Source: an uncultured Chloroflexia bacterium (GTDB lineage: Bacteria; Chloroflexota; Anaerolineae; B4-G1; SLSP01). From it: 64,000 bases of DNA. Below, in pieces: positions 1 to 64,000 of this stretch. Both the position numbers and the translations under genes were made by a program. The notes beneath the pieces are model-generated. The model saw nothing but the letters and a program-made list of their open reading frames with translations, ran no database searches and was not told the DNA's origin. Within the stretch, counting starts at the first letter, position 1. Each line of letters starts with the position of its first letter. The stretch spans positions 26,271 to 90,270 of the forward strand of contig CAVVUS010000032.1 in the NCBI GenBank assembly GCA_963751345.1. The letters are read 5' to 3'.

Positions 1-1660
1 ACCAGGCCGATGGATGGCAGGCCTGCCCGCCCCAGGGCCTCTATCTCGACTGGAACGACCCCGGCAATCTGTGGGGCAGCTTCGTCTACACGACCGTGAG
101 CCGCTACGCCGGAAAGGTCAACGTCTGGGAGATCTGGAACGAGCCCGACCTCTGGAACTGGTTCTGGCAGGGCTCGGTGGATGACTACGCGCAACTTCTG
201 CGCGTCGGCTATCTGGCCACCAAGGCCGCCGACCCCAACGCCACGGTGCTCTTCGCCGGGCTGGCCTACTGGGCCAACCCCGCCTACTACGTCGCCGTTC
301 TGGACGCGCTCCAGAGCCTGCCGGGCGCCGCGCAACACGATTACTTCTTTGACGTGATGTCCCTGCACCTCTACAGCAACGTCTACCAGATCCGTCCCAT
401 CGCCGCCGAAATCCAGGCCAATATGGCCTCGCGCGTCGGGCCGCACCCCATCTGGCTGACCGAGACCGGCGTTCCGCTGTGGGACGAATGGACGTCGGGC
501 TTTCCCGAGACCTACAAGATCAACCGCGCGACCGCCGAGGAGGCAGCGGCCTATGTGATTGAGGCCTTCTCCGAGGCTCGCTCCATCGGGATCGAGCGCT
601 TCATCGTCTTCAGGACCCACGACGAGGCGATGAGCGGGCCCGGCGGCCTGCCGGAGTACTTCGGCCTGGTTCGCAACGACCTGACGCTGCGCCCGGCCTA
701 CAGCGCCTTCCAGACCGCGGCGACCTATCTCTACGGGGAGAACCAGGTCACCGGCCCCTTCTCGAACGAGGGCATTCGCCGGATCACCTTCTGGGGCACC
801 CCGCGCGGGCGCATCGACGTGCTCTGGAACACGACCGGCGCCCCGGTCACCTTTGGCCTCCCCGCCTATCTGCCTGAGGCCACCGCCGTCACCTACCGTG
901 GCATGACCTCGACGCTCTCCGCCGCGAGCGGCGTCTACACCTTGACGCTCGCGCCGGCTACCGCCAATACCGCCGCGGATGGCAGCTACCTCATCGGCGG
1001 GCCGCCCGTCCTCGTGATCCAGGCCGACACCCAGCCACCGACGTCGTCGCTCCATCCTCTGCCCTCGGTAACCTTCACGTCCGGCGTCACGCTGAGCTGG
1101 GACGTGATCGACGAGGGCACCGGCTACTGGTACGCCGAGATCGAGCGCGCCTCCGCACCCACGGGGCCGTGGACCACGGCAGCGGGCTGGGGCGACACCG
1201 ATGACGCCATCACCGCCGTCGTGCCGGTCACGACCTCCGGCACCGCCTACTTCCGGCTGCGCGCTCGTGACAATGCGGGCAACTGGGAAGCGTGGCCCAC
1301 GACGGCTGAGGCATCGACCCGCGCCATGCTGACCCGCACCGTTGCCCTCTCAGTGACCGCTTCTTATGCCGGACACCATCGGGGAGCATGTTTCCGGGCC
1401 TACGCAGTGGAGTTCGTCTGGGCCGACGCGGCTCGGGACACGTCATCAGCACAAGCCGAGGAACCGTCAGGCCTGGCAGATCACGCAGACCGTTGATGCC
1501 GGGCAGCTACCTCGTCACCGCCCGGGCACCCGGTACGCTTATGGCCGTCCACCGTTTTGACGTCACGCCCGGCATAGCCCCGCTCACCGTCACCGCCACG
1601 CTGCCGCTCAAGCTTATCGTCGCCAGCGTCTATATGCCCATGGTCATGCGTGGTCCCTGA
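1..1660 (+). CDS. Secreted glycoside hydrolase (GH39/GH5-like TIM barrel) with Fn3/Ig-like C-terminal domains; 5'-partial, frameshifted near 1370-1500
   Basis: Frame is open from position 3. Motifs WEIWNEPD (acid/base), SLHLY and IWLTETG (nucleophile); Fn3-like YFRLRARDNAGNWE. The last frame ends SVYMPMVMRGP*. Confidence 0.8.
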
Positions 1661-1714
1661 GTCGTCGCCCTGATGCACCACGTCCGTCTCGCGGCGCCCA
1701 GCCGGGTCCGTAGG

Positions 1715-1773
1715 TGCGGCCTTCGGTCGTTCCGCCCACCTGTCCGGAACCGATGAATCGGTGACCACGGACC
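1715..1773. repeat. REP-like palindrome (GAACCGATGAATCGGT family)
   Basis: Shares GAACCGATGAATCGGT with 15959-16050 and is related to 55252-55312. Confidence 0.55.
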
Positions 1774-3093
1774 CTCGCCGCGCAGCCCTGGCGCTCATCC
1801 TCTCCTCCATCCTCGTCCTCACCGGGTGCGCAGCAATCGCCCTGCCTGACGCCACTCCTACCGCGACGATCACCGGTACGCTGGACGCGGCTGCCGCGTT
1901 TGCCGCCAAGGGCGAATACACCGCCGCGGAGTCCCTCTACCGGGTGGCCATCGATGCTGCGCCGGACGATCCGACCCCGGCCCTCGTCCTGTCCGATCTC
2001 TATCTCGCCTGGGGCCGCCCAACCGACGGGCTCGCCGCGCTGGACACAGCCACCGCCCGCGGCGCCACTGCCGAAGAGGAAAGCTCCCGCCGCCTGGCGC
2101 TGCTGAGCGCCGCAGGCGAATGGCGCCAGGTCACCGCCCTGGCGGGGAGCATGCTGGAAGCCGACCCGGCCAACGGCGACGCCCTCGCTGCGCTGACCCG
2201 GGCTGCCCTTCAGCTTGGAGCGTGCGACGAGGCCCAGGAGGCAGCGGAGCGCGCCGTCACCGCCCATCCCACGGACGCCCGGGCCATCGAAGCCGCGGCA
2301 CTGCTCGACGCGGACTACGCTCGGTTAGCGGACGTCGCGCCCGACCTTGGTCGCGGGGCTGGGAACCTGCTCGGAGGGCTGCGACCGCGCGGTCGGCATG
2401 CGGCTCGTCCGCGAGGGACGTTGGGATTACGCGGTCTGTCTGCTGCAGCGTGCAGCGGTCGCCGATCCGCAGGACGCGGAGGTCCAGGCCTGGCTTGGGG
2501 AGTCCTATAGCCGCCTCGGCCGGCCCAACGCTGCCTACGTCCATCTGCGCGCCGCGGTCGAGCTGGCGCCCGACCTGCCGCAGGCGTGGCTGCTCCTGGG
2601 CAAGCTCACGCTCGTGACGGGCAACTTGGACGACGCCCGCGTCGCACTGCTCAACGCCCAGAAGCTCGACCCGGCCAACCCCGCCGCCTGCCTCGCCGTA
2701 GCCGAGCTCCAGGCGCGGGCCGGGAAGTATGGTGAGGTCGATCGCTGGACCCAAGCTGCGCTTGACCGGGCGCCCGAGGATGCGGAGGTCTGGAAGGCCG
2801 TCGCGCGCTTCTACCTCAGCCGCGACCTCGCCGGCAACGCGGTGGCCCGGGAGGCCACCGCCATGGCCGTGGACCTGGCCCCCGGCGACGCCGAGGCCCA
2901 CCTGCTAAGCGGCTGGATTCAACTGCTGCAGGGCCGTCCGGCAGAGGCGCTGGAAGCCCTCGACCGCGCCGTCGCGCTGGATCCCACGCTCGCCGAGGCC
3001 TACTACCGCCAGGCGCAGGCCCTCACCGCCACCGGCGATCCTGCCCGCGCCGAGCAGGCCCTCACCCGCGCCGCCGACCTCGGCTACCGCTGA
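1761..3093 (+). CDS. Tetratricopeptide-repeat lipoprotein (frameshift near 2347)
   Basis: Signal peptide with LTGC lipobox; TPR repeats in both ORF halves (1761..2510 and 2347..3093). Confidence 0.8.
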
Positions 3094-3124
3094 GTGTCTC
3101 GGCTGCGCCACCGTACGCCATCAT

Positions 3125-3159
3125 AGATTGGACCAATCTCGGAAGATTGGTGCCAATCT
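3125..3159. repeat. AGATTGG(N)CCAATCT double palindrome
   Basis: Same motif at 19325-19350 and 52626-52657. Confidence 0.65.
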
Positions 3160-3187
3160 TGTGCATCGCCCGTGTGGCCCGTGGTTC

Positions 3188-6100
3188 TCAGGGCATGACC
3201 GTCACCGTGCCCAACACAATCTCATCCGCCCCCGACGAGGTCGTCAGCCGCACGCCGTCAGCATCGTACAACCCCACCCGCACCTCGTAGGTGCCATCCG
3301 CGGCCCCATCGGGGATCGTGACCGCCCGCGGATCGACGACGACCTCACCGACCGCCCAACCGGTCGTCGGCCGCGTCCAACCCACCGGCTCACCGTCGTC
3401 CTGCGCCACCAGCGTGCCATCCGGGCCCACCAGATGCAGAAAGACGCGATACGCCACGTCCATCTCCTCCGTCGCCTGCCACGCCAGCGCAACGTCCAGG
3501 CGGTCGCCCGGCGCGACTTGCTCGGCGCTCAACCGGTACCCCGCCAGGCGCACACGCCCGCCCAATACCTCGTCCGTGGCCACGAAGTCGCCCGGCACCG
3601 TCCACACCCGCTCCGGCGCCTCGACCTGCAGCGACCAGCGTCGCAAGCCGGCAGTCACCCAGCATCATCGACAGCGTCGTGTCCCCCGAATCGAGCGACC
3701 CAGGCAGCCGCAGCGCCGTCCGGCCTACCCACCGGTCGCCCTCCGCCCAGCGGCTCGTCGGCCACCAGCCGACCGGCGCCTGATCCCCCCACCGGTTCAG
3801 CGTGACACCATCGGCATCCGCCAGCACAAACGTGAGGGTCAGATCCTCGCCCGGCGCCGCCGTAGCCTCCCACGCCGTCGCAACGGTGAGAAGATCGCCC
3901 GGCGCGACCTGCCGCGGGCGGACATCCGCCCCCAGCAGCTTCAGCGCACCGCAGGTCACGCCTTCGGACGTCGCCCCCGCGCCCAACTCGCCCGCCTCCG
4001 GGACCACCGAAGGCGGGCGCACCTCGATCTCGCCGATCGTCAACTCCGGCCCCACAGGATTCCCGTCGGGGCCGATCACCGACGCCGGCACGGCGGTTGC
4101 CCGGTCGAACAGAGCCAGCGTCAACGTGAAACGCCCGGGCGCCAGACCAGCCGGCAGATCGACGTCGTAGTCCATCCGCGCGTAAGCATCGCTCGCCCAC
4201 TCCGACAGCGGCGGCGGCGTCCTCGCCCAGCGGGCGGGCCGCAGCTCGGCGGGCCATCGCGAGCCGTCAGGCGCGATCAGCGTCAGCCCCACGTGCCAAT
4301 CTGCACTCCCGGGATCCAGCGCACGCCAATAGAGCGTGAGTACCGGGCTTGCGTCGGCCTGGACCGCGTCCGGCAGCGGCTCCATCCCCAGCAGCATCGC
4401 CCGATTCCCGAAGTCCACGTTCGCAGGCGAAACGACGCCGCTCAGCGTACCGTCAGGGTCCAGCCGCGTCGCGCGCCACGCCACGCCCAACGGGTCCACC
4501 ACGCCGACCTTCACGGCGACGACCGCGACGACGGCTGCCAGCGCAAACCCGGAGGAGATCCAGGGGAGCGCCGGCCGACTCCGGGCAGACCTTTGGGGTT
4601 TTCCTGTCGAGTGGGCGCTGCGCTTGAGAGGAAAACCCCAAAGGTCTTCTGCGACCGTGACGACCACAAGCAGCGCCCACGCTCAGACACCGACAGCCCA
4701 TCGCCACCCCACCGGATCGGCGTCTCGCCAAACCACACCTCGACCGTGTGCTCACCCGCTGGCACCTCAAAGGTCAGCAGCCCCGACCCCGCCTCGGGTG
4801 CCACCGCCACCGGTGCACCGTCCACCGTCGCACGCCAGCCGGGATAGTAGAACGCCAGGTAACGCGCGCGAAACGCCACCGGCGTCTCGATCCCTAGCTC
4901 GGCGCTCTGCGCGCCATACCGGGCATCGACGATCCGCGCGCCCTCCGGCAGGTCCGCCGGGCTCAGCCGCTCAATAGGCCCCCCTGCAGCATACTGGGCG
5001 TCCAGGCTGACGTCCGGGAACTGCTGCACCCAGATCGGCAGGTACTCGCCCTTGGCCGTCGTCCCGAGCGTGTCGGTCAGCCGCTCCCAGCGAATCATCC
5101 CGGCGACCGTCGGATCGGCCCGGCGCGGCGCAATGGTCGGGGTAGAACCAGCCCAGGTTGGCCAGGATCAGACTGCGAGCGCCACGCACGACCCGCCGTC
5201 CCTCCGGCGCGCACCAGCGTGCCGCCCGTCCTCGCGCCCGCCCATCAGCGCCCCGGCCCCAATCCCTGTCAACAGGGCGATGCAGAAGGCCGCCGGCCCG
5301 AGATAGCGCCACGGGAATTGGACAAAGCTCAGGAGCGGGATGGCGTTCCAGATCGCGCCGGAGGCAGAGAGCGTGAGGAAGGCCGTGCCCAGCGCCGTGA
5401 CCCACAGCGCGCCCACCTGCCAGCGCGCCGATCTCGACAGCCGTCGCCACGCAGCGACGGACAATAGCGCCAGCAGCACGGGCACCAGCCCGAGCGCCTT
5501 CTCGGGCCAATCGTTCAGGAGCGCCGGATCGGCTCGCCGCGGCAGCGCCAGCATGTGACCCACCGAAAGGAAGTTGTAGCGATAGTCGAAGACCCACGTG
5601 CCCAGGAGCCGCCCGGTCTGCACGAGCGGTCGCTCCGCCACGGCGGGCAGCCAGAAGAAGGCCGTGATACCTAGCCCCAGCAAGCCCAGCATCGCGCCCC
5701 GCCAGAGGACGGCCCAACTCCGCCGGGCCAGGGCATTGGCGATCACCCACAGCCCAAAGACGGGTGCGAAGAGGAAGGCAAAGAGGTGGTGGCTGAGCAC
5801 CATAGCGGCAAACGCCCCGACGCCCAGCAGGAGGAACCGCCGGTCGCGATCGACCGACCACCGGTGAAGGCCAAGCAGCACCAGCGGCGGAAACGCCCAG
5901 GCAAAGGCCTCCCAGAGGCTGCCGCGGTTGAACACGTCATAGGCCTGGAAGGGCGCGTAGGCATAGGCGACAGCGGCGACCAGCCCCGCTCCCATCGCCC
6001 TGCTCCGTCTCCCCGCCTCCGATCGACCGCGCTGCAACCAGCGTCACCGTCAGCCAGAACATGCCCCCGCACCCGATAACCAACCCCAGGGCGAAGACCA

Positions 6101-6407
6101 CGTTGAGCGCCACCGGCCACGCTGCCCCCAGGCGATGGACGAGCGCGACCAACGATGGGGGGAAGGGTGAGGCGAAGACGAAGAGCGGGAAGCCTAGACC
6201 CAGCGCCATGTCCGGCGCCCACCGGCTGAAGAGGATGCCATCGTCCCACAGCCGCGCGATCTGCACCGCCCGGTAGAGGTGAAAGGCGTCGTCGTACCCG
6301 CAGGTGAGGTCGCCGCCGGCGAGCGGCTGCACCACGGGTACCAATGCAATGGCCAGCGCAACCAGGGTCAGGGCGAGCGCAATCGTCCTCTGCGCTGCGG
6401 GTTTCAT
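3188..6407 (-). CDS. GT-C fold membrane glycosyltransferase-like protein (PTPS-related/YfhO-like) with C-terminal tandem Ig-like repeats; several frameshifts
   Basis: Joined ORFs 5937..6458, 5168..6037, 4511..5098, 3390..4667, 3188..3658. Motifs FHLYR, SRWAPDMALGLGFPLF, QFPWRYL, FYYPGWRA; repeats of VFLHL..AQDDGEP..W.RPT..W..GEVV.D. Confidence 0.75.
4587..4647. repeat. AGACCTTTGGGG...CCCCAAAGGTCT palindromic element inside a CDS
   Basis: 19-bp perfect inverted repeat; close copy at 57810-57868. Confidence 0.85.
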
Positions 6408-6411
6408 CTGC

Positions 6412-9400
6412 CTACCGGACCGAAATCGTCGCCACCACGGCGCCATCGTCGCCCTCACCCGTCGCCAGGCGGCTGCCGCCGGGCAGGTAGAGCCCCAGCC
6501 GGAGAACGTACGTACCCGGCGCTGTGCCTTCCGGCACGGTCATCGTGCGCTGCTCCGTGACGACTTCGCCCTCGGCCCATCCCGTCGTCGGTCGCGTCCA
6601 GTTTGCCGGCTCGCCGTCGCTCTGGGCCACGAGGTTGCCCTCGCTGTCTAGCAGGTGCACGAAGACCCGGTACGACGCATCGACCTCGCCCAGCGCTCGC
6701 CACGCCAACTCGACGTCCAACGCGTCGCCGGAGTCCACCATGGTAGGCGGCCCCACAATCCCCGCGAGCTCGATCGCGTCGCCGAATGTGACCGCCATAG
6801 GCGAGAACCGCTCCGGCACGGACCAGGCACGGTCTGGCGCCTCCACATCCAGCCACATCTGGGCCAGGTCCTCATCGCACCCCGTGACCCGCATCACCAG
6901 CGTATAGGTGCCGCTCGTAAGCCCTCCGGGGAGGCGGATGATGTGGTGTCCGGCCCAACGATCCCCCTCACGCCAGAGATCCGTGGGCCAACCGTCGGCG
7001 ACCGGGGGCAACGTCCACGACCGTGCGACGGTGCCGTATTGGTCCTCGATCGTCACGATCGCAGCCAGGTTCTTCGCCGGCGTTCCCAACGCCTCCCACA
7101 CCCACGTGATCGCCACGACATCGCCGGGCACCCCAACCTGGCGGTCCAGCGACATCGACCACAGGCCCATCTCGCCGCAGTGGGTCAGTGTGGCGCTCGT
7201 CGGGACGCCCAGCGCCGCCAGACTCGCCCGTTGGCTGGGTGGCTTGACCTCGACCGTCCCCACGACGAGATCCGGGCCAAGGGGCTGGCCCTCCCCATCC
7301 AGTGCCGAAGCAGGCTGGAGCGTCTTGACGTCGAAGACGGCGACGACGACGTCGTAGGTGCCGGGCGGCGTGCCGGGTAGCGCCGTCACAAGATGCGGGT
7401 CATAGGCATAGTTCCCCGGCTGCCACGCACTCGTCGAGATCGGCTGCTCGTAGCCGCGTGGACGCTCGGTCCCTGCCGGGCTCCACGTCCTGCCGTCCGG
7501 GTCGCGCAGCAGTACCGTCGTGACATAGTCCGTGTCCGGCTTCACGTCGGCCGACCAGAGCAAATCCACCGGCAGCTCCCCATCCGCGGCCATCGTCCCG
7601 ATGTCGAAGGTCATCCCCACAAGCCTAAGTCCACCCGAGAACGACACATCCATCGCCCGCGAGACCTCGGGCAGCCCGCCATTCGCCAACCGCGACCGCT
7701 GCACGGGGGAAGCTACGGTGTCCACCACAGTGAGACGGACGACGGCCAGCCCCGCGGCGATCGCCAGAAGCACCACGCAGTAAAGCCCCGCTCCCGCCTC
7801 TACGATGAGGGCCGGTCGCCGTCTGCTGCGGCCCCTGCGCCGGCGGCGCGCCCTGCACTGGGCGACGTCGCCTACGCCCCGGCCCCCACAGCGCCCACCC
7901 CAGCGTCAGCGCGACGCCCACCAGCGACAGCGCAGCACCCAGATCACGTATGGGGGTCGAGCCGAAATACACCATAACCAGGTGCTCCCCCGCGGGCACG
8001 GCGAATGTGATCAGGCCGGTGTCGTTCTCCGGCGCCACCGGCACGTCAACCCCGTCGATCTGCGCCCGCCATCCCGGAAAGTAGAGACCCAGCCACCGCG
8101 CTCTAAACCCTACCGGCGTGTCGATGGCCACGGCAGACGCCAGCGGACGGTACTCCGATCGCACGACCTTCGCCCCCGCGGGGAGCGAGTCCATGTCCAT
8201 TCGCTCCGGGAGGTAGCCGTCGGCGAAGTCCGACGCCAGGCCCGTGTCCGACGGATGCGTCTCAACCCAGATGGGGAAATAGCTGCTTTCGGGGTCCATC
8301 CCCATCCAGCCATCCTCCTCGCGGGCATAGAGGTCCGCGAGCGTGGGGTAACGACCTGCCGAGCACATCCCCTTGGGGGGATAGGTGTCGGGCCACGATA
8401 GGAGCGTCAGCGCGATCATCACGGACGAAGTGGCCAGAATGGCCACCCAGGTAGGCACCCGATTCTCACGATCGCGCGCCCGCCCTGTCGGCCCGTCCGA
8501 CCATAGCGAGGCCGCTTGCCCGGCGAGCAGGCTGAGCGGAAGCAGCGCCCGACCGACGAGCCGCCAGGGGAACTGCACGAACGAGAGCAAACCCACACGC
8601 TCCCAGACCGCCACAGACCCCGGTGTCGCCATCCACAGATACGCCCCGGCTGCCGCGACCATCAACAGCGTGATCGACCGTTGCTGGCGGCTCACCCCGC
8701 CGCGCAGCCCTACGACCGCCCCGATGACGCCCAACACCAGTTGGCCGATGCCCACCGAGACGCGCATCGGCGGGTTGAGATAGTCGGGGTCGTGCGCCAC
8801 GGGCGGCGTGAGGAGCATCTCCTGCCAGGTGACGAAGTTGTAGTGGAAGTCATTGTTCCGCGTCGCCCGCGAGAGGTCGAGCTGCACCATGCCCCGCTCG
8901 GCCAACGCGGGCAGCCAGAACCAGGCCGTGAGCAATATCGCTGCCCCGACGACCAGAAACGCCGTCATCCAGCCCTTGCGGTCGCGGTAGAGAAACGCCA
9001 GCAGGACGACATAGAGGCCCAGGAATGGCGCCGCCAGCAGCGACGAGATGTTGTGGGTCAGGAAGAGGGCCACCAGCAGAACCAACGTTGCGAACGCCGT
9101 CCCGCGACGGCGCCCCAGCACCACGCGCCGGATCGCCACGAAGAGCCACGGGAGCAGGGCCAGGGCCACCGATTCCGGCAGATTCCCACGTCGCAGCGGA
9201 TCGAGAAGCACATACGGCCCGAGGCCGTAGGCGACGCCCGCGATCCACCCCGCATGCTCGCCGAAGAGGTCGCGCGCCAGCACGTAGGCCCCCCAGGCCG
9301 CCCCGACCAGGCTTGCAGCGTAGATCAGGCCCAGCACCAGCGAGAGCGGCAGCCCGGCCAGGTAACCCGCCTCCCCCACCCAATACGGCAGCGGCTCGCG

Positions 9401-9643
9401 GTAGTTGAAGAAGGGGTAGCCGTAGCCGAGTGCCAGATTAGGCACCCATCGAGAGAAGACCCAACCGTGGTCAAGCATGCTGCGCATCGCGACGATGCGA
9501 TACGCGTGGAACATGTTGTCGTGGGTGCAGGGAAGCAGGCCGGCCTGCAGGAGGGGTAACAACGCCGGCAGCAGTAACAGCCCCAGGACCACGGGCCCGG
9601 TCACCACGCCCAGGACACGTCTCAAGGCTGTGTTGGGCGGCAA
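6412..9643 (-). CDS. Paralogous GT-C fold membrane glycosyltransferase-like protein with Ig-like repeats; frameshift near 7780-7880; start approximate
   Basis: Motifs FHAYR, SRWVPNLALGYGYPFF, QFPWRL, LYFPGWRA; same C-terminal repeats as the downstream paralog. Confidence 0.75.
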
Positions 9644-9651
9644 GAGGAAGC

Positions 9652-10300
9652 CTACGGATTCCGCCTTGACTCGCGGTAGACGTGAACCATACGCTGCACC
9701 ACCGTGAACCAGGTGAGGACGGTCAGTCCAATGAGCACTTGCACCGGCCACGGCGAGAGCAGGCCTGCGGCCAGCACCACCACGCGCACGGGCCGTGTCA
9801 GGAGCCCCACCTTGCACGCGTAGCCCACGCCTTCGGCTCGCGCCCGCGTGTAGCTCACCATCACCGACGCCTAGCAGCGCAAACGTCGCCATCAGCACGC
9901 CGAGGTCAATCCGTTGTCGCAGGAACCAGGCCAGCAGGCCGAGGAGCACCGCGCCTTCGGAGAGACGGTCCAGCGTCGAATCCAGGAAAGCACCGAACCG
10001 GCTCTGCTGTGATGTCTCCCGCGCCAGCGCGCCGTCCAGCGCGTCCGTCGCAGAGGCCACCAGCATCACAATCCCTCCCACCCCCAGCCGCCCCGTCATA
10101 ACGATGAAGCCGGCGGCAACATTCAGGATGAACCCGACGATCGTGATGGTATTGGGGTGAAGCTGCAGCCGCGCGAGGTCTCGGACGATGGGTTTCACAA
10201 TGCCGACCACCTGCGCCCGCAGCCAGTCGTCGGTTGTCATGTGCTGCCGGTGTTTGCCGAGGTCCGCTTGGTTCTTGATCACGGCGCTATCGTAGTCCAT
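9652..10300 (-). CDS. pgsA: CDP-alcohol phosphatidyltransferase (PgsA/PIP synthase family); frameshift near 9865
   Basis: HPNTIT and D-x-x-DG-x-x-AR...G-x-x-x-DSTLDR signature, followed by MVSYTRARAEG in the next frame. Confidence 0.85.
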
Positions 10301-10321
10301 TCCACGAAGGAGTCAAACGGA

Positions 10322-10361
10322 GAGCGTTGGAACGTTCCAACGTGCTAACGTTCCAACGCTC
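10322..10361. repeat. 8-bp periodic GTTnnAAC repeat
   Basis: gttggaac/gttccaac/gtgctaac/gttccaac; similar arrays at 30558, 45419 and 48694. Confidence 0.7.
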
Positions 10362-10404
10362 TTCAGTTGTCCCCACCCACCATCGCACTACAATACACCC
10401 CACC

Positions 10405-12241
10405 ATGCCCATTCGACTTCTGCCCGAGACCGTCGCATCCCGCATTGCCGCGGGCGAGGTAGTCGAGCGTCCCGCCTCCGTCGTCAAGGAACTCATCGAG
10501 AACAGCCTCGACGCCGGAAGCACGCGAATCGAGATCGAGACCCGCGACGGCGGCGCCACCTTGATCCGCGTCCGGGACAATGGCGTCGGCATCCCCGCTG
10601 CCGAGGTGGCGCTCGCCTTCCGCCGGCACGCCACCAGCAAGCTGGAGACCGCCGCGGACCTCGACCACATCGACACCCTGGGCTTCCGCGGCGAGGCGCT
10701 CGCCAGCATAGCGGCGGTGAGCCGGACCACGTGCATCACCCGCTGCGTCTCCGAGGCCGTCGGTACCCGCCTGCGTCTCGACGGCGGTGACGTGGTCGCA
10801 CAGACCTCGGTGGGACGCCCTCCGGGCACCGAACTCATCATCGAGGACCTCTTCTATAACGTCCCGGCCCGTCGCAAGTTCATGCGCTCCGAACGCACCG
10901 AGCGTCGCCACATCGACAGCTTCGTGACACGCTATGCCGTCGCCTATCCCGATACAGCTTTCATCGTCACCCACGACGGCCGTGAGATCCTTGCCACGCC
11001 CGGCAACGGCGACACCCGCGAGGTGCTGCTCAGCGTCTACGGCACCGACCTCGGCGCGAGCCTCCTGGAGGTCCCCGCTTCGCTGACCGAGGGCCAGGCC
11101 ATCCGCGTCGGCGGCTTCGTCGGCCCCACCACCGTCCACCGCGCCAACCGCGGTTACCTCACGCTCTTCATCAACGGGCGCTGGATCGAGGACCTGCGCC
11201 TCACCTACGCCATCATCCAGGCCTATCACACGCTGCTGCCCATCAACCGCTTCCCGGTCGCCTTCGTCATCGTCGAGCTCCCCGCTGAGGACGTGGACGT
11301 CAACGTCCACCCGGCCAAGTCCGAGGTCCGCTTCAGGGACAGCGATGAGGTCTTCCGCGCCATCCAGCGCACGGTCCGCGCCACCGTCGTCAACGAGGCG
11401 CCCGCCGCATCGTCGTGGGCACCGGGGGCGGGGCAGTCCGGCGCTCCGGCCACCCCGGGCGGAGGGGAATCGTTCAGAAGCAGGCTTGCAGCACTCCAGC
11501 CGTCTCAGGAGCACATCCGCTTCCCGGAGGAGGACAGGGGCCGAGGATTCGAGGGTGACGGGCGACGCAGCATCCGCTAATCGTGCCGTGGGACCGGCCG
11601 GGACATCGCCCATCGCGCCTGCCGACGTGGTCCGGCCCGCCGTCGCCGGATCAGGCGCCGAACGGCTCCCGCCGCTGCGCATCGTTGGCCAGTTGGCCAC
11701 GATGTTCATCATCACCGAAGGGCCCGACGGCCTCTACCTCATCGACCAGCACGCCGCCCACGAGCGCGTGCTCTACGAGCAGTTGCGCTCCCAGGCCACC
11801 CGTGGCCAGGTCCCCCGACAGCCATTGCTGGAACCACAGATCGTCTCGCTGCCCCCCGACGAGGCGGATCGGCTGGAGGAATTGCTGCCCGCGCTCATCG
11901 AGCTGGGGCTCGACGTCGAGGCCTTTGGCCCCAACACCTTCCTCGTCAGGGCCGTGCCCGTCGCGCTCCGGACCGTCTCACCCGGTGACCTGCTTGCCGA
12001 CGTCGCCGCCTCCACCGGCACCTCGCCGGTGCGCCGGGAGCTCGAGGAGCAAATCATCCGCCACATCTGCAAACGCGCCGCGGTGAAAGCCGGCCAGGTG
12101 CTCTCCGGCGAGGAGATGGACCGGCTCGTCAGGGATCTTGAGCGGACGGAGAACCCGCGCACCTGCCCCCACGGACGCCCGACGATCGTCCAGATCTCGA
12201 CCGAGGCCCTCGCCCGCCAATTCGGCCGCCCCGGCGCCTGA
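10405..12241 (+). CDS. mutL: DNA mismatch repair endonuclease MutL; frameshift in the linker near 11550
   Basis: IAAGEVVERPASVVKELIENSLDAG, GFRGEAL, DVNVHPAK, DQHAAHER, CPHGRP. Confidence 0.95.
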
Positions 12242-12280
12242 TCCCCAAAGGTCTCGGCCCTAGTGCAAAGTCAGTAGAGC

Positions 12281-12405
12281 TGTTCGGGAACGGATTTCAA
12301 CCTCGTTCCAGGCGGATCTGTGATCCGCCTGGTCTCACGTGCAGACGGCGGATCACAGATCCGCCTGAAACGTATGCCCTGGGAACCTATCACCGAGAAG
12401 CTGCT
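12281..12405. repeat. ~125-bp REP/MITE-like element with GGCGGATCTGTGATCCGCC palindromes
   Basis: Reverse-complement copy at 39308-39432; core also at 35917-35972. Confidence 0.8.
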
Positions 12406-12416
12406 ACGCAACTGCC

Positions 12417-12652
12417 CTAGCTCCCCGGCCCCAGCAGCAGATAGAGCCCGTAGCACACCGCCCCAGCACCACCGGCACCGCCACGATCCCCAGCGCGAAG
12501 AGGATCGCCACGAGACTGTAGTGAAAGAAGTCGACCCGGGTAAAACCCGTCTGCTCGTCCATCACGCGCGGATGGATCCGTGCGCCGCATGCCGGGCAGC
12601 GCTCCGTGCCGTCCGCCACCATCGTCCCGCACTTCGGACAGAACTCCGGCAT
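12417..12652 (-). CDS. Small zinc-ribbon membrane protein (frameshift near the 3' end)
   Basis: MPEFCPKCG...RCPACG followed by a hydrophobic helix; GGAGGT RBS upstream. Confidence 0.7.
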
Positions 12653-12740
12653 CCCACCTCCTTCGGGAGAGCCTACTGCTCCCTCCCCTATCCGGTCTGC
12701 GAGCGTCTGGAGGGGCGCCCTCACGGTCCACCGCTGTTGC

Positions 12741-13751
12741 CTACGCGAAGAGCGCCCCACTCTGGTTTCTCCTCGGCGAGGAAAAACAGAGTGTCCGGCT
12801 ATGCCCCAGCACCGCCAGCCCCTCCACACGCCCCGGCGCATTCTTCCCTGCCGCCTCGGTCCCGGCGACGACGTCATGCCCTGCCACGATGTAGGCGTGC
12901 GCCAGGTTTGGCGTGTTGTGAGCGAACCCCACCCGCCCCTCCCGATCGATGAGGATCACGCCGCCATAGCCGCGGACGCGACCCCAGAGCCGCGCAATGG
13001 CCTGGTCGGCGGCCTGCTGCGCCGTCTGTCCCGCTGACATGAAGTCCACCGCCGTCTTGCTCGTCACGATTCGCATCAGCGACTCACCCGACCCCGTTGC
13101 TGCCGCGGCCCCCGCCTCGTCATCCGCGTACCCACCGCAGCCCACCAGCGGGGAGTCCCCCACCCGGCCCGGCCACTTATCCGGTGTGCCACCCGTCGAG
13201 GTCGCCACCGCGAGGTGCCCGTCGCCGTCCAGCGCAACCGCACCGACGGTGTCGCCCAGGCGCATCCCGCTTCCCGGCCCCAGACCCGCTGCTGCAGCCG
13301 GCGGCGCCCATCCGCCGGTATCGGGCCGCCCGAGCAGCTCCTCCGGGTCGCACAGCTCCATGCCCAGGTCCACCGCCAGAGCCTCGGCGCCCGGCCCTAC
13401 GACGAACCGGTGCGCGCAGTGCTCCATCACCTGCCGCGCCAACGTGATGGGATGCCGGATTCGCTCGACCGCAGCGACCGCACCGAAGTCGAGCCGGTGC
13501 CCGTCCATAATGATGGCGTCGAGCTGCACCCGCCCCTCTCGGTTCAGATAGCTGCCACGCCCCGCGTCGTAGGCGGGGTTGTCCTCCAAGAGTCTCACCG
13601 CCACCTCGACGGCGTCGAGCGCCGATCCGCCCCTCGCCAGAAGGGCCCATGCCGCCGATGCCGCTTCGCGGCACCCCTCCATGTGAAGCTCTCGCTGCTC
13701 CTCGGGGATATACCACGCACCCCCGTGCACAATAATGGCCGGTTGTCCCAA
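12741..13751 (-). CDS. iaaA: Isoaspartyl peptidase/L-asparaginase (Ntn hydrolase)
   Basis: IIVHGGAW, DTVGAVA (catalytic Thr), ATSTGG, GRVGDSP; TTG start after GAGGT. Confidence 0.9.
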   Translation of the reverse strand: MGQPAIIVHGGAWYIPEEQRELHMEGCREAASAAWALLARGGSALDAVEVAVRLLEDNPAYDAGRGSYLNREGRVQLDAIIMDGHRLDFGAVAAVERIRHPITLARQVMEHCAHRFVVGPGAEALAVDLGMELCDPEELLGRPDTGGWAPPAAAAGLGPGSGMRLGDTVGAVALDGDGHLAVATSTGGTPDKWPGRVGDSPLVGCGGYADDEAGAAAATGSGESLMRIVTSKTAVDFMSAGQTAQQAADQAIARLWGRVRGYGGVILIDREGRVGFAHNTPNLAHAYIVAGHDVVAGTEAAGKNAPGRVEGLAVLGHSRTLCFSSPRRNQSGALFA

Positions 13752-13909
13752 GATGACCTCCGAAGGTGATGTCGTTGTGTGGCGCCCATTATAACCCATC
13801 GGAGTCGACCGCGGCCCGTGCATCTTGCCTTCTCCTCACCCGATGGCACAATACGCCGCGGGACGGAGCACCCACCGTCGATTCTGCAGAACCACAAAAG
13901 GAACCTACC

Positions 13910-15899
13910 ATCAACCGCAGAGCCACAACCCTGATCGCTGCCCTGATCCTCCTGGTCGCCGCCTTCCTCCGGCTGGGGGCGTTCCAGGAGGCGTTGGTCG
14001 GCGCGGATCAGAGCTCGATCCTCGCGTCTGCCGCCGATATCGCCGCGCTGCGCGATTTTCCCCTCGTGGGTATGAAATCGTCCGTCGGCGTGATGCAGAC
14101 GGCTGCCGTGGCCTATCTGGCCGCCCTGCCGCTCCTGCTGGTCCATCGCGTGATCGCGATTCGCTGGTTCTTCTCCGTCATCGACCTGCTCGCCCTCGCC
14201 TTCCTCTATCGCGCCGTGGGGCGGACCTTCGGGCGCCGGGCCGGGCTGATCGCCGCGCTGCTCGTCGCCACGAGCCCGTGGCTGATCGAGTTCAACCGCT
14301 GGATCTGGTACCAGACCCTGATCTCGACCTTCGCCACCATCGCCTTCTCAGCACTCCTCCTGACGCTGCGGAACAGGACGAGCGACCGGCCTGCACTCAT
14401 CGCCCTTGCGATGTGCGCCGCAACCTTGATGGGCTTGGTCCATCTCGCGTCGTTGCCCTGGGCAGCCGTGCTCTGGCTGCTGGCGCTCGCCGTCGTATGG
14501 CGACGACGGTGGTGGGGCGCGGCGGCTGCCGGCGCCCTCGCCAGCCTCACGATCGCGGCCCCCTATGCCAACTTCCTGATCCGCAGCCACTTCACCGACG
14601 TGGTCACGATCCTGGCGGATGGCGCTTCGGAGGGCTCGACCTGGAACTGGTCAACGTACCGTCTGACCCTTGAGCTTCTCACGGGGCGCCAGGTCCTTGA
14701 GACACCTCACAACCCGCTGTGGTCCCAGTCCGTCCTACACGCGGACGCCCTGATGAGCGTGATCCCGGTCCTGCTGATCGCGGCGGTCGTCGTCGCCCTC
14801 TGGCAGATCGCGACCGACGCCGGACGCCGCCGGGCCTATCTCTTCGTCCTCGCCTGGTCGGTGCTCGCGCCAACGCTCTTCCTGAGGAGCGGCGTCCATC
14901 TCCAGCACTTCTACCTGCTCTTCGTCTTCCCCGCGCCCTACGTGCTCATCGCGGCGGCGCTGGGTCGCGGCCTGCGACAGACCTCTGGGGCAAGCCCGAG
15001 TCTGCTCGTACCCTTCAGGGCACTCGGGCCGGAAACCCCAAAGGTCTCAGCTCGCGTGGGCCAGTTCGATCCGGAGGACTCTCTCTCTCGTTGCGCTCGG
15101 CGCCGTGCTGTTGCTCTCCGCGTGGTGGACGTCGCTCTGGGTCGTGCGCATCGGTTACGAGCAGCAGGGCATGCTGCGCGCGACGACGCGGGCGTGGCTG
15201 ATGGATGAGACGGTGTCAACCGTCTCGGATCTTCTGGCGGCAGACCCCACCCGGCAGGTGATCATCCTGACGCACTTCGGCACCGGCGAGCTCTCCCCCT
15301 TCGATTGGGTGCGCAACTTCGTGGGCAGCGACCGTGTGCGTGTTGTACCCGGCGAGACCGGGCTGATCGTGCCTGCCGCCGAAACCTGCTACCTCATCGG
15401 CGACCGGGCAAGCATCGACGCCCTGGATCCCGTGGCGATGCGACTCACACCGCGGCCCGATCTCACGATTCCCGCGGAACCGCCATGGCCCTTCTACTGC
15501 GTTCCGCCCCGCCCACCCCTGAGCGAACCCCTGGCAACCTGGCAGAACGGGCTGAGCCTCCTCCAGAGCGACCGGACCGGCGACTTGGTCCCCGGCGGGC
15601 ACCTTGACCTGGTCTACACGTGGCACTATCGCGCCCTCCAGAAGCGCGAGTACCACTTCTTCACCCATCTGCTCCTGGATGGCACCCTCGTGGCGCAGAT
15701 CGACGGCGCCGGCATCCCCACCCGCTACTGGCGCGACGACGACGTCTTCGTCACGCGCTTCACGCTCGACCTGCCCGCCGATCTGCAGCCGGGCGCCTAT
15801 CGCCTGGTCGTCGGGGCTTACACCTGGCCCGACGTCGTCCGCATCCCCCTCGACGATGCCCGCGATGGCTACGACCTCGCCCACTGGGATCTTCCGTAG
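13910..15899 (+). CDS. GT-C (ArnT/PMT-like) membrane protein with C-terminal Ig-like domain; frameshift near 15090; start uncertain
   Basis: AAFLRL, many TM helices, ATSPW..FNRWIW, C-terminal FFTHL..VAQID.....T..W..D. Confidence 0.7.
14979..15047. repeat. AGACCT(T/C)TGGGG...CCCCAAAGGTCT element inside a CDS
   Basis: Matches the intergenic copy at 34849-34899 plus an extra inner GTACCCTTCAGGGCAC hairpin; 69 bp, in frame. Confidence 0.8.
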
Positions 15900-15958
15900 C
15901 TGAGGCGAAGCCCCCTCGAACGCGTGAACCGCGGTCAGACGAGCTGATCTTTGGGGTT

Positions 15959-16050
15959 TGTAGTAACGACTTCAGTCGTTCCGCTGCCTCAGAAGGCGCG
16001 TCCAGCAGACTGGGCGGCGGCAGAACCGATGAATCGGTTACTACGAACCA
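15959..16050. repeat. REP-like inverted pair GTAGTAACGACTTCAGTCGTT / AACCGATGAATCGGTTACTAC
   Basis: Inverted arms visible between convergent genes. Confidence 0.7.
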
Positions 16051-16090
16051 ACTTAACCGACCGCTAGCCCCATTAATGGGGCGCTGCATG

Positions 16091-16336
16091 GTAGCCCGGC
16101 GACTTCATCGCCGGGCGGGCTCATCCATATGACGCCGTCACCGGGCAACCCCATCGCCGGGCGGGTTCATCCACATGACGCCGTCACCGGGCAACCTCAT
16201 CGCCGGGCGGGTTCATCCACATGACACCGTCGCCGGGCAACCTCATCGCCCGGCGGGTCCACCCACATAACGCCGTCACCGGGCAACCCCATCGCCGGGC
16301 TGACCCCGCCGTCACTGGGCAACCCCATCGCCGGGT
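16091..16336. repeat. 46-bp tandem array built from the CCGGGCAACCCCATCGCCGGG hairpin
   Basis: Units start at 16131, 16177, 16223 and 16269; the leading GTAGCCCGGCGACTTCATCGCCGGG is also at 56701 and 56870. Confidence 0.85.
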
Positions 16337-17813
16337 TGCTTCACCTCGAACGGCTCCGTCACTTGGCGCCTGCATCACCCGACGCCCCGCCGCTGACCGC
16401 TGAAAGCTGTACGCGCTCAGCGCCACAAACACGCCGACCACCAGGTTCACGTTGTTCACCAGCAGGTTGTCCACCAGGCTGTGCACGGCCAAATGCGTCC
16501 ACGCCCCCAGCAGCCCGATCGCCAGCGCACGGGACCAACCGTGCGCGCGTCGAAGCGCGACCACCAGGCCGACCACCAGCGTCCCCCACCAGGCGAGATA
16601 CGCCGTTAGGCCCACCAGCCCCGTCTCCGCGAGGAAGTTCAGATAGACGTTGTGCGCGTGGCCCAGCGCGATCGGCCAGTTGATCAACCGGTAAGCCGGA
16701 TAAGCGGGCTCGTAGCAGCCCAACCCCACCCCCAGCCAGAAGTGCGACCGCCACATCGCCAGCGCCGCCTGCCAGTGCGCCATCCGCTCGACGACCGCGA
16801 AATTGGCGTCCGTGATCCCGACGCCGCGCACGTCCTGGAACTGAGTGTACGAGAGGAATCCGGTCAGCCGGTTCACAATGGAGGCCGGGAGGCGCCCGGT
16901 GGCGTAGAGCCCCCCCACCAGCGCCACGGCGCCCACGACGAGGATCGCGCCCCAGGCGCTATGCCGCGGCAGGAAGACGGTCATGACCAACATTGCGGCA
17001 CCGAACCCCATCCACCCGCCGCGCGACCAGGAGGCCACCAGCGCCGCCACGGCGAGCGCCGCGGGCAGCGCGATCCAACCCGATCCCCGTATCGCGCGCC
17101 ATCCGCGCTGCCATCCGGTCCCCTCAGCCCCGCGCCAGGCGTCGACGGCTCTCGCTGCGGTGACCCCCACCAGCAGCGCCCCCGCCATCCCCATGAAGCC
17201 GGCGTAAGGATTGGGCTGCTCGAAGGTCCCATACGCCCGGAACAGGCGATCGTTGATGGCAAAGTGCTCGGCGACCGTCGTGCTCACGCCGAACTGCCAC
17301 AGCCCGATCAGCGCCTGCACCACCACCGATCCGCTCAGGAAACCCAGCAGCAGCACGACGGCCCGTCGCCCCAGTGCCTGCAGCCGGTCGTAGGCGATGA
17401 TCGCCACAACGAGGATCTCGGCCCACTTCACCCATTCCTGGAAGCCGACCCAGACGTCGACAGGGGACCACAGCGTGAGGAGTCCCACGCCCAGGAAGAT
17501 CCATAGTGGCGCAGCAAGGGGAACCCACGGCAGTCTGAGGTCGCGCCGCCAGAGGCCACGCGCGAGCCAGGCTGCCACCGTCAGCGCGAAGACGGCCTGG
17601 CCTGCCTGGGAGGCAGGTCCCGGCGCCGTACTCGCCAGGTACGCTCGGGAGGGGCCCACGATGAGCGCAATGCCGACCCCGGCCAGCGGCTCGACAAAGG
17701 TCACGCACGGCGACCCCCAGCCCGCCCACCGCGACGACCAGCAGCGTCAGCGGCGCCCGCGCGATGAGCAGCCCCAGCGCCAGCCCCACCAGCGCCAGGC
17801 CGCCGGGCAGCAC
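16184..17813 (-). CDS. O-antigen ligase (Wzy_C) family membrane protein; frameshift near 17705; start approximate
   Basis: RAYGTFEQPNPYAG, SWSRGGW, ERMAHW, GVGLG, HAHNVYL..LAETG. Confidence 0.85.
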
Positions 17814-17829
17814 CCAGGCGCCGGGGGCC

Positions 17830-18298
17830 CTACGAATAGTCGACCCAGTCCACCAGGGCAAGGTCGGCGTCATAGACAAACTTGGCCGTGAACATACCGC
17901 CCGCGGCGTCCAAGACGCGCGGCGCGAAGATCCGGTCGGCCTGCGGGATCTCCAATCGGTGGAAGTAGTCGTCCAGCGGCACCCACGCCAGCATTCCCTC
18001 ACGCAGATCGGGACGCAAGCTACCCTCGAAGTCGTGAGTCACGTAGACAAAGAGCATCCACTGCCAGTCAGGCAGCGGAGACACCTCGGTGCAGAACCCA
18101 CGCCAGACCAGGTCGTGCACCTCCAACCCCGTCTCCTCGGCCATCTCCCGTCGTGCCGCATCGTGCGGCGACTCGTCGAGCTCGATCTTACCGCCGGGCG
18201 CGATCCACAGCCCGAGGTTGGGCTCCTTGTTCCGGTGCATCAGCAGGACCTGCGAGCCTCTGCAGGGCGTAGACCAGCACGGTGGGGATGCGGGGCAT
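17830..18298 (-). CDS. NUDIX hydrolase (8-oxo-dGTP diphosphatase-like); frameshift near 18260
   Basis: Nudix box GGKIELDESPHDAARREMAEETGL. Confidence 0.85.
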
Positions 18299-19248
18299 CA
18301 GTCGAGCCCCAGCCGCCTGCGGAAGTAGTCGGTCGTCCGCCCCAGGCCGTCGCGAAGCGCGACCTGCGGCTCCCACCCCAGCGCCTCCCGCGCGATCGTG
18401 ATGTCGGGGCAGCGCTGCTTCGGGTCGTCCCGCGTGCGTTCGTCCTCCGGCACGATGAAGGTAAGCGTCGAGGCGCTCCCCGCGACGTCGATCACCAGCT
18501 TCGCAAAGTCCACGATCGTGATCTCCGTGGGGTTGCCGATGTTCACCGGCCCGTCGACCTCAGCCTCCATCAGCCGCACGATCCCGTCGACCAGGTCGGA
18601 TACGTAGCAGAATGCCCGCGTCCGACGTCCGTGATCGTAGACCGTCAGCGGCTCGCCTCGCAGCGCCTGCCCGATGAAGTTGGGGACCACGCGGCCATCG
18701 TCGGCCCGCATACGAGGGCCGTAGGTGTTGAAGATGCGCACGATCCGCGAGTCCACGCCGTGGTACCGGTGGTAGGCCATCGTCAGCGCCTCCGCAAAGC
18801 GCTTGCTCTCATCGTAGACGCCCCGCGGGCCTACGGGGTTCACGTTGCCCCAGTAGCTCTCGTCCTGCGGGTGCACCAGCGGGTCGCCGTAGACTTCCGA
18901 GGTGGACGCCAGCAGAAATCGGGCGCCCTTGGCCAGCGCCAACCCCAGCGTGTTGTGCGTCCCCAGCGCGCCAACCTTCAGCGTCTGGATCGGGAAGTTG
19001 AGATAGTCGACCGGGCTGGGCAGCGACGCCAGGTGTAGCACCATATCCAGCTCACCCGCCACGTAGATGTAGTGCGTCACGTCGTGGTTGATGAATAGGA
19101 ACCGCGGGTGTCCGGCGAGATGCGCGATGTTGTCGGTGCTCCCGGTCTTCAGGTTATCCATCGCGATGACGGTGTGCCCGTCCGCCAGGTACCGGTCGCA
19201 CAGATGCGAGCCGATGAACCCCGCCCCGCCGGTGATCAGAATGCGCAT
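18298..19248 (-). CDS. UDP-glucuronate decarboxylase (extended SDR)
   Basis: [42 protein letters not shown]. Confidence 0.9.
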
Positions 19249-19394
19249 AGGGTTGATCCCTCCTTGTAACTGCGGATGGGGCGATTATACTCCATCCGTT
19301 AGGTTGGACGAACCTTCTGAATTCGCCAATTCGGAAGATTGGTCCAATCTGGCACGGAGGAACCTTCGAAGGTTGAGAACCGTATGGAGACACC

Positions 19395-19925
19395 ATGGGA
19401 AAATCGCTACTATTGACGGGCTATCCCGGCATCGGGAAGACCACGATCATCCGGAAGGTCATCGAGGCCCTCGGGGACCGCGCGGGTGGTTTCTACACCG
19501 AGGAGATCAAGGGGCCCGGCGGGCGCCACGGTTTCAAGCTGATCACGTTGGCCGGCAGGGAGGCCGTTATGTCCCACAAGGACCTCGACGATCCCAAGAT
19601 ACCGAAGGTTGGGCGTTACGGTGTCGATGTCGGTGTCATCGATCGCATCGGCGTCAAGGCACTCCAACGTGCGATGGAGCAGGACAAGATCCTCATCGTC
19701 GACGAGATCGGCATGATGGAGCTCTTCTCACAGGCGTTCCAGGAGACGCTGATGCAGGCCTTCATGGGCCCCCACCACGTCATCGGCACGATCATGAGCA
19801 AGTCCTATCCCGAGGCTGACGCCTTCAAGCACCTCGCCCAAGTGGAGATCCGCGAGATCGACCGCCGCAACCGCGACGGCATGCCCGACCGCATCCTCAA
19901 GTGGGTCGCGGCGAACATCGGCTAG
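19395..19925 (+). CDS. Nucleoside triphosphatase (NTPase_1/THEP1 family)
   Basis: [31 protein letters not shown]. Confidence 0.9.
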
Positions 19926-20138
19926 TCCCGGGCCCCTCTGCCCGTGCAGTGCCTGGCACTTCCGCGCCGTCCGCGGCGCGAGTGCCTGGCACTTGGTCCC
20001 CAGATCCCCATCGCCCCATCCGTGTGATCCGTGACTATCCACTGTCTCCCACCGCCACGTGCAACCGCTGGGTGGTCGGCAGCGTATATACTGTCAGCGT
20101 ATATCCGAAATCCGACCGATTTCACAGTCACGCGAATC

Positions 20139-20149
20139 TATGCTACAAT
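20139..20149 (+). promoter_or_regulatory. Extended -10 promoter (TGcTACAAT) for the SPFH operon
   Basis: tatgctacaat about 45 nt before the ATG; AGGAGG RBS present. Confidence 0.5.
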
Positions 20150-20194
20150 CATAGGTGAATCAGGTCCAGCTAGGTACACCGCAGGAGGGATAGG

Positions 20195-20716
20195 ATGAGT
20201 CTGCTCGATAACGTCAAGGGCGAGATGTCCGGCTTTGAACAGCTGGTTGCCAAGATCCCCGGCTACAAGGGCTACAAGGAGAAGGAACAGCGGCGCGATG
20301 CGGACAAGATGCTGCGCGACCATATCGCGGCCCAGATGCGTACCGCCAAGCGGCAGCTCGATGCACTCCAGACGGATCTGATCTCCGCCGGAAAGCTCGA
20401 CCTGCTGGATGAGACAGGCAGCGCGGCGACCCAGATCCAGACCTTCATCGACCGGGTCAGGACCGCCCCCTACGGCTACGGCGGTCTCTTTGATGCCAGC
20501 CGCATCAAGGAGGACGACCTCGATCGAGTCTACGAGTTCGATGCAGCGTTGGTGAGCTACGCCGACCGCATTGAAGGAGCGATCTCCCGCGCACAAGAGG
20601 GCCTCGAAGGCGAGGACGTGCGCTCCCTGGTCTTGATGATCCGTGATCTCGGGCGAGAGGCGAACGCGACGTTTGATGAGCGCGCCGACGTCCTACGTGG
20701 TACGACGTCCCAGTAA
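20195..20716 (+). CDS. Conserved hypothetical alpha-helical protein
   Basis: Strong RBS, host-like codon usage, KIPGYKGY..KE.RRDADK.LR motif. Confidence 0.75.
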   Translation: MSLLDNVKGEMSGFEQLVAKIPGYKGYKEKEQRRDADKMLRDHIAAQMRTAKRQLDALQTDLISAGKLDLLDETGSAATQIQTFIDRVRTAPYGYGGLFDASRIKEDDLDRVYEFDAALVSYADRIEGAISRAQEGLEGEDVRSLVLMIRDLGREANATFDERADVLRGTTSQ

Positions 20717-20732
20717 ATGGAGGTAATGAGCG

Positions 20733-21854
20733 ATGACACGTGTTTTTGACATCATTGAGTACGTAGACGAGGGCCAGGACGAGATCGTTCACCGCTTTCC
20801 CGAGCGTGGGTCCGGCGACTTCCGTATCGGTAGCCAGTTGATCGTCCGGGAGTCCCAGGCCGCGGTCTTCTTCCGCGATGGCAAGGCCCTCGACACTTTC
20901 GGTGCCGGGCGTCACACCATCACCACCGCCAACGTCCCGCTGCTGGCCGACCTCATCGGCAAGGCCTTCTCGGGCCAGACGCCCTTCAAGGCCGAGGTCG
21001 ATTTCGTGACCACGCGCGAGCTCACGGACATGAAGTGGGGCACGCCGCAGCCGATCACGATCATGGACCCGATCCTGCGGATGGCGCGCGTCACGGGCTA
21101 CGGCACCTACGCGATCCAGGTCACCGACCCGCAGCTCTTCGTCGCCAAGATCGTCGGCACCCAGAACCTCTACCGCACGCGGGACATCCAGGGCTTCTTC
21201 CGCAGCATCATCCTGACCAAGATGATCGATCTCATCGGTGAGATGGGCAAGTCGATCATCCAGATGGCCGGCTTCGTCGAGGAGCTTGCGGCGGGCGTGC
21301 GCGCCAAGGCCGCCGAGGAGTTCGCCTCGCGTGGCGTGACGCTCAACTCGCTCTACATTGAGTCGCTCTCGCCCACCGAGGAGACCGCCAAGGCGATCGA
21401 CACCGCGGCATCGATGGGGGCCATCGGCGATATGGGCGCCTACATGCAGTACCAGGGGGCCCAGGCTATGGTCGAGGCCGCCAAGAATCCCGGCAGTGCA
21501 GCCAGCACGGGCGTAGGCTTGGGCGCCGGCGTGGGTTTGGGCGCGGCCATGGGCCAGATGTTCGGCCAGGCGGCGCAGCAGGGGCAGCAACAGCAGCAGG
21601 GCGGCGGTCAGGCCCAGAGCCAGTCCGGCGGCCCGCCTCCGCTCCCCCAGGCCCCGTCCTTCTACGTGGCCGCTGACGGCCAGCAGACCGGGCCGTTCGA
21701 TGCAGCAGCGCTGCAGCAGAAGATTCAGTCCGGCGAGATCACCCGCGACACCCTCGTGTGGAAGGCAGGCATGGCGGCCTGGACCAAGGCCGGCGATGTC
21801 GCTGACCTCAGCAGCCTCTTCACGGCCACCCCGCCTCCGCTCCCGCCGATGTAG
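20733..21854 (+). CDS. SPFH (YdjI-like) domain protein with C-terminal GYF_2/DUF4339 domain
   Basis: GSQLIVRESQAAVFFRDG, KWGT; tail GQQTGPF...TLVWKAGMAAW. Confidence 0.85.
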   Translation: MTRVFDIIEYVDEGQDEIVHRFPERGSGDFRIGSQLIVRESQAAVFFRDGKALDTFGAGRHTITTANVPLLADLIGKAFSGQTPFKAEVDFVTTRELTDMKWGTPQPITIMDPILRMARVTGYGTYAIQVTDPQLFVAKIVGTQNLYRTRDIQGFFRSIILTKMIDLIGEMGKSIIQMAGFVEELAAGVRAKAAEEFASRGVTLNSLYIESLSPTEETAKAIDTAASMGAIGDMGAYMQYQGAQAMVEAAKNPGSAASTGVGLGAGVGLGAAMGQMFGQAAQQGQQQQQGGGQAQSQSGGPPPLPQAPSFYVAADGQQTGPFDAAALQQKIQSGEITRDTLVWKAGMAAWTKAGDVADLSSLFTATPPPLPPM

Positions 21855-21893
21855 GCAGTGAGCTAACAGCGGTCAGCGATCAGCAGGAATAAG

Positions 21894-21950
21894 AAACACG
21901 GAGTAGGGAGTAAGCCCGCCAAGGGCTTCTCTCTACTCCGTGTTTGTTTG
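21894..21950 (+). terminator. Long hairpin, probable intrinsic terminator
   Basis: AAACACGGAGTAGGGAGTAAGCCC-loop-GGGCTTCTCTCTACTCCGTGTTT followed by T-rich sequence. Confidence 0.6.
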
Positions 21951-22149
21951 TCTGATCAAGAAGCTGCGTAGAGACGGCCGGTGGCACGTCTTCTGGCGGC
22001 GACATTGTCGGACCCGGCTGCTCTTCGTCGTGAGTACCCTAGCGTCGGCGATGCCGCTGCTACTCCGTAGACGTGCCGGCGGCCCGTCTCTCCACAGCGC
22101 TGCGGAGCAATCAGCTAGACAGCTACCCTATCCCTGATCCTCTTCTCCC

Positions 22150-23166
22150 TTACGGCAGAAACCGCTCCGCATAATGACACGCCACAGTGTGCCCCGGTCG
22201 CAGTTCCCGCAGCAGGGGGATGTCGACCGAGCAGTTCGGCTGCGCGATCGGGCACCGCGGATGAAAGCGGCACCCGCTCGGCGGATTGATCGGATTCGGG
22301 ATCTCCCCCTCGGGCATGGCCTCTGTCCGCCGCTCGTGCGGATTCGGCACCGGCACCGCCGCCAGCAGCGCCTGGCTGTACGGGTGGAGCGGATACGTGT
22401 ACAGCTCGCGCAGCTCCGCGATCTCCGCCATGAACCCCAGATACATGATTCCCACCCGATCACAGATGTACTTGGCCGTCGCCAGGTCGTGCGTGATGAA
22501 GAGATAGGTGAGATTCAGATCGCGCTTCAGCTCGTTCATCAGGTCGAGCAGCAGCGCCCGCACGCTCACGTCCGCCATCGCGATCGGCTCATCGGCCAGC
22601 ACCAGGTCGGGCCGCGTCACCAACGCCCGTGCGATAACTGCGCGCTGCCGCTGGCCACCGCTGGTCTGGTGGGGAAACTTGTTGTAGAAGTAGTTGGCGG
22701 GGGCGAGGCCGACCTTCTCCAGCATCTCCGTCACCGTATCCCGCCGCTCGTCACTGCTCATGTCCGGGAAGTGGATCTCCAGCCCGTAGCCGATCGACCG
22801 CCCCAGCGACATCCGCGGGTTGAGCGAGGCCATCGGGTCCTGGAAGATCACCTGCATGCGGCTGCGCAGCCGGCGCAGATCCCGCGCGCCTAGCTTGGTC
22901 AGGTTGATGCCGTCGAAGATGACATCCCCTTCAGTCGCCTTCGTGAGCCCCAGGGCCACCCGTCCCGTCGTCGTCTTCCCGCTGCCGCTCTCGCCGGCAA
23001 GGCCGAAGACCTCCCCGCGGCGGACGTTGAAACTCACCCCATCCACGGCACGCACAAAGCGCTGGCTGCCGCCCGTGAGCTGTCCCAGCAGCCCCTGCTG
23101 AACCGGAAACCACTTCTTGACGTCGCGGATCTCCAGGAGATTGTCCGTCGTTGGTGATTCGCTCAT
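22150..23166 (-). CDS. Peptide/nickel ABC transporter ATP-binding protein (OppF/DppF-like)
   Basis: GESGSGKTT, SGGQRQR, LADEP, HPYSQALL, GCRFHPRCP. Confidence 0.92.
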   Translation of the reverse strand: MSESPTTDNLLEIRDVKKWFPVQQGLLGQLTGGSQRFVRAVDGVSFNVRRGEVFGLAGESGSGKTTTGRVALGLTKATEGDVIFDGINLTKLGARDLRRLRSRMQVIFQDPMASLNPRMSLGRSIGYGLEIHFPDMSSDERRDTVTEMLEKVGLAPANYFYNKFPHQTSGGQRQRAVIARALVTRPDLVLADEPIAMADVSVRALLLDLMNELKRDLNLTYLFITHDLATAKYICDRVGIMYLGFMAEIAELRELYTYPLHPYSQALLAAVPVPNPHERRTEAMPEGEIPNPINPPSGCRFHPRCPIAQPNCSVDIPLLRELRPGHTVACHYAERFLP

Positions 23167-24184
23167 CGTCTCTCCTCCCACCCCTCCGGGGGCTCTTGAT
23201 GGAGCCAGCAGTGCACCAGGTGCCCGGTCTCACCCTCGGCCGGCAGCAGCGTTGGCTCGATCTCACTGCATATCGGCATCACCTTCGGGCACCGCGGATG
23301 GAAACGGCAGCCCGTGGGCGGGTGCGTCAGGTTGGGCGGCTCGCCGCCCATCTTGTAGAGTTCCTCGCGCTCGTCGAGCTTGATGTTGGGCACGGACCTC
23401 AGAAGCCCGTCGGTATACGGGTGCAGCGGGTTGTCGAACACCGTCGACCACGTCCCCGATCTCGGCCATCTGGCCCGGCGTACATCACGGCGATCCGGTC
23501 CGCGATCTGGGCCACCAGCGCGATGTTGTGCGTGATCAGCAGGATCGTCAGGTTGAACTCATCGCGCAGCCGCTTGAACTCGTCGAGCAGCTTCGCCTCG
23601 ACGATCACGTCTAGCGACGTGGTCGCCTCGTCGGCGACGATCAGATCGGCGTTGAGCACCAGGCCCAGGCCCACCATCACCCGCTGGCGCATCCCGCCCG
23701 AAAGTTGGTGCGGGTAGTCTCTGAGGCGGTTCTGCCGGATGCCCAGCACCTCGATCAGGGTCCGCACGCGCTCCAGCGCGGCCTGCACCGGCGTCTTCTC
23801 GTGCACCTCGATCGCCTCGACCATATGCTCGTCGACGCGCTGCACCGGGTTGAGCGACGTCAGCGGATCCTGGAAGATCATGCTCACCCTCCGCCCACGG
23901 AAATCGCGCATCTGATCCTCGTCGTAGGCCATAATGTCCTCGCCGTCGAAGACAATCTGCCCGCCGCTGATCTCGCCGGGCGGCGCGATCATCCGCATCA
24001 ACGCCTTGCCCATCGTGCTCTTGCCACAACCGCTCTCGCCGACCAGGCCCAGGATCTCGCCTTTGAAGATGTCGAACGAGACCTCCTCGACGGCGCTCAG
24101 CGACCCCAGTCGCGTGTGATACGTGACCGAAAGATCGCGAACCTGGACGAGAACATCCTTCTCTTCCGTTGAGTCTGTCGCCAT
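23163..24184 (-). CDS. Peptide/nickel ABC transporter ATP-binding protein (OppD/DppD-like); frameshift near 23440-23480
   Basis: GESGCGKS, YPHQLSGGMRQR, HPYT.GLL, GCRFHPRC. Confidence 0.9.
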
Positions 24185-24185
24185 C

Positions 24186-25469
24186 TCAGACCTCCGATAG
24201 GCGCGGATTGAGAATCTCTGAGAGGCTCTCACCCAGCATACTGAAAGCAAATGTCACCAGCGTCACCATGGCGCCGGGGAACGTGATCAGCCACCACGCG
24301 CGACGCAGATAGTCCTGACCACGGGCCAGGTCGATACCCCAGTCGGGCGTGTCCGGCGGAATGCCGAAGCCCAGGAAGCTCAGGCCGGCCTCGGTCAGGA
24401 TCGCGTCGGCCACGTTGACCGAGAAGATGATCACCACCGACGGGATGACGTTCGGCAGGATAAAGTCCTTCATGATCCTGAGCGCCGTGGCACCCAGACT
24501 CCGGGCGGCCTCGACGTAGAGCTCCTCCTTGACCGCCAGCGTCTGTCCCCGCACGATGCGGTAGTACGTCGGCACATAGAGCACCGCGATCGCCACGATG
24601 ATGTTGCCGATGCCCGCGCCCAGCACCGCCGCGATGGCGATGGCAAGGATCAGGCCCGGGAAGGAGTAGAGGCTGTCCATCAGCAGCGTGAGCACGCGAT
24701 CCAGCGGGCCGCCGACGTAGCCGCTGATCAGACCCAACGGCACGCCCAGCACGAGCGCCGCGATCGCCGAGCTCAGGCCCACGATCAGCGCAATGCGCGT
24801 GCCCCAGATGATCCGGCTCAGGACGTCCTGGCCGATCTGGTTCGTTCCCATCACGAACCCGCGCCCTGTCGACTCGCGCAGCCCTGCCGCGATCTGCAGA
24901 TCCGGGTAATTCGGGAGCAGAGGCTGGAGGTTGTCCGGCGTGGCCACGACCGCGTTGATGTCCCCCGCCTCCAACGCGCTCAGCGCCTCGTCCAGCGTGC
25001 TGTACCGCTCCGGACGAGGCTGGTACCTTACGTTCTGACCCTCTGCGCTCGCCTGTGCATTCAGGTCGTCCAGCGCCTCCCGGAGTGCCTGGGCCGCAGC
25101 CGTCCCCAACACGTAGCCGATCCTATCGGTGCTCGCGGCTACGTCCGCCAGCGACGTCACATCCGCGTCCGTTCGCGTCACCAGCACGTAGTCGGAGGGC
25201 GCCTCACCCGGTGCCAACAGCGAGGGGCCTACCTCGGCGCGTGGGTCATACGGCGAGAAGAGGCCGGGGAAGACCCCCACCGCGATGATGAAGAGCAGCA
25301 GCAGCGCGCTCATCAGCACGAACCACCAGTCACCACCATACCACTTCCGCGCCAGCAGTAGCCTGCGCACAAACCCAACGCGGTCCAGCTCCAATTGCCA
25401 TTCAGGTACCTCGACGTCGATGTCGCGCGTGGCGTCCGTCTGCGCTCGATTGCGTAGTTGCCGTGCCAT
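24186..25469 (-). CDS. OppC/DppC-type permease with a ~110-aa inserted extracytoplasmic domain
   Basis: PYDP...GTNQIGQDVLSRIIWG, EAA loop YVEAARSLGA, PDWG, WWLITFPG. Confidence 0.9.
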   Translation of the reverse strand: MARQLRNRAQTDATRDIDVEVPEWQLELDRVGFVRRLLLARKWYGGDWWFVLMSALLLLFIIAVGVFPGLFSPYDPRAEVGPSLLAPGEAPSDYVLVTRTDADVTSLADVAASTDRIGYVLGTAAAQALREALDDLNAQASAEGQNVRYQPRPERYSTLDEALSALEAGDINAVVATPDNLQPLLPNYPDLQIAAGLRESTGRGFVMGTNQIGQDVLSRIIWGTRIALIVGLSSAIAALVLGVPLGLISGYVGGPLDRVLTLLMDSLYSFPGLILAIAIAAVLGAGIGNIIVAIAVLYVPTYYRIVRGQTLAVKEELYVEAARSLGATALRIMKDFILPNVIPSVVIIFSVNVADAILTEAGLSFLGFGIPPDTPDWGIDLARGQDYLRRAWWLITFPGAMVTLVTFAFSMLGESLSEILNPRLSEV

Positions 25470-25477
25470 ATCTCCTC

Positions 25478-26500
25478 CTAATACCGGATGCGCGGATCGA
25501 CGAACGCGTACAGGATGTCGACCATAACACTGATGAGACCCACAAAGAGCGCGAAGACTGCGATCACTGACTGCACCGCGTTATAGTCGCGCAGCTGGAT
25601 CCGGGTCACCAGGTACCGTCCCATACCGGGCCACGAGAACGTGGTCTCGGTCAGCACCGCCCCTGCCAGCAGCAGCGCAAACTGCAGCCCGATCAGCGTG
25701 AGGATAGGGATGAAGGTGTTGCGCAGCGCGTGCCGGTAGACCAACCGCCGCTCGGGCAGACCTCGCGCACGGCCTGCGACGATGAAGTCCGTCTGGAGCG
25801 CCTCGATCATGTTCACGCGCGTCAAGCGAATAAAGGGACCGGTCAAGATGAGGCCCAGCGTGACCGACGGCATGATCAGGTGAATCAGCAGCGACTTCAG
25901 TGCGGGCCAGTTCCGTCCGAGGATGGCATCGATGATGTAGAAGTTCGTGATGGAATGGAAATCTCGCAGGAGCAGCGTGTCCATTCGCCCGGCCAGGGGC
26001 AGCAGCGGAATCCGCACAGAGAAGAGGATCTGGAATAACAGCCCCATGAAGAAGACCGGAATGGCGTAGACGATGATGCTGAAAACGCGGATGCCGTAGT
26101 CCACAGGCTTCTTGCGGTGTTTCGCTGCAAAGGCTCCTCCATAGATGCCCACAATGACGGTGAAGGCCATAGCCGGCACCGTTAGCTCGATGGTGGCAGG
26201 CAGCCGTTCGCCCAACTCATCACGGATGGGCCGCTCCCCCTGGGTCAGCGCGTTCCCGAAGTCCAGGCGCACCATCCGCCAGAGAAAGTCGAAGTACTGC
26301 ACCACGAGGGGTCGGTTGAGCCCCAGACGCTCCCGGATCGCTTGCGCTTGCTCCTCGCTGACCTTGGGTCCGAGCTGTGAACGGATAGGGTCTCCCGGCA
26401 GGATTCGCATGACGAAGAACACCATGCTTACCAGGATAATGATCATGGGGATGGTGAGGAGGATCCGGGTAATGATGAAGTTACGGAATGATACGGACAT
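25478..26500 (-). CDS. OppB/DppB-type permease
   Basis: LPGDP, GLNRPLVVQY, RLPATIEL, ARGL, ETTFSWPGMG, DPRIRY. Confidence 0.92.
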   Translation of the reverse strand: MSVSFRNFIITRILLTIPMIIILVSMVFFVMRILPGDPIRSQLGPKVSEEQAQAIRERLGLNRPLVVQYFDFLWRMVRLDFGNALTQGERPIRDELGERLPATIELTVPAMAFTVIVGIYGGAFAAKHRKKPVDYGIRVFSIIVYAIPVFFMGLLFQILFSVRIPLLPLAGRMDTLLLRDFHSITNFYIIDAILGRNWPALKSLLIHLIMPSVTLGLILTGPFIRLTRVNMIEALQTDFIVAGRARGLPERRLVYRHALRNTFIPILTLIGLQFALLLAGAVLTETTFSWPGMGRYLVTRIQLRDYNAVQSVIAVFALFVGLISVMVDILYAFVDPRIRY

Positions 26501-26650
26501 AGTGAAACTCCAATCCTGAATTGCTTCCTCTGTCGCTCAACTCTGCGAAGGCTAGCGGGGACCCGAGCGTACGGGTCCCTGGTGCCTCGCTAGCCTTCGC
26601 AGGGTTGCTGGTGAAGGTAGACTGGTAGCGAATCCATTATACTCAAGAAA

Positions 26651-26682
26651 CCGGGGCGGGAGAGTAACTCTCCCGCCCCGGG
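26651..26682 (-). terminator. Hairpin downstream of the SBP gene (partial terminator or mRNA stabiliser)
   Basis: CCGGGGCGGGAGAG-taa-CTCTCCCGCCCCGG followed by TTTCTT on the minus strand. Confidence 0.6.
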
Positions 26683-26705
26683 TGAGCAACTACCAAGGTC
26701 CGCGA

Positions 26706-28433
26706 CTACTGACCGCCTGTCATGTAGTTCATGTTGAAGACGAGGTAGCGGAGTGCCGGGGCGTTGATCTCTTCGACCGTCAGACCCGAGACGCTCTGCA
26801 ACCGGACCGACTCCACAGGGCCTAGCGTGCGCCAGGCGATGTCGATTTCACCGGTCTCGACAGCATTGCCCATCGTTGTAGGATCGGCGAAGTAGCGGAT
26901 GATCACGTTCGGGATCATCGGCTTATCGTCACCGAAGTAGTTGGGGTTCGCCTCGAGCACCATCTGCTCGCCCGGCGTGTAGTTCACCATGCGATACGGG
27001 CCGATCCCGTCGACCTTGTCGGGGAACTGCACGATCTGGTCGGTCGGGAAGATGTTGGGGTTCGCCGGCACGAACGGGGCCGTCGCCGCCAACGCATCGA
27101 AGAAGCCGTACGAGTCGTTCAGCGTGAAGACCACGGTCGACTCATCGGGTGCCTCGACACCCGCGACGTACGCCTGGACCAGGCCGGAGACCTGACCCTC
27201 AAGACCGAAACGATCCCACATCCGGACGTAGTCGGCCGAGGTGACCGGCGTGCCGTCCGCATACATCAGGTTGTCGCGCAGCGTGAACGTGTAGGTCTTG
27301 CCATCGTCGCTGACGGTGGGGAAGTCCACTGCCGCGCCGGGTACCAGCGTGGACGTGCCGGGCTCGTACCGCAGCAGCGGCACGCCGGTGTTCTTGATGA
27401 TCTCCCAGTCGTGGGTCGCGTAGGCATCCTGCGGATCGAGGCTGTTCACCTCATCGGTCGTGCCGATGATGATCGTGTCGGATGTGCCCGCCGCGGGTGA
27501 AGCATCAGCCGTGAAGTTCAGGACGTTGTAGTTGAACTCGAACGGCGCGCCGATCTTGACACCCTCGACGCCATCGCGATACGTGACGTACTCGGGTTCC
27601 CAGAAGAGCGGGAGGGTGGGAACCTGCTCGGCATAGTAGTCGCCGATTTCCTGGTAGAGCGAAGCGCGCTCGTCAGGATTCGTGGAAGCCGCAGCCCGCT
27701 TGAGCAGGTCGTCCATCTTCGGATCGCAGTAGTTCACGCCGTTGTCGGGCGACTGGATACAGGACGCGAAGGGCGTCAGCCAGTTGTCGGGATCCGCGAA
27801 GTCAGGGAACCAACCCAGAATGAAGACGGGGAAGGCATCGCCGGCCACAAAGCTGTCGACGTACTCCGCCCAGTTCTGGCTCTTCAGGTTCACCGTCATC
27901 AGACCGGTTTCCTCGAGCTGCTCCTTGAGCACCTGCATGACGTCAGCTGTCGTCGTGCCGTAGTGCTCGGGGGGATACCAGAGATCGAACGTGAACTTGT
28001 TATCGGTCGTGTAGCCCAGGTCCTCGAGGAGGCTGATCGCCATAGGCAGATCGCGGGTACCATACTTGTCCAGGAACGGCTCGGTCGCGTATGGATAGCC
28101 CGGGGGCACCATGGAGTAGGCCGGAATGTTCCGTCCTTCAAAGACACGATCGACGAGGACCTCGCGGTCGATAGCCGCCGCAAAGGCCTGCTTCAACTCG
28201 GGAGTCCACAGCGGTTGGGCACTGGCCATAGTGGGCTCAGCGGTGGGCGTCGCCTCAGCCGCTGCGCTTGTCGTCGCCGTCGGTTCCGCCGTAGCTGCCG
28301 CCATGGTCGGTTCCGACGTGGCCGCAGCCATCGTCGGCTCCGATGTCGTGGCGGCCGGTGTGCCACACCCGGCCAGCGCGAGAGCTAACAGCACCACGGC
28401 TGTCAGCAAACTGTAGAGTGACTTACGGGACAT
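26706..28433 (-). CDS. Family-5 ABC substrate-binding lipoprotein, circularly permuted
   Basis: LAGC lipobox and T/A/P/E linker. KQAFAAAIDRE (normally mid-protein) comes first; TIIIGTTDEVNSLDP...YTFTLR...GPY...RYLVFN (normally N-terminal) comes last. Confidence 0.9.
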   Translation of the reverse strand: MSRKSLYSLLTAVVLLALALAGCGTPAATTSEPTMAAATSEPTMAAATAEPTATTSAAAEATPTAEPTMASAQPLWTPELKQAFAAAIDREVLVDRVFEGRNIPAYSMVPPGYPYATEPFLDKYGTRDLPMAISLLEDLGYTTDNKFTFDLWYPPEHYGTTTADVMQVLKEQLEETGLMTVNLKSQNWAEYVDSFVAGDAFPVFILGWFPDFADPDNWLTPFASCIQSPDNGVNYCDPKMDDLLKRAAASTNPDERASLYQEIGDYYAEQVPTLPLFWEPEYVTYRDGVEGVKIGAPFEFNYNVLNFTADASPAAGTSDTIIIGTTDEVNSLDPQDAYATHDWEIIKNTGVPLLRYEPGTSTLVPGAAVDFPTVSDDGKTYTFTLRDNLMYADGTPVTSADYVRMWDRFGLEGQVSGLVQAYVAGVEAPDESTVVFTLNDSYGFFDALAATAPFVPANPNIFPTDQIVQFPDKVDGIGPYRMVNYTPGEQMVLEANPNYFGDDKPMIPNVIIRYFADPTTMGNAVETGEIDIAWRTLGPVESVRLQSVSGLTVEEINAPALRYLVFNMNYMTGGQ

Positions 28434-28729
28434 TTCTCTTCTCCTTCACTTCTTTTGGGTCCTGCACTTTCGAAATGGGTCCTGCTAATGCTGCTACCTG
28501 CTTAGGGTAAGACGCCAATCACGACCTCCTTTGTTAGCTGGTGGGAAGAGGCCATAACAAGACGGCCCAACCCCCGCCTTGGGAATGGTTGGGCCAGCGA
28601 TGATCCACGTAGAGCCTCCCCCCGGCTTCTTTGCAGTATACCGCATTTCTGCACAAATGCACTCCGACCAAAGGAGTAGGTCGGAAGCCGCCCGGTGGTC
28701 TAGGGCGGATCCTGGCCGAGTGGTGAGGC

Positions 28730-29443
28730 TTACTCCTCGCTTGTCTCCCCCTTCAGACCTAGCGCGTCCACCAACACCGCCTGCGTATCATCCGGCAACA
28801 CCGGTCGGAGAGGATTCCGACGCAGCCAGCGCTTGAGCTCCGCCACCCTCAGCGAGGGAACGGGAACGGTCTCTTCATCCACGTGGAGCACGACGTCGGG
28901 GTTGGTGAACAACAGGATCCCCCGCACCGGGACCTCGACGCCCTCGGGGAGGACCTTCTTCAGCCGGTCCTCTACCACTTGCTTCTCCGTCTCGGCGATG
29001 CGATGCGGCCGGCCCAACGTCTCCTGGCCGGCGAACCGCCGGAGGATACCCAGTTTCTGCTTCTGTTGCCAACGCCCATCCGCATAGGTGATGTCCCCGC
29101 CCTGTGACTTCACGGTGATCACGGTCAGCCCGCCGGGCTCCAAGAGCGCAAAGGCCACCGGAAGCTGGTACATCAGCAGTGTATAGCCGTTGTCCAGACC
29201 CTTGAGCGCATCCGGCACGCGCTTGTAGTGCGCATTCGGACCCACAAAGCGCTCGCCCAGAAAGCTTCCCATCAGCGAGATCAGGAAACCCACCCACACC
29301 AGCGCCATCGTGCCCCAAATCCACTCAGGCTTGAGGAAAATCAGGACGGTCGAGATGCCCAGGCAGATCAGTCCGGCAAACGGAGCCCGTTCCCCGATCT
29401 TCTTCCGCATCTGGATGTGTGACTCGTTGGTAATAACCTTCAT
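28730..29443 (-). CDS. Hypothetical membrane protein (2 TM helices plus a NERD-like soluble domain)
   Basis: MKVITNE start with RBS; two hydrophobic helices; LLEPGGLTVITVKSQGG. Confidence 0.65.
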   Translation of the reverse strand: MKVITNESHIQMRKKIGERAPFAGLICLGISTVLIFLKPEWIWGTMALVWVGFLISLMGSFLGERFVGPNAHYKRVPDALKGLDNGYTLLMYQLPVAFALLEPGGLTVITVKSQGGDITYADGRWQQKQKLGILRRFAGQETLGRPHRIAETEKQVVEDRLKKVLPEGVEVPVRGILLFTNPDVVLHVDEETVPVPSLRVAELKRWLRRNPLRPVLPDDTQAVLVDALGLKGETSEE

Positions 29444-29487
29444 CGATACCCCCTGGAGTAACAGAACAAGCCCCGGTGACCGCGCCC

Positions 29488-30525
29488 CTACTTGCTGCTG
29501 CCGGCGGCAAACCCCGCTGCGATCGTCGGGACCACGTCGCCCGCGACGGCCTCGCGCGCCCGCAGCACGGCATACTTCACGGCCTTGGCATTGGAGCGCC
29601 CGTGGCCCACGATCACGACCCCGTTGACCCCCAAGAGCAGCCCGCCGCCCACCTCGGCATAGTCCAGCCGGCTGACCAGCTTCCGCAGCCCGGGCAGCAG
29701 CAGCAACAGCCCCGGCAGTGCCAGGATCAGTCCGGGGATCATCAACACGAGGCCGACCTTGGAGAGCGTCGGACCCAGCACATCGTGCGTGATCATCCGC
29801 TTCAAGAACGACGCGACGGCCTCGGCCGTCTTGATGTGGATGTTTCCGGTGAAACCGTCGGTCACCACCACGTCCGCCTCGCCCTTGACCACTTCTTTCG
29901 GCTCGACGTTGCCGACGAAATTGAGACCGCTCGACTTGAAGAGCCCGAATGCCTCCCGGAGGACCATCGTCCCCTTCTCCTCTTCCTCGCCGTTCGCAAG
30001 CAGGCCCACGCGCGGTGACGCGATGCCCAGCACCTTCTCCGCGTAGATCGTGCCCATCCGGCCCGATTGCAGCAGGATCTCGGGCGTCGGGTCTGCCGTG
30101 GCGCCCATGTCCAGGAAGAGCATCGGCTGGAACGAGATCGGATAGACCGTGCACAGCGCGGGCCGGCGAATGCCCCGGATCCGGCGCAGGTCGAAGATCG
30201 CCGAGGCCAGGCACGCGATCGTGTTGCCCGCCGAGACAAAGGCGTCGGCCTCACCATCCCGAACCAGACGCATCCCCACCCGGATAGAGGAATCCTCCTT
30301 CCGGCGCACTTCCTCCGAATGGTCCTGCATCGTCAGCACCTCAGGCGCGTGCACGATGCGAATGGACAGCCCCTCGGTGTTGTGCTTCGCCAGCTCCTCC
30401 CGGGTCCGCTGCTCCGGGCCGACGAGGATGATCTCGTCTCCCCAGGCGCGGGCGGCCATGACAGCGCCCTCGACATCCGGGCCGGGGCAGTTATCCGAGC
30501 CAAAGGCATCTACGACGATGCGCAT
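29488..30525 (-). CDS. plsX: Phosphate acyltransferase PlsX
   Basis: IVVDAFGSD, VSAGNT, RPAL, NGEEEEKG, TDGFTGN, GGGLLLGVNG..IVGHGRS. Confidence 0.93.
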   Translation of the reverse strand: MRIVVDAFGSDNCPGPDVEGAVMAARAWGDEIILVGPEQRTREELAKHNTEGLSIRIVHAPEVLTMQDHSEEVRRKEDSSIRVGMRLVRDGEADAFVSAGNTIACLASAIFDLRRIRGIRRPALCTVYPISFQPMLFLDMGATADPTPEILLQSGRMGTIYAEKVLGIASPRVGLLANGEEEEKGTMVLREAFGLFKSSGLNFVGNVEPKEVVKGEADVVVTDGFTGNIHIKTAEAVASFLKRMITHDVLGPTLSKVGLVLMIPGLILALPGLLLLLPGLRKLVSRLDYAEVGGGLLLGVNGVVIVGHGRSNAKAVKYAVLRAREAVAGDVVPTIAAGFAAGSSK

Positions 30526-30557
30526 AAGTCCTCCAGTGAACAAGTCAACGAATCAGT

Positions 30558-30630
30558 GTTAGCGCGTTAGCGCGTAGAACGTTATCACGTTGACACGTTC
30601 AAACGTGCACACGTGATAACGTTCCAACGA
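30558..30630. repeat. 8-bp periodic GTTnnAAC array (~9 units)
   Basis: gttagcgc/gttagcgc/gtagaac/gttatcac/gttgacac/gttcaaac/gtgcacac/gtgataac/gttccaac. Confidence 0.75.
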
Positions 30631-30639
30631 TCTCTTTCT

Positions 30640-33561
30640 TCACGCCCCCCAGAACCACGACGGCTCCTCGTCCTCGTCGCCGTCGGGAGACCCGAGCCAA
30701 TCATCGTCTTCCGACATCCCGCCCATACCCAGCGAGGCGACCGACTGCCCGGCCAACCACCGCGCCGCCACCTGCGGGAGGGCGGCCCGCCCGCCGAGAT
30801 GGATCCGCGGGTCGGGCAGCGAGTCAAGGAATCGGTGCCCGTACGACTTCGTGAGCAGCCGCCGGTCCAGCGCCACGGCGATGCCCTGGTCGGCTGCCGT
30901 GCGGATCAGGCGACCGAATCCCTGCAGGAAGCGCAGTACGGCCTCCGGCACCATGAAGTCGTTGAACGGGTCGGCGTATAGCCCCGCCCGCGCGGACACG
31001 ATCGGGTCGTCCGGGACGTCAAACGGCAGCTTGACGATCACCAGGCACGAGAGGGCCTCGCCGGCCACATCGACCCCCTCCCAGAAGGAGCGGGTGCCCA
31101 ACAGCACGACGCGCTCGCCGGTCCGGAAGCTCTCCAATAGCTGCGCGCGCGACGTGCCCGTGCCCTGTGCCAGGACCGTGATCCCCTCGCGCGCCAGCGG
31201 GGTTGTGATGGCCTCTGTGGTCGCCCGCAGTTGGCTGTACGACGTGAACAGCGCCAACGCCCGCCCCTTCGTCGCCCGGAACAGATCGATCATCGTGTCG
31301 TCTACGGTCCTCTGGTAGCCGGGCGTACTCGGCTCCGGCACGTCCGTGACCACGTAGAGCAGCGCGACCGATGGGTAATCGAACGGCGAGCCAAGCGCCA
31401 GCTCCGCAGCCTCCGGGTCGACGCCGAGCCGCTCGCGCATGTAGTCGAAACTGCCCTCAATCCGCAGCGTCGCCGACGTGAGGATGACCGACCGCTTCTT
31501 GGCGAAGAGGTTCTCCTGGATGAGCGGTCCTACCTGCAGGGGCACGACGTTCAGCATCAGCGGGCCGCGGTTCCGGATCTCGAACCAACTGATGGCGTTG
31601 GCATTCGGCTCCGCAATCAGTTGCTTGAGTTGTCCGTGCGCTTCCGATAGAAGCCGCGTGATCCCCAGCAGCCGCACCCGCGCGCGCTCCAGTTCGGGCA
31701 GCTCGACGTCGACCGCGGCCTCCAGCCCGTCGCCCAACTGCCCAAGCCCATCGACCAGGGTCGCGAAATGCGGCGCGGTCTGCGACCAGAGGAGCAGCAG
31801 GTTGTCCCACACGGCATCCTGGCGCAGATCGTCCCCCACCCTCAGCCGGGCGCTGTACGCGCCGCCCCGCCCGACGCGTGACTCCACCAGTGACTCGATC
31901 TCGGTGAAGAGCGTTTCGAGGTCCCGCTGGGTGCGCTCGGCTGCCACCGCCAACTGGACCAGCACCTCGCGCACGCGCATCGCGCCGTTCCTCGGCAGCG
32001 CATCCACGGAGCCGGCGATCTCATCGAGCAGGCCTGAATAGTTGCGGCTGGGCCGGAGCAGGCTGTCGAAGGCGCCCGCCAGGTCTTGCCAGGCCAGGGC
32101 ATATCGCAAAGACTCCGTCGCGGCCCGTTCCAGGTGATGCGCCTCGTCCACGATCAGCAGATCGTAATCCGGGAGCACCCGGTTCTGCGTCGCAACGTCG
32201 GCCAGCAGCAGCGCGTGGTTGACGACGACGACGTGTGCGCCCTCGGCCTTTGCCCGCGCCCGGAAGAAGAAGCACGTGTCATTCATGAAGAAGGGGCAGT
32301 TGTCGGGATCGCATGCCTCGGTCGCCGCGGAGATCGACTGCCACACCTGGCGTTCGCCCGGCGTCGGGATAAAGAGCTCATCCCCGTCGCCATCGAGGGT
32401 GTTGGGCAGCCAGAGCAGGACCTTCGCCAGAACCCGCATCTCGTCGTCGGTCACGGGCCCTCGCCGGCGGAGCGTCTCGAACTGCTGGCGGCAGAGATAG
32501 TGCGCGCGGCCCTTGAGGATCTGCGAGCGAAACTCGTAGAGCGTCTCGGCCAACTGCGGGATGTCCTTGTGGGCGAGCTGCTCCTGCAGGTTGATCGTGT
32601 TTGTCGAGATCACCACCCGCTGCTGGTTCATCACGGCCCACTCGACGGCAGGCAACAGATAGGCCAGCGACTTGCCCGTCCCCGTGCCTGCCTCCACCAG
32701 AAGATGCTCCCCACGATTGAAGGCCTCGCCAACCGCCTGCATCATCTCGACCTGCTGATCCCGGTACTCATACGTCGGATACGCAAGGGCGATGTCGCCG
32801 TCAGGTTCGAGCAGCGACGTCAGCGCTACCATATCAATCGGATGCGGATCCTGCCGAGGACGAAGCGGCGGCGGAATCTCCTCCTCCTGCACAAAGAGAG
32901 GGCCCGCCGCGTCCACGCCCATCCGTGCCGCGAGCTGCGCGCCGATCGCTCCCTGGAATCCCTGGCGTTGGCGCGCATAGAGCGCATCGCTGAAGAACTG
33001 CACCGGACCCCAATTCACGCGTCGGCCCAGCCGGATCAGCTCCTGCAGCGTATCCTGGGGCAACTGCACCGCCCGGTCCATCAGCGTCCTGAAAAGCGCG
33101 TGGGTCATCACCGCGTCATCCAGCGCGCGGTGTGTCTGCTCGGGCAAATCGATCCCCAGCTCATCGACGAGGTTGGCCAGGCTGTAGCGCGTCGCGTGAG
33201 GCACCAGGATGCCCGCGATCTCAAACGTGTCGACCGCTACATTGCTCCCAAGGACCCGGTAGCGCCGCAGAAACCCGAGATCGAACCCCACGTTGTGGCC
33301 GACGACGGGGTCGCGTCCGACGAAATTGGCCACCTGCCGGCTCGCCGTGTGCCCGTCGATCGCGGCTGCGACATCTTCGTCGCGGATGCCGGTCAGCTCC
33401 GTGATGAATGGGGGGATCTTGCGCCCGGGGTTGACGAACGTCGAGAAACGCTCAAGCACGCGGTCCTGATCGAAGCGCACCGCGCCGATCTCGATGATCG
33501 CGTCACGGGTGGCGTCCAGGCCGGTGGTCTCCAAGTCCAGGGCAACGTACGTCTTCGGCAT
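30640..33561 (-). CDS. dinG: DnaQ-family exonuclease / DinG helicase fusion
   Basis: DLETTG, HNVGFD, HRALDDA; EAGTGTGKS, DEAH, SATL, FWEGVD, QGFGRLIR. Confidence 0.93.
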   Translation of the reverse strand: MPKTYVALDLETTGLDATRDAIIEIGAVRFDQDRVLERFSTFVNPGRKIPPFITELTGIRDEDVAAAIDGHTASRQVANFVGRDPVVGHNVGFDLGFLRRYRVLGSNVAVDTFEIAGILVPHATRYSLANLVDELGIDLPEQTHRALDDAVMTHALFRTLMDRAVQLPQDTLQELIRLGRRVNWGPVQFFSDALYARQRQGFQGAIGAQLAARMGVDAAGPLFVQEEEIPPPLRPRQDPHPIDMVALTSLLEPDGDIALAYPTYEYRDQQVEMMQAVGEAFNRGEHLLVEAGTGTGKSLAYLLPAVEWAVMNQQRVVISTNTINLQEQLAHKDIPQLAETLYEFRSQILKGRAHYLCRQQFETLRRRGPVTDDEMRVLAKVLLWLPNTLDGDGDELFIPTPGERQVWQSISAATEACDPDNCPFFMNDTCFFFRARAKAEGAHVVVVNHALLLADVATQNRVLPDYDLLIVDEAHHLERAATESLRYALAWQDLAGAFDSLLRPSRNYSGLLDEIAGSVDALPRNGAMRVREVLVQLAVAAERTQRDLETLFTEIESLVESRVGRGGAYSARLRVGDDLRQDAVWDNLLLLWSQTAPHFATLVDGLGQLGDGLEAAVDVELPELERARVRLLGITRLLSEAHGQLKQLIAEPNANAISWFEIRNRGPLMLNVVPLQVGPLIQENLFAKKRSVILTSATLRIEGSFDYMRERLGVDPEAAELALGSPFDYPSVALLYVVTDVPEPSTPGYQRTVDDTMIDLFRATKGRALALFTSYSQLRATTEAITTPLAREGITVLAQGTGTSRAQLLESFRTGERVVLLGTRSFWEGVDVAGEALSCLVIVKLPFDVPDDPIVSARAGLYADPFNDFMVPEAVLRFLQGFGRLIRTAADQGIAVALDRRLLTKSYGHRFLDSLPDPRIHLGGRAALPQVAARWLAGQSVASLGMGGMSEDDDWLGSPDGDEDEEPSWFWGA

Positions 33562-33810
33562 GCAGGTCCTTTCCGAAATGAGCAGCCGCCATTATACATT
33601 ACTTGCACCGAAAACGGCATTTTCCCACTTGACACAAGTGTGTGCCGGCCTGGGGGCAACGACAGCAGTTTTGGCCCGGACATGCGCGCAAGGCAAGCCA
33701 CCGACAGGGCCAAAACTGCCAGGGCGTATTTCAGAACGGGCAATGTCTATGAGGTTGCGACCAACAACACCCTCTCCCAATAGCTTTGCCTCCGTTCTGA
33801 AATACGCACC

Positions 33811-33839
33811 TTGACACATCGCCCACACCGTGGCATTAT
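33811..33839 (+). promoter_or_regulatory. Sigma-70 promoter of the cbiMQO operon
   Basis: TTGACA-17 bp-CATTAT with a TG extension. Confidence 0.65.
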
Positions 33840-33857
33840 TGCGACCAGTTGCAATAA
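33836..33857. promoter_or_regulatory. Fur/Zur-like operator palindrome TTATTGCGAC-CA-GTTGCAATAA
   Basis: Arms match at 9 of 10 positions; AT-rich; overlaps the -10 box and likely TSS of a metal transporter. Confidence 0.7.
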
Positions 33858-33876
33858 CAACAGGAGGCTCTCGTCG

Positions 33877-34828
33877 ATGCTGCTTTCGCCCGTCGCCATG
33901 CATATTCCCGATGGATTCCTCTCCGTCCTCGTCGCCATCATCGCGTGGATGATCTCGCTCCTCGTCGTGGGGTACGCACTCAAGCGCGTCAGCGCGGATC
34001 TGGGCGAGCGCCAGGTGCCGCTGATGGGCGTCCTCGCCGCCGCGGTCTTCGCGGGCCAGATGCTCAACTTCACCGTCACGGGTGGCACGTCAGGTCACCT
34101 CATCGGCGCCGCGCTCGTCACGGCGCTGCTCGGTCCCTGGGCCGGCATCCTCGTGATGACCTGCGTCGTCGGCGTCCAGGCCCTCATCTTCCAGGATGGC
34201 GGCTTGCTGACCCTCGGCGCAAACCTCTTGAATATGGCCGTCATCAGCGTCGCCGTCGCGTACTTCACCTACCGCTCGTTGAGGCGTTTGGCCGGGAACA
34301 GGTCCTGGGGCACCGCCGTGGCCGGATTTGGCGCGGGTTGGCTCTCGGTCTTCATCGCCGCGCTGGCGTGTGCCCTTGAGCTTGCGCTCTCCGCGCACCT
34401 CGCCCGCGAACGTCGCGGTTCCGGCTATGGCCGGGATCCACGCGTTGATCGGCATCGGTGAGGGGCTGATCACCGCCGGCGCGCTCGCCTTCGTGCGGAC
34501 CGCCAGGCCGGAGCTGCTGGCGGAGGGCTCGAAGGCCGCCGCCGGCAAAGCCGTCTGGATCGGAGGACTCGCCATCGCCGTGCTGCTGGCCGTCCTCTCG
34601 CCGCTGGCCTCCGCCCATCCCGACGGGCTCGAATGGGTCGCCGAGCAGCAGGGGTTCCTGGACCTGGCCCGCGGTCCGCTCTACGGCATCATCCCGGACT
34701 ACGCGGTGCCCGGCCTCTCCAACGAGGCGCTGGCCACCGTCCTCGCGGGTATTGTCGGCGTCGCCATCGTCTTCGGGGCTGCCCTCGGGGTTGCCTACCT
34801 ACGCAAGCGCCGCACCCCGGCGCTGTAG
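33877..34828 (+). CDS. cbiM: ECF transporter S component CbiM/NikM fused to a PDGLE (NikN-like) domain; frameshift near 34395
   Basis: [21 protein letters not shown]...GAN; ASAHPDGLE and IPDY. Confidence 0.9.
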
Positions 34829-34848
34829 CGTGCAAAATGCACTTTCCG

Positions 34849-34899
34849 AGACCTTTGGGGCCAAGCCCGAGTCTGCTCGGGCCGAAACCCCAAAGGTCT
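34849..34899. repeat. AGACCTTTGGGG...CCCCAAAGGTCT element (intergenic)
   Basis: Inverted arms identical to the other copies. Confidence 0.8.
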
Positions 34900-34914
34900 T
34901 CCGCGGTTTGCCCC

Positions 34915-35712
34915 ATGACCTACGCCAACCTTGACCCATACCTCGCCGGTTCGAGCCTGATTCACGGGCTCGACGCTCGCCCCAAGGTGGTCGTCACGCT
35001 GGCCTACATCCTCACGACCGCGCTGGTGCCGTTCGGCGCGTGGCCGATCCTCATCCTACTGCTGGCCCTTGCCGTGAGTGCAGCGGTGATGGCCGAGCTA
35101 CCGGCCCGCCGCGTCTTGGCCCGCGTCGCGCTCGCCATCCCCTTCGCGCTCGCTGCCGTCCCTCTGGCCTTCACGACGCCGGGCGCGCCGCTCTGGCGGC
35201 TGCCGTGGGGATGGACGATCACGGCGCAAGGGCTCTCCAACGCCGCGTCCATCGCCGTGAAATCCGCGCTCTCCGTCCAGGCCTCGGTCGTGTTGACGGC
35301 GACCACGCCGATGGCCCGCATGCTCGTCGCCCTGCGCAGCCTGGGCGTCCCGCGCCTCATCGTCTCGACCCTCGGCCTGATGTGGCGCTATCTCTTCGTC
35401 CTCGTCGACGAGGCGCGTCGGCTCATACGGGCTCGAGCAGCGCGCAGCGGCCTGGATCCCGCGGTCAGGGCCAGGCCAGGGGGCAGCCTCCGTTGGCGCG
35501 CCGCCGTGACCGGCGGCATGGCCGGCAACCTCTTCCTGCGTGGGCTGGAGCGTGCCGACCGCACCTACGCCGCCATGTGTGCGCGCGGCTATGACGGCGA
35601 GCCCCGCACCCTCCCGGTGCCCCCACTCAAGCCGTCCCTGCGCGTCGCGACCGTGATCGCCTGCGTTGGCCTTGCCCTGCTCGCTGTAGCGGGAGGGCTT
35701 CTGTGGGGATGA
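34915..35712 (+). CDS. cbiQ: ECF transporter T component CbiQ
   Basis: IHGLDARPK, MWRYLFV, AAR, AMCARGYDG. Confidence 0.88.
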   Translation: MTYANLDPYLAGSSLIHGLDARPKVVVTLAYILTTALVPFGAWPILILLLALAVSAAVMAELPARRVLARVALAIPFALAAVPLAFTTPGAPLWRLPWGWTITAQGLSNAASIAVKSALSVQASVVLTATTPMARMLVALRSLGVPRLIVSTLGLMWRYLFVLVDEARRLIRARAARSGLDPAVRARPGGSLRWRAAVTGGMAGNLFLRGLERADRTYAAMCARGYDGEPRTLPVPPLKPSLRVATVIACVGLALLAVAGGLLWG

Positions 35713-35761
35713 GAAACCCGGCATGTGTGGCGCACCATTTCCGGCGGATACACCCCTATTC

Positions 35762-35907
35762 TCAGTAAACCTGATTCTTGGAAGCTGTCATCCTGAACGT
35801 GCCCCACGCTGCGTGGGGACGTGAAGGATCTGTGCCTTGCGGGACTGAGATCCCTCGCCTGCGGCTGAAGATGACAATTGCAGCCTTCAGCTTAACGAAG
35901 CACTATA
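35762..35907. repeat. ~150-bp element with core TGTCATCCTG...GAAGGATCT...AGATCCCTCGCCTGCGGCT...ATGACA
   Basis: Close copy, including flanks, at 63744-63888. Confidence 0.8.
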
Positions 35908-36016
35908 CCAGTTCCGAGCGGATCTGTGATCCGCGGGCTAGACGAATGGCCCCTGCGGATCACAGATCCGCCTGCTACCCATCCACAAGGAAGTCTGTCG
36001 CCAGAGGCGTCGCTAC

Positions 36017-36728
36017 ATGCACCATAACACCATAGAGATCACCGGTCTTAGCTACAACTACCCGGATGGCCGCCAAGCCCTCACGGACATCTCCCTCAAG
36101 ATCGAGGCCGGCGAGAAAGTCGCCCTGATCGGCCCCAACGGTGCCGGCAAGTCCACCCTGCTTCTCCACCTCAACGGCCTGCTGCTGTCGCAGCGAGGTC
36201 AGGTCGACGCCTGTGGGTTGGCCGTCGACGAGAAGCACCTGGGCGCCGTCCGCGCCGCCGTCGGCCTCGTCTTCCAGGATCCCAATGACCAACTCTTCTC
36301 CCCCACCGTCTTCGACGACGTCGCCTTTGGCCCCATCTACCAGGGCCACCCGGCCGATGAGGTGCAGCGCCGTGTCGACCGAGGCCCTCACAGCGGTAGG
36401 GATGGAGGACTACGTCTCCCGCGCGAGCTACCACCTCAGCCTGGGCGAGAAAAAGCGCATCGCCATCGCCACCGTGCTCACCATGCTGCCCGAGATCCTG
36501 GTGCTCGACGAGCCCTCCGCGGGTCTCGACCCCCGCGCCCGCCGCGAGCTCATCGAGCTGCTCCACAGCCTCCAGCCGACCGAGCTCATCGCCACCCACG
36601 ACCTCGCCCTCGTCCGCGATCTCTGCACCCGTACGATCATCATGGACCGGGGTCGTATCGTCGCCGATGGCCCCACAGACGAGCTGCTCGTCGACGAGGC
36701 GCTGCTCCTGGCCCACGGGTTGGCGTGA
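36017..36728 (+). CDS. cbiO: ECF transporter ATPase CbiO; frameshift near 36378
   Basis: GPNGAGKST, VFQDPNDQLF, LSLGEKKR, LDEP. Confidence 0.9.
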
Positions 36729-36839
36729 CCGGGTGGTGCTGCTTTGCCCCCTCCGGGGGCAGACGGCAACGGGGCTCTGCTACCCAACCACCCAGCATCT
36801 CCTATAATCAGCGCATAAGTCGTATCCCAGGAGGCTCGA

Positions 36840-38566
36840 ATGGACCGTGACACACTCTCCCATCTCCTGGCCGTCGCCCGGGGCGACGAGCCGGCCGACC
36901 TATTGCTCGCTGGCGGGCGCATTGTCAACGTCTTCACCGGCGAGGTCCTCGACGTTCAGGTCGCCATTGCGGGCGACACGATCGCAGCCGTCGGGAACGG
37001 CTACACCGGCAAACAGACGATCGACCTCGACGGCGCGATCGTCGTCCCCGGCCTGATCGACGCCCACGTCCACGTCGAGTCCTCGATGTGCAGCCCGGTA
37101 GAGTTCGCCCGCGCGGTGCTGCCCCACGGCGTCACCACCGTCGTCACCGACCCCCACGAGATTGCCAACGTCGCCGGGGCCGCGGGCATCCGTTTCATGC
37201 TCGACGCCTCGCGCGGCCTCCCGCTCACGATCTTCGTCAACCTCCCCTCGTGCGTTCCCGCAACACACATGGGCACCGCCGGCGCCGCCCTCGAGGCCGA
37301 GGACCTGATCGAGCTGAAGGATCTGGACCGGGTGATCGGGCTGGCCGAGTTCATGAATGTACCCGGCGCCGTTCTCGGTCTGCCCGGTGCCATCGACAAG
37401 CTTCTGGCCTTCCAGGATCGCCACATCGACGGGCACGCGCCGGGGATCACCGGGAGTTGGCTGCAAGCCTACGTCGCAGCCGGCCCCTCGACCGACCACG
37501 AGAGCACCACCCCCGAGGAAGCGCTGGAGAAGGTGCGACTCGGGATGACCGTGCTGATGCGGGAAGCCACCTCCGCGCGCAACCTGCTCGATCTGCTGCC
37601 CGCGGTCACGCCCCAGAACGCCCGGCGCTTCGCCTTTGCCACCGACGACCGCCACCCGGCCGACCTGATCGACCATGGTAGCATCGACCACCACATCCGC
37701 CTGACCGTGGCCGCCGGACTCGACCCGCTGACCGCGGTGCGCCTGGCCACGCTCAACGCTGCCGAGACCTTTGGGCTGCCGGATAGGGGCGCCATCGCGC
37801 CCGGACGCCGCGCTGACCTCGTCGTCACGCCGTCGCTGGAGGATTTCCGGGCCACCCTGGTCATCGCGGGTGGCGAGATCGTCGCCGAGGACGGCGCGCT
37901 GACCGCGGGCGCTGCATCAGCCGGACGCCGACCTGACCGCCGTCTGGCACCGCGTCGACGATCGACCCCGACGCGCTTTCGTTCCGCATTCCGGCCGCGG
38001 GCACGCGCCTGCGCGTGATCGGCGTCATGCCCGACCAGCTCGTCACCGAGACCCGCATCCTCGACGCGCGCATCGTCAACGGCGAGGCCGTGGTCGACCT
38101 CGACCGCGACCTGCTCAAGATCGCCACCATCGAGCGCCACCGCGGCACCGGCAACGTCGGCCTCGGCTTTGCCCAGGGTCTCGGGCTCAAGGCCGGCGCC
38201 ATCGCGGGCACCGTCGCCCACGACTGCCACAACATCGTCGTCGCCGGCGTCAGCGACGACGAGATGCGCGCCGCCGTGCAAGCCGTCAAGGACCTTGGCG
38301 GCGGCCTCGTCGCCGTCCTCAACGGCGAGCTCCTCGCTGCCGTCCCGCTGCCCATCGGCGGCCTGATGTCCGACCAGCCGGTCGAGACCGTCCGCCGCCA
38401 GATGGACGGCCTCCTCGCCGCCGTGCGTGCCCTCGGGTCGCCACTTCACGACCCCCTGATGCAGCTCGGCTTTCTCGCGCTGGAGGTCATCCCGCACCTC
38501 AAACTCACCGACCAGGGCCTCGTCGACGTCGACGCCTTCGACTTCGTGGATCTCTGGATGGCCTGA
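36840..38566 (+). CDS. ade: Adenine deaminase; frameshift near 37920-37980
   Basis: DAHVHVESSM, DPHEIANV, DGHAP, DHE, TDDRH, VAHDCHN, LEVIP.LKLTD.GL. Confidence 0.93.
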
Positions 38567-38603
38567 CCGAATGACGTTACAGTGTGCCGTGTGCACTTAG
38601 GGA

Positions 38604-38631
38604 TTGACGCAACACGGCAGCCCCGTATACT
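38604..38631 (+). promoter_or_regulatory. Promoter of the MNT-HEPN operon, probably leaderless
   Basis: TTGACG-16 bp-TATACT; ATG 6 nt downstream; no SD. Confidence 0.6.
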
Positions 38632-38637
38632 GCAGAT

Positions 38638-38940
38638 ATGATACCCATAGAGATTCGGCAAGAGGAGTTGGCGCAATTCTGTCGGGAGAGGCACATCCGG
38701 CGCTTGGCCGTCTATGGCTCGGCGTTGCGCTCGGACTTCCGCCCCGACAGCGACGTCGACATCCTTGTGGAATTCGAGCCGAACCACGTCCCCGGTCTGC
38801 TCGGTATTGCCCGTATGGAGCGTGAGCTATCCGGCTTGTTTGGTGGACGCAAGATCGATCTCCGCACGCCCGAGGATCTCAGCCGCTACTTCCGCAGGCA
38901 AGTGCTGGACGAAGCGGTGGTGCAGTATGCTGAGGGATGA
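38638..38940 (+). CDS. mntA: Minimal nucleotidyltransferase antitoxin (MNT)
   Basis: GS-x10-DVD motif ([16 protein letters not shown]). Confidence 0.88.
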
Positions 38941-39272
38941 CGCTATCCGGCTCCGGCACATGCTGGATGCAGCCCGTGAAGCCATCGGCTTTGCACAGAA
39001 TCGGACGCGTGCCGATCTGGACACCGACCGTCAACTCGTTCTCGCGCTCGTAAAGGCGATCGAGATCGTAGGTGAGGCCGCTTCTAGGGTCACACCGCCT
39101 ACCAGACAGCGGCTTCCGGAAATCCCCTGGAACGACATCGTAGGTATGCGACACCGGCTAATTCACGCCTATTACGACATCAACCTAGATATCCTGTGGA
39201 TGAACGATCCAGGACGATCTGCCGCCCCTCGTCGCCGATTTGGAGCGTAACACGCCCACACTCACGAACTAG
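38927..39272 (+). CDS. hepT: HEPN/DUF86 RNase toxin; frameshift near 39200
   Basis: [29 protein letters not shown] (RX4HXY motif). Confidence 0.85.
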
Positions 39273-39307
39273 TGCCCAGCTAAGCTCGTTTCTGGGGTTC
39301 ATCGTAA

Positions 39308-39432
39308 AGCAGCTTTTTCGGCAATAGGTTCCCAAGGCATACGTTCCAGGCGGATCTATGATCCGCCGGCCCTCCGTGCAGACGGCGGATCACAGATCCG
39401 CCTGGAACGAGGCGAAAAACCGTTCCCGAACG
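39308..39432. repeat. REP/MITE-like element, inverse copy of 12281-12405
   Basis: Reverse complement aligns along its length. Confidence 0.8.
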
Positions 39433-39560
39433 GCGCCACTGGTTTCGCACTGGCACCTCTCCAGCCCGGTTGACCGGGCCTATCATTTCAGCCGCGGGAC
39501 TCGTCCCACGGCGGCCGGTCTTCTAGGCGGGCGCCTAGCGGACTAGGCGCACGGCTAGAC

Positions 39561-39615
39561 CTGCTAGCCGCTCGCCTATTCCGATAGCCGCCCGGCTATT
39601 CTGATAGCCGCTCGG

Positions 39616-39632
<17 letters not shown>
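39561..39632. repeat. 20-bp tandem palindromic repeat overlapping the valS stop codon
   Basis: ctgatagccgctcggctat(t/g), about 3.5 copies. Confidence 0.75.
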
Positions 39633-42348
<2,716 letters not shown>

Positions 42349-42414
42349 AAGACCTCCAAACAACAGTTATCGGTTGTCAGTTACAGTTCTCGGTTACAAG
42401 ACTACCGCCAAGTG

Positions 42415-42855
42415 TGGACCGCGGGCGTCTCGCCCATACGCATCAAGCTAAGGACGCCAGGTGGGCGCCAATGCGGACCGCGGGCGTCTCGCCCGCTCCG
42501 GGCGCACCCCAGGCCTGTCAATGTCACTGCGGTCGCGCATGCTACGTCAAGTCGCACGGGTCCCGTGCGATCGTGACCTGGCGCATCCCGTGTCGGCTAG
42601 AGCGGGTCATGCCGGCGGGGGCGAGACGCGCGGTCCAGTAACGGATCGCTCTTTCTCGTCTGCTCCTAGAACGCTGGCGACGGGTTCTGCCCTTAGCTTG
42701 ATGCACATGGGCGTCTCGCCCGCTCTGCGCGCACACAAATGCCCACGACGTGACAACAATCGTCTGCGCACGGTTCCCCGTCGCCAGAGCGGGCGAGACG
42801 CCCGCGATCCGTGCCTCCGCAGTGCCGGGGACTTCAGAAAAGTCCCCGGCACCTC
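42415..42855. repeat. Cluster of GCGGGCGTCTCGCCCGC REP-like palindromes plus a GTGCCGGGGAC hairpin
   Basis: Five copies in alternating orientation near 42420, 42480, 42617, 42709 and 42789. Confidence 0.75.
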
Positions 42856-42866
42856 AAGGCGCATGG

Positions 42867-45321
42867 TCAATCGTCTGCCCTCACCCCCACCCACAGCCCC
42901 TCTCGCTCCAACACCCCCTCCGCCGCGCCCTTCTCCCCCCGCACCTCCACCGCCTGCGCCCGCGTCACGCTCAGCAAGTCCGCCTCGGCGTCCGCCAGCC
43001 ACAACGCCAGCGTCGGATCGTCCGCCACGACCACCAATCCCGGCAGCTCTGCACCCAGCGACATCGACCGCTCGCTCTTGTACCGGCGGACCGCCGTCGC
43101 GATCTCGATCAGCGTCTCCCCCAGCGCCTCCGCGTCGGGATCCTCCCACCGCTCGTCGACTTCGGGCCACGCTGCGCGGTGCAGCGAGCCAACCCACGCC
43201 TCACGCGCGAAAAGCGACTGCCAGATCTCCTCCGTCACGTAGGGCAGAAAGGGCGCCAGAAGCTTCACAACCACCTCGATCGCGAGGGTGAGCACCAGCC
43301 GCGCGCCCGCGGACGCTTCCGCATCCTCGCCGTAGAGCCGCAGCTTCGCCATCTCCAGGTAGTTGTCCGCCAGGTCACGCCAGAAGAAGAGCTCGACCTC
43401 GCCCTTGGCCGCGGCGTAGTCGTAGTGATCGAAATGCTCGGTCGCCGCGCGCACGACGTGCGCCAGCCGCGCCAGCATCCACCGGTCGCCCGCCGCAAGC
43501 CCCTCGTCCGGCACCTCGCCGCCGCCCTCGACATCGAGAAACCGTGCCGAAAACCGTGCCACGTTCCACAGCTTCGTCACCAGTTTCGCCCCGGCCTGGA
43601 TCTTCTCCTCACTGATCACGGCGTCGCGCCCCGGCCCGGTGCTCCCAGCCCAGTACCGCACAGCGTCCGCCGAATACGTCTCGATCATCTCCAGCGGCGG
43701 CATCGGCCCGCCGCCGCGGCTCTTGCTGATCTTGCCGGTGCCCTCCGGCGCCAGGCCCCACCCCGAGATCGCCGCGTGATCCCAAGGCACCGTGCCGAAG
43801 TTGTGGAGCGATTTCACAATCGTGTAGAAAGCCCACGTCCGGATGATCTCGTGCGCCTGCGGGCGCAGCGCGAAGGGTGTCACCTTCGCGTAGAGCGCCG
43901 GGTCGTCGAGCCACTTGCCCACGATCTGCGGCGACATCGACGACGTCGCCCAGGTATCCATCACGTCGGTCTCGGGGACAAACGCCGTGCTTCCGCACGA
44001 GCAGGGACGCCTCGGCTCCGTCGCGGTCGGGTCCACCGGCAGGTCGGCCTCGTCCGCCAGCATCAACTCGCCGCACGTCGCGCAGGTCCAGACCGGGAAG
44101 GGCACACCGTAGGCCCGCTGGCGCGACACACACCAGTCCCAGGCCAACCCCTCCACCCACTCGCGGTACCGGGCCTCCATATAGCTCGGGTGCCACTGCA
44201 CCTCTGCACCGGCGGCGAGCAGTTCTTGCTTGAAATCGAGCACCCGCACGAACCACTGCTTCGTCACCACGTACTCCACCGGCGTGTCACACCGCTCGTG
44301 AACCCGCACCGACTGCTCGATCTCCTGCCGCCCTAACAGCACCGCCTCCGCCGCCAGCGACTCGACGATCGCCGCCCGCGCCTCCGCCACCGTCAGCCCT
44401 TCCAATGCCCCGGCGAGCTCGGTCATCCGCCCGTGCCGGTCGATCGCCATCCGCAGCGGCAGATCGTGCGTGTACCACCAACCGACGTCCGTGACATCTC
44501 CAAAGGTGCAGCACATCACGGCGCCCGTCCCCTTCTCCGGGTCGGCACCGGGGTCGGCCAAGATCGGCACGAGCTGTCCCGTGTAGGGCACCTTCGCCCG
44601 GCGCCCCACCAGCCCTGTGTACCTTGCATCGTCCGGGTGGACGAAAACCGCGACGCAGGCGGGCAGCAGCTCGGGCCGCGTCGTGGCGATCTTGAGCGTT
44701 CCGCCGCCCTCCAATCCGAAGGCCAGCGTGAAAAAGACGCTCTCGCGAACCAGGTCATTGAGATCCGCCTGGGCGATGGCCGTGTGACACGTCGGGCACC
44801 AGATCGTCGGCGCCTCCTGCCGGTAGGCCAGGTCCTTCCGCACCAGGTCGATGAACGACGTCTGCGACACCCGCCTCGACGGTGCGTCGATCGTCCGGTA
44901 CGTGTGGCGCCAGTCGATCGACAGCCCCAGTCGCTGCCACAGCGTGCGATAGTCGACCTCGGCGCGCTCGCTCACCGCCAGGCACAGCTCGATAAAGGCC
45001 TCGCGCCCCACGTCCTCCGCGCGCACCCCCTCCCACCGCTCGACCAGCCGCTCGGTCGGCAGCCCGTTGTCGTCGAACCCCATCGGGTAGAAGACGTTGT
45101 CCCCGCGCATCCGGTGGTAGCGTGCCACGAAGTCGGTATGGCTGTACGAGTAGACGTGCCCCAGGTGCAGATGGCCCGACACCGTAGCCGGCGGCGTGTC
45201 GATCGCGTAGACCGGGTGCTCAACGTCCTCCCGATCGAAATGCATAGACACCCTGCGCCGCCCAGAACGACGCAATTCGCGGCTCCGCTTCCTCAGCCCG
45301 ATATCGTTTCGGCAGTCTCAT
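42867..45321 (-). CDS. valS: Valine--tRNA ligase, archaeal-type (type 2); frameshift near 45240
   Basis: IDTPPATVSGHLHLGH, PMGFDDNGLPTERLVE, DWCVSRQR, DVMDTWATSS, RPQAHEIIRTWAFYT, KISKS; no coiled-coil tail. Confidence 0.9.
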
Positions 45322-45462
45322 AGAAACCCCCGTTTGAACGTCTGCACGTGTCTGCACTTCCGCGCGTCTGCGGCGCAGTGCCTTCTGTTGCACCACGTCC
45401 TGGTCACCTCAGGTGTCAGGAACGTTCGGAACGTGCCAACGCTCCAAACGCCCACGATGAAC

Positions 45463-45790
45463 ACAAAAGAGCCCATTCCATCCCAGGGACGGATTGGGCT
45501 CCGCGGTACCACCCTGATTCACCCAACTGGTGTCGTTCACCAGCGTGGTGCATCTCTGTGACCCTCAGCCGGTGCACGACACGCCCGACGAAGGATCCTC
45601 GCGATAACGGGCGACCCCGTAGCCGCTTAAGACCCGATCTCCAGGTCCCTCAGCCGCTCAACTCCCGGGCGACCTTCGATGGCTTGCACTGCAGAGGGCT
45701 TGCAGCCGGTGGCCCCCCTCTCTGTCCCAGCGCCGGGGACTCCTGCGAATCCCCACCACCTACTCCTCCCGTTCGTCGTCTTTGACGAAT
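45463..45790 (-). ncRNA. T-box riboswitch with Val (GUC) specifier
   Basis: AGAGAG and GCTG loop motifs; GAAG-GTC-G specifier at 45671-45673; CCGTTATC; GGGTGGTACCGCG...CGTCCC antiterminator; GAGCCCA...TGGGCTCTTTT terminator. Confidence 0.9.
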
Positions 45791-45803
45791 GTAAGTTACC
45801 TAC

Positions 45804-45831
45804 AGTATAGAATGAACCGCCCGAATGTCAA
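45804..45831 (-). promoter_or_regulatory. Sigma-70 promoter of the T-box/valS leader
   Basis: TTGACA-16 bp-TATACT. Confidence 0.7.
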
Positions 45832-45932
45832 CAAACGGCGACACAAACCACAGATTACCTTGACCTTGCGCCTTAGCCCCATCCATGTTACAACCTTCCA
45901 CACTCACTCCAAGCGCCCGGAAGGAGCTCCTG

Positions 45933-48123
45933 ATGACCACCGACGTAGACAAGACCCACCAGCTCTACCATCCGTCGCTCCGCGACATGCTGATGCTCAG
46001 CCGCCCATCGGATGTGCGGATCTCGCCCGACGGCGCCCGTCTGGCGTTCACCGTCCAGGTGACGAACTGGCAGGACGACTGCTATGAGAGCGCGTGCGTC
46101 ATTCACGATCTGGACTCCGGCTTGACCACTCCCCTCACCCGCACGGGCAGCGTCTCCCAGATGGCGTGGGTCGACGACCGCACCCTTGCCGTGCTCCGGC
46201 GCACCGACGGCGGCGAATCGCAGGTCTGGCTCTACGAGCGTCTCGTCGGCGAGGGCTGGCAGGTCACCCGCCACAAGGGCGGTGTGCAGTGGTTCGAGCC
46301 CTTCGCCGGGGGCATCCTCTTCCTGGCGGACGACCCCGAGCGGAACGAGCAGAAGGAACGCAAGGATCGCTTTGGGCAGTTCACGCACTTCGAGCAGGAG
46401 CCCAGCGCCTCGGCACTCTACTACGTCGGTCTGGCCCATCTGCGCGCCTACGAGGCGCAGGCCCGGGCCTCGACCGAGGACGAAGCCAAGAAGCTCGTGC
46501 AACCCGTGATCGAGCTCAGCCGCCTGTTCCCCGAGCCCCTGAGCATCCAGACCGTCGTGCCCTCTCGAACTGGGGACGCGATCTACCTCACGTGTCGCAG
46601 CCACGATGACCTCGTCTATTACCGCGAGACCTCCAGCTTCCGTATCAGCCTCGACGCCCAGGCCGCGCTCAACGAGTATCTGCGGCGGCAGATGGAGAAG
46701 CAGGCATCGAAGGACGGACCGGCAGCGCAGGAGGGAGGCGACGAGGCAGAGAAGAGCGAGGACACCGCCTACCTCGGGACGCTCACGAGGCTGGCTATGC
46801 CAAATGGCGCGTCGATCGCCGGCGTGTCGCCCGACGGAAAGAAGCTGATGGTGGTGCATCAGGGACGCGACCTCAAGATGTACACGCGTCAGGACGTGTG
46901 GATCGTCGACGCGGAGGCAGCGCTGGCAGCGCAGGACGCTGAGGCCTTCACCGCGGCCATGCGCAACCTGACAGCCTCACTCGACCGCAGCACCATCGAC
47001 GGAGGATGGTTCGAGTGTGGCATCCTCGTCCTCTATGCCGACGGTACAGTCCTCCGCGCCGCCCGCCTCGACGAGGATGGCACGGTCCACCCCATTGACC
47101 TGGGGGAGATCCACCCGACCAACAGCCTGCACGCCTCAGACGGGGGCCGCCTGGCCTTCGTCGGCGCCGGCGCCCAGACCATCTCCGAAGTCTACGTTGC
47201 GGACTTGCCCCCTGCAGGTGCCTCGCTCGGGATCGGGGGAGGACGCACGTCCTCTTCAAGCCAAAATCACCTGGGTCACCGACTTCGGCACGGCGTTGGC
47301 CGAACTGGGACCTGGGCACCGTGGAGACCATCAGCTGGGAGAGCCGCGATGGCACCATCATCGAGGGCGTGCTCCGCAAGCCGGCGGACTTCGACCCATC
47401 TCGCCGCTATCCCCTGGTCCTGGTCGTGCACGGCGGGCCGCAGTGGCTCTCGACTGAGGTATCTGCTCGCCGGCGAGGACCTCCGCACCTATCCCTCGGT
47501 GCAGTTCATGGCCAGGGACGTGCTCGTGCTCAAGCCCAACTACCGCGGCTCCATCGGGCGCGGGCAGGCCTTCGCGGAACTCAACGTCAACAACCTCGGG
47601 CGTCGGCGACCTCTGGGATATCGAGAGCGCCGTCGATCACCTGGTGGCGCTCGGCTATGTGGATCCGGACCGTGTCGGCTGCATGGGCTGGTCGCAGGGC
47701 GGCTACATCTCGGCCTTCGCGGGCCTGCACTCCGACAAGTTCCGCGCGGTCTCCGTCGGGGCAGGCATCTCCGATTGGTACACCTATCACATCAGCAACG
47801 ACATCCCCGACTTCACCCTCGACTACCTCTCGGGGTCACCCTTCCGGGATCGCGAGCGCTACGTCAAGACCGCGCCCATCGCCAATCTCGCCAACGCCCG
47901 GACGCCGATGCTGATCCAGCACGGGAGCGATGACCATCGCGTCCCGCTCTCCAATGCGATGGAGCTCTACCGCGGCCTCAAGGAGATGGGCGTGCCTGTC
48001 GAACTCTACATCTTCCCGGGCATGGGCCACCCGATCACCAAGCCGCGTGAGAACCACGCCGTCATGCACCAGAACCTCACGTGGTTTTCCCGGTATCTGC
48101 TCGGGGAGGAGGAGGAAGAATAG
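45933..48123 (+). CDS. S9 family (prolyl oligopeptidase-like) peptidase; about three frameshifts
   Basis: ISPDG propeller repeats, VHGGP, PNYRGS, GWSQGG, HGSDDHRVP, GMGH. Confidence 0.88.
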
Positions 48124-48251
48124 CATCCCCCACTGGGGGAGCCGGGGCGGGGGAAGGTCTGCGGAAGCGAATCGCGGTCACTGGCGCAGCGCCCCCTGTC
48201 TGTCCTCGCCCGCACCGCGCAGGGGTGAGAGGCCGGACCCCACCTCACGCG

Positions 48252-48683
48252 TCATCCGTCGCCCGCCAGCTCCCAGTCTTCGTACTCGAACCCCGGCCCC
48301 ACCGTGCAGCCCACCAGCGTGTACGCGCCAAGCGTCCGCGCGCTCTGCCACCACCCCGCCGGAATCACCGCCACCGGCGCCTGGTCCTCAGCGACCGGAC
48401 CCAACCGGAACGTGCCCACGTCCTTCGCCTCGACGTCGATCCACGTCAGCTCCAGCGGATCGCCCTCGCAGAAGTGCCAGACCTCGTCCGACCGCACCCG
48501 GTGCCACGCACTCACCTGCCCCTTCAGCAGCAGAAAATAGATCGTCGTCAGCGCCGACCGCTCGCTCCGATCGTCGTCGGGCTGCACGGTGGCAGCCGAC
48601 CGGAACACCTCCCGGAAGTACCCACCCTCCGGGTGCGGCTCAAGGCCAAGCTGCTCGATCAACACACTTGCACGATCCATCAT
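48252..48683 (-). CDS. Cupin_5 (DUF985) protein
   Basis: HPEGGYFRE, TTIYFLL, WHRVRSDEVWHF, GCTVGPGFE. Confidence 0.9.
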   Translation of the reverse strand: MMDRASVLIEQLGLEPHPEGGYFREVFRSAATVQPDDDRSERSALTTIYFLLLKGQVSAWHRVRSDEVWHFCEGDPLELTWIDVEAKDVGTFRLGPVAEDQAPVAVIPAGWWQSARTLGAYTLVGCTVGPGFEYEDWELAGDG

Positions 48684-48693
48684 CGTTACGAAC

Positions 48694-48733
48694 CAACGTT
48701 AGCACGTTCAAACGTGCCAACGTTCAAACGTTC
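48694..48733. repeat. 8-bp periodic GTTnnAAC array
   Basis: gttagcac/gttcaaac/gtgccaac/gttcaaac. Confidence 0.7.
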
Positions 48734-48743
48734 TTCTCCCCCG

Positions 48744-50003
48744 TCACTGATACACCACGAACGCCGGCAGCGGCTCCAGCCCAATCACCTGCGACGGTGT
48801 CATCAACGGCGTGTCGTAGTTGTAGAAGAGCTTGAAGCCCCCATACTCATATCCCGGCTCGCGGGCGTACTGCTGATAGTCGCCGATCTTCGCCCCCGGC
48901 CCGCCGAACCCGTCGGCGTCCCACACCAGATCCACCATCGGGTAGGCGACGATCTCGTCCTTCCCGCTGAACATCCGGTCGTCAAACTCGTGGATTACAA
49001 GCACCTTGCGCTCCCCGACCGCCGTCGCCACGTCGCTGAGCCACGCCTGCACGACGTTGACCAGCGCGCCCGTCATCGACCCGATCTTTTCCCCCGGTAT
49101 CGATACGCCATCCAGCATCATGAACTCCGGATCGATGGCCAGATGCACGCCGGGTTGGCTCACGAACTCCCGGACGTACGCGAGCTCGTTCGTGATCTGG
49201 CTGTAGCCGGGCTGGATGTCGACCACGCTCAAGAGCCCGTTCTGCCGCGCCGACGTCGATCCATAGATGCACGGTTTCCGTCGGCACGCGGTGCACGTAG
49301 TCGCCGTCCGCGCCGGGATGCTTGTCGGCGATGGTGACCACCATGTGGAAGAAGGGGACCACCGTCGCTGACGTGATCAGCTCCTGGTACGCCAGGGACT
49401 GGCCGATCGCCATCGACACCGTCTCGGTGGCCGTCGCCGTGCCGAGGATGCCCAGTCCACGCCCGAGCGGCGTGCCGTACAGTCCCACCCACATGCGCTG
49501 GTAGAACGGTGAGTCGGGATCCTCCGGCCTCACCGGCATCGTAATGAGCGCCGTCGCCGTCGGGGTCATCGTGGCCGACGCCACGGTCTCCGTGACGGCA
49601 TCAGCCGCCGTGACCGTAATACGGCAGCCGACGCCGTTGCGGTCGGGGGGAGCTCGGTGACCGTCGGGGCCACCGTGGGCGGCAGGGCCGTCGGCGGGAC
49701 CTCCGTAGGAGGAAGCGCGGTCGGCGGCACAGGGGTCGATGTCGGCTCGACCGTCGGCGATGCTGTCGCCATAGAGCCGTCCGGCGACCGCGTCGAAACC
49801 GCGGTGGCGGGTATGGCCACGGAGGCCCCTCCGCTTCCACCGGTTGCCGGGTCTGGGGCCCGCCCCGGTGCCGCGCCGAGGCCTCCACCCAGAAGCAGCA
49901 CACCTGAAAGCAGGACCAGGCCCGTCGCCAGGGCCGCCAGGGAGATACGGTAGAGCCGGTGAGCCCGGCTCTTCGATAGGGGATTCGGATCGTGTTCGGT
50001 CAT
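48744..50003 (-). CDS. Membrane-anchored hypothetical protein with Pro/Thr linker and conserved C-terminal domain; two frameshifts
   Basis: N-terminal TM helix, PTxT repeats, then YGTP...LGILG, VVDIQPG, HLAIDPEF, DGFG....K, GFKLFY. Confidence 0.7.
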
Positions 50004-50007
50004 GGGC

Positions 50008-51063
50008 TAGACGGACGATCGTCGCGAAGTCATCGACGTAGATGTCGAGCAGATCCCGCAGCATCGTGGCCGATGAGGGAATCGGCGTCTGCTCGTCGAT
50101 GATCAGCGAGAGCGTGCCGTAGATGTCGGTCGTGTAGACGACGCCCATCTGCCGCCGTCCCAGTCGGCCAAGGGGATGGCCGGCCGGCATCGGCGTGGGC
50201 ACCGCCGTCAGCTCATAGCTGCCGTCGGGCAGCCGCTCTGCACGGGCCAACAGCCGGTAGCGCTCGCCCCGCGCCGCGGCCTCCCGCAGCGCCCCCACAG
50301 GGACCTGCGTGATCCCCGTTCGCACCACGTCGGCCAGCTTCGCGTCGACGCCCAGTACCGCGTTGGCGAGGATCACCAGCTTTGCCGCTGCGTCGAACCC
50401 CTCCAGGTCCCACGAGCCGTCGCCCTCCAGCGCCCCCGAGTCCTTGGCCTGCTTGATCGCCTCATCCCACGGCACGCCGTCCGACAGCACGTCCATCACG
50501 TACCCCGTCACGAGGTTGGGCACGGCTTCGATCAGTCGAACCTGGGCCCCCCGCAGATCGCGGCAGCCAACGTTCAGCGCGGGCGCGCCGCCCGCAACTG
50601 TCCCGTCATAGCGGAAGGCCACGCCCTGGGCGATGGCCAGGTCGTGCAGTTCGCGGAAGGCGACGACCAGCGGCCCCTTGTTCGGCGTCACGACGTGCAT
50701 CCCCTTCTTCATGGCCAGGCGAATGCACGTGAGCGCGGGCTCGGCGCCGCTGTCGAGATTGACGGGCGAAGCCTCCAGCAGCAGGTCGGCCTCTGCCGCC
50801 GACACCAGATCGACGGCGCCCCAGCCCATACGTCCTGCTCCTGGATACTCCCCGACCGTGCCGCCCTCGCGCTTGAGTCGCGCCACGGCGGCCATATCCA
50901 GCCCGCCGGCATCGTAGGCCGCGCCGCGGCTGTCCGCAGCGCCCACCAACACCAGGGCCAGCCCGTACCGGTCCTGCAACATCTCAGCCCGCTCCGCGAC
51001 CAACTCGCAGAACCGCCGCCCCAGGTTCCCCAGTCCGACCAACACGATTCGTACCCGCTTCAT
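50008..51063 (-). CDS. hom: Homoserine dehydrogenase, short form without ACT domain; 3' end uncertain
   Basis: GLGNLG, DSRG, HVVTPNKGP, DLEGFDAAAKLVILAN. Confidence 0.8.
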
Positions 51064-51117
51064 CCACACCCCCATCACTCAGAATTCGCTACCGCTGCCT
51101 TGCGACGACCCCTCTGA

Positions 51118-51166
51118 CCTTGCGAAGGTGTCCCGAGCGACGCTCGGGCGCGCACCTTCGCAAGGT
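51118..51166. repeat. CCTTGCGAAGG...CCTTCGCAAGG hairpin
   Basis: Related arms at 26543-26602. Confidence 0.55.
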
Positions 51167-51221
51167 TCACGCCCCAGCCCCCTCGCATCCTTCTGCCCTC
51201 GCCGCCCAGCCTTGCGAGAGC

Positions 51222-52538
51222 TCACACCCCATCGGCGTCCAATCTCACCGCCAGCAGCGGCACCAGCATCTCCTCCGGCATCAGCCCGCCGTGGCGCCCT
51301 GCAAGCCGCTTCACGTCCTCCTTCGTTCGCACGAAGGCGCCGTCTCCCTTGGCCACGCCGATGATGTCACCCAGCCGGAACGGCACCTCCGGGTGCACCG
51401 CGCCCGGCCCCAGCAACCCGCTCGCCAACACCTGGTCTCGCGTCGCGAACGTGAAGCGATCGCCGAAGTGCTCGTGCAGATACGACCATGCCACGTCGAA
51501 CGCACCGTTCCTGACGTAGAAGAACGGCACCCGGCTCTCCCCCACCGGCGGGAGCCAGAGGCTGTCGCGGAGCACGGGATGATCTCCCAGCACCACACAG
51601 GCCTCGGCCGGCGATCCGATCTGGCCGTGGTCCGCCGTCATCAGCAGCAGCGTGCCCTTGCGGTCCTCGGGCCTGAGCTGTCGCAGGAAGATGTCCTCCA
51701 TCAGCAGCGAGATCGCGCGGATCTCGGCCTCGCCCGACACATCCTCCGGCCCGTGCTTGTGCGCCAGCGTGTCCACAGCGGGCCAATACCCGCCGATCAG
51801 TGCGCGCCGGCCGCGGGTGGCCTCCAGCACCTGCCGCAGCGTCAGCCAGAAATCCGAGGCGTAACTGTGCCCCCGCACTTCCTTCACGCCCCGGAAGTGC
51901 ATCCGCGAGAGCGGCGTCGTCGTGAACTGTTTGTGGATCACCGCGTACGTCGGGATCCCCTGCGGTCCGAGCTGCTGTGCCACCGACGGCACCGGCAGAA
52001 AGGTCTCGGGGTCGAATCCCCACCGCGTCAGCGTGTTGGTAAAGGGCTCGAAGGGCGAAGAGAATCCGATCGCCTCCACCGCCATCATCCACTCGCGCAG
52101 ATAGAGCTCGTAGGCCAGCAAACCGTGTTCGGCGGGCGGGTGCCCGGTCCAGATCGCACTCAATACGCTGTTGGTTGTCGATAGGAAGGTCGTCGTCAGC
52201 GGCACCAGCCGCCCGGCCTCGGCCAACCGGTGGAAGACCAGATCGTCACCGCGATCCATCACGCGCCGAAGCGTCATCCAGCCCAGTGCATCCATCACCA
52301 ACAGCATCACCCGCTCCACGCCGTCGAGCATTCCGTCGAGGAGATCGCCGGCCAACGGCGGCAAGACGCCCGCCAGCTCCCTCCCCAGCGCCCCGGCAGC
52401 CGTCGCCGCCAGGTTGCCCACCGAGCGGCCATCGTAGCGCGGCCACACGAGGTGCTCCGGGAGCCTCAGCTCGGCCGCAGCAGGCCCATCCGGCACATAC
52501 GAGCGGAGATCGCCCTCCAGCTTCGAGACATCCGTCAT
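51222..52538 (-). CDS. Alkaline phosphatase superfamily / nucleotide pyrophosphatase-phosphodiesterase
   Basis: VMDALGW, STT, DTLAHKHGP, TADHG, HGGL.PEEM.VP. Confidence 0.85.
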   Translation of the reverse strand: MTDVSKLEGDLRSYVPDGPAAAELRLPEHLVWPRYDGRSVGNLAATAAGALGRELAGVLPPLAGDLLDGMLDGVERVMLLVMDALGWMTLRRVMDRGDDLVFHRLAEAGRLVPLTTTFLSTTNSVLSAIWTGHPPAEHGLLAYELYLREWMMAVEAIGFSSPFEPFTNTLTRWGFDPETFLPVPSVAQQLGPQGIPTYAVIHKQFTTTPLSRMHFRGVKEVRGHSYASDFWLTLRQVLEATRGRRALIGGYWPAVDTLAHKHGPEDVSGEAEIRAISLLMEDIFLRQLRPEDRKGTLLLMTADHGQIGSPAEACVVLGDHPVLRDSLWLPPVGESRVPFFYVRNGAFDVAWSYLHEHFGDRFTFATRDQVLASGLLGPGAVHPEVPFRLGDIIGVAKGDGAFVRTKEDVKRLAGRHGGLMPEEMLVPLLAVRLDADGV

Positions 52539-53072
52539 CTAGCGCACCATCCCTTGGATAAGAAAACCGATCAATACCTGCAGGTTGAACGCAACCACCC
52601 AATCCCGCCACGCGCGCGACGGGTGAGATTGGCCAATCTGATAGATTGGCCCAATCTTGCCTGGCCACGCCAGCAAGAGAGCCGGCAGCGCTAGCAGGCA
52701 CCACGCAGGCACAACGCCCGCAACAATCGCGACCACCAGCACGGCAGCCTCGCTCGCCACCCGCGCCCCCACCGAGCGCCACCAGGCCGGGAGCCCGGCC
52801 ATCAGCACGACCCCGACCAGCGCCCAGTCCCACACGATAGCCCCGCCAAACCAACCTGCCACCACGTACAGCGGCACCGCACGCGTCGCCCAGTCCGCCC
52901 CCAGCCACCTCGCGACGGCCGCATACACGCCCAGGCTCAGGACAAGCGTCGCCGCGCCCCGCAGCACGTCGTACCGCCCGCCGGCGCCCCACACCGCCCC
53001 CGCGCCGAGGCAGAAAGCCAGCACCGGCAACCCGAGCCGCCTCCGGTCACTACGCCTCACCGTCTGCGCCAC
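52539..53072 (-). CDS. Hypothetical multi-pass membrane protein (weak UbiA/MenA-like resemblance)
   Basis: Hydrophobic ORF abutting the next gene; start uncertain. Confidence 0.5.
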   Translation of the reverse strand: MAQTVRRSDRRRLGLPVLAFCLGAGAVWGAGGRYDVLRGAATLVLSLGVYAAVARWLGADWATRAVPLYVVAGWFGGAIVWDWALVGVVLMAGLPAWWRSVGARVASEAAVLVVAIVAGVVPAWCLLALPALLLAWPGKIGPIYQIGQSHPSRAWRDWVVAFNLQVLIGFLIQGMVR

Positions 53073-53076
53073 AGAT

Positions 53077-53315
53077 CCATCCGTGAAATCCGTGCAATCT
53101 GGTCATCCGTGATTCAGAGGACTCCATCCGCAACCGGACCGCGGGCAGCCTGCCTGAGGCAGCCTCAGGATCTCGCCCGCTCCGTCGACGTCGAACTGCC
53201 CGCACACAGGCGCATTCTCAGCGTCCTGCCCCCACACGGTGGACCGCGAGACACCCGCAGTCCGGCGACCAAACCATCCGTGAAATCCGTGCAATCCGTT
53301 GCATCCGTGATTCAG
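53077..53315. repeat. Two ~41-bp direct repeats CCATCCGTGAAATCCGTGCAATC...CATCCGTGATTCAGA
   Basis: Copies at 53077-53117 and 53274-53315; related motif at 20015-20034. Confidence 0.8.
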
Positions 53316-55225
53316 ACAACCCTCCCCAATATCGCCCGCATCGCCTGCGCCGCCCGCGCGCGATGGCTGATCCGATTCTTCTCCTCCGCCGACAGCTCCG
53401 CCATCGTCTTCCCTGCCTCGGGGATGAAAAAGACGGGATCGTACCCGAACCCGCCCTCGCCCGTCGGCGCTGCCGCGATCACGCCCTCGCAGACGCCCTC
53501 GGTCGTGAACGACCGCCCATCCGGCAGCACCAACGCCGCCAGACACCGGAACCGCGCCGACCGCTCGGCAGGCGCCACACCTTCCAGGGCAGCCAGCAAG
53601 GCCTCGTACCGCACCTCGTCTGATCCCGGCTGGAACCGTGCCGAGTGGACGCCCGGCGCGCCGTCCAACGCATCCACCTCCAGCCCCGAATCATCGGCCA
53701 GCGCCGGAAGCCCCGACGCCTCGGCGAGCGCCCGCGCCTTGAGCAGCGCGTTCTCGACGTAGGTATCCCCCGTCTCCTTCACCTGGATGTCGATGCCCAC
53801 CTCTTCCGGCAGCACGATCTCCAGATCGAGCCCCTCCAGCAGCGCCGCCCACTCGCGGCGCTTCCCCGCGTTGTGCGTGGCCAGAACCACGCGAGTCGAA
53901 CTCCCCATCTCTCCGTCCCCCTCCGTTTCGCCCCCGTTCGCCAGTCGCCGCACGAGGCGCTGCTCCCGGTGCTGCAGTTCCTCCAGAACCCTCGCCCGGG
54001 CCGCCCCGCGGGGCAGCAAAGCCGCCCGGTTCAGCGCCTCAGTCGTGCAGACCAGCGCCTCCTCCAGAGACCCTACGGCCCACTCGTAGTACTTCGCCTT
54101 CTCCACCAGCGGCGCAATCGCAGAGGGGACCGAGGAGATCCAGGCGTCCCAGATCGCCATCGCCTCCGCCCACGCCTCCCGCCGCTTGTGGCGCCGCCCG
54201 ATCTCTTGCCACAGCCTCGCTGCGCTCTCGGGGTTCAGCACGTCGGCTTCGTCCGAGAGCGCCCGCGCCCAAGCCATCATCGCCTCTTCTTCGTGCCCCG
54301 CCCTGTCGTACACCCGCCCCACACCCGCCCACTCCCCGGGCGCCAGCGGCATCGCCTCCGGCGCCACCACCATCCCCGACACGTGGATCAGCAGCGAGGC
54401 CAGCGTCAGCACGTCGATCTCGTTATGGTAGAAGATGCGCACCATGTCCGAGGTGTCGCCCGTCTCCAGGTACTGGCGATAGAGAAACGGAATCAGCGCC
54501 GAGTCCAGATCCTGCTCGGTGCGCTCCACGGACAGGATCTGCGTCTCCAACTCGCCCAGCCGGCGCGACGCGAGATGGTCTCGCCAGAGCTGGCGCGCCA
54601 CCGTGAGCAGGTCAAGATGCGGAAGCGCGAGCGGCGTTGGCGCCATCCGGTTCATGATGTAGCGTGTCTCAAGAATGGGCACGTCGAACCCGCGCCCGTT
54701 GAACGTCACCAGGCCTGTGGCGCCCGAGAGCACCTCGGTCAGATAGTGGAGCGCCGCGAGCTCCTCATCCGGCGTGCGCATGAAAATCAGATGGAGCACC
54801 AGCGCATCGCCCTCCCACACGCCGACCCCCACCAGGAAGGCGAGCGTGCCGGCGCCGCCCGCGAGCCCGGTCGTCTCGGTGTCGAGAAACGCCGGGCGCG
54901 GTCCCAGGTCCGGCACCTGGAAGAGCGCCAGCGCGGCCTCGGGAACGTCGTTCAAGCCCTTGAACGCCCGCTGCCCGTGAACGAAATCGGCGGGATACGT
55001 GCGGCGCAGCAGCCAGAAGGGGCCGTGGGGCGTCTGGACGACGCCACCCGGGAGCCGCTTCCCGAATGGAGGGCGGGCATCCGGCTGGCGCAGGGGGTCC
55101 TCGGTGTCACCGTTGGCGCCGCGCGCGTCAGCTGCAACGCGCTGATCGACCGGCGACGGCTTCATCCCGCTCAGCCCCTGGACGACGCCCAGCTTCCTCA
55201 AGCGGCGTCGCAGCGAGTCATCCAT
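53312..55225 (-). CDS. rdgB: Fusion of YprB/MrfB-like RNase H-fold exonuclease, TPR region and RdgB/HAM1 non-canonical purine NTP pyrophosphatase (RdgB part 53312..53908)
   Basis: FLDTETTGL, FNGRGFD, HNEIDV; then LATHNAGK, ETGDTYVENA, ADDSGL, GFGYDP, KNRISHR, all in one frame. Confidence 0.88.
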   Translation of the reverse strand: MDDSLRRRLRKLGVVQGLSGMKPSPVDQRVAADARGANGDTEDPLRQPDARPPFGKRLPGGVVQTPHGPFWLLRRTYPADFVHGQRAFKGLNDVPEAALALFQVPDLGPRPAFLDTETTGLAGGAGTLAFLVGVGVWEGDALVLHLIFMRTPDEELAALHYLTEVLSGATGLVTFNGRGFDVPILETRYIMNRMAPTPLALPHLDLLTVARQLWRDHLASRRLGELETQILSVERTEQDLDSALIPFLYRQYLETGDTSDMVRIFYHNEIDVLTLASLLIHVSGMVVAPEAMPLAPGEWAGVGRVYDRAGHEEEAMMAWARALSDEADVLNPESAARLWQEIGRRHKRREAWAEAMAIWDAWISSVPSAIAPLVEKAKYYEWAVGSLEEALVCTTEALNRAALLPRGAARARVLEELQHREQRLVRRLANGGETEGDGEMGSSTRVVLATHNAGKRREWAALLEGLDLEIVLPEEVGIDIQVKETGDTYVENALLKARALAEASGLPALADDSGLEVDALDGAPGVHSARFQPGSDEVRYEALLAALEGVAPAERSARFRCLAALVLPDGRSFTTEGVCEGVIAAAPTGEGGFGYDPVFFIPEAGKTMAELSAEEKNRISHRARAAQAMRAILGRVV

Positions 55226-55308
55226 ACCCTATCACCTTCCTGATGGCTTCGGTTCGTAGTAACCGCTTCAGCGGTTCCGGTGCCTGGAGCCGACGGCTCA
55301 GCTAGCCG

Positions 55309-56631
55309 CTACGCCACCACGCCGGCGTCGTCGCAGCACCGCTCGATCCGCGCGCCCAGGGGCCGCAGCTTGTCCTCGATCCGCTCGTACCCGCGATCGA
55401 TCTGGCGGATGTTGTGAATCGTCGACGTCCCCTTCGCGGCCAGCGCCGCGATCAACATCGCCATCCCGGCGCGGATGTCCGGGCTCTCCATCACATCGCC
55501 GCTCAGCAACGACGGCCCGTAGACCAGCGCGCGGTGCGGATCACACAATACGATCCGTGCACCCATCGGAATCAGCTTGTCCACAAAGAAGAGCCGGCTC
55601 TCAAACATCTTCTCGTGGAAAAGCACGACGCCCGTGCACTGCGTCGCAGCCACCAGCGCGATACTCATCAGGTCAGCCGGGAAAGCCGGCCACGGTGCAT
55701 CCGCGACCGAAGGGATCGCGCCCCCCAGATCGGGGACGACCTCCAGCGATTGGTCCCCGGGCACAAAAAGCGCGTCGCCACGCGGCTCCGCCTGGATCCC
55801 CAGCCGGTCAAACGTCATCAGCACCATGCGCAGGTTCTCCGGCATCGCGTTGCGGATCAGGATCTCGCCGTGGGTCGCCGCTGCCAGAGCCAGGTAACTG
55901 CCAACCTCGATGTGATCGCTTCCGATCGTGAACTCGACCCCGTGCAACCGCTCGACGCCCTGGATCTCCAGCGTGTTCGTCCCAATCCCGGAGATCTGTG
56001 CGCCCATCTTGCTGAGCAGCCGGCACAGATCCTGAACGTGCGGCTCCGACGCCGCGTTTCGGATCACCGTCGTCCCGTGCGCCAGCGTCGCGGCCATCAC
56101 CGCGTTCTCGGTGCCCGTCACGCTCGCTTCGTCGAGCAGGATATCCGCGCCGAGCAGCCGGTCCGCACGCACCTCGAAGTGCCCGTCAATGACCTTCACC
56201 TCAGCGCCCAGCCCCTCAAAGGCCAGGAAGTGCGTGTCCACGCGCCGCCGCCCGATCACGTCACCTCCCGGCGCGGGAATCGCCAGTCGGCCAAGCCGCG
56301 CCAGCAGCGGGCCCGCCATCAGGACGGACCCGCGGATCGCTCTGAATTGGTTCGGGTCGAGCTGGTCCGAGTCGGGGCGCGCCAGCTTGTTGGCGTGAAG
56401 CCGCCACGTCTGCGGGTCGAGCCGTTGCACATCCACGCCCAACGCCCCGATCAGCTCGGCCATTACCTCCACGTCCCGGATGGCAGGCAGGTTCCGCAGG
56501 ATGACCGGCTCGTCGGTGAGAAGACACGCAGCCAGGGCCGGCAGCGCCGCATTCTTGTTGCCCGCGGGGGTGATCTCCCCACACAGGGGCACCCCACCCT
56601 CGATCGCGAAGTAGTCACTCATGTCGACCAT
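55309..56631 (-). CDS. murA: UDP-N-acetylglucosamine 1-carboxyvinyltransferase
   Basis: [48 protein letters not shown]. Confidence 0.95.
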
Positions 56632-56668
56632 TGCCACCTCCTGGAAAGATGTGAACTCCCGCCACAAA

Positions 56669-56915
56669 CTCCGGAAGCCCGATGCATCGGGCGCTGCCTT
56701 GTAGCCCGGCGACTTCATCGCCGGGCGGCACGTCGCCGGATGGCGCCGGATCTCGGCTACGTCGCCATCCATCTCGCCACGCGCGCCAACCTGCCCCACG
56801 ACGTCCCATCAACCGGGGCGCAACGCCCCACCTCAAGCTCCGGAAGCCCGATGCATCGGGCGCTGCCTTGTAGCCCGGCGACTTCATCGCCGGGCGGCCA
56901 CGTCATCGCCGGGCG
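56669..56915. repeat. Two ~60-bp direct repeats of CCCGATGCATCGGG + GTAGCCCGGCGACTTCATCGCCGGG
   Basis: Copies at 56669-56729 and 56838-56898. Confidence 0.85.
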
Positions 56916-56951
56916 GCCTCGGGCGGCACCACCCCTCGGCCGACGTGCAGT

Positions 56952-57785
56952 CTACCCCGGCGCCAGCGTCACCTCAACCGGGTCACCCACCTTGAGCCCG
57001 AGGTCACGCGCGCCGTGCCCGCGGTTGGTCGAGACTTCCAGCATACCCTCACTCCCGATCAAGGCCAGTGCATCGCCGGGCGCCACCTCACCATACGTCC
57101 GCCGGATCGGCCCTACCTCTCGTCCCGCCACCGTGACGACGAGCCTGTCCGCGCGCACGATCCGCGGCTCCTCTGCCGCGAAGACCGGGTCGAGGTGCAG
57201 AAGCGGCCCCTCCCAGACCATACGGCCAATGCTCGTGATCACGTTGCCGAAACGGTCGATGTAGACCACCTCTCCGCGAATCTCCCTGTCCGAGATCTCG
57301 GCCCTGGGAACCGGCAGTCGCACCGCATCCTCCACCGCGCTTCCGAACTCGGTCAGAGGCACGCCGGTGGCGATGTGCGCAGCCGCCGGCGCGAAGATGT
57401 CGCGCCCGTGAAAGGTGCGGCTCACGGCGGCCCGTTGGTACTTCGGATTCTCCAGCGTCACCGTGAACTCTGGCGGCGCCGCTCCCCAGACGTAGGAAAA
57501 GACACCGTTGTCCGGCCCGACCAGCACACCCCACGAGGTCCGCGATGCGATGGCCCGCCGCACCGTGCCCACCCCGGGATCCACGACCACCAGGTGAATG
57601 CTCTCCGCCGGGAAGTAGGGCAAGGCCGTCCAGAGCACGTAGGCAGCCGCCTGCACGTTCTGCGGCTCGATCGTATGCGTGATGTCGACGAAGGTCGCCC
57701 CCGGCGCAATGCCCGCCATCACGCCCTTCATCGTTCCCACATAGCCGTCGTCCAACCCGAAATCCGTCGTGATCGAAATCAGCAT
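56952..57785 (-). CDS. SAM-dependent hydroxide/halide adenosyltransferase (DUF62)
   Basis: TTDFG, VVDPGVGT, GPDNG, TFHGRDIFAP, IDRFGN. Confidence 0.9.
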   Translation of the reverse strand: MLISITTDFGLDDGYVGTMKGVMAGIAPGATFVDITHTIEPQNVQAAAYVLWTALPYFPAESIHLVVVDPGVGTVRRAIASRTSWGVLVGPDNGVFSYVWGAAPPEFTVTLENPKYQRAAVSRTFHGRDIFAPAAAHIATGVPLTEFGSAVEDAVRLPVPRAEISDREIRGEVVYIDRFGNVITSIGRMVWEGPLLHLDPVFAAEEPRIVRADRLVVTVAGREVGPIRRTYGEVAPGDALALIGSEGMLEVSTNRGHGARDLGLKVGDPVEVTLAPG

Positions 57786-57809
57786 ACCGCTCCCCTCTTC
57801 CGACCTACG

Positions 57810-57868
57810 AGACCTTTGGGGTTTTCCTGTCCGGTAGGCACCTGCTTACAGGGAAACCCCAAAGGTCT
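57810..57868. repeat. AGACCTTTGGGGTTTTCC...CCCCAAAGGTCT element (intergenic)
   Basis: Near-identical arms to 4587-4647. Confidence 0.85.
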
Positions 57869-57876
57869 TTCGCTAG

Positions 57877-59436
57877 CTACAGCCACGCGGCTGCGTACAC
57901 CAGCCTCACCGCCGACCGCAGTTGGTCGACCCGCAGCACCCACGCCAGACCAAGGTAGACCAGCGTGCCGACGGGGACCCCGGTCAGGGCCCGCAGCAGC
58001 GCCCCCTGCGGCCCGACAGCGTTCATCACCCACAGGGCAACGGCCATCCCCAGCGTGGCGACGCTCACACGCGCCACCGTCGTCGCGAGCGCCCGCCCGC
58101 CGAGCCTGCCCAGACGCCGGCGGACCAACACCAATAAGATCGTCATCTCCACCAGCGCTGCCAGCGCGGTGGCCAACGCCAGCCCGCCCAGCGCCGGCAA
58201 TCCCATGCGCTCGAAGATCGATGGCAAGACCAACCCGAGCAGTGCGTTGAGCACCACGGCGACGATCGCGGCAATGACGGGCGTCCACGTGTCCTGCAGT
58301 GCGTAGAAGGCCCGTCCCAGGATCTCGAGCGCCGATAGCCCCACGAGGCCCAAGGCATAGAACCCGAGTGCCCAGGCGACCGCCTCGGTCGACGCCGCAT
58401 CGAAGGCCCCGCGCTGGAACATCACGGCGACGATGGGTGATCCCAGCATGATCAGTCCCACGGACGCGGGCAGCGTCAGCGCGATCAACATCCTCAGCGC
58501 GTTGACCAGCGTGTCCCGCAGCTCCCCCATCTTCCCGAGTGCGGCCTGCTGCGAGAACGTCGGAAAGACCGCCGTCCCGACCGCCTGCGCGAAGACCCCT
58601 TGCGGAAGCAGCATCACGCGCCACGCGTAGTCCAGCGACGAGATGGCGCCCGAGCCGAGATGTGAGGCCAGGTTGCGCGTCACCACGATGTTGATCTGTG
58701 CAGCCGCCATCCCTAGGGCCCGCGGCACGATGAGAAGCCCCACCTCGCGCACACCCGAGTCGCCCCTCCCAAAGGTCGGCCGGTAGTGCGCACCATAGCG
58801 GATCAGCCCCGGAATCTGGACGGCCAGGTGCCCCACGGCACCAATCACCATCCCGATGGCCGGGCCCATCGCGCCCAATGGGGTCATCCCGCCCCAGAGC
58901 GCCCCGCCGATCAGGCCGAGGTTGTAGACGATCGGTGCAAGCGCCGGAAGCAGGAAATGCTGGTGCGCGTTCAGCGCGCCCATCACGATCCCGCTGACGC
59001 CGAAGATCGCCGGCGAGATCAGCATCACCCGCATCAGATCGACAGTCCGAGCCTGAACCTCCGGGGAGAGCGCAGGGGCAACGAAGGTCGAGACCAGCCA
59101 CGGAGCGAACACCGCACAGAGCAGGCTGACGGGCAGCACCAGCGCCACGAGGAGCGTCATGACTGCTGAGGCCAGATTCCACGCCCGCTCCGCCTCGCCG
59201 CGCGCCAGCCGGCTCGTGAACAGGGGAATGAAAGCCGAGCCCAGCGCGCCGCCCGCGACCACCAGGAAGATCGTATCGGGGATGCTCACGGCGGCCACGT
59301 AGGCGTCCATCTCCGGCCCGGTGCCGAAATACGCGCCAAACACGACCTGCCGCACGAGCCCCAGGACCCGGCTGACCGCAAAGGCGATCATCACCATGAC
59401 CGCTGCGCGCGCGAATTGCCGTTGGCTCGTGTCCAT
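57877..59436 (-). CDS. murJ: Lipid II flippase MurJ (MviN)
   Basis: SRVLGLVRQ, GGALGSAFIP, LPQGVF, FQRGAF, AFYALQDT.TP; TATAAT 7 nt before the ATG suggests a leaderless transcript. Confidence 0.92.
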   Translation of the reverse strand: MDTSQRQFARAAVMVMIAFAVSRVLGLVRQVVFGAYFGTGPEMDAYVAAVSIPDTIFLVVAGGALGSAFIPLFTSRLARGEAERAWNLASAVMTLLVALVLPVSLLCAVFAPWLVSTFVAPALSPEVQARTVDLMRVMLISPAIFGVSGIVMGALNAHQHFLLPALAPIVYNLGLIGGALWGGMTPLGAMGPAIGMVIGAVGHLAVQIPGLIRYGAHYRPTFGRGDSGVREVGLLIVPRALGMAAAQINIVVTRNLASHLGSGAISSLDYAWRVMLLPQGVFAQAVGTAVFPTFSQQAALGKMGELRDTLVNALRMLIALTLPASVGLIMLGSPIVAVMFQRGAFDAASTEAVAWALGFYALGLVGLSALEILGRAFYALQDTWTPVIAAIVAVVLNALLGLVLPSIFERMGLPALGGLALATALAALVEMTILLVLVRRRLGRLGGRALATTVARVSVATLGMAVALWVMNAVGPQGALLRALTGVPVGTLVYLGLAWVLRVDQLRSAVRLVYAAAWL

Positions 59437-59621
59437 AGGGGCGATTATAACACAGGGGATGAAGCAGTCAGCCTCGGGTTACGGCTGCCCCACCCGGCAA
59501 TCGAGCTCAGACGCCGCGGTGCAGACGTGAGCTAGAGCGGCAGAAGTCCACACCGGCGAACTCCAGGAGTTGCGCGTGATAGGTCAACGCGAACTGTCCG
59601 GCTCTCACGGCAAGTCGGCGG

Positions 59622-61665
59622 TCACCGGAGCGGAATCCAAACCGTCATCTCCCCCTCACCGCGATTTCCCCAGGCGTAATAGGGCACCAGGCGGACGTCA
59701 ATCCTCTCCGGCTCGGGACTCCGGAGGTCGCGGTAGAGCCGTCGCGACCACTCGCCTTGCGGAATCCGCTCCGCCTGGCCCTCGAGGACTACCACGCGTT
59801 CACCAAGCAGGTCCGAATCGATCCGAGGTCGCAGCTCGATGTCAGCCGGGATATGGATGTCCAGGACCCCTACCCCCTCGGGCAGGTCGGCCGATTCAAG
59901 GCAGTAGACCACCGGCCCCCGCTGAATCGCGACTTGGTTCAGTGTCTCCTCTACAAGAGGATTCGCTTCCAAGAGTCGCGACACCATCGGGATCTCGATC
60001 TCGACGGTGTCGCCGGCCGACCATGCCCGGCTTACCTCGCAGTATTCACCCGGTCGCGCCTCGACGCCGGCCGTCTCGCCGTTGACCGTCACCGCTGCAC
60101 TATCCGCCCACCCCGGGATCCGGAGCATCAGCGCGAATCCTGGCGCCTCGGTGGCACGGATGACAATGCTCACGTGGCCCTCCCACGGGTAATCGGTGTC
60201 CTGCTCGAGGACGATCTTCGCCCCGTTGGGGAGCCTGGTATCGAGCACGCCGGCGCCGTAGAGGTTCACCCACACCGCGCCATCCCAGGCGCCATCGCCG
60301 CCGGAAACGGAGTAGGCATAGCTGTTGATCTCGGCGATCATCCGAACCGCATTGGGCGGACAGCAGAAGCACTCGATGTAGGGCTGGCGTGTGCGCGACC
60401 AGCGAAGCTGATAGGGCTGATCCCTGAGGACGCGCATGGGGTTGGTGTAGAAGAACTTCGTACCATCGAGGCTAATGCCGCTGAGGAGGCTATTGTAAAG
60501 GACCAGTTCCAGAACATCGGCGAATCGGCCTTCACCCGTCAGCTGGAGCATGCGCCAGTTCCAGAGGCCGTTGCCGATGTTGGCACACGTTTCGTTGTGC
60601 GAGGTCACGTTGGGCAACTCATATGGGCGACCGTAGGCCTGGTGGACGCGAGTGATCGCCTCCTGATCCTTCGAACCGTAGGGTGACGCGCCATCAAACA
60701 GAGCACCGCATGCCCCCGTGACATACATCTTCTGGCCGACCACGCTGTCCCATAGGCTGAAGAGCGTCCTGAGAAGACTCTCGTCGCCCGTCTCGGCGAC
60801 GACATCCGCTACGCCCGCGTAGAGGTAGTTGGCGCGCACCGCGTGTCCCACCGCCTCAGTCTGCTCGCGCAGTGGAATTCGATCCTGGTTGTCGTCTCCG
60901 CCTTCCTTGAAGAGGTCACGAATCTCGATCAGGTTCCTTGCCAGTTCGAGATAGCGCTCATCGCCCGTTGTCCGGTACATCTCGACCGCCCCCATATAAT
61001 GGGAAGGACAGATGGCGTTGCGCGCGAGTTCGGCGGTCGCAGTCTCGTAGGTGCCGTAGAGGATAGTCTGTGCCCCTGCGGGCGATGTCGAGCAGATTCG
61101 TCTTGCCGGTGGCTCGGAAGTGCACGCAGGCGGCTGTCATCAAATGCCCGAGATTGTAGGTCTCAAAATCCATGCGCTTGGTGAACTCGGGGGATTCCCC
61201 AGTTCCCTGGCGCTGTGCGATGATGACCGGTGTGTGGAGATAGCCGTCCTCGCGCTGCGCTTCGCCGATGACCTCGATGATCTCATCCATCAAGCGGTCG
61301 AGCGCTACGTCTCTGGTCATGCCATAGACGTAGGCGGCGGCCTCGAGCCACTTGTAGAAATCGCCATCGTTCCACTTGGGTCCGCGGTGGTGTCCTTCAA
61401 CTCGTCCGGTGGCAACCAGGAAGTTCTGATAAGCGAAGCTGATCTCGGTACTGCTCAGTAGCTGCCACATATTGGGGACCATGACCCTGGCGCACTGGTC
61501 GAACTTTGCGGCCCAGAATCCCCGAGTCCACCGCACATCGCTCATATCGACACTGTGGAGCCTGACATAGGGGCTCGAAGCGGTGTTTGTCAGACCCCGA
61601 CCTGGGCGGAGCGAGTCGCTGGGCGCCGCGACACTGGCTTCACTGTGCGTTGGTTTCTTCTTCAT
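59622..61665 (-). CDS. GH127 beta-L-arabinofuranosidase-like glycoside hydrolase; frameshift near 61060
   Basis: DGDFYKWLEA, YNLGHL, GHAVRA.YLY, HNETCA, CFCCPPN, PYYAWGNRG. Confidence 0.9.
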
Positions 61666-61695
61666 CGTTCTGTGGCTTGTCGAGGCGGCTCTGGA

Positions 61696-63624
61696 TCATC
61701 CTGCCGCTCTGGCCAGAATGCGCACATCCAGTGGTGCAACCCGGACCTCGCCTGCACACGTTTCTCCGCTCAAGAGATCCATCCACGTGCCGGGAGGCGA
61801 AAAGGACAGCTCTTCCTCGGTAGTGTTGAGCGCGAACCACAAGCGCTCGTCTGGACCTACGCGCTGGTAGACATGCAGCCCGGCGGGTGTCTCGCACAGA
61901 CCGGAAGACCCGGTCTCGGCACACAGGTGAGTGACCAAAGCGGACAGGCCCTCTCCTCGCAAAGAGGTCCCGACATAGATGACCCAGCCTTTGCCGAAAC
62001 GGTGAGCTGTGATTGCAGGGAGACCCTCGCGCCAGCCGCCGGCATAGGTAGCCAGCACTTCTGCCGTGACGGGGTGCACCTCGTCGGACAAAACGGAGGC
62101 CTCGGTACCCTCCATGCCAGGAATGGCAACGCTGTGCAGCGGCAGCGGCTCGTGCAGCGGCGAGAGATCGCTAACGCGGATACCGGCTGCTTCGGCCAGC
62201 GGCCCAGGCCGAGGGGTGTCAAAGCTCACGTTGCGCTCGTCGACGACGCCGCTGGGCGCGGTCAGGCAGAGCGTGCCGCCATCTTCCACGAAAGCGCACA
62301 GGTTCTCGGCGATCTCAGGATCGATGCTGAACAGGCGCGGGGCAAAGACCAGGCGATAGGAGGACAGGTCCTCGCGTGGGTCCAGGGCATCGGTGGGCAC
62401 GTTCTGATCTCGCAGCGCATTATGGATGGCAATCACGTCTTGGGCAGGGTCCCATGCTTGAATGCCTATCCCGGCCTCAAGCGCCCAGCGTGCTTCATAG
62501 CTCATCACGATCGCGACCTCGGATTGGGGACGGGTGCGGTCGATCCGCTCACCGACGCGAGCAATCTCGGCGCCCATCCGGACCAGCTCCTCGTACCGGC
62601 GTGCGGGCTGCCCATCGTGCGGCAGGATGCCGTCGCGGTGCTGTTCCTGGCCCCAGCGGCAGCAGCGCCACCGGAAGAAGTTGACCCCACAGGCTCCGTG
62701 AGCGATGGCCATATAGGCCCATAGCCGCATCCAACCCGGACCGGTATCCACCTCCAGCAGCCGGGTGAACTGCTCGACAGGGAGCATCGTGTCTCGCGCA
62801 CCGCGGTAATAGTCCAGGATGAACTCAGGTGAACGGGGGGGATAGTGGTTCATCCCGTTGAGGTCAATTACCTTGGCAACCTGCGCATAGTCGGTGTGCC
62901 GGACACTCCATGACTGGAAGTTGGTGGTCACAAACTTGCCGGGATCCAGGTCGTGGATCCGTTCGCTGCGCCAGCGCGTAAACTCGACGTTCAGCTCGGA
63001 GAGAAAGCGCCGGTACTCCAGCGAGAGCTGCGGGTTGTTGGCCGGTAGAGGCACCTCTTCCCAGGTGGTGAAATGGAACGACCAGAAATGTGAGCCCCAG
63101 GCGGCGTTCAGTGCCTCGATGGAGCCATACTTCTTCTCCAGGTAACGATGGAACCGGCGGCGGCAGCGCTCGCAGTAGCAGTCATTGCCCCCTCCCACCT
63201 CATTGTCCACCTGCCAGCCGACAATGGCATCGTTCCCGCTGAAGTGCTCGATCACGGCGAGGTCAATGCCGTGGGAGAGCAGCACGAATTCGCTGTGACT
63301 CAGCCCGACCGTGTAGCGCATGCCATAGTTGACGGTGTGCCCGTCGGCGCTGACGTTGCGCACGCCGGGATAGCGGTCAAACACCCAAGGCGGAGGCGTG
63401 CGCGAGGGCGTGCACATAATCGTCTTGATCCCATGCGCGTCGAGCAGGGCCAAGGCCTCGTCCATCCAGGCAAAGTCGAGCGCGCCTTCGCGGGGTTCCA
63501 GCGCGCTCCAGGCAAACTCGCCCATGCGCACCACATTGATCCCCGCTTCCTGCATCATCCGGGCATCGACGGCCCAACGGTCTCTGGGCCAGTGTTCGGG
63601 ATAGTACTGCACACCATAGAACAT
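61696..63624 (-). CDS. GH42 beta-galactosidase
   Basis: YYPEHW, GEFAWS, WQVDNE, CYCERC, FFRWR, GQEQH. Confidence 0.92.
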   Translation of the reverse strand: MFYGVQYYPEHWPRDRWAVDARMMQEAGINVVRMGEFAWSALEPREGALDFAWMDEALALLDAHGIKTIMCTPSRTPPPWVFDRYPGVRNVSADGHTVNYGMRYTVGLSHSEFVLLSHGIDLAVIEHFSGNDAIVGWQVDNEVGGGNDCYCERCRRRFHRYLEKKYGSIEALNAAWGSHFWSFHFTTWEEVPLPANNPQLSLEYRRFLSELNVEFTRWRSERIHDLDPGKFVTTNFQSWSVRHTDYAQVAKVIDLNGMNHYPPRSPEFILDYYRGARDTMLPVEQFTRLLEVDTGPGWMRLWAYMAIAHGACGVNFFRWRCCRWGQEQHRDGILPHDGQPARRYEELVRMGAEIARVGERIDRTRPQSEVAIVMSYEARWALEAGIGIQAWDPAQDVIAIHNALRDQNVPTDALDPREDLSSYRLVFAPRLFSIDPEIAENLCAFVEDGGTLCLTAPSGVVDERNVSFDTPRPGPLAEAAGIRVSDLSPLHEPLPLHSVAIPGMEGTEASVLSDEVHPVTAEVLATYAGGWREGLPAITAHRFGKGWVIYVGTSLRGEGLSALVTHLCAETGSSGLCETPAGLHVYQRVGPDERLWFALNTTEEELSFSPPGTWMDLLSGETCAGEVRVAPLDVRILARAAG

Positions 63625-63743
63625 CGTTTAGCTCCTCGGCGTAGCCTGTGGAAATGCTGCCGGCGGCCCAGACTATCGCGCCATTTTGTACGCGCGAATA
63701 GGCAGCTTGGCGCCATCGCGGCAATGCACTGGAGGGCTCTGGA

Positions 63744-63888
63744 TCAGTCAACCTAGTTCCTGGGAATTGTCATCCTGGGCGGGCGCCCACGCAGTAGGCG
63801 CGCAAAGGATCTGTGCCTTGCAGGACTGAGATTCTTCGCCTGCGGCTCAGAATGACATTTGCACCAGTCAACTTGGCTGACCACTAGG
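63744..63888. repeat. Second copy of the TGTCATCCTG...ATGACA element
   Basis: Matches 35762-35907. Confidence 0.8.
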
Positions 63889-64000
63889 TAGTTATGTCGG
63901 GCTCAGTAAGGCAGATGCCTAACAGTCGGCTAGGACACTGATTGGCGGCTCATCGCGTGGCAGCTGCAGACCGCGTATGGGCGGAGGACCGCTCACCGCA

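Follow-up and report, generated by a model that had tools for sequence, protein, structure and literature searches.

The closest described relatives of the operon reported here are E. coli DppABCDF and M. tuberculosis OppABCD/DppABCD, which are represented by the cryo-EM entries 8z1v-8z1z, 8j5q and 8wd9. Binding proteins (SBPs) have the textbook Venus-flytrap fold, whose hinge of two strands is believed to govern how the protein opens and closes, and in SBP_bac_5 proteins the canonical chain order places domains I and II first, with domain III and the last strand of domain I behind them. A folded domain within a permease loop is known from MalFGK2, where MalF carries a large periplasmic domain, P2, between TM3 and TM4 that docks the binding protein.

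Within the window, by which we mean the whole 64,000-nucleotide stretch of DNA analyzed, positions 22150 to 28433 hold five co-directional genes, all on the minus strand and in the order A-B-C-D-F (Table 1). We consider it fairly probable, in a judgment that applies jointly to the whole account developed below, that this operon encodes a Dpp/Opp-family type I ABC uptake transporter of an Anaerolineae bacterium, probably one that imports peptides. None of its proteins reached an NCBIfam equivalog: permease B fell under every equivalog cut-off, and for permease C the best score among the equivalogs (DppC, OppC, NikC, GsiD and others) was that of Opp2C, with 235 bits where 300 are required, the rest also lying below their cut-offs. 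The neighbors of the operon (a DinG-like exonuclease-helicase, an SPFH/GYF protein, CbiM/CbiQ and open reading frames without a family) gave no clue to the substrate, and no RNA run was listed among the sequencing runs holding the operon. Terminator-like sites such as the hairpin in Table 1 numbered 2, against 3.2 expected in shuffles. In the gene for ATPase F, an ATG six codons downstream of the GTG overlaps the stop of the D gene.

Table 1. Coordinates of the operon genes and of the features within them.
Feature	Coordinates	Strand	Basis
Binding protein, SBP_bac_5 (cluster C) lipoprotein, circularly permuted, 575 aa	26706..28433	-	Pfam, OppA alignment, model
Residues 73-306 of the binding protein, C-terminal part in ordinary homologs (OppA ~282-510, mostly domain III), now first	27516..28217	-	OppA alignment
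Connector, residues 307-318, 12 residues (TADASPAAGTSD), from old C-terminus to old N-terminus	27480..27515	-	Junction comparison
Residues 319-575 of the binding protein, N-terminal part in ordinary homologs (OppA ~12-285, domains I and II), now last	26709..27479	-	Pfam, OppA and G140 sister alignments
Terminator-like hairpin, 14 pairs (12 G-C), between binding-protein gene and permease B	26651..26681	-	Consensus match alone
Permease B, DppB/OppB-type, 340 aa, ordinary length	25478..26500	-	BPD_transp_1 (138 bits) and BPD_transp_1_N
Permease C, DppC/OppC-type with insert, 427 aa	24186..25469	-	Pfam, DppC alignment, model
Lobe, residues ~89-201 of permease C, TM1-TM2 loop, alpha/beta	24867..25205	-	Insert bounds from DppC alignment
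ATPase D, DppD/OppD-type, two reading frames in this assembly	23163..24184	-	ABC_tran in 23399-24250, oligo_HPY in 23163-23441
ATPase F, DppF/OppF-type, 343 aa counted from GTG	22150..23181	-	ABC_tran and oligo_HPY

In the binding protein, an SBP_bac_5 chain has been circularly permuted in nature. It matches Pfam SBP_bac_5 (PF00496) at 244 bits (cut-off 32.4) in two separate stretches, and residues 363-569 correspond to profile positions 2-209, so that the start of the profile is matched near the end of the chain. Alignment with Salmonella/E. coli OppA (PDB ID: 1b05) pairs residues 79-278 with OppA 288-484 and residues 318-541 with OppA 12-251, an order other than the canonical one, and the 73-306 part corresponds to residues 334-555 in the sister protein from genome G140, which has the canonical order. 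Foldseek comparison of the model with solved cluster-C proteins aligned about half of the chain at most (215-269 columns), as expected from the changed order of the segments. The usual domain boundaries of OppA would put the cut at the hinge. Across 50 homologs the connector region has P313 and G316 invariant and A311, A314, S315 and D319 conserved in at least 90%, and the model has a pLDDT of 97 over residues 301-320. Read from the sequence, the protein starts with a signal peptide and a lipobox (LAGC, residues 20-23), followed by a Thr/Pro/Ala-rich tether of ~50 residues that extends to about residue 72. The best 120 full-length homologs listed are 66-81% identical, and 1039 proteins match at E ≤ 1e-10. 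Two genes, one per half, are ruled out by the single open frame and the conserved connector; a misassembly, chimera or chance arrangement is ruled out by the same order in 53 genome and 79 metagenome loci from many records.

As to the ligand, D211 is invariant in the 50 homologs and aligns with OppA D419, the Asp that binds the free amino group of the ligand. DppA D436, at the matching position, binds the amino group of the dipeptide (PMC12136057). His157 stands where DppA has the carboxylate-binding R383, so that a dipeptide is not assured as the ligand. We infer that the substrate is a peptide or another ligand with a free amino group.

Permease C aligns with E. coli DppC (8z1v_B) over residues 56-88 (DppC 37-69) and 202-425 (DppC 76-299; E 1.8e-48), scores 92.9 bits against BPD_transp_1 (PF00528) and matches 8z1x_B in Foldseek at E 2.4e-12. 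In place of the short DppC-type connection between TM1 and TM2, it has ~113 extra residues between the positions of DppC 69 and 76, in a loop that should be extracytoplasmic by analogy with the topology of DppC. The AlphaFold2 model folds the insert into a lobe of ~105 ordered residues, with five strands alternating with helices and a pLDDT of 79-92 over residues 91-190. This lobe is homologous to one lobe of SBP_bac_3 (PF00497) binding proteins, in other words half a binding protein. In Foldseek it matches single lobes of GlnP SBD1/SBD2, ArgBP and SocA (E ~1e-3, 103-117 columns of ~225-aa targets), with an rmsd of 2.0 over 103 columns for GlnP SBD1 (PDB ID: 4la9); in hhalign it maps to residues 150-247 of P0076, within the SBP_bac_3 domain, with a probability of 73.8% and an E of 2.9e-5. 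A lobe profile run against 1.84 billion representatives gave 138 hits, and 62 of the 63 non-permease hits selected carry PF00497. Searched directly, the lobe region (residues 80-210) matched no Pfam family at E ≤ 0.1, PF00497 included, and among NCBIfam models TIGR03871 alone (E 0.0047), whose cut-off of 212 bits lies far above the 16.6 bits scored. The insert is one lobe, not the two that enclose a ligand in SBP_bac_3 proteins. Its region is matched by 123 proteins, and the 120 listed are nearly all permeases of ~400-435 aa. In related operons we also noted SH3 or propeller-like inserts in permease B and whole SBP_bac_3 domains on binding proteins. A sequence-only reading of the stretch had proposed both a permuted SBP and a lobe-bearing permease in the same operon. 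Both proposals are confirmed, the one by the Pfam match and the order relative to OppA, in many independent Anaerolineae contigs, and the other by the ~113-aa insert, which likewise recurs across Anaerolineae contigs.

The distribution of the two features was sampled from both partners. On the lobe side, 80 of 173 lobe relatives were taken; since the lobe was the selection criterion for all of these loci, they cannot reveal permuted proteins without it. Their neighbors are permuted in 53 loci and canonical in 16, and 9 have no binding-protein gene on the contig; one more has the C-terminal half alone (a duplicate of G291) and another a fragment at the contig start that matches the old N-terminal half (74% identity). 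The 16 canonical neighbors belong to two phyla, with 6 Anaerolineae-type records and 10 from Acidimicrobiia/Actinomycetes, and in the class sample the binding protein is canonical in 4 of the 9 genomes having a full-length lobe match. The binding-protein side was covered by the class sample and by metagenome loci (80 of 147 binding-protein relatives). Permuted proteins make up 79 of these 80 loci, and the lobe is present in all 44 with a readable permease C, 34 other contigs being too short for that gene. Independence of the two features across genomes, which the sequence-only reading had set as the finding that would speak against their co-evolution, was thus found in one direction: the lobe occurs without the permutation, and this type of permutation was found beside a lobeless permease C in none of the 44 informative metagenome loci and none of the 4 class-sample genomes. 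A second type of SBP_bac_5 permutation (loci L013 and L014, other Anaerolineae) adjoins a lobeless permease C of 297-305 aa.

The order of events was read from trees built by a quick IQ-TREE search (LG+G4, support by SH-aLRT only, rooted on three chosen outgroup rows). In the binding-protein tree (75 rows) the 54 permuted rows form a single clade (SH-aLRT 99), to which the canonical protein of G140 is sister (99), with canonical Anaerolineae and Acidimicrobiia clades outside. In the tree of permease C (73 rows) the 53 sequences from permuted operons also form a single clade (SH-aLRT 89), sister to G140 and G291. The G140 genes for the canonical binding protein and for the permease with the lobe come from separate contigs and are presumed adjacent. 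Because the permuted clade is nested among canonical, lobe-bearing operons in both trees, the lobe is the older feature and the permutation a single later event, and the two have been vertically co-inherited. They are historically separable, so that each can be studied alone in the canonical-order sister operons. A search for longer forms as tandem-duplication intermediates yielded double SBP_bac_5 proteins of a nested kind (~40% identity) and no direct intermediates.

Complex prediction with binding-protein residues 70-575 and lobe residues 86-204 gave three runs at 0.38, 0.48 and 0.45. The median ipSAE was 0.45, and none of the 3 controls exceeded 0.00. This median passes a mark that 116 of 157 solved complexes attain, as do 2 of 215 mismatches, at a level (≤0.60) where passes are more often wrong than right unless the contact is likely beforehand. 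The runs share at least 92% of contacts, and the partner pLDDT is at least 83. The prediction, whose output lists no individual contacts, gives weak support to a possible docking of the lobe on the binding protein.

The account that we favor runs as follows. An ancestor common to some Anaerolineae and Acidimicrobiia operons gained half an SBP_bac_3 protein in the TM1-TM2 loop of a DppC-like permease; the pseudo-symmetric region of the partner DppB contains the scoop motif, which enters the cleft of the binding protein. Afterwards, and once, the lipoprotein partner underwent circular permutation, with the chain cut in the loop right behind the strand connecting domain I to domain III and the old ends bridged by the conserved, ordered 12-residue connector, the fold being kept. 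Only one of the two inter-domain crossovers would remain covalent, and the lipid tether would enter beside the hinge. By analogy with MalF-P2 or the DppB scoop, the lobe may be a stationary module at which the binding protein docks or which acts as a door for it, and the permutation would be a topological variant that was tolerated and is maintained by purifying selection, rather than an adaptation to the lobe.

The sequence-only reading had instead suggested that the two rearrangements may have co-evolved. On that view the lobe would have driven selection of the permutation, for instance if a single-crossover or re-oriented protein docks on it as a canonical one cannot. The confinement of this permutation type to lobe operons (44/44 metagenome loci, 4/4 class-sample genomes) would fit such coupling, as would the weakly predicted contact (0.45, with the best control at 0.00) and the conserved, ordered connector. 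However, a permutation with a single origin offers no replication, and the constant company of the lobe (44/44) is then indistinguishable from shared descent. The lobe also stands beside canonical proteins in 16 of 80 loci from two phyla and in 4 of 9 class-sample genomes, its length is unchanged and its PRPxRY and SQxLRE motifs are common to permuted and canonical operons, with neither indel nor motif change at the permutation, and the other SBP_bac_5 permutation pairs with an ordinary DppC of 297-305 aa. With the permuted clade nested and single, a coupled origin is not borne out, and we consider it unlikely. A different role for the lobe would be that of an independent ligand or signal site, or of an anchor to the cell envelope, in place of a docking surface. 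Its ancestry in a ligand-binding fold, the polar residues Q127, R130, R152 and R155, invariant across 60 homologs, and the extra modules of related operons, which suggest a general habit of extracytoplasmic additions, all point that way. Yet a single lobe cannot close on a ligand in Venus-flytrap fashion, so that the second ligand site envisaged in the sequence-only reading is unlikely; the predicted contact, though weak, is with the binding protein, and the lobe would sit directly beside the docking face for that protein by analogy with DppBCDF (PMC12136057). We consider this independent role improbable.

It is also conceivable that the operon is a decaying pseudogene cluster in this genome, so that the architecture is real in the relatives and unused here. 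The D gene changes frame just past the residues AVMYAG, near 23441-23474, and this copy may be inactive. However, that is the only frame change, no other gene is broken, all of these closely resemble their counterparts in relatives, and the D gene is unbroken in all relatives examined; a single indel error is plausible in an assembly of 49 contigs (93% complete, 5.6% contaminated). Five DNA runs with small shares (0.06-0.17) gave contigs of mostly 150-270 bases, none spanning the frameshift. We regard decay as quite unlikely and retain the reading of a lobe-bearing importer with a later, tolerated permutation.

A literature search, with subscription journals mostly outside it, turned up no natural permutation of an SBP_bac_5 protein and no binding-protein lobe in DppC/OppC, and within that literature we found no description of either architecture. 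A natural, widely conserved protein with one hinge crossover cut is a ready-made test of the idea that the hinge sets opening and closing, and could serve as a natural template when sensors are designed. Half a binding protein as part of the permease, mirroring the position of the DppB scoop, would be a new form of receptor engagement for a type I importer, one that would apply where the receptor is a tethered lipoprotein. Going further, lobe-bearing DppC permeases of Anaerolineae and Acidimicrobiia could constitute a subclass of type I peptide importers that is so far undescribed. In it the half binding protein would form part of the surface for docking or gating of the free binding protein, the cut crossover of the permuted members would have altered opening and closing such that the lobe triggers release, and the receptor would be a composite of three lobes; in its entirety this picture is highly speculative and improbable.

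Compared with E. coli DppABCDF and the M. tuberculosis Opp and Dpp systems, the operon encodes the same kind of five-part system, with a permease C resembling DppC and a binding protein resembling OppA/DppA. Both ATPases have the oligo_HPY C-terminal region, and the Asp that binds the amino group (PMC12136057) is retained. Unlike those systems, the halves of the binding protein are swapped, a 113-residue folded lobe replaces the short TM1-TM2 loop of DppC, a tether of ~50 residues anchors the binding protein as a lipoprotein, and the equivalog cut-offs are not reached. MalF P2, also a folded domain in a permease loop, is the closest analogy for the proposed role of the lobe, but it occupies another loop, has another fold (it is not a binding-protein lobe) and belongs to another subfamily, and the contact here is predicted weakly.

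In GlnPQ (SBD1/SBD2) and OpuA, as here, binding-protein material is covalently part of the transmembrane subunit, and the lobe shares the SBP_bac_3 superfamily with GlnP SBD1/SBD2 and ArgBP, which are also its nearest matches in structure. The domains of GlnPQ and OpuA are, however, complete two-lobe terminal domains that bind substrate themselves, whereas here a single lobe lies inside a loop and a separate SBP_bac_5 binding-protein gene is still present. Engineered circular permutants and domain insertions of periplasmic binding proteins, made as biosensors, likewise are reported to have a fold that tolerates new termini; the permutation described here differs in having arisen in nature, in its fixation throughout a large clade and in a cut next to the hinge. 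The permuted proteins of L013 and L014 are natural too, DppA-like and from the same class, Anaerolineae, but their cut puts DppA 153-527 first and 27-144 after it, and they are ~29% identical to the protein described here.

Five genes, all read in one direction from the minus strand, make up the operon at 22150-28433, which is a member of the DppABCDF/OppABCDF superfamily and is predicted to work like those systems. Its source genome (5.4 Mb in 49 contigs, completeness 93%, contamination 5.6%) holds a single copy of the binding protein, and close homologues carry Anaerolineae or Chloroflexota as source labels.

Coordinates of the operon, its neighbours and related loci (L-handles, genome or metagenome loci; G-handles, sampled genomes)
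Feature	Position	Strand	Remark
Binding protein, SBP_bac_5, 575 aa	26706-28433	minus	Pfam
DppB-type permease (B), 340 aa	25478-26500	minus	Pfam
DppC-type permease (C), 427 aa	24186-25469	minus	Pfam
ATPase D, ABC_tran part	23399-24250	minus	Pfam; frame differs from oligo_HPY part
ATPase D, oligo_HPY part	23163-23441	minus	Pfam
Second ATPase, ABC_tran and oligo_HPY both present	22150-23181	minus	Pfam
Terminator-like hairpin	26651-26681	minus	consensus match only
ORF directly upstream of operon, 494 aa	28730-30214	minus	no Pfam family at E≤0.001
Long ORFs	17764-19038, 19088-19819, 20195-20716	plus	no Pfam family at E≤0.001
RNase_T exonuclease and DinG-type helicase fusion, 973 aa	30640-33561	minus	neighbour
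CbiM and CbiQ cobalt-uptake components	33811-35712	plus	neighbour
SPFH/Band-7 protein, C-terminal GYF_2 domain	20733-21854	plus	neighbour
Type-2 permuted DppA-like SBP_bac_5	L014:1744-3672		G377
Type-2 permuted DppA-like SBP_bac_5	L013:2588-5074		G084; SBP_bac_3 in front
Binding protein, SBP_bac_3 then SBP_bac_5	L012:3-2144		canonical order
Binding protein, SBP_bac_3 then SBP_bac_5	L015:1238-3685		canonical order
DppB-type permease with insert	L015:3704-6064		Reg_prop (propeller) repeat match
DppB-type permease with insert	L011:5550-7031		bacterial SH3 match

The sequence-only reading had proposed a permuted binding protein beside a lobe-bearing permease, and both observations were borne out. 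The SBP_bac_5 Pfam profile matches the binding protein in two stretches in swapped order, the profile front (2-209) lying at residues 363-569, and the OppA (1b05) alignment is swapped likewise (residues 79-278 to OppA 288-484; 318-541 to OppA 12-251). A signal peptide, a lipobox (LAGC) and a Thr/Pro/Ala tether of ∼50 residues form the N-terminus. The nearest relative in canonical order, from genome G140, is 62-64% identical, and against it the cut is clean, with zero overlap: the canonical sequence reads ...APALRYICFQHQLEPSNNILVRQAMAAAIDRE... across the cut, and the window's protein ends ...APALRYLVFNMNYMTGGQ and starts after the tether ...PLWTPELKQAFAAAIDRE. A conserved connector, TADASPAAGTSD, modeled at pLDDT 97 (whole model: mean pLDDT 83, pTM 0.78, residues 23-68 disordered), links PFEFNYNVLNF, the former C-terminus, to TIIIGTTDEV, the former N-terminus. 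Foldseek aligned the model to solved cluster-C proteins over 215-269 columns only, with query TM-scores of about 0.3-0.36, a limited coverage that would fit an intact fold with changed order. If the OppA domain limits apply here, the cut would fall just past the point where the chain first passes from domain I into domain III, which would leave a single covalent hinge connection out of two.

In permease C, residues 56-88 and 202-425 align to E. coli DppC 37-69 and 76-299, and the insert between them, which has no Pfam match, gives a confident model (pLDDT 79-92), a lobe of alternating strands and helices. Foldseek on permease C returned DppC-type chains and then single lobes of amino-acid-binding proteins at E about 1e-3, among them GlnP SBD1 (4la9; rmsd 2.0, 103 columns), 6fxg, ArgBP and SocA. 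By hhalign, the insert profile falls on the SBP_bac_3 domain of protein P0076, at residues 150-247 (E 2.9e-5, probability 73.8%). Profile screening of 1.84 billion representatives produced 138 matches at E≤0.001; PF00497 was present in 62 of the 63 picked from these as other than permease fragments. Together, these searches identify the insert as half a binding protein, related to SBP_bac_3.

The same reading had suggested that permutation and lobe may have co-evolved, and that the lobe could dock the binding protein, add a second ligand site or gate uptake. The co-evolution was largely not borne out: lobes occur beside canonical proteins, the permutation is single and, whichever form of binding protein is the neighbor, the lobe has the same length and both the SQxLRE and the PRPxRY motif. 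Among 401 evenly drawn genomes of the class, four (G000, G062, G199, G358) matched the permuted protein co-linearly and at full length, and nine gave a full-length lobe match; the binding protein is permuted in four of the nine and canonical in four (G140, G291, G204, G367), and the contig of the ninth (G385) is too short to tell. Scanning species-representative genomes with the lobe gave at least 173 relatives, and in the 80 loci kept the neighboring binding protein was permuted in 53, canonical in 16 (L070, L075, L076, L077, L081, L084 and ten Acidimicrobiia/Actinomycetes loci, L085-L094), fragmentary in two and off the contig in nine. With the binding protein as query, 147 relatives turned up in metagenomes; the 80 loci kept comprised 79 permuted and one partial, with the lobe in 44/44 readable permeases C (39 whole, five cut), one permease cut before the lobe and 34 contigs ending too early.

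A 75-row tree built on both homologous halves (rooted on L011, L012 and L015; omitted were L036, L041, L069 and L092 for shortness, L013 and L014 as of a different type, L025 and L055 as duplicates) groups the 54 permuted rows in one clade (SH-aLRT 99) with G140 as its sister (99); the canonical clades of Anaerolineae and Acidimicrobiia branch outside both. In agreement, a 73-row tree of permease C unites the 53 rows of permuted operons in a single clade (SH-aLRT 89), sister to G140 and G291. Nesting in both phylogenies indicates that the lobe came earlier, that the permutation occurred once and that the operon was inherited as a unit; from a single event, co-evolution cannot be judged with any statistical power. 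A second, unrelated permutation bears on the same question: residues 141-514 and 521-631 of the L014 protein correspond to DppA 153-527 and 27-144, and L013 has the same order. Both lie beside ordinary, lobeless permeases C of 297-305 aa, so a permuted SBP_bac_5 protein needs no lobe (this match pattern was listed for 42 of the 401 genomes, one row each, of which L013 and L014 were examined). For docking itself, complex prediction of binding-protein residues 70-575 with lobe residues 86-204 gave 0.38, 0.48 and 0.45 versus 0.00 in all three controls, 'weak support' on a calibration in which most passes of 0.60 or less prove wrong unless contact was likely from the outset. According to PMC12136057, a scoop motif in the TM1-to-α3 region of E. 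coli DppB enters the DppA cleft, and DppC differs from DppB exactly in the TM1-TM2 region; by analogy, the lobe would lie on the docking face at the position pseudo-symmetric to the scoop.

Several related architectures were seen. L012, L013, L015 and P0076 encode binding proteins of 700-830 aa with a complete SBP_bac_3 domain before the SBP_bac_5 part (type-1 permuted, as in the window, in P0076), one lipoprotein with two different binding folds. The DppB-type permeases of L015 and L011 carry TM1-TM2-region inserts of ∼400 and ∼120 residues, and their permease C partners a shorter lobe (∼95 residues). Metagenomic proteins P0378-P0381 (1033-1042 aa, ∼40% identical to the window's protein) are nested double SBP_bac_5 proteins of order A1-B1a-A2-B2-B1b, in which a complete copy interrupts the C-terminal half of another copy ∼95 residues past the start of that half. 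L077, labelled Sulfomarinibacteraceae (Acidobacteriota), has a lobe-bearing operon with a canonical binding protein and branches, as do L085-L094, next to an Anaerolineae clade in the binding-protein tree, which suggests interphylum transfer.

The ATPase D gene, intact in relatives, switches frame right after AVMYAG (23441-23474, minus), which separates ABC_tran from oligo_HPY; about 32 bases stand here versus 30 in relatives, a net shift of one base, and the change either stems from faulty assembly or genuinely inactivates the gene. In a near-identical strain (1.8-Mb contig), the binding protein and permease C (P0001 and P0122; 507 and 318 aa) are called from later starts, losing signal peptide and TM1, which may reflect indels or gene-calling in that assembly. 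The strong hairpin (14 pairs, 12 G-C, then TTTCTT) lies where 205 bases separate the genes for the binding protein and permease B, and there attenuated read-through could yield more binding protein than translocator.

The operon's proteins did not reach the cut-off of a named NCBIfam equivalog, and the operon neighbors gave no substrate clue. D211, within an invariant GWFPD, aligns to OppA D419; its DppA counterpart, D436, binds the dipeptide amino group and DppA R383 the carboxylate, according to PMC12136057. Motif comparison with the DppA alignment would place His157 at the R383 position. With moderate to low confidence, our best guess is a peptide or other amino-bearing ligand.

A literature search found no description of a naturally permuted SBP_bac_5 protein or a lobe-bearing permease, and the operon is of real interest for transporter structural biology. 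The fold of the lobe is presumably unlike that of MalF-P2, and the lobe is incomplete, whereas GlnPQ and OpuA carry complete binding domains. From the DppABCDF/OppABCDF family, the operon departs in two features: its binding protein has another domain order, and its permease C lacks the short TM1-TM2 loop seen in DppC.

Follow-up and report, generated by a model that had tools for sequence, protein, structure and literature searches.

A circularly permuted family-5 substrate-binding lipoprotein in a dppABCDF-type operon of Anaerolineae

The reordered gene and its operon

The stretch analysed here (the window; 64,000 nucleotides from an uncultured Chloroflexia bacterium) carries an operon of the dppABCDF type, in which homologs of dppB, dppC, dppD and dppF stand behind the gene of a substrate-binding lipoprotein. 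The reading frame of the binding protein runs from 28433 to 26706 on the minus strand and encodes 575 aa without an internal stop. The parts of the protein and the features downstream of it are the following.

28365..28433, minus strand, signal peptide with lipobox and lipidated Cys23 (aa 1-23; from the sequence and the alignment of homologs)
28215..28364, minus strand, flexible Pro/Ala/Thr tether (aa 24-73), now placed on the C-lobe (pLDDT <50 for aa 22-69)
27513..28214, minus strand, normally C-terminal half of the family-5 fold, with most of the C-lobe, the second hinge crossing and the old C-terminus (aa 74-307; PF00496 positions 212-364, alignment to DppA 1dpp/8z1y)
27477..27512, minus strand, linker of 12 residues (aa 308-319) between the former C- and N-termini, sequence TADASPAAGTSD
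26706..27476, minus strand, normally N-terminal half, with the N-lobe, the first hinge crossing and the first C-lobe strand to YLVFN, then an 8-residue tail and the stop codon (aa 320-575; PF00496 positions 2-209, model residues 319-562 matching 1dpp 1-265)
26538..26681, no strand assigned, two inverted repeats in the gap from the binding-protein gene to dppB, with arms 26538-26560/26585-26607 and 26651-26665/26667-26681
25478..26500, minus strand, DppB/OppB-type permease, 340 aa (PF00528 and PF19300)
24186..25469, minus strand, DppC/OppC-type permease, 427 aa, about 115 aa above the usual length (PF00528)
24858..25205, minus strand, single small lobe, domain 2 of the family-3 amino-acid-binding type, set into the first outward loop of DppC (aa 89-204, 116 residues)
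23166..24250, minus strand, DppD-type ATPase, frameshifted near 23474-23525 in the assembly (PF00005)
22150..23181, minus strand, DppF-type ATPase, 343 aa (PF00005 and PF08352)

The family-5 model PF00496 matched the lipoprotein with 244 bits against a gathering cut-off of 32.4, and the match was split over two stretches. Scanned alone, aa 70-308 corresponded to model positions 212-364 (E 4e-27) and aa 318-575 to positions 2-209 (E 7.9e-45), so that the order of the model is reversed. The preliminary description of this DNA, made from the letters alone, had proposed that the two halves of an OppA/DppA-type protein are exchanged and had expected such a reversed pair of partial matches; the 12-residue linker that it had placed at 27477-27512 is exact. 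The swap itself stands, whereas the limits given for the halves had to be moved at both ends: homology starts at Pro74, about five residues before the ELKQA at which the protein was said to begin, and the chain continues for six residues beyond the RYLVFNMN at which it was said to end. The linker measured 12 residues in 103 of 103 homologs (of 120) in which the flanking pattern matched, and 5-13 residues followed the final FN in 114 homologs. Cys23 was nearly invariant in the homolog alignment A1, and the lipobox pattern was found in 94 of the 109 homologs with a Met start. The tether comprises 49 residues here, with a median of 38 (range 6-63) in 104 permuted homologs, and 9-38 residues in the normally ordered sisters, as counted in the 7 of 12 with a lipobox match. 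One permuted homolog, P0048, has neither the lipobox Cys nor the usual tether, and its N-terminal part resembles, by eye, a LysM-type segment.

As is characteristic of family-5 members, the protein is exported (lipobox Cys23) and encoded together with two permeases and two ATPases. Among the 80 loci from GTDB genomes described below, dppB followed the permuted gene in 74 and dppC in 73. The NCBIfam OppC/DppC models cover only aa ~200-425 of DppC. In dppD, tblastn with three intact DppD homologs placed the change of frame at 23474-23525, which is either a sequencing error or a real break; in the latter case the importer encoded here may be defective. Elsewhere in the window, at 33811-34828 and 36017-36728, overlapping reading frames of cobalt/nickel ECF-type transporter genes suggested further frameshifts by eye and hint at indel errors in the assembly. 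Rfam gave no meaningful match for the inverted repeats at 26538-26681; such hairpins could possibly stabilise or attenuate the mRNA and in this way tune the expression of the binding protein versus the permeases.

Fold, cut site and binding pocket

The AlphaFold2 model of the permuted protein, built on a 59-row alignment of permuted proteins, was confident (pLDDT 89.2, pTM 0.82), with a pLDDT of 98 over aa 301-320, which span the linker. The C-lobe half was matched to DppA by sequence alignment together with the confident model, aa 73-292 corresponding to 274-491 of E. coli DppA (1dpp), and the N-lobe half was matched by structural superposition, model residues 319-562 falling on 1dpp 1-265 (Z 22.6, rmsd 2.1 Å, 238 residues aligned). 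In the structure matches the N-lobe half superposed with Z 22-24 and an rmsd of about 2 Å. The three-domain, two-lobed cluster C fold is thus predicted to be kept despite the swapped halves. By sequence, and for the N-lobe half also by structure, both halves align with E. coli DppA (1dpp, 1dpe, 8z1y), OppA (1b05), GsiB/YliB (1uqw) and B. subtilis OppA (8are), at about 20-28% identity.

The new start, Pro74, corresponds to DppA Pro275, and the cut falls between DppA residues ~265 and ~275, an interval spanned jointly by the C-terminal tail and the new N-terminal residues, so that almost nothing was lost or duplicated at the cut. In the model the chain ends with the first C-lobe strand (a long strand, 551-566) and begins in the loop behind that strand. 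With the new N-terminus in a C-lobe loop, the lipid tether leaves from the C-lobe and not from the N-lobe; the 1dpp alignments hence bear out, at the level of the model, the earlier proposal that the membrane tether had moved to the opposite lobe. The chain of DppA crosses between the lobes at points which we take to be near residues 260 and 478; since the former lies inside the 1dpp 1-265 match and the latter inside the 274-491 match, both hinge crossings stay covalent. Among the structure matches listed, collinear alignment to solved chains reached at most 263 columns and a TM-score of at most 0.37 by query length. That no solved chain aligned beyond about half of the query would be expected of sequential aligners given a permutant, and none of the solved chains among those matches had the permuted family-5 order.

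According to a study of DppA (PMC12136057), D436 of the E. coli protein holds the amino group of the dipeptide and R383 its carboxyl group. Asp211 of the permuted protein aligns with D436, whereas Glu156, beside a two-residue gap, takes the place of R383; two cysteines align with the pair in the C-lobe of DppA. Together with the similar dppBCDF-type operon, these are the likenesses to the E. coli system, from which the protein differs in the swap between DppA ~265-275, the tether on the C-lobe and the replacement of R383 by Glu. The motifs around Asp211 and Glu156, GWFPD and W[YF]PPEHYG, were present in 120 of 120 homologs and also in the normally ordered sister P0127. As the same pocket motifs occur in both forms, the swap left the pocket unchanged, and judged by this conservation the pocket is under strong constraint.

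The replacement of the carboxylate-binding arginine suggests that the ligand is probably not a plain dipeptide. It would probably be amine-bearing, a short peptide or peptide-like compound being the somewhat likelier case and another amine-bearing solute a serious second one. The scores on named subfamilies agreed with none of them: the DppA equivalog NF043070 gave 84 bits against a cut-off of 1005 (the normal sister P0127 also failed, with 118), the OppA equivalog NF011684 gave 117.5 against 947, and the protein stayed below the cut-offs of NikA and GsiB and of every other NCBIfam equivalog. As for clues to the ligand from neighbouring genes, nothing was conserved beyond dppBCDF in the 80 loci, and no riboswitch was found in the stretch from the window or in 10 loci.

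Distribution and history of the permuted order

Of 7999 scored candidates, 1709 were relatives, and the best 120 of these, drawn from NCBI, JGI, ENA and Logan sources, were used to count the order of the halves. They were 73-100% identical to the query over 95-100% of its length in one local alignment (the first being the window's own protein), and all 120 were reversed at the same point, at about position 286 of a profile made from 75 normally ordered relatives. When the Longilinea ortholog was used to scan GTDB, 123 stretches were confirmed and 80 loci obtained. Each of the 80 has the reversed order (two are cut by contig starts and one is frameshifted), and they belong to Anaerolineae or Chloroflexota, apart from one Thermoanaerobaculia record. 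Homologs with the same order, for which a search had been recommended, are therefore abundant. They include those of the cultured strains Longilinea arvoryzae, Ornatilinea apprima, Anaerolinea thermolimosa and Pelolinea submarina, the last with a complete chromosome. In 18 genomes of the window's genus we found ten intact permuted genes, one frameshifted copy and one fragment at a contig end. In 401 genomes drawn evenly across the class, with three candidates scored per genome and hence as a lower bound, the permuted gene occurred in at least 4. Its distribution is patchy.

Two of the loci deserve separate mention. A close relative (84-89% identical; L105:6232-7943, genome G002) has its permuted gene split by a frameshift. 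The gene of the Thermoanaerobaculia record (L099:2842-4557) has no dppB or dppC in the following 6 kb, and could be a transferred or an orphan copy.

These independent assemblies also bear on the suspicion that a misjoined contig had exchanged the halves. The operon has one or more frameshifts in this assembly, which speaks for such an artefact and is also the reason why the intact reading frame, which the preliminary description had put forward against an artefact, is weak as an argument by itself. Its conclusion was right and the real proof comes from the homologs: the same order in 120 of 120 of them, in intact form in 10 of 18 genomes of the genus and in cultured strains refutes the misjoin, to which we assign a negligible probability. 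In public sequencing runs, small shares of the gene were found in 16 (best share 0.31); four were compared at the junction, all as contigs. Among the records shown from these four runs (44 more exist), none spanned the linker with 31 letters on each side, and two that came out of the old N-terminal half stopped within it, at 27507 and 27509.

The trees drew on 14 of the 120 close permuted proteins and on no more than 22 of the 80 loci, with duplicates, proteins >950 aa and fragments covering <420 model positions removed. The combined tree had 174 rows after 10 of 184, mostly with other cut sites, were left out. In this tree the permuted clade (43 rows, support 100) had as its sister group P0127 and the G024 protein, both normally ordered (99), within relatives of normal order. 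When the halves were treed separately (44 rows each), the same permuted clade was recovered with SH-aLRT 97 and 98, and the same normal sister with 98 and 97. A careful tree of 36 rows grouped 13 permuted rows (100/99), 12 normal rows (100/99) and both together (100/99); its deeper rows were normal except for P0136. The normal sister is about 60-64% identical in each half, with 62% and 64% to the G024 protein.

The numerous family-5 genes of these genomes (11 matching frames were listed in G000, the window's own genome) and the visible exchange of N-terminal modules in the subfamily (P0049) would make it conceivable that each half came from a separate family-5 gene and that the two were fused in reverse order. 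We consider this very improbable. Both halves share their nearest normal relatives, give congruent trees and have similar identity to the G024 protein, and hardly anything is missing or repeated at the cut, the tail and the new start together covering DppA 265 to 275; a chimeric origin is thereby largely refuted. The protein is accordingly a natural circular permutant, with its segments swapped, its old termini linked, no duplication and both halves from one ancestor.

The order changed more than once in the family. A single origin for this clade and P0136 was rejected (p-AU 4.8e-56), and the same cut needs six state changes in the 174-row tree and in each 44-row half tree, all of them forced by starred branches. 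The six switches concern this clade, P0136, P0177, P0200, P0206 and P0210, each beside a neighbour of normal order. Such counts cannot separate gains from reversals, and the switch was repeated either way; given the chosen outgroup, parsimony favours one gain in the ancestor of this clade. Other cut points were also seen among the 150 representatives listed (at model positions of about 361, 342, 268 and 91), and the window's own genome holds a second permutant (G000:C33:7389-9146 on the minus strand, L104:5390-7147), in which model positions 377-505 precede 31-358 and dppB/C-type genes follow.

Duplication, fusion and trimming form the standard route to circular permutation. The intermediate expected from it was sought among about 8000 scored candidates in each of two ways, so that its absence is weak evidence: four matches in proteins of 1008-2875 aa did not contain it, nor did 105 new proteins collected with the normal sister, the longest of which had 609 aa (94 permuted, 11 normal). 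The protein P0122 was considered as a head-to-tail dimer intermediate and rejected, as it proved to be a mosaic, 40% related, that belongs to another lineage and contains incomplete internal repeats. It and P0128 are family-5 proteins of 1036-1037 aa composed of a partial, a full and a partial copy. From such sequences internal duplication appears to be active in this subfamily, though not as the expected intermediate.

The DppC insert and the interpretation of the swap

The extra length of DppC is accounted for by the insert in its first outward loop. Pfam gave no match for the insert, the full two-lobed domain PF00497 not being recognised, whereas a profile of 53 inserts weakly matched family-3 amino-acid-binding proteins (best E 2.7e-4) in domain 2 only. 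The model of the insert (pLDDT 87) was most similar to Peb1A (2v25) residues 99-195 (Z 14.2, rmsd 2.4 Å, 96 aligned), with many other family-3 relatives close behind, and a search of the ESM Atlas returned no usable match. Peb1A and domain 2 of TmArgBP (6gpm; Z 12.5) are alike in fold and length, at 17-23% identity; the insert differs from family-3 binding proteins in consisting of one lobe only, set in the loop of a peptide-type permease with no evident partner for a ligand cleft. We found nothing relevant to this insert in the literature. Among normal-order relatives, 14 of 30 loci (L109, L112, L113, L117, L119-L121, L124-L126, L129, L131-L133) have frames of 714-843 aa in which a whole family-3 binding domain appears, by eye, to be fused in front, and the permuted homologs P0049 and P0097 also carry a family-3 fusion in front (PF00497, NCBIfam). 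Such front-fused domains are a possible source of the DppC lobe. The more distant normal-order operons L102 and L103 have a DppC without the insert; at L102:7302-8810 and L103:4927-6504 an extra outward insert lies in DppB instead, with a match to bacterial SH3.

The insert was present in each of the 73 permuted-gene loci that hold DppC, and contains three invariant Arg. Of the 401 genomes, 9 bear it; the binding protein is permuted in 4 of these and normal in 4, with G407 unassigned. Of the four normal cases, G230 and G389 have the insert and a full normally ordered gene in one operon, G024 has its normally ordered gene and the insert-bearing DppC on different contigs, and in G314 the binding gene is split over two contigs and matches the normal order across the cut. 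The insert is older than the permutation, and the idea that it arose to compensate for the swap was rejected, because it also accompanies normally ordered binding proteins. A predicted complex of the binding protein with the insert scored 0.52, in comparison to 0.00 for the best of three controls; the runs agreed in at least 84% of contacts, with a partner pLDDT of at least 85. Of 157 solved complexes 116 attained the mark for this score, as did 2 of 215 mismatched pairs; at 0.60 or below it was attained by 18 of the former only and by both of the latter, and these counts hold only roughly here, because our own alignments were used. It is a fair guess from the prediction that the insert is a docking arm for the binding protein. 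A functional analogue would be the P2 loop of MalF, which projects outward and holds the binding protein.

Building on the reversed order, its conservation in the clade, the operon, the confident model and the surviving normal sister, we take the protein to be a genuine natural permutant of a cluster C lipoprotein, which probably still acts as the binding subunit of the adjacent dppBCDF-type importer and probably arose once in the ancestor of the clade by a change close to neutral. We infer that, with a ligand carrying a free amino group in its cleft, it would close in the manner of a Venus flytrap and then hand the ligand to DppBC. The swap may have been tolerated because the old termini would be close enough for a 12-residue link, because the new ends would fall in the loop that directly follows the first hinge crossing, leaving both crossings covalent, and because the long flexible tether would make the lobe of attachment unimportant. 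The single origin from a normally ordered gene would most plausibly have passed through tandem duplication, fusion and trimming. If the permutation is close to neutral, this would explain why the same loop was cut repeatedly; the excess of permuted over normal proteins (94 vs 11) could instead mean an advantage.

The position of the tether can matter in some systems, as suggested by M. tuberculosis DppABCD, where a cluster C binding protein with a lipid tether likewise serves a DppBC channel: in that system (PMC10954201), DppB recognises the lipid anchor and the N-terminal loop, which are needed for assembly, and docking involves the hinge and the N-lobe, whereas here it is the C-lobe that bears the tether, and an additional lobe is present in DppC. 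For this reason we kept, as an unlikely alternative, a reading in which the permutation is tied to the half binding protein in DppC, whose lobe would clamp the binding protein, take over the positioning normally done by the N-lobe tether, and so have allowed or favoured the move of the tether to the C-lobe. Consistent with it, all 73 permuted operons whose locus includes DppC carry the insert, although kin among these operons are not independent; the three invariant Arg of the insert face an acidic binding protein (73 Asp+Glu vs 28 Lys+Arg), the predicted complex lends weak support, and the insert predates the swap, as a precondition should. Against such coupling, the insert does not require the swap, being accompanied by a normal-order binding protein in 4 of 9 insert-bearing genomes, the permuted gene of L099 has no dppBC in the following 6 kb, and the same cut, as judged from the binding proteins alone, occurs in the four distant lineages P0177, P0200, P0206 and P0210. 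Extended to a rebuilding in two steps, the coupled history would run from the capture of a docking arm by DppC, through the release of the binding protein from an N-lobe tether that had positioned it and the re-cutting of the chain at a recurrent hot spot, to a permuted form that outgrows its normal sister; we hold this sequence of events to be rather improbable as well.

The near-neutral permutant remains our preferred reading, and the transport chemistry itself is probably ordinary. Importers of cluster C are already known, as is natural permutation among binding proteins of other clusters: in PMC2395249 it is described for glycine-betaine- and molybdate-binding proteins and CysB, with the position of the pocket conserved, and the words "oligopeptide" and "dipeptide" do not occur in its main text. 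Those permutants (PDB 2b4l, 1r9l and 1sw1 for the OpuAC/ProX type) are, like the present protein, natural ones among substrate-binding proteins, but they belong to a smaller two-domain class with <24% identity between members, whereas here the protein is of the three-domain cluster C and a 60%-identical normal sister survives. This sister clade of Anaerolineae (P0127, P0276-P0286, G024) has the same pocket motifs and the same operon with the DppC insert, and differs in its normal chain order, 5 of its 12 members being without a lipobox by the pattern used. Our literature search, with subscription journals mostly outside it, found no permuted family-5 binding protein, in keeping with the novelty supposed in the preliminary description; supplements (e.g. 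the additional files of CPSARST) or permutation databases could list a pair. The permuted family-5 clade is thus real and conserved, and apparently undescribed in print.

Few transport proteins have been studied as well as the binding proteins of cluster C, and all the solved ones listed have the normal order; collinear annotation splits the permuted proteins into two partial matches. What is surprising is the repeated switching at one loop and the half-domain grafted into DppC. The opening site in the C-lobe, tolerated by nature, is useful for the design of sensors or fusions. The permutant and its 60%-identical normal sister, from cultured Anaerolineae or close kin, offer a matched pair in which the effects of topology and tether on folding, closing and docking can be compared. 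If the two-step rebuilding were true, it and the five or more other switches at this loop would make family 5 a natural experiment in repeated, datable circular permutation.
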